20,456 nt of DNA from an uncultured Nitrososphaerales archaeon (GTDB lineage: Archaea; Thermoproteota; Nitrososphaeria; Nitrososphaerales; Nitrososphaeraceae): the NCBI GenBank assembly GCA_963709405.1, contig CAVPXM010000059.1, forward strand, positions 1 through 20,456. The letters are read 5' to 3'. The notes under the pieces are model-generated. The model searched no databases. It was not told the DNA's origin and was given only the letters and a program-made list of their open reading frames with translations. Made by a program: the position numbers and the translations under genes. This document shows, one piece after another, positions 1 through 20,456 of this stretch. Within the stretch, counting starts at the first letter, position 1; each line of letters opens with the position of its first letter.

Positions 1-206
1 TAATAGCATAATTCATGAGTGTGGAATATAGCTATAACGATCACTTTTCATCTTTTCCTTTAAGTGTAACAAATGATATAATATGGGAGTTTGGTTTTGA
101 TGAAAATTGTGTAGCTGGTCACACATCGTAGGGGAAACATTTGCTCGAAGTCAAGATATGATCTCCTATACGAGATAGCTTTTTTGTCTAGAGAATATCT
201 TGGGCG

Positions 207-385
207 CTACCATGATTTTCTTGATATGAACATAATTCTAAATATTAGGGCAACCATTGAAGTGCCTATGAATGTAGCCGACTAGTAGAGCCATAACTTA
301 TTCAAAACTCCAGAGACAAGTGCGGGAGCAAGGGAGCGAGCAGGATTCATTGAAGCGCCAGATATAGATGCTAAAAAGAATATAT
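207..385 (-). pseudogene. Aquaporin/MIP channel, C-terminal remnant
   Basis: Manual translation gives FFLASISGASMNPARSLAPALVSGVLNKLWLY*SATFIG..., which contains the second NPA box (NPAR). There is an in-frame TAG at 282-284 where Trp is expected, and the N-terminal half is missing. Confidence 0.85.
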
Positions 386-443
386 GTAGCAATTGCGATG
401 GCAAAAATACGACTAGAAACGCATGAGATTGTTCTAGCATCAT

Positions 444-800
444 TCATGTAACTTTTTCAATCCATGCAAGGAATGATTCTACGTTCTTATGTTTCATGAA
501 TAGTGCTATTTCTTTCACAGAGCTTTTGCCGGTATTGGTCACAATTTCGACTATTTTATCCTCGCTAATATTCTTGAAGAGTTGAATCAATACTGACTTT
601 CCGATGGGGATCATCCATGCCTTAGATCCATAGATACATAAATATCCCTTCGATATATCTTTTGAGAACTTGGTTGATTAAAACAATAAGGCTAATTTCA
701 CGATCCTCTGCTTTCTTTCTCAATTTTCTTATTAAATTTTCATCGACTCTAAATGTTGTAGTAATTGTCCTTCTCGCTGCAGTATAGGAGATTCCTACTA
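444..800 (-). pseudogene. Ribbon-helix-helix domain protein remnant (frameshifted, truncated)
   Basis: Frame 1 reads TITTTFRVDENLIRKLRKKAEDREISLIVLINQVLKRYIE (RHH pattern). It continues in another frame near 630-650 as MIPIGKSVLIQLFKN...ALFMKHKNVESFLAWIEKVT*. No clear start codon. Confidence 0.65.
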
Positions 801-944
801 TGTTATATTATTATCAATTATCAATCCTTGAATCAGTATTTTTAAATTATAACCTCTCGAGTTTATAGTATCTTTCTAGGCCTTTATTAAGAGCCTATCC
901 CAAAATTCGATACGATTATAGCTCGATGTTGCTTTTGCTAAAGT

Positions 945-1337
945 ATGGCCTGTATCCAGAAGAAGAATGAGAAAGAGGATGATAAAAAGGATAATCGCAC
1001 CATCATAACCATTCCAGATGAATTGTGGGATGAGATTAAAGTAATTTTACCCAGAGAGAAACCACTCAAAACAGTGGGTCGGCCAATTGTACCATACAGA
1101 AAGGTACTTGATGGAGTTTTATACATCCTTAGAACTGGGTGCCAATGGAAGATGCTACCCAAAGAGTATGGATCGGGTTCCACATGCCATAGAAGGTTTC
1201 AGGAATGGAATAAACTGGATGTTTTCAAAAAGACATGGGTTCGATTACTGAAAATATATGATCAAATCATTGGTATCAACTGGACATGGCAATCAATCGA
1301 TAGTATATCCATAAAATCGCCTTTAGGGGGGCGATGA
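945..1337 (+). CDS. IS5 transposase, N-terminal part (DUF4096-like)
   Basis: Motifs IPDELW, GRP, VLDGVLYILRTGCQWKMLP, STCHRRFQEW and the first catalytic Asp (SIDS). Confidence 0.92.
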   Translation: MACIQKKNEKEDDKKDNRTIITIPDELWDEIKVILPREKPLKTVGRPIVPYRKVLDGVLYILRTGCQWKMLPKEYGSGSTCHRRFQEWNKLDVFKKTWVRLLKIYDQIIGINWTWQSIDSISIKSPLGGR

Positions 1338-1858
1338 CCGGAAATAATCCCACGGACAGGAGCAAACTGGGCACAAAAAGACACATTTTAACAGACAAAG
1401 AAGGTATACCGCTTTCGGCGGTCATTTCATCTGCTAATACCCATGACATTAAACTGGTAATAGATATGGTTGATAATTCAGTTATTAAAAAGCCGTCATC
1501 ATCATCCAAACCGAAATCAAGAAGAAAGGGAAGAAGGAGAAGGTTACAACATCTATGTCTTGACAAAGCATATAATTCCACACAAGAAGAACAGGAACTA
1601 ATCAGGCGGGGATATGTACTGCACATTAGTCCCAAAAGAAAGAGGGGTGAAAAAGAGGAGGAGGTCAAGACGGAAACGCAACCTTCCTTAAACCGGAAAA
1701 AACATTCTGCAAAAAGATGGGTTGTGGAAAGGACAAACTCATGGCACAACAGGTTCAGAAAACTGTTCACACGGTATGAAAAGAAGGCAGAGAACTACCT
1801 TGGACTGGTACAGTTCTCCTGTTTTATGATCATCTGTAGAAAGATATTTTTGGGATAG
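1334..1858 (+). CDS. IS5 transposase, C-terminal DDE part (-1 frame relative to the first ORF)
   Basis: Motifs GTKRHILTDKEGIPL, LCLDKAY and RWVVERTNSWHNRFRKL. It follows a G6 run (1326-1331) and an ATGA overlap, and its stop codon lies inside the right TIR. Confidence 0.92.
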   Translation: MTGNNPTDRSKLGTKRHILTDKEGIPLSAVISSANTHDIKLVIDMVDNSVIKKPSSSSKPKSRRKGRRRRLQHLCLDKAYNSTQEEQELIRRGYVLHISPKRKRGEKEEEVKTETQPSLNRKKHSAKRWVVERTNSWHNRFRKLFTRYEKKAENYLGLVQFSCFMIICRKIFLG

Positions 1859-2150
1859 GTTCTAAGTATAAAATATTGTGAATATATAAAGGAGTTTACC
1901 TGAAGCTTCTAGTACGATAGCTATTCTCGAAGCCTTCCAAGGCAGCAAAGCTGCAATCGACAATCTTTATCTTCGGTTTCTTCATAGTAATCTAAGATTA
2001 ACTGATGTACGCTTGCTGAGATTAAACTATAGAAAATAAATTCGTGTAACTACTTCACTTGGTACGTATTCACTGTAGTATTTGTTGCAATGCAATACGA
2101 TCAGAAGATATAAAAACACGTCTTAACAGGTATCAAATGCATGAATACAT

Positions 2151-3756
2151 ATGAAAAAGAGCAATGATGATAAGACTAACTCCAAACCTTTTGGACATAT
2201 GGAATATAAGATAAGAAAGGAAGTCTCTATTTTAAGAGTCTTATATGTTACATTGATGACTATTTCTTTATTCTGTGGTATTGCCATTACTTCAGTATTC
2301 ACTGCGGGCCAATATACCATTAGTCCTGCGATGGCTATAGGTGATAATAATGCTAGCAGTACGACGATCGCTCACAATAATACTCCAGAACAAAAATCTA
2401 TCACTACCAATGATACTAAAGCACACCCGCATAAGGTATTTACAATGATAGCCGAAGACGCTAGTATTGAAATATCTCCTGGCGAGCGAGTAAAGGTATG
2501 GACATTTAATGGAACAGTTCCTGGGCCTACGCTGAGATTTACGGAAGGAGATAATGTCACTATTCACTTTAAAAATAATGCACCAATGGCACATACATTA
2601 CATATGCATGGAACGCACGATGCAAAGAATGATGGTGCATTTCCTTTGATACTACCAAATCAAAGTTATACTTATAACTTTATAGCTGAGCCTGCAGGGG
2701 CGTTTCTGTATCATTGTCATGCTCCACCTACGTCACTCCACATTAGAATGGGAATGTATGGCTCGTTGATTATAGATCCAAAAGGAAATGACAGTTCAAT
2801 TCTAAAACCGGCTAGAGAATATGCATTAGTATTAAGTGAATATGACCCTGTGAATCCAGAAGCATTTATTCCTAAATATTACCCTATGAATGGCTATGCT
2901 GATCAATACATGGATAATAATTCTTTGCAAGCAAGACAAAATGAGCTTGTTAGATTTTATGTAGTTAACATCGGAACCACAATACCGTACTCATTTCATT
3001 TGCACAGCACTATTTTCAAAGTGTACCAATCTGGATTAATATCAAATAAACCTATAGATGCTCAAACAATATCAATTGGTCCAGGGGATGCTGCAATAGT
3101 TGAAGCAGTATGGAAATCTCCTGGAACATATTTTGTCCATAGTCACGGATTACAAGAAGAAAGAGGAAATATGGGAGAGATACATGTGATTCCAACAGCT
3201 GAAAAGAATAATAATAATACTGTTGCTTCAACATCAAACTACTCTTCTCTAAAACCAGTTACAAACAAGAGCGTATCAATGATAGCTTGGCAGTATCAGT
3301 TGCAAAAAAAATTACAAAAACCAATCATCTCCAATGGTAGCGGAGAAGAAATAGCAAATTCCTCAGAACCTCTTGTTTCTAAAATGCAGCCTAGTCCAAT
3401 GACAGAAGGACAAGGGCATCAAGAGCATTTGGCCACAAATTTTACTTCTAATCGTAACAACACAAATAATACCGCATCAACTACCCAAGTAAGCATTGAA
3501 AAAGGTTCTTGGGATACTAAGCAAAAAGATAATTACTCGCCAAAAGAAATCATTGCGCATGTTGGCTCTACAATTACATGGATAAATGATGACACGTTGC
3601 CTCATACTATAACAAGCGATAGAGTCTGGATTGTTTGATTCTTCCATTCTATCAGCGGGGCACAAATGGATGCATACATTCGTCAAAATTGGAGATTATG
3701 AATATCATTGTACCCTGCATCCTTGGATGAAAGGGAGTGTAAAAGTGATAAGTTAA
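2151..3756 (+). CDS. Membrane-anchored/secreted two-domain multicopper oxidase with C-terminal plastocyanin-like cupredoxin domain (one frameshift at ~3621)
   Basis: N-terminal hydrophobic helix. Domain 1 has HTLHMHG and YHCHAPPTSLHIRMGM; domain 2 has FHLHS and VHSHG. A third domain starts WINDDTLPHTITS and continues in the +1 frame as SGLFDSSIL...YEYHCTLHPWMKGSVKVIS* to TAA 3754-3756. Confidence 0.9.
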
Positions 3757-4140
3757 TAGTCATATATTGGGAATTAAATTTTGGTTTGAACGAATCTATA
3801 CAATACGGAATAAGCTTCCTAGGTCGAAATATATTTTGTTTTAGTTACCATTATTTTTACCAATTCGGTTGGAAATTGGAGAACAAGATCAAAACCTCAG
3901 AATTTGACTCACTACCAATTCAACACCGTTTTATGTTCATAAAGAGACATTTTCTTTTCTCAATGCGAATCACACTATTGAAACTAAACAAGCTACCGTG
4001 TTTAAGCGCAATTAGCTGGCCATTATGAAGACCATTTTATCGCCGGTTATTGACAAACTAGTCATATTTGAATACCATCTCATTTTTCCTTTTGTTGTAA
4101 TAGTTCAACGGCTTCTGCAGAAAAGGCTTTCTTAATTAAC

Positions 4141-4457
4141 TGTTGTACTTGCACGGATAGGTTACATTTCTAATTACCTACATGGGTTACACTTTTCTGT
4201 TTAGTTCTCGTATGTGTACTGGATGTAATTAACCTTTGTAGGAACATCTCCGATGGAGTAAGACCATTTATGCCTCCATGTTCTCTGGTTTCGTTATATG
4301 CTTTAACAAACATGTCGTATCTTTGTTTACCATCATCTATGTTTGGTATACCTTCTAATGCTATGAATTCATTCTTTACAATCTTGTTATATGCTTCTAC
4401 TTTGCCCTGTAACTGCGGCTATAGTCTATAATGTCACCTATGTCAGTAAGTACAACA
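4141..4457 (-). mobile_element. Non-autonomous, internally deleted IS481-family element (MITE-like, 317 bp)
   Basis: TGT...ACA ends, 28-bp imperfect TIR (TGTTGTACTTGCACGGATAGGTTACATT vs TGTTGTACTTACTGACATAGGTGACATT) and a 6-bp target duplication ATTAAC at 4135-4140 and 4458-4463. Confidence 0.88.
4170..4418 (-). pseudogene. IS481/rve-type transposase C-terminal fragment
   Basis: PQLQGKVEAYNKIVKNEF...AYNETREHGGINGLTPSEMF matches the integrase-core C-terminal signature. No start codon or N-terminus. Confidence 0.85.
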
Positions 4458-4643
4458 ATTAACTCAATAGAACGGATCTCTCTCACAAGTTGCTATCCTA
4501 TACTAAATTATGATAATTTAATAGCATTATGGAAACTATTCTTACCAAATTGTATCTAATAGTACAATACTATCTCCACATTTTGTGGTTCGATGTTTGC
4601 ACCATATCGCTTAAATTACACAAACGACCTAATACTATCGGGT

Positions 4644-5061
4644 ATGCAATCTAACAGGGCTTCTATGTTTAATTTTACAGAAAGTAAGCCCAAATTGCTT
4701 GCAATAATATCAGTTGTTGTAATAGGAGCTGCTAGCAATACCTGTTATTTTGCCACATATAGGTCACGTTTACATGATCTACCATATTCTACTTCACCTT
4801 GTGAGTCTGATCATATCTATTTTCCTTGGAACCGTAGCCATTATCGCCTACAGGAGAAATAGTTCAAGTAGGCTTTTATTTATGGCATTAGGCTTTTTGT
4901 CACTGGTGGTAATCGAATGTCTCTATCTATTGTTTGCAACAGTAAATATTGAGGATATTATAATACCTGTCGTAAGGATTGAATTGCCTCACATAATTCT
5001 GTTTGCCATGTTAACTCTATTTGGTATTGGGGTATTTAGGGTGAACAATAAGAAATTATGA
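4644..5061 (+). CDS. Small multi-pass membrane protein (frameshift at ~4731)
   Basis: The frames join as KLLAIISVVVIGA/LAIPVILPHIGHVYMIYHILLHLVSLIISIFLG..., giving about four hydrophobic helices with several His. Its stop overlaps the next start (ATGA 5058-5061). Confidence 0.65.
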
Positions 5062-5637
5062 ATTTGAGATTAGACACATCAAACGGGACATCTCATCTTA
5101 TAGAACCTAGTGCTCAGGCTTTTCAAGAAGTCAGGAGCGGTATTGATGAATCACTATTGACTTGTATCGACAGAAATCCTGGTGTCCGATATAGAGAGTT
5201 GCTCAGAATATCTCGTCTTGGCAATGGCGTTTTAACTTATCATCTTTCGATTCTGGAGAGAATGGGGAAAATAAGGGTCGATAGAAAAAGAAGCAAGATA
5301 ACACGATATTATCTCACAGATGTTCCCGATGAAGACACTGATCTTATAGGCTCGATGAGAAATAAGGTGACAAGACAGACTTATTCTCTTCATATTAGAA
5401 CATGATATGTGTACGTTTAGCGAAATCGTTGAGAACAGTGGAAAGGCACAATCAACAATATCTTGGCATCTTAATAGATTAAGGGATGTGGGAATTATCT
5501 CTGTTTCGATTGGAGAACGCTCACACCATTATACAGTAGTCGATAGCAGAGAGGTCAAGAAGATATTATTTACGTACAAGGAAGCCTTTTTGGATAAAAT
5601 TGTAGACAACTACGTTGGTATAATGGATCAACTGTAA
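5058..5637 (+). CDS. Winged helix-turn-helix transcriptional regulator with two tandem ArsR-like wHTH domains (frameshift at ~5379)
   Basis: NPGVRYRELLRISRLGNGVLTYHLSILE...ITRYY and, after removing one base, RQ/LILFILEHDMCTFSEIVENSGKAQSTISWHLNRLRDVGII. ORFs 5058-5405 and 5407-5637 form one gene. Confidence 0.82.
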
Positions 5638-5661
5638 ACCTAAACTTTTACTATATGATCA

Positions 5662-6255
5662 ATGTCTACTAGAAATCACAAACATTTACCTGGCCTGTTT
5701 GGCCCAGTCGCATTATCATTACTGTGTTTTTTACTTTTTATAAACATGACACTTGTGGAACAGAAGATAGCACTAGCAGATACAATCAAAGGCGCAATAC
5801 GTCAGAGAATAGGTAATTACGATATGGAGATGAAAACTATTCCGCCCAATCCAGTCGAAGGTACAAATACAAAAATTCAATTAAGAATAGGGAGTGTTGA
5901 AGGTGATGAATTAGTTGACATCCCGGTTGTTATTAGATTATCCAAAGGAGGATTGGAACTAGCAAGAACCAATCCTATATCAGTAACGTACGGCCATTAC
6001 ATATTTCCATATACATTCAATCAAACCGGAATATACTCGTTAGATGTTGATGTATATGATACATCATATAATAGCCAAAACATCACTTTTACTTTTCCGG
6101 TAACCGTCATCAGTCCCTATTTGTCCTTCTTTATGCCTTCGCAACCTTTGAACGTAGTGGCTCTCGAAATTGTGCTGGTTGTAGCCTCGATAATATGTGG
6201 TGTAGTTGGTACGATTTATATTAGAAGGAAGAAAGCCCGCGCCATGGAATCTTAG
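5662..6255 (+). CDS. Surface protein with signal peptide, Ig-like (YtkA/FixH-like) domain and C-terminal TM anchor
   Basis: N-terminal hydrophobic stretch, beta-rich core GHYIFPYTFNQTGIYSLDVDV, and a C-terminal TM helix followed by RRKK. The family assignment is by pattern only. Confidence 0.7.
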   Translation: MSTRNHKHLPGLFGPVALSLLCFLLFINMTLVEQKIALADTIKGAIRQRIGNYDMEMKTIPPNPVEGTNTKIQLRIGSVEGDELVDIPVVIRLSKGGLELARTNPISVTYGHYIFPYTFNQTGIYSLDVDVYDTSYNSQNITFTFPVTVISPYLSFFMPSQPLNVVALEIVLVVASIICGVVGTIYIRRKKARAMES

Positions 6256-6573
6256 GCTTTGGTCCACCGTGAAAAGTACGAGCTAATCCTGATGTCTTTT
6301 GCATGTCGTTCTCCTCACCTTCTACTACTTTGAGATTATTAATTTTAGACCCAATCTCTATAATGCATGCATGTACGAAATTTGAAAACTAGACTTCATC
6401 GAATGTCATCATTTTCATTTTGCAATTCCACATACACAATAGAAGACTCATTTATAATTGTTGGAAATCTCTGTCAAAAGGATGACAGTTATAACGAGAT
6501 GAAACGAGACGATATTACTCATTCATACCTGAACGGTATATAATCTCGGTAATGCGGAGAATCTGCTTACTTT

Positions 6574-8406
6574 TTATGATTTAACTTCTTTTTCTATAGT
6601 ATGTGGTTCTTGTTCTTCTTCATGTATTCTCAATTGTAATGGGATGCTAAAGGAAAAGGTAGCTCCTTTACTGCGATCTCCATTATTCTGGCCCCAAATT
6701 CTACCACCATGTGCCTCTATAATACTTTTAGATATGTATAATCCCAATCCTGTCCCTTGCAGTGATTTGGTCGCAAATTTTGTAAACAATCTCGAAAGCA
6801 TCTGTGGATCTATGCCGGGGCCAGTATCACTTATACTAACTATTGCCTCCTCATAATTCTTCTGTACTGATATTGACACTGTACCATAGTCTGTAAACTT
6901 AATGGCATTGCCAAGGAGATTAGATAAGACTTGAGCAAGTCTGGTTCTATCGGCTACGACTAAGATATCTTCTCGAGAAGACGAATATTCAATATTTGCA
7001 TGCCTGTCCTCTTTTCTGATTTGCGTTTGGAAATCTACGATAACATTAGAGATTAATTCGTTTAACTTAAATCGTTCCTTCTTTAGCTCCAAAGTGCCAC
7101 TTTCGATCCGGGTTACATCTAAAATATTTTCTGAAACCTTCTGCAGTCTCTTGGCGTTTCTGACCACTATGTCAATTAATTCTTGCCGTTTTGTCGGATC
7201 TAGACCTTCCGATCCAATGATAGGGGAAAGACTAAGGATTGGTTGAATAGGGGTACGTAATTCGTGAGCTGCAATATTGATAAACTCGTTTTGCATATCG
7301 TGGGCTTTTTTTAATTCCTCATTGACTAGATGTTCAGCCCAAAGCAATTCGAATACTGATTTAAATGAATCCACGCCAGGTTTGCTATTGGAATACACAC
7401 TAAACCCAATGGCCTCCGAGGAAGTCTCTGCATCCGGCCTAGTTACTTCTACACGTAAAAATCTTGAACTATCAGCTATGAACATTCCAGCTGAAGAATC
7501 ATTACCATCAAGAACTCGAATATTAGGGGCATTAGTAGATATTCTTATTGCAATGTTTGAATTTCTTTCACTCAACGGACAGATCATTTTTACTATTTTT
7601 CCTCTATTAGACAAGTTGATCAACTGATCGACTATTCCTATTTTATCAATTCTGATCATTGCTTTGTCATTCGGAAGTAAGAGCAAAGCTTCAGTCTTTA
7701 CGGATTTTACAAGTTCTATAAAAACTTGAGTTACCTTTTCAGGGTCGGTAATTACATCAAGAAAATCTGGTTCTGTTCCGTGTTCTATAGATTCTATCCT
7801 GTCCCGGGCATCTACGCCTGTACCCCATAATTCCTTAAAGATCGAAATAAAGTGATCTATGTAGGCAGGTTCACTACTAACTAGTAAATTATGAATAGTA
7901 TCATGGTAATTTGCGCTGCTTTGGATACCTTTACCACCACTGACTGCATGATTAACTTCTATTTCATGCAAGCTGGCAATCATCTCCTTGTCCGAAACTG
8001 CAAAGTCAATTGGGGGCATATTTTTTACATGTCTTATTTGCACACCTAATTTTAGAAATTCTTTGACTATATCGATGCTACTATTATCTACAGTGGTGAT
8101 CCATCTAATACCTCTATGTTCTCCATTATGGAAACTAGCCATAACCTTCTGATATAAATCAAAGTAGTTGTTATATGCAGATCTTATGCTACTGGATTTT
8201 AAACAGGCTAAAAATTCGTTAGAGCCTTCTAAAACCCTTCTCCCCTCGCGTAGTATTTCGTCGTAATCACGTATTACTTTGATCTCTTTTAGAACATTTG
8301 TTAGATATTGTTTCATTTCTTGCTCTGTTAATGATGCTTTGATACCGCTTTCTTCAGTCAATAGTTCTTCTTGCTGTACGGTAACTGAAACTACCTTTCG
8401 TTCCAA
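6574..8406 (-). CDS. Sensor histidine kinase, cytoplasmic part (HisKA + HATPase_c with upstream TrmB/PLD-like domains)
   Basis: H-box FINIAAHELRTPIQPIL, N-box QVLSNLLGNAIKFT, G1 ISDTGPGI, F-box LFTKF, G2 GTGLGLYISKSIIEAHGG. Confidence 0.93.
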   Translation of the reverse strand: MERKVVSVTVQQEELLTEESGIKASLTEQEMKQYLTNVLKEIKVIRDYDEILREGRRVLEGSNEFLACLKSSSIRSAYNNYFDLYQKVMASFHNGEHRGIRWITTVDNSSIDIVKEFLKLGVQIRHVKNMPPIDFAVSDKEMIASLHEIEVNHAVSGGKGIQSSANYHDTIHNLLVSSEPAYIDHFISIFKELWGTGVDARDRIESIEHGTEPDFLDVITDPEKVTQVFIELVKSVKTEALLLLPNDKAMIRIDKIGIVDQLINLSNRGKIVKMICPLSERNSNIAIRISTNAPNIRVLDGNDSSAGMFIADSSRFLRVEVTRPDAETSSEAIGFSVYSNSKPGVDSFKSVFELLWAEHLVNEELKKAHDMQNEFINIAAHELRTPIQPILSLSPIIGSEGLDPTKRQELIDIVVRNAKRLQKVSENILDVTRIESGTLELKKERFKLNELISNVIVDFQTQIRKEDRHANIEYSSSREDILVVADRTRLAQVLSNLLGNAIKFTDYGTVSISVQKNYEEAIVSISDTGPGIDPQMLSRLFTKFATKSLQGTGLGLYISKSIIEAHGGRIWGQNNGDRSKGATFSFSIPLQLRIHEEEQEPHTIEKEVKS

Positions 8407-9705
8407 TTGCTGGCTTCAACTGTGCTGCACCTACGTTAACAAGTGTCTTTGATTCTTCTACTGCAGATTTTCTAATGAAATTCCGTAATCTTGCATCTTG
8501 TGACAAGAATATTGCTGATGCATAAAGGCCTATGCAGAACATATACGAAGATAAAAATACCAATGCGTGAGCGGCTACACCATACGTCTGTTGTAATCCA
8601 GAAACCTCATTAGCAATCCCTACTGTGGTAAGGCCTATGGCCGCAATCATTAGATAATCTTTAACTTTCTTGGAAGTGATATTTCTTGTTATTATAAAAA
8701 ATGCAAGACCAAACAGAAGGCTGCTCGCCTATAGTACCTGCTCTGAATACGATTCTCATATAGATTCTGTAGGTGGCATCATTTGGCAGCGAGATTATCA
8801 AACCACTTCCGATTATGTACAAGACTAGAGGCACAGACAATAAGATCCAATACTTGAGTGGAAAGTTGGCTAGCTTCTGACCAATTCTTTGATAATACTG
8901 CTGCAGAAGGATGAAAATGCTTACCCATGTAAAAATATAGGGAGTATCAGAGACTAGGTATGTGATAAACTTGTGAACTGAGAGCATAGACATTGGTACT
9001 ATATATAGTGTAGTAGTATCGCTATTGACTATCTTGTACTGTACTTGACCATGATATTTTTCACTAGTTTTGTAGATAAATGAAGAGTTTGGAACTGCGC
9101 CAGCAGGAGACTTTTCTTCTATTACCTTTTGCAATACTATTTTATCTAAAGCGTCTAGTCCGATGGACATGCCTAGGCTGGCAGCTGCTAATCCAAAAAA
9201 TAGAAGCATAATCGCGTTCTTATTGCTTACCTTATACCAAGAAAAAAATTTGTAACTAAATAATCCCAAAATTATACTACTAGCCAAAGATGCTAGTGCG
9301 TTAACTGAGGTTGCCTCAACCCTCGAGTGCATGCAGAAGTTGAAAAAACTATAGCAGTTCGTTGCATTGTCGTAGATCACATATAAGAGAATACTTAATA
9401 GGGAAAGTTGGACTATTGATACCGAAAAGTGTATCCTCTTTATAAATAAAGATTTGGCCCTTAAAACCAGTACTTGTTTGCTTTATGTATTTCAAGAGAA
9501 TCCAGGAGGCTAATCCATATCCTACCCCAACGACTAACAAAAAGGTGATCGTTTGTAGGGTATTGTCAAAATTTATAATTTGGCGGGTTAGTAGGAGAGA
9601 AAATATTATTATGGAAAGCATGACCGCAGTAACACAGATTAATATTTTTGTACTGTTTTCGTAGCCATTTAGAGCTACAAAACTGCGAACAGATAGCTTT
9701 TCCAT
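8407..9705 (-). CDS. Multi-TM N-terminal region of the same histidine kinase, split into three ORFs by frameshifts
   Basis: Removing one base at each of ~9465, ~8726 and ~8412 gives continuous reading (TSTG/LRAKSLFIKR; AGTIG/SSLLFGLAFF; AAQLK/QQLERKVV) into the kinase, 1042 aa in total. Confidence 0.75.
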
Positions 9706-10604
9706 ATCTTCAGGCAGGATTTATATTCATACAAGATCTATCTATACTTTTAAAATAGAAAATCACAAGCCATCCGGTTAATTCTTTGTCACAAGTCACC
9801 AAGATTGAAAGTCCGGCTGAAATATGTTAGGCTCCTTCTCCTCGTCTTCGTATCTCGTAGGAGTGATGTACCAAAGCCACCCAATTGAAGGTTACAACTT
9901 AAAGGAGCATTACACTATACATTTCCGTGACTCCTGCATTATAAAGCCATTTTAGGAACACCTGAGAAATGTCATTTCCCGTATTTGTACGATGTTTCTA
10001 TCAAGATTCCAGCCCGTACTTACGATATTTGATATCTTCTCCCGTGGAGGTCACATTCATGTCCACAGCTTTTTTCGAAATCATCTGAGCCACTAATGTT
10101 CATGCTGTCATAACATCTGTCGATACAACTACACGTGAATGCTTAATGCCCATCAAATTGTGCGAATAGTCCGTGACGAAGCCGACATTGAAAATGACAA
10201 TGTGGCACATTAGGCCTTGAATGTCGCTAGACGTCTTTTCAGACTGGATGGCGATTGTAGTGAATACTCACACCCATTGGTACAATGAATTATTTTTGAA
10301 ATCTAAAATAGATCTACTTACTTTTCCACAAGGTATCTTCATCCTAGGATGATGGCAGATTCATTCTGTCAAAATAATAACTCGTTACTTAATAAATGTC
10401 AATTAAAATCTATAATTATTCATTAGGCACAAGCCTGCATTTACAAATAACGAATAATAATGTTATTGAGTAAATATGGCGAAATCTAGTGATTTTTAGA
10501 CTGTCAAGCATGTCCTGGTACAAGAAGTTGATAGAAAATTGATAGTTACTATAAATTTGCTTCAATACAAAAGACTTTAATCTGCGTTTTGTGTCCGATA
10601 TTCT

Positions 10605-10742
10605 ATGCAAGAAATTCAAAAAGCAAAATGTGCATCATGTGGTGTTACGTTTGTATCTGAAAATGCAAGCACATTATGTCCGTCATGTGCTGAGAATCAG
10701 GGTCACAGTCATGGACATAGTGGCTGTGGTTGTGGACACTAG
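10605..10742 (+). CDS. 45-aa zinc-ribbon-like peptide with His/Cys-rich tail
   Basis: MQEIQKAKCASCGVTFVSENASTLCPSCAENQGHSHGHSGCGCGH*, with two CxxC pairs plus GHSHGHSGCGCGH. It is absent from the ORF track, being shorter than any ORF listed there. Confidence 0.8.
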   Translation: MQEIQKAKCASCGVTFVSENASTLCPSCAENQGHSHGHSGCGCGH

Positions 10743-10902
10743 TAGGTCTAGTATCTAAATCCCTATTCCAGTGAAATCCTACCCAATTATTTTGCTTTGC
10801 AATCAAGGGTTATATTTAATTAAACGATTCTGTTTGCGTAGACTACTTTATCGCAGTGAAATACAACTACGTCAGGAGCATAATAGGTTCTGTATTGACT
10901 AA

Positions 10903-10921
10903 GAACCTATCCGAAAAGTAG
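10903..10921 (+). repeat. Isolated IS5 terminal sequence (solo left end)
   Basis: GAACCTATCCGAAAAGTAG is 18/19 identical to 11078-11096, is similar to the TIR at 891/1862 and is preceded by TTGACTAA. Confidence 0.75.
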
Positions 10922-10925
10922 TTGA

Positions 10926-11077
10926 GCCGTAATTTGACTAATATAGGATTGAAATGATGACTAGGCGGTGTATACCGAACCCCGCCTAGATGGTTGTAAT
11001 TTGACTAATATAGGATTGAAATGATGACTAATGAGAACAAAACAAGTAATGCGAGAAAAATGTTGTAATTTGACTAA
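10926..11077 (+). CRISPR. Orphan CRISPR mini-array: 30-bp repeat, 2 spacers, third repeat interrupted by IS5
   Basis: Repeat GTTGTAATTTGACTAATATAGGATTGAAAT is full at 10993-11022, has its last 27 nt at 10929-10955 and its first 16 nt at 11062-11077. Spacers are 37 nt (10956-10992) and 39 nt (11023-11061). The GTT...ATTGAAAN ends are typical of class 1 repeats. No cas genes in the window. Confidence 0.8.
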
Positions 11078-11465
11078 GAACCCATCCGAAAAGTAGAGTT
11101 TTATTGAGTTATAAGCAAAGTGTGTTTGATCAATAAAGATAAGCTGTACTGCAAGTATCTTCTGAGTTGTTGTATTGATATCAGAGGTTAGTGGAGTTGA
11201 TTCATCTTACTGCATACCTGATGTTGTTTGGGACAGGATCATTGCAGTGCTATCTCCATCAATACGTAGGAGGAAGAAAGAGGCTGGTCGTCCAAGAATG
11301 GATGACAGGAAGGCTATGAGTGCTATTTTCTACGTCCTACGTACAGGCTGTCAGTGGAATGCCCTACCTTCAAGTACAGTACATGACAGATTCCAAGAAT
11401 GGAGAAAGGCTGGTGTTTTCAAGCCAAAATATGGAGAGAATAGTCAAGAAACAACGTTAAGATGA
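11078..11465 (+). mobile_element. Truncated IS5-family element (left end plus transposase N-terminal fragment)
   Basis: Left TIR GAACCCATCCGAAAAG follows TAA. ORF 11175-11465 has IPDVVW, GRPRMDDRKAMSAIFYVLRTGCQWNALP and STVHDRFQEW. It lacks the DDE part and the right end. Confidence 0.85.
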
Positions 11466-11614
11466 ATTTGCTATAGAAATTTAGCTTTCTACAATTAATG
11501 GAATTTAAGATGCACATTCCTGCCAGAGTATTTGCAAATCGCCTCTTGGCCCGGATATATCTAAGACTACCAATCAAATTCAGACTATAAAAATCTCTGC
11601 TTTACCCAAAGTCG

Positions 11615-12067
11615 CTACCTCGCATGCTCTTTTCGGCTATACTTTGTTTTTGTAGTTCGCAGTTTTCTTAATATTATTATCGTGATGGCTATATACGCAA
11701 CCTGCGCTAGCTCACACACCATAGCTACGGCGTCGACATCTCCACCTCTACCGCTGACAGGATTACCGGGCACCCTTGTTACCATATAAAGTGCTATAAA
11801 TGCGATGTTACCTACAATACCGACATAATACCATGGTCTTCCCCACTGTCTTATCATGGGGACTATCCAAAATAGTTGAGCTATGCCTGATCCGAGGAAG
11901 AATATAGCAACAGGAGCACGATGAAGTATTCCATGTGCAAATACTAGTGGCATAAGTATATGGACTAATCCTGCTATTGCACTTGCTATGGCAGCAGCCG
12001 CAAAATAATAATTTTGATAAGAAAAAGGAGGTGAAGTCGACCTTAGTTTATTGTCGTGATTCTTCAT
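11615..12067 (-). CDS. Hypothetical 4-TM membrane protein
   Basis: Four hydrophobic segments (AIAGLVHIL, FFLGSGIAQLFW, YYVGIVGNIAFIALYMVTR, VCELAQVAYIAITIII) and a basic tail. Confidence 0.75.
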   Translation of the reverse strand: MKNHDNKLRSTSPPFSYQNYYFAAAAIASAIAGLVHILMPLVFAHGILHRAPVAIFFLGSGIAQLFWIVPMIRQWGRPWYYVGIVGNIAFIALYMVTRVPGNPVSGRGGDVDAVAMVCELAQVAYIAITIIILRKLRTTKTKYSRKEHAR

Positions 12068-12095
12068 GACTTTGATTTATGCTTATCTTGGTTAA

Positions 12096-12575
12096 TTATG
12101 CTGTTACTTTGCCCTGTATTGGAGTATCTCCAAAGTGATTCTCTGTAAGTTTCGGATCAACTTTTAAGCTAAAATCTCCACCATTGGTTATTTTTATACT
12201 AAGAGGCACATTATTAACTGGTCCATTTTTCAATGATACTGTTGCAGTTCCATTATAAATAGTGCCATCACTACTTTTATTTGGAGTTCCTACTAGCTTG
12301 AAATCATTTATTGTATGCTTATGTTTAGCAGAGCCGTCTAGTTTTGCCATACCAAATGAAGCATCAAACTTAGGAGAGTTAGTATTTAGGTTTGTAATGT
12401 TCCACGTGCCAGAAACCTTCCATTCAGGCTTACCGTTGGGTCCGTTTTGAGTGCTTGAAATAGTCCCACTCTTATCGCTTGCGGACTGTGCAAACGCATT
12501 TGAAACGCCTGTGGTTGCCAAGACCCCTATTACCAACATTAATCCAACTGGGATGGCTAAAGTAAATTTTTTCAT
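12096..12575 (-). CDS. Hypothetical secreted protein (likely start MKKFTL at 12575)
   Basis: Signal peptide ending NAFA, and a beta-rich body with KHKHTI and NHFGDTPIQG motifs. It is co-oriented with the membrane protein gene and 28 bp upstream of it. Confidence 0.75.
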   Translation of the reverse strand: MKKFTLAIPVGLMLVIGVLATTGVSNAFAQSASDKSGTISSTQNGPNGKPEWKVSGTWNITNLNTNSPKFDASFGMAKLDGSAKHKHTINDFKLVGTPNKSSDGTIYNGTATVSLKNGPVNNVPLSIKITNGGDFSLKVDPKLTENHFGDTPIQGKVTA

Positions 12576-12687
12576 TAAAAGACCCATGTAAAATATACTA
12601 TTTATTAATTTGTCCACAACCTCTATATCATAAATTGATCATTCATCTATTAGGTAGTTTGACCAATATTCTTTTTAACATATTGCT

Positions 12688-13703
12688 GCTTTGTTGCACA
12701 AAATCATTATCATATAGGTATGAGTTTGTTGACCAATTGAGATTTAGCTAACATGTAATGAGATTATTGTTGGACATGATTAACTGGTCTTTTTATAACA
12801 AATCGCTAGTTAGGCGAGGTGAAGTTATTCTAGATTTTGATGTCATAGATAGTTGGTATAGTGAGTTGGACTTAATGAATGATGGAAAGAGGGGTGGACA
12901 GTACCACTATCCAGATTCGTTTATCCAATTACTAGGTTACATGAGGGTATATTTTCATCTGCCATACCGCCAAGCAGAAGGCGTAGTCATAGCTCATGCT
13001 GGTAATAAGAAGATACCATCTATTCCAAACTACAGTACAATTAACAGACGTATTAATAACCAGGATATCAGAATCAGCGAACGACATGAAGTAGGTAATG
13101 ATGACGACATCATTATAGCATTAGATAGTACAGGAATCAAAGTTGCTAATAGAGGTGAATGGATACGACATAAATGGCACGTAAGAAGAGGTTATCTGAA
13201 AATACATGTAGCAGTAAACATCAAGAATAAGAAGATTATTTCTTTGGAGGTTACTAGTGAAGAAGTACACGATGGCAAGATGCTAAAGAAGTTGATTGAT
13301 AATGCTTCTGCAAATAACAATGTAAAGGGTGCGTTAGCAGATGGTATGTATGACAGTAATAAGAATTTTAGATATCTATCCAAGAACCATATTAAACCTG
13401 GTATAAAGACAAGAAGTAATTCCAAGGTCAAGACAGGCAACTGTCAAGCAAGGAATAGGTCTGTAATGAGACAACAAACAAATCTCAAAAGATGGAAACA
13501 TAGCGTGAGCTATGGACAAAGGTGGATGGCAGAAACGGTATTCTCGTCTATCAAAAGAACGTTTGGCGAGTATGTAACTGCAAGAAAGTTTCAGAATATG
13601 GCCAAAGAGATGTTGCTAAAAGCATCACTGTATAACATGTTTGCTATCGGGATGTAGAGATATAGATAATGTACGAATGATAAAATGATTCATGCAACAG
13701 AGC
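12688..13703 (+). mobile_element. IS5-family (IS903-like ends) insertion sequence
   Basis: Left end GCTTTGTTGCACAAAATCATT; right end reverse-complements to GCTCTGTTGCATGAATCATT. Single transposase ORF and no matching target duplication. Confidence 0.87.
12758..13657 (+). CDS. IS5-family DDE transposase (likely start 12776)
   Basis: NWSFYNKSLVRRG, IALDSTGIK, YLKIHVAV, ALADGMYDS and YGQRWMAETVFSSIKRTFG. Confidence 0.93.
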   Translation: MRLLLDMINWSFYNKSLVRRGEVILDFDVIDSWYSELDLMNDGKRGGQYHYPDSFIQLLGYMRVYFHLPYRQAEGVVIAHAGNKKIPSIPNYSTINRRINNQDIRISERHEVGNDDDIIIALDSTGIKVANRGEWIRHKWHVRRGYLKIHVAVNIKNKKIISLEVTSEEVHDGKMLKKLIDNASANNNVKGALADGMYDSNKNFRYLSKNHIKPGIKTRSNSKVKTGNCQARNRSVMRQQTNLKRWKHSVSYGQRWMAETVFSSIKRTFGEYVTARKFQNMAKEMLLKASLYNMFAIGM

Positions 13704-13719
13704 TTCTGAAGATATTAAT

Positions 13720-14190
13720 TTGTCCATTAGAAATATTACATTAGTTGCAATTGCATTTCACTTGATATGGGGTGCAATATTTGGATTTATTATTAGCTCT
13801 CTGCTAAGAATCAGGCTTTTTAGAATAAAGGAACACTATAAAGATATTGTTAATATCGATCCGAATATCAGGCAAGTCGCCATTTGCGATTCAGAAGGCA
13901 AGATGATGTACTCTCGTCATCATGATGGAGTAAAGAACTTGCTTACCCCAGAAGAGAGCAAAAAATCACTTGAGATGGCTATGAATGCATGGAAGGTCCG
14001 TAGCGAACTTTCGCACAAGATAGGAAAGGGAAGGTACGTAGTCGCAGAGTATGAAAGGATAAAGCGCATTACTATGCCATTTGGAGATGACTATCTCCTA
14101 TATCTAACAACAGAGACAGGGGCAGACCATTTTGATATAATCAGTCGAATTCGTAAATTAGAGGTAGGGCTAAAGTATTCCAACAGATGA
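13720..14190 (+). CDS. 5'-truncated membrane protein with C-terminal roadblock/LC7-like (DUF6659-like) domain
   Basis: The frame is open from the IS end. One TM helix (AFHLIWGAIFG) precedes IDPNIRQVAICDSEGK...KIGKGRYVVAEYERIKRITMPF. Confidence 0.7.
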   Translation: MSIRNITLVAIAFHLIWGAIFGFIISSLLRIRLFRIKEHYKDIVNIDPNIRQVAICDSEGKMMYSRHHDGVKNLLTPEESKKSLEMAMNAWKVRSELSHKIGKGRYVVAEYERIKRITMPFGDDYLLYLTTETGADHFDIISRIRKLEVGLKYSNR

Positions 14191-14398
14191 ATAACGTATG
14201 ATCTGCTGGTATTTCCCAAGATTCTCTTATTATACAGTATTTGATTAGCTATATACTAGAATGCATGGAAGAAGGACGGTCCGTGAAACCTAAAATATAG
14301 GATTCAATGTTATTAACTGCCCTGTGTATATCGAACCGTCAATCTGTAGAATCCGATGTCTCATTTTAGAGAATGTTTATAATCTGATATGCTGCACA

Positions 14399-14694
14399 TC
14401 ATATTAGAGAACACTCTCCGAGATAACTAAACCGGATATTATGAGAATCAGATATTGTCGCGTTTTGACAGCGATAAATTTCGACCGCATATACATGCTT
14501 ACACTTGAGATCACGACAAGCATGGTCTGGACATGAACAAACCCATCCAGATTGGGTTACAATGACGTTGTAAGTATCGTAGCCAGATTTTGATCTGACA
14601 CTATAATTAAATTTGTTAATCATCATAATGGCGTCACTCGTGCGAGCTCATCAATTTGCCTTGCTCTTCACGGTTAACGAGTTTGTCTAGGCAT
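14399..14694 (-). pseudogene. SWIM zinc-finger protein/remnant
   Basis: WVCSCPDHACRDLKCKHVYAVE fits CxCxnCxH. The N-terminus (LVNREEQGKL) lies in a shifted frame up to ATG ~14694. Confidence 0.72.
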
Positions 14695-14768
14695 CTTTAG
14701 GCAATCGCGCGTGAAGATCAGATTCATAGCATCTTGAACTAGGTATGATTAGAGTTCGACTAACTAAT

Positions 14769-16202
14769 CTAATCCACTATGTCGGAGATCCTCTGTTTCA
14801 ATAAGAGCTTTTCAAAGTAGTTATCAAATTTATTATTAGTAACTATGTCATCAGAATAAATTCCAAGAGTAATTACTCTTCCTCTTTTGTAATCAAGTTC
14901 ATAAGTAGCAATTATAGGCTTATTTGATGCTTGTCCTAGTGATGCAGATGAGGATAGTACTGGGAAATAGGTCTTCGGGATTGAAGCGTTATAGTTAAAC
15001 AATACCACATCATGTGGATTGTCTAAATATTGTTCTTCATGTGGTTTATACCCAAATGGATTATTTTGAAATGCTTTTACGCACAGGTAGCATAGATAAT
15101 TACTTCCGATCCATTGTGAGGTCTCGTTTTTCCACCTCTCGGCTACACTTTTCCATGCGGTTCTACCATTAAATGCCCAATAATGGCCTTTGACTAAGCT
15201 TACCATGTCTTTCTGATGATCATAGTTTACTTCGGCATAAAACACATTACCATCCAAAAGAAGCATAGTACCACCATTTGCAACAAATCTTTTCAAGTTA
15301 TCATATTCTCGCTGTGTGACATATTCTTGATGTCCCAATAAGACAAGATCAAATGCATTACTTCCATTCTTTGTGAACATAAAGCCATTGTCTGCAGCAG
15401 AATCATCAAATACTGTAATATTGGAATCAGGACTCACGTGCTTGATATCAGTAAGGAGTTTTAACATTGAAAACACATAAGGCAAGGATGGATACCATGA
15501 AGCATTAACTGGTACAGATAACAGACTTAGATCGGTAGTAACATTTTTGCCAACTGGTGTGTTACTGTATAGCTTGTAGAATTTATAAAATCCATTGGCA
15601 TATGCGGCAGCCGTAAATGAAGGTTTAACTAATGCAATACGAGGACCTTTTTCAGACGAAACATCTCCTCGTTTCTGAAGGGTTTCGTTAGTTATCTGTT
15701 GCTGCGACAAATTGTCTCGTCTAGTAACTCTGTTGGAAAGCTGAGCAGAGGATGAAGAAGCATTATTAGCTGATATACTAACACTAGTACCATGATTGTT
15801 GTAAATGCCACTATTGATGCTCAGCTTCATTAATGTTAGCAGAGATGAAGACAAAGGTATAGAGACGTTTATTAATGAGTTATTAATACTACTTTCTTCA
15901 TTGGCCTTCCTAGTTAGTGAAGGATAATAGCTCGCCTGTCGGGTTTGCATAGTTACCAATCCAAGTATAGTCTCATTATTACGCTTAACAAATGGAGAGG
16001 TTATTTGTAGCTTCTTTATGCTATTGCTCAGTTGAGTTTTAACATCATATACTTTGGCTAATGCTCCCGTATGTAGAGATAAGCCACCACCTCCATTATT
16101 AATCCTGTAATTATTCAATAAATCGTCATAAGCGGACAAGATTACTGCCATGATGATCATGGAAATAATAGTCACTAAGGACAATGCCTTTAACTTCTGC
16201 AT
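14769..16202 (-). CDS. Membrane-anchored protein with N,N-dimethylformamidase beta-subunit-like C-terminal domain
   Basis: N-terminal TM, Ser/Asn-rich linker, then PSFTAAAY and LLGHQEYVTQREYDNLKRFVANGGTMLLLDGNVFYAEV, resembling the GHxEY...GGxxxxxxGN motif of this family. Confidence 0.68.
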   Translation of the reverse strand: MQKLKALSLVTIISMIIMAVILSAYDDLLNNYRINNGGGGLSLHTGALAKVYDVKTQLSNSIKKLQITSPFVKRNNETILGLVTMQTRQASYYPSLTRKANEESSINNSLINVSIPLSSSLLTLMKLSINSGIYNNHGTSVSISANNASSSSAQLSNRVTRRDNLSQQQITNETLQKRGDVSSEKGPRIALVKPSFTAAAYANGFYKFYKLYSNTPVGKNVTTDLSLLSVPVNASWYPSLPYVFSMLKLLTDIKHVSPDSNITVFDDSAADNGFMFTKNGSNAFDLVLLGHQEYVTQREYDNLKRFVANGGTMLLLDGNVFYAEVNYDHQKDMVSLVKGHYWAFNGRTAWKSVAERWKNETSQWIGSNYLCYLCVKAFQNNPFGYKPHEEQYLDNPHDVVLFNYNASIPKTYFPVLSSSASLGQASNKPIIATYELDYKRGRVITLGIYSDDIVTNNKFDNYFEKLLLKQRISDIVD

Positions 16203-16388
16203 TTTCTAAAGATGTGTCACCTCGTCATCCTCTATTTCTGATGGACATAATAGATTTACGCGACACACACACTATAAATTATTGATTAACAATGTTATTC
16301 AATTTTTAGCCGACAGATCTATGAAAATAATCTTTATCACTTGTGGTCCCAACAAAGAATTAGATGGTGAACTGTGATCTGGTAAAGC

Positions 16389-16929
16389 GGCTCTGTAAAG
16401 TTAAGGAAAAGCTATAGGTTTCTTTCTCGTTTTTATATATGGTATACCAAGTAAGAAAAAGAACGGAACCTGAAGACATAGTATATGCTTTGCATCTTTA
16501 TTTTAATGGTATTTCGTTAAGAAATACTTCTAAGGCCATATCCAAATTTGTTACAAGAAGCCATACTGCCATAAGAGATTGGATTCAAAAGTATAATCCT
16601 AAAAGATTGTTCTATAGAAAGACCAAGATATTCGAATTCATACTCGACGAAACCCAAATCAAAGTTGGTTCTGAGTTAATTAATTTGGCTTTGGGTTGCC
16701 ATAGAGCCTGAAAGTAAAGAGGTTCTAAGATTGAATATATCAAAAGAGAGAAATATGTTTGTGGCAGAGATTTCTATCAAATGTTGTAAAAGAATATGGG
16801 AACATCCGGTTTCTACCGATGGCGGTACTTGGTATCCACAAGCCTGTCAATTCTTGAAACTAAATCATCGTCACATCCATTCTTCATATAAGAAAACTAT
16901 CATAGAAAGGACGATACAGTATATAATAA
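16389..16929 (+). mobile_element. IS6-family element remnant (frameshifted transposase, cut off by IS1595)
   Basis: Putative left end GGCTCTGTAAAGTTAA at 16389. Fragments LHLYFNGISLRNTS, RSHTAIRDWIQK, ILDETQIKVG, HPVSTDGGTWYPQAC and IIERTIQYI are spread over several frames. Confidence 0.82.
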
Positions 16930-17858
16930 GGTAATACCTAAGAAGTTGGAACAGTTCTTACCATTATTTTAGCTAGTAATCGGAAGATATCTTCGTTCCT
17001 ATGGTTGAATCTAAATTCTATTTCTTTAAGGTACAGGTAAAAGTACTGTTTGGGTACTCCTCGATAATGATACAACCAGGTCTTTGCATAACTCCAGAAT
17101 CCTTCAATACCATTGATATGACTAGTATCTTCACGTACATATTCTTCCATTCGATGAGCAATTATCTGATGTTTTCCGATTAGATCTAATGAAGCATATG
17201 CAGTATGGTCATCGGTATAATACAAGGAACCCTTCTTAGTATGGAGTTTAATTAATGGAATTAATGTATCATGTATTCTGTCAGATACAGGAAATGTGAT
17301 GACCTTGCCATTCCTCTGATATATTCCAAATACCAGGCTTTTACCTTCTGCACCCCATCCGCGTTTTCCTTTCCTATGTCCACCAAATAATGCTTCGTCT
17401 ATTTCTATTTCTCCTGACAGCTTCTTCAGCTCCTTTAATTTCTGAAGTGATTCATTGTAGATTGATTGTCTGAATACTCTGAATGTTCTCTCTATTGTGG
17501 CCAAGCTAAGTGGAACATAAAATCGGATTCTGTACGCTGGTACTCCAAGAGCATAGAGATAGAGGAGGTGCACTAGTATATCAAGTGGGAAATAAAACTC
17601 TCCAAGATAAGTTCCTGTCAACTCTCCAAATTTGTATCTGCAACGTTTGCATCCAAACCTCTTATCTTTAAGATGGTACAACAATCGATATCCACATCTT
17701 GGACATCGTCTCCTTCCTTTCCATCTAGCATGACGCAAATATACGCGGCTTTTTGTCACACTTCCAGCGAGTTCTATAGGACTAGATTCACGCACGCATC
17801 ACGAATAGGGCACTAGAAATTATCCCTTATTATCTGTTCCAAGTTCTTGGGTATTACC
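16930..17858 (-). mobile_element. IS1595-family insertion sequence
   Basis: 25-bp TIRs GGTAATACCTAAGAAGTTGGAACAG (16930-16954) and 17834-17858 match at 23/25. The flanks (TATAATAA / AAAATTTA) are not duplicated. Confidence 0.92.
16938..17795 (-). CDS. IS1595-family (ISXO2-like) transposase
   Basis: Zn ribbon CPRC...CKRC, EIEIDEALFGG, KGKRGWGAEGK, YYTDDHTAY, HINGIEGFWS and YLKEIEFRFN. Confidence 0.94.
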   Translation of the reverse strand: MRESSPIELAGSVTKSRVYLRHARWKGRRRCPRCGYRLLYHLKDKRFGCKRCRYKFGELTGTYLGEFYFPLDILVHLLYLYALGVPAYRIRFYVPLSLATIERTFRVFRQSIYNESLQKLKELKKLSGEIEIDEALFGGHRKGKRGWGAEGKSLVFGIYQRNGKVITFPVSDRIHDTLIPLIKLHTKKGSLYYTDDHTAYASLDLIGKHQIIAHRMEEYVREDTSHINGIEGFWSYAKTWLYHYRGVPKQYFYLYLKEIEFRFNHRNEDIFRLLAKIMVRTVPTS

Positions 17859-18623
17859 AAAATTTATAATGATAATCCAAAGATATAGAAAGTCCTATTT
17901 CGCTAGAAAGTATCTTCGCCACATTTTCATAATCATTTCTTGTTGCTCCATCTTTCCTAAGAAATACAGAATCGGTGTCTGCATATACTAGCTCAAAACC
18001 CAATTGCTGTATGATGTCCTTTGTCTTTAACAATACTTCTCTTGCCAGCCTGTTGATCTCTTCAAAAGCAAAAACATTGCCAAATCTGTTCCATATAGGG
18101 CCGGTGGTGCCATACAGACAAACAAGTATTTTCTTTAGAGCTTCAATCCGCTGCTCACACCAAAATGCTTCTTCAATATTCTCTTTGGGAATTTTCTTCA
18201 GAGAGCTCCTTAAAGTAAGTTCTGCGTTTGAGCACCTATTCTACTACTCGTGGCAGCAATGCCTTCTCCTCTTCATTATCATCAGATCCTTTTACTGCTT
18301 TTCTCTGACTTGGTGTAGCAGCAGAGGTCGAAGAAATAACTGTCTCATAACTCAAATTATGTTTTACTATTAGATTTGCGTATTCGCTCTCATAATCTAA
18401 TACGACTACATTCTCATGCAGACCTATCTGAGGTGAAATTATCATGCCACCTTTATCATTCTCAACTATGTTTTCAACGGTTTTAATTTGCTCATGAGTT
18501 GCAGCATTTTTCTTATGAGGGATAACAAAGCCTCTTTGAAATAGCTCATAACAATTCCTGCTATCTATCAATCGACTTATTCCGTATTGAGATACAAGTC
18601 CCAATGGTAAGAAACTGAACCGT
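17859..18623 (-). pseudogene. polB: Family B DNA polymerase internal fragment (PolB2-like)
   Basis: Motif A GGMIISPQIGLHENVVVLDYESEYANLI, motif B EQRIEALKKILVCLYG and motif C LVYADTDSVF (YADTDS at 17968-17985). There is a TAG at 18236-18238, a frameshift at ~18202, and truncation exactly at the IS1595 end. Confidence 0.88.
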
Positions 18624-18778
18624 TCCTGTCTGTCTACAAATTTCGCCTACTCTAGTTGATTCTCTTCTTGACCTTTGATGTATTACAACTATACTTTTTT
18701 TCCCTGCGTATTATAAACTAAAAATTGAATAGGATTAGCCATGAGTAAATCAAACTTGACGGAAATGGAGAAAGAAAT

Positions 18779-19020
18779 ATGCCAACAATAGTGCACTTTG
18801 AAATTCCTTCGGATGACATCGAAAGATCAAAAAAGTTCTATAATGAATTGTTTGGATGGAAAATAGAAAAATTGGCTAGTGCAGATAATAGCCAGTTGAC
18901 CTCGGCGCAGATGGTCAGCCAATGGAATATTGGATGGTGACAACAATAGATGATAAAGGAAATAAAGCATTAGGTGGTGGAATGATGAAAAGACAAATGC
19001 CAGACTTTCATACTCTGTAA
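18779..19020 (+). pseudogene. VOC/glyoxalase-bleomycin-resistance family protein, frameshifted and C-terminally truncated
   Basis: MPTIVHFEIPSDDIERSKKFYNELFGWKIE, then in a shifted frame MEYWMVTT...GGGMMKRQMP. The second half of the fold is absent. Confidence 0.82.
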
Positions 19021-19062
19021 CAAAAAGGGACTGATCTCCTTACATATATACTATGACAGTTA

Positions 19063-19441
19063 ATGAGTACAAATGAGACAGGAGAGACCATGAATCCTGA
19101 GAGAGACGGTATCAATCCAACTGCAAAACCGACCGGTACAGGTTGCGTCGAGTGTTTGACAACGGGTGAGTGGTGGCTACACCTCCGCCGATGCGCCGAA
19201 TGCGGGCACATCGGCTGCTGCGATAACTCGCCAAACCAACATGCCTCAAAGCACAACGCGACTACCGGTCATCCGATTATCACGAGCTTCGAGCACGGAG
19301 AGGATTGGTTCTACGACTACCGCACAGGAGAGTTCTTTGCAGGGCCTAAGCTACCCGGTCCCCATGGCCACCCCTAATCAGCCCGTACCTGGACCGGCTG
19401 GACGGGTGCCCATAGAGTGGCAATCACTCCTCCATGAATAA
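19063..19441 (+). CDS. UBP-type zinc finger domain protein (frameshift near 19375)
   Basis: GCVECL...WLHLRRCAECGHIGCCDNSPNQHASKH...GHPIITSFEHGEDWFYDY. The tail NQPVPGPAGRVPIEWQSLLHE* is in the next frame. Confidence 0.85.
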
Positions 19442-19504
19442 AGTGCAACTTGCATCCAAGCGGGGCTTGGGAGCGATGCGCCAGATGTTCCCCCTGACTT
19501 TCCT

Positions 19505-19590
19505 GTGCGCGCTTCTGGTGATACGAGAAACCTTGCCAAAGGCACAATGTCTTTGATCTCGCCAAGCTTGCCCGTTGATGCTCTGACCCT
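19505..19590 (-). pseudogene. Possible short-chain dehydrogenase C-terminal fragment
   Basis: GKLGEIKDIVPLARFLVSPEAR resembles the SDR GRxGxxxDIxxxxxFLxS motif, but the match is very short. Confidence 0.4.
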
Positions 19591-19924
19591 TAAAATATTC
19601 CTTCGGGTCAGGATATACCTCATCTAAAACAGATTCTAATGAAATGAACTGGTTGTATTGGAATGCCGGAAGGCATAGTAAGGATGGTCACTGCCTAAGA
19701 GCAAAGACATCGATGAATCCAAGATTTACTTGTCTTTTCTCTACATGTGTAGGAGTTGAAGGGCTTACAGGTTTTTCTGTCCTTTCCCTCGACATATCCT
19801 CTGATTTTTGTTTGTTTGTTTGTTTGTATTATTCTACATGGTGTTGGTGAACAAGCTGGTCATAGAATCTAACCGACTTGATATTGACAAACTCTAGCAT
19901 ACCATACCAAATTCCTCGTGCCTC

Positions 19925-20305
19925 ATGAGCTCTGGATTCCGCGTTCATTTCTGGAGCACCTCTTATCAATAATGCTCTGATTCTGTTTGCTTTATAGAAC
20001 ACTATGCCAATTTCTCTAAAAAGCTTACTTTATCAAGATGTTTGCCCGAGTGACTTTCCAGCAAGGCTACAGAGCATGTTTTGATCTTCAGCTGCCAGAT
20101 TAACTCCAAACTCCTTAGACGCCTTGATGTTTTCGGCTGTCGCATCCATGCTACGAATATTTACAGCAATTAGACTTGGGCTATAAGATATGTGATGTGT
20201 CCATTACATTGCCATTACATTAGGACCATAAGGCCCATCACTTGTAATTAGCCCTACATTTGTCAAAAATTGCCTAGTACGTCTATCATTCCAAGAAAGA
20301 TCGAT
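19925..20305 (-). pseudogene. Flavin reductase-like (DIM6/NTAB) protein remnant
   Basis: FLTNVGLITSDGPYGPNVMAM*WTHHISYSPSLIAVNI...TAENIKASKEFGVNLAAEDQ, with an in-frame TAA, a lost start (ATC) and further frameshifts downstream. Confidence 0.82.
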
Positions 20306-20456
20306 ATCTGTGAAATTATTAATTATAAATATATACTAACGCCTCTAGCAAAATAAGATAAATAATTACTTTTGTTATAGTAGGCATTAATATAATTCGC
20401 ATCTATCTTCGCACTGCCTGTTTGTGCATTGTCGTGCTTTGTCGCACGATTCATTA

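Follow-up and report, generated by a model that had tools for sequence, protein, structure and literature searches.

The small CRISPR array at positions 10926 to 11077 of the window, i.e., of the whole 20,456-nt stretch of archaeal DNA that was analysed, is best understood as one copy of a CRISPR fragment that was captured and amplified by a composite transposon of the IS5 family, a reading to which we assign a probability of roughly 0.75. The window is the entire contig C59 of a 4.83-Mb assembly (G000; 100 contigs, 37% G+C, 91% complete) of an uncultured member of the Nitrososphaeraceae. A match to archaeal AmoA (E = 5e-118) identifies the host as an ammonia-oxidising archaeon, and most of the sequencing runs that contain the locus carry a soil label. 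As the assembly is 91% complete, distributed over 100 contigs and contains at least one chimeric contig (C46), all copy counts and absences of cas genes given here for G000 are provisional. A domain search showed that the open reading frames of the window represent chromosomal genes and IS transposases; a cas gene is not among them, just as a first-pass annotation of the same DNA, made from the letters and reading frames alone, had maintained for the surroundings of the array.

That annotation had described a 30-nt repeat recurring with periods of 67 and 69 nt around spacers of 37 and 39 nt, placed between IS ends, and exactly this arrangement is present (Table 1). Repeat length and spacing are those of CRISPR arrays (repeats of 23-47 nt, spacers of similar length). 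The repeat matches the window twice when up to three mismatches are allowed and is not found in any of 100 dinucleotide shuffles. The exact direct repeat is even longer, 35 nt, and reaches 5 nt into both spacers (GATGA...). As RNA, repeat 2 is predicted to be unstructured (minimum free energy 0). At gathering thresholds, Rfam gave no matches to the window, and the array was not reported by Tandem Repeats Finder. The two sequences bordering the array, GAACCTATCCGAAAAGTAGTTGAG and GAACCCATCCGAAAAGTAG, are terminal repeats of the IS5 family in direct orientation and belong to elements with transposases of the IS4/IS5 type. On the right, the IS fragment is 93.4% identical to positions 1-362 of an element that we call IS-A, and the reading frame at 11175-11465 encodes the N-terminal portion, DUF4096, of a transposase of this type (PF13340, E = 4.8e-20), the only transposase part encoded by this fragment. 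An IS end in reverse orientation was not found within 1.8 kb. On the left, the last three nucleotides of the flank are presumed to be the copy of the target site beside the 24-nt IS end termed End1.

Table 1. Features of the mini-array locus in the window (positions refer to the full contig)
Feature	Position	Strand	Remarks
Flank TTGACTAA ending TAA	10895..10902	+	Fits the IS5-family target consensus GACTWA
End1 GAACCTATCCGAAAAGTAGTTGAG, 24 nt left over from a terminal inverted repeat of the IS5 family	10903..10926	+	Points inward to the array
CRISPR repeat 1, degenerate 5' end (GCC for GTT, 2 mismatches), 3' end ATTGAAAT	10926..10955	+	
Spacer type B, 37 nt, hairpin-forming	10956..10992	+	
CRISPR repeat 2, full 30 nt, GTTGTAATTTGACTAATATAGGATTGAAAT	10993..11022	+	
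Spacer type E, 39 nt	11023..11061	+	Further copies at C21:283447 and C21:92647
Terminal half-repeat GTTGTAATTTGACTAA, 16 nt	11062..11077	+	Stops exactly behind the IS target hexamer GACTAA
IS-A fragment, 5' 347 nt: left terminal repeat GAACCCATCCGAAAAGTAG and transposase start	11078..11424	+	Right end absent

The AT-rich leader that had been proposed for positions 10745-10890 did not hold up. With 35.6% G+C compared to 37.4% for the window, the region is not notably AT-rich, and a leader with a promoter is not apparent at any copy of the array, where the 24-nt IS end directly adjoins the first repeat and the DNA upstream differs from locus to locus. A TATA-like octamer within 150 nt upstream is found at none of the 11 copies that bear End1. 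In the congener G004, the proposed leader region is partly conserved as ordinary intergenic DNA.

Contigs from other soil metagenome studies reproduce the parts of the locus. One runs from the unique left flank into End1 (10300-10921), others contain End1, repeat, spacer B and repeat (10900-11021) joined to different flanks, and a further one covers the junction of spacer E, half-repeat and IS-A (11038-11104). Each of these contigs covers a single junction and none spans the whole locus, as is expected for a repeat family.

Judged by its relatives, the mini-array carries an authentic CRISPR repeat of the type I-B class. Contig C46 of the same genome carries a type I-B locus with the gene order cas6-array-cas8b-cas7-cas5-cas3, the cas7 gene being of the Cst2/DevR type, and its array consists of five repeats with unique spacers and has a TATA-like box (TTTATATA) at -81. 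The cas-adjacent repeat, GTTTAAATCGAACTATTATAGGATTGAAAG, likewise unstructured as RNA, shares 23 of 30 positions with the consensus of the mini-arrays, and the last 14 nt of the two are alike save for the final base; the motif GACTAA is present in the mini-array repeat and absent from the cas-adjacent repeat. The congener G001 has a locus of the same gene order (cas6-array-cas8-cas7(Csh2)-cas5-cas3) with a repeat identical to that of the mini-array at 25 of 30 positions, and this cas-adjacent array, too, closes with a truncated terminal repeat. More generally, the 3' 19-mer of the repeat, ACTAWTATAGGATTGAAAS, occurs with at most one mismatch in 48 of 121 genomes of the family, a tally that includes G000 and one genome flagged as unpublished (G092), in arrays of up to 91 repeats; controls with reversed patterns gave 0-1. 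The exact repeat, combined with unrelated, unique spacers, was found in the congener G006 and on one metagenome contig, where the array again ends in GTTGTAATTTGACTAA and holds other spacers, while the exact pattern yielded no match in species-representative genomes and in viral contigs. A repeat class cut by Cas6 to leave an 8-nt handle had been postulated in the first pass, and the resemblance to the I-B array next to cas genes in this genome and to arrays in many relatives bears this out.

Cas6 has a single match in the assembly, on C46, where the gene breaks off at about C46:960 and the contig runs on into bacterial-looking DNA of high G+C, which looks like an assembly chimera; the I-B effector module on the contig is apparently intact. 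In the 91%-complete assembly, neither Cas1 nor a match to type III RAMP-family proteins was detected. There is no Csh2 match that would point to a second I-B system of the Csh2 type in G000, and tblastn with Cas8, Cas7 and Cas5 of G001 gave no match, with only fragments of cas3 being present. On contigs C42, C98, C90 and C76 lie pieces of cas3 genes other than that on C46, which suggest further decayed CRISPR-Cas loci. A simple k-mer array finder revealed no other CRISPR arrays in the assembly.

A search of G000 with the repeat, allowing up to eight mismatches, returned 46 matches in 18 clusters. These comprise 14 mini-array loci with one to five repeats each, a solitary repeat at C13:43231, the array on C46 and two single matches with eight mismatches that we treated as chance. 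The search of the genome for the repeat and for cas loci that had been advised in the first pass thus yielded 14 mini-arrays and one cas-adjacent I-B array, and the suggestion that the window holds a unique stump or a private stand-alone array finds no support, with the same cassette and its spacers present at 14 loci. The 33 spacers fall into only seven types (B, 12 copies; A, 6; D, 5; C, 3; E, 3; F, 2; G, 2), all of them common to several loci, such that locus-specific, diverse spacers as in an actively acquiring array are not observed. Their order is consistent among the loci and the subsets differ from one locus to the next, the window containing B and E. The nearest sisters of the window array are found at C63:38134 (93% identity) and C21:283326 (92%). 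In 36 repeat copies, length and register are kept. Divergence per site amounts to 0.043 for the repeats and 0.009-0.053 for spacers A, C, D and F, and copies of the adjoining element IS-B differ pairwise by 4-7%; going by these sequence comparisons, the similar divergence of repeats, spacers and IS-B is consistent with passive co-evolution. A solitary repeat is also located inside a three-copy element in another genus.

End1 stands immediately before the first repeat at 11 of the 14 loci and is lacking at three. With a single nucleotide difference, it corresponds to the outermost 24 nt at the left end of IS-B, a 988-bp IS5-family element present in six copies that are 93-96% identical, and its positions 1-24 match IS ends of relatives at 96-100% identity. 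Each of the six IS-B copies starts exactly where a mini-array ends in its terminal half-repeat. IS-A is 957 bp long, about 82% identical to IS-B and present in eight full and four partial copies, two of which adjoin mini-arrays, namely the one in the window (ending at 11424) and the one at C63:38307-39263. At C63:86629, only a short IS-B-like end lies beside the half-repeat. Nine arrays thus end at an IS placed behind the GACTAA of the last repeat, and the remaining five of the 14 loci consist of End1, array and half-repeat without an adjoining IS. For 106 IS5-family ends outside the arrays, the target logo reads G-A-C-T-W-A with TWA as the duplicated triplet (counts: -6 G 42, -5 A 75, -4 C 65, -3 T 102, -2 A 51 or T 54, -1 A 105). 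The genome offers 3862 GACTWA sites, and in view of this number six independent insertions of IS-B into terminal repeats are not credible; with IS-B always sitting at an array, the element and the array must therefore have travelled together.

The architecture of such a unit can be seen on contig C55, where the left end of IS-B, its right end, the half-repeat, the array and End1 follow each other over 1316 bp. End1 points inward, and together with the far IS end it therefore forms an inverted-repeat pair around IS and array. Such a pair encloses the C55 and C63 copies; the window copy is devoid of the distal end. The two sides of the C55 unit are only 88-217 nt apart, on one contig, in each of the six congeners, and the interval is 1322-1331 bp shorter than in G000, which is to be compared with 1316 bp for the composite plus a 3-bp duplication. 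The unit is framed by TTA...TTA in G000, as opposed to a single TTA in the three congeners inspected (G003, G005, and G001). The composite on C63, the IS-A version, is flanked by TAA on both sides and is absent in five of five congeners searched, the junction being too diverged to be placed. For two copies without an IS (C21:283326 and C63:192306), the array is likewise absent in congeners, with intergenic DNA too diverged for boundaries to be drawn, and for the window copy the congeners do not present a clean empty site. The flanks are syntenic with congeners and, like the genes of the window, chromosomal rather than those of a virus or plasmid carrying the array. The 1.3-kb composites encode only a transposase of the IS5 type, and the absence of tnsB, tnsC and tniQ genes from the window and from these composites sets them apart from CRISPR-associated transposons (CAST). 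The transposase gene of IS-B has at least three broken frames in each of the six copies. IS-A appears intact in some places, with a single 282-aa frame on C58 and overlapping frames of 136 and 231 aa on C25b and C86.

In composite transposons and transporter IS, passenger DNA between inverted IS ends is moved by the transposase, and the target site is duplicated upon insertion. Two points would set the units described here apart: they carry non-coding DNA, a CRISPR array, and of one of their two IS only an end of 24 nt is left. We envisage that a short piece of a type I-B-class array was trapped between IS5-family ends (IS1031/IS427-like, TWA-duplicating). The repeat holds the preferred insertion hexamer GACTAA, exactly behind which the terminal repeat is cut by an IS (IS-B at six loci, IS-A at two), and the resulting composite transposon would then have spread the array as a passenger through the genome, with the transposase presumably moving the whole unit of IS and array. 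All six IS-B copies having broken frames, we propose that the mobilising transposase was probably provided in trans by intact copies of IS-A. Subsequent recombination among the repeats, together with truncation or loss of the IS, could have generated the differing spacer subsets and the IS-less copies; alternatively, the cassette at the five IS-less loci may move on its own.

Within this scheme, the best reading of the window copy is that of a decayed member of the family, comprising End1, two repeats, spacers B and E, the half-repeat and a truncated IS-A; as its distal IS end is missing, arrival as a unit can be argued for the C55 copy and not for this one. The option raised in the first pass, of a larger array destroyed by IS5, is too simple, the IS having carried and multiplied the array rather than merely wrecked it. 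Target duplication alone does not separate a one-step movement from nested events, because at the inner junction a TAA is already contributed by the half-repeat, and only two forms of TWA are common. The half-repeat may be an older feature and not the product of these particular insertions, because arrays without an adjoining IS, on the metagenome contig and in G001, end in the same way at GACTAA(G). Today, the cassette most likely persists as a passenger, either selfish or neutral. A transcript reading through it might still be cut by Cas6 and enter the single I-B effector complex of the genome, which would amount to the processing in trans considered in the first pass.

A different possibility is that the mini-arrays function in trans as multicopy crRNA genes, which are expressed, cut by Cas6, loaded into the I-B complex and directed against particular mobile elements, to the benefit of either the host or the IS, as has been proposed for arrays on viruses and on integrative-conjugative elements (ICEs). 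We consider this unlikely. The repeat is close to the one next to the cas genes, the I-B effector is apparently intact and repeat length and register have been preserved in 36 copies, all of which would be in line with function, and stand-alone arrays on ICEs of thaumarchaea, as described in PMC6563490, provide a precedent. A soil RNA-library contig bearing a piece of spacer B, repeat and spacer C, with a loose end behind 11021, is a weak hint of transcription that could also stem from DNA carry-over; in the RNA runs, parts of the locus without contig cover were left uninterpreted. If the arrays were functional, species of about 67 nt with a AUUGAAAN 5' handle would be expected, and spacers A-G would give species of 66-69 nt starting AUUGAAAC/U. 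Against this reading stand the lack of a leader or a TATA-like box upstream of 11 copies, the failure to detect Cas1, and a rate of divergence that is about the same for repeats and spacers as for the decayed IS-B.

It is further weakened by the failure to find protospacers in the host's own genome, in 200 family genomes, in phages, in plasmids and, for exact cores, in IMG/VR. When all 33 spacers were compared with their own genome by blastn-short, only chance matches of 14-18 nt appeared outside the arrays. Queries of 200 family genomes with the window array, the C30 array (A, B, B, C) and the C40 array (B, F, D) gave only matches to repeats and IS ends. A 33-nt match of 91% identity in G160 was rejected as chance; it covers no more than 24 nt of spacer C together with 8 nt of the repeat and is situated where a gene begins. 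The window array produced one chance match (E = 0.1) among phages and none among plasmids, and the exact cores of four spacers (E, A, C and D) had zero matches each in IMG/VR, a search in which mismatched protospacers would be missed. The comparison of the window spacers with host genome, phages and plasmids that had been recommended at the outset thus ended without a target.

More doubtful still is the idea that an IS5-family element has domesticated the mini-array as cargo, which, copied to at least a dozen loci, would furnish multicopy guide RNAs or repeat decoys to be used in trans by an I-B effector that lacks adaptation, and that the loop of spacer B described below, different in almost every copy, diversifies specificity rather than reflecting decay. 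If true, this would constitute a partnership of CRISPR and IS outside the Tn7/CAST and TnpB/IscB paradigms.

It is very improbable that the loci are scattered wreckage, i.e., remains of one large array that was broken by independent IS insertions and whose pieces were moved by homologous recombination between IS (inversions and translocations), with array DNA never transposed as such. Material for such a process is at hand, with 150 matches resembling IS5-family ends in the genome, the IS target hexamer within the repeat and the cas3 fragments on C42, C98, C90 and C76. A single array, however, holds each spacer once, whereas spacer B occurs 12 times, A six times and D five times; moreover, the C55 unit resides with a target duplication at an otherwise syntenic site, and End1 is joined to the first repeat base in the same way at 11 loci. 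The latter points to one founding event followed by copying.

Hardly any weight can be given to the proposal that the dispersed repeats act as putative RNA decoys, which would soak up Cas6 or effector subunits and so shield the IS family from CRISPR. The concept, known from phage RNA anti-CRISPRs and solitary repeat units, is summarised in PMC8616872. Many repeat copies are indeed found outside the cas locus on a mobile element, and the solitary repeat on C13 as well as that in the three-copy element of another genus resemble solitary repeat units, but the repeat deviates from the resident cas-adjacent one at 7 of 30 positions, and IS-B is already decayed. Finally, a MITE-like element with tandem repeats inside that imitate a CRISPR array would account for the sharing of spacers by several loci and the IS ends at the borders. 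It can practically be dismissed, given that the repeat family forms long arrays with unique spacers and lies between cas6 and cas8 in a congener, that the exact repeat is combined with unrelated spacers elsewhere, and that both the spacer lengths (36-39 nt) and the ATTGAAAN end are those expected of the class.

Mini-arrays and solitary repeat units are familiar from viruses and plasmids (Faure et al. 2019; Medvedeva et al. 2019; both as summarised in PMC8616872). Like the loci studied here, they are, according to that summary, very short, lack cas genes, are borne by mobile elements, often consist of a full and a truncated repeat and have a host-like repeat. In contrast to them, the cassette described here has a chromosomal IS or composite as its carrier, is present at 14 loci, has no target that we could find and matches the resident repeat at only 23 of 30 positions. 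For the same archaeal lineage, Krupovic et al. (2019) report stand-alone arrays on thaumarchaeal ICEs and, for one ammonia oxidiser from soil, an expansion of IS5 to 43 copies (PMC6563490). The ICE arrays share the I-B-type repeats, the absence of cas genes and a presumed origin from a host array; as described there, they differ in having 69 and 96 spacers, in being single-copy and in showing spacer turnover. Tn7-like cyanobacterial elements have been reported to target CRISPR repeats (PMC11837452), and IS insertions to inactivate CRISPR-Cas (PMC10359306). As far as these reports describe them, such cases resemble ours in that an insertion preference coincides with the CRISPR repeat and IS disrupt CRISPR loci, and differ from it in that the preference here is for the 6-nt GACTWA within the repeat, the consequence is capture and amplification of array DNA rather than disruption alone, and Tn7 genes are not involved. 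A description of an IS-borne, multicopy CRISPR mini-array was not found in the literature searched.

Orphan arrays and mini-arrays are usually ascribed to the loss of cas genes or to carriage by viruses, plasmids or ICEs. Capture by an IS would add a third, testable route, in which a repeat containing an IS target motif draws the IS, becomes enclosed by IS ends and is then copied. Array finders and the linking of hosts and viruses via spacers would overcount spacers in such genomes and may mistake transposon cargo for immune memory. At the same time, the family would offer a naturally occurring case in which to study whether leaderless units of repeat and spacer, dispersed over a genome, still feed an effector complex, and it would illustrate how the CRISPR loci of ammonia-oxidising archaea from soil are remodelled when IS expand.

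One feature is not explained by passive decay, namely the loop of spacer B. The spacer is predicted to form a strong hairpin with the stem CTAGGCGG/CCGCCTAG (-15.1 kcal/mol, z = -5.06), and none of 200 shuffles folds as well. The loop is hypervariable among the 12 genome copies: in the nine copies of the same length, the 8-bp stem and both flanks are invariant, while 11 loop positions differ in two to six of the nine. A role of the loop as a guide for insertion was rejected, the longest words shared with the own flank being 4-7 nt long, as against 4.8 nt on average and at most 7 nt for the flanks of other loci, and so was a role as antisense regulator of the adjacent IS, with matches of 5-8 nt to own and foreign IS alike. 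The stem pattern matches 11 times in G000 and in one of 237 other genomes of the family (G168). In the latter, the match is located 23 nt behind an unannotated open reading frame and has the trailing ATG in common, and G000 itself contains two B-like hairpins outside the arrays.

The IS5-family elements of the source genome insert after the hexamer G-A-C-T-W-A and duplicate TWA, as is evident from a genome-wide logo of 106 element ends and is exemplified in the window at 891 and 1862. The GACTWA hexamer is present in the repeat of the mini-array but absent from the cas-adjacent repeat. Both flanks of the mini-array, at 10882-10921 and 11057-11096, form a 40-nt direct repeat with 83% identity, and GTTCTGTATTGACTAA, located just upstream of the 24-nt IS5-family terminal repeat remnant on the left, is similar to the half-repeat that precedes the truncated IS5-family element on the right. 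Because of this resemblance, the left boundary has the appearance of a second junction of a half-repeat and an IS end, albeit a degenerate one. Inside the array, the first 8 nt of both spacers are identical, GATGACTA (10956-10963 and 11023-11030). At other loci the second spacer, E, starts with GTCACTA and the first, B, with AATGACTA. This pattern points to recombination or conversion that took place locally, between adjacent units.

Spacer B is found in 12 copies in the source genome, one in the window (10956-10992) and 11 more (e.g., C30:63786 and C30:63853), and has the form of a hairpin in which the 8-bp stem and the flanks are invariant while the 11-nt loop is hypervariable. Between copies, the loops diverge by ~0.4 differences per site as compared with 0.01-0.05 elsewhere, and a single array carries two variants in tandem. 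Comparison of the loops with insertion flanks and adjacent IS elements revealed no mechanism for this hypervariability. When 237 other genomes of the family were searched, a single B-like hairpin was retrieved, on the minus strand of G168:C17 (L087, 1375-1401). What it has in common with spacer B is the stem, along with a C in front and an ATG behind. It lies 23 nt behind an ORF without Pfam match among small unannotated ORFs, and could be related to the source of the protospacer.

The I-B locus of the source genome (L001 on C46, 1024-7570) shares an unusual layout, with a short array between cas6 and cas8, with that of a congener (L066 on G001:C111, 4022-11246). Neither locus has cas1, cas2 or cas4 downstream of cas3, and Cas7 is of the Cst2/DevR type in the former versus Csh2 in the latter. 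The first ~960 nt of C46 are high in G+C, and the ABC-ATPase fragment that they encode looks bacterial. The abrupt change to low-G+C archaeal DNA falls within cas6 and is probably a chimeric assembly join; it leaves the assembly's sole cas6 truncated. Additional cas3 fragments (see table), which span the HD domain as well as parts of the helicase core, have no cas7, cas5 or cas8 as neighbours and appear to be remnants of CRISPR-Cas loci that have decayed.

Additional cas3 fragments in the source genome and further IS elements in the window
Feature	Location	Remark
cas3 fragment	C42:20235-21454 (L076, 8239-9455)	
cas3 fragment	C98:4194-4496	
cas3 fragment	C90:3829-4309	duplicate of C76 piece
cas3 fragment	C76:21337-21817	duplicate of C90 piece
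IS	window 891-1862	IS5-family, intact-looking, two overlapping ORFs
IS	window 12687-13657	IS5 DDE_Tnp_1_5 element
IS	window 16938-17795	IS1595-family transposase

The first 314 nt of the DDE_Tnp_1_5 element recur on at least 10 other contigs with 98-100% identity. In a genome from another genus, a solitary CRISPR repeat ending in TCTGACTAATATAGGATTGAAAC resides inside a ~1.5-kb element (L031, L041 and L042, on G020:C21 and G020:C30), the three copies of which are 96-98% identical; the repeat is situated downstream of an unannotated 291-aa ORF.
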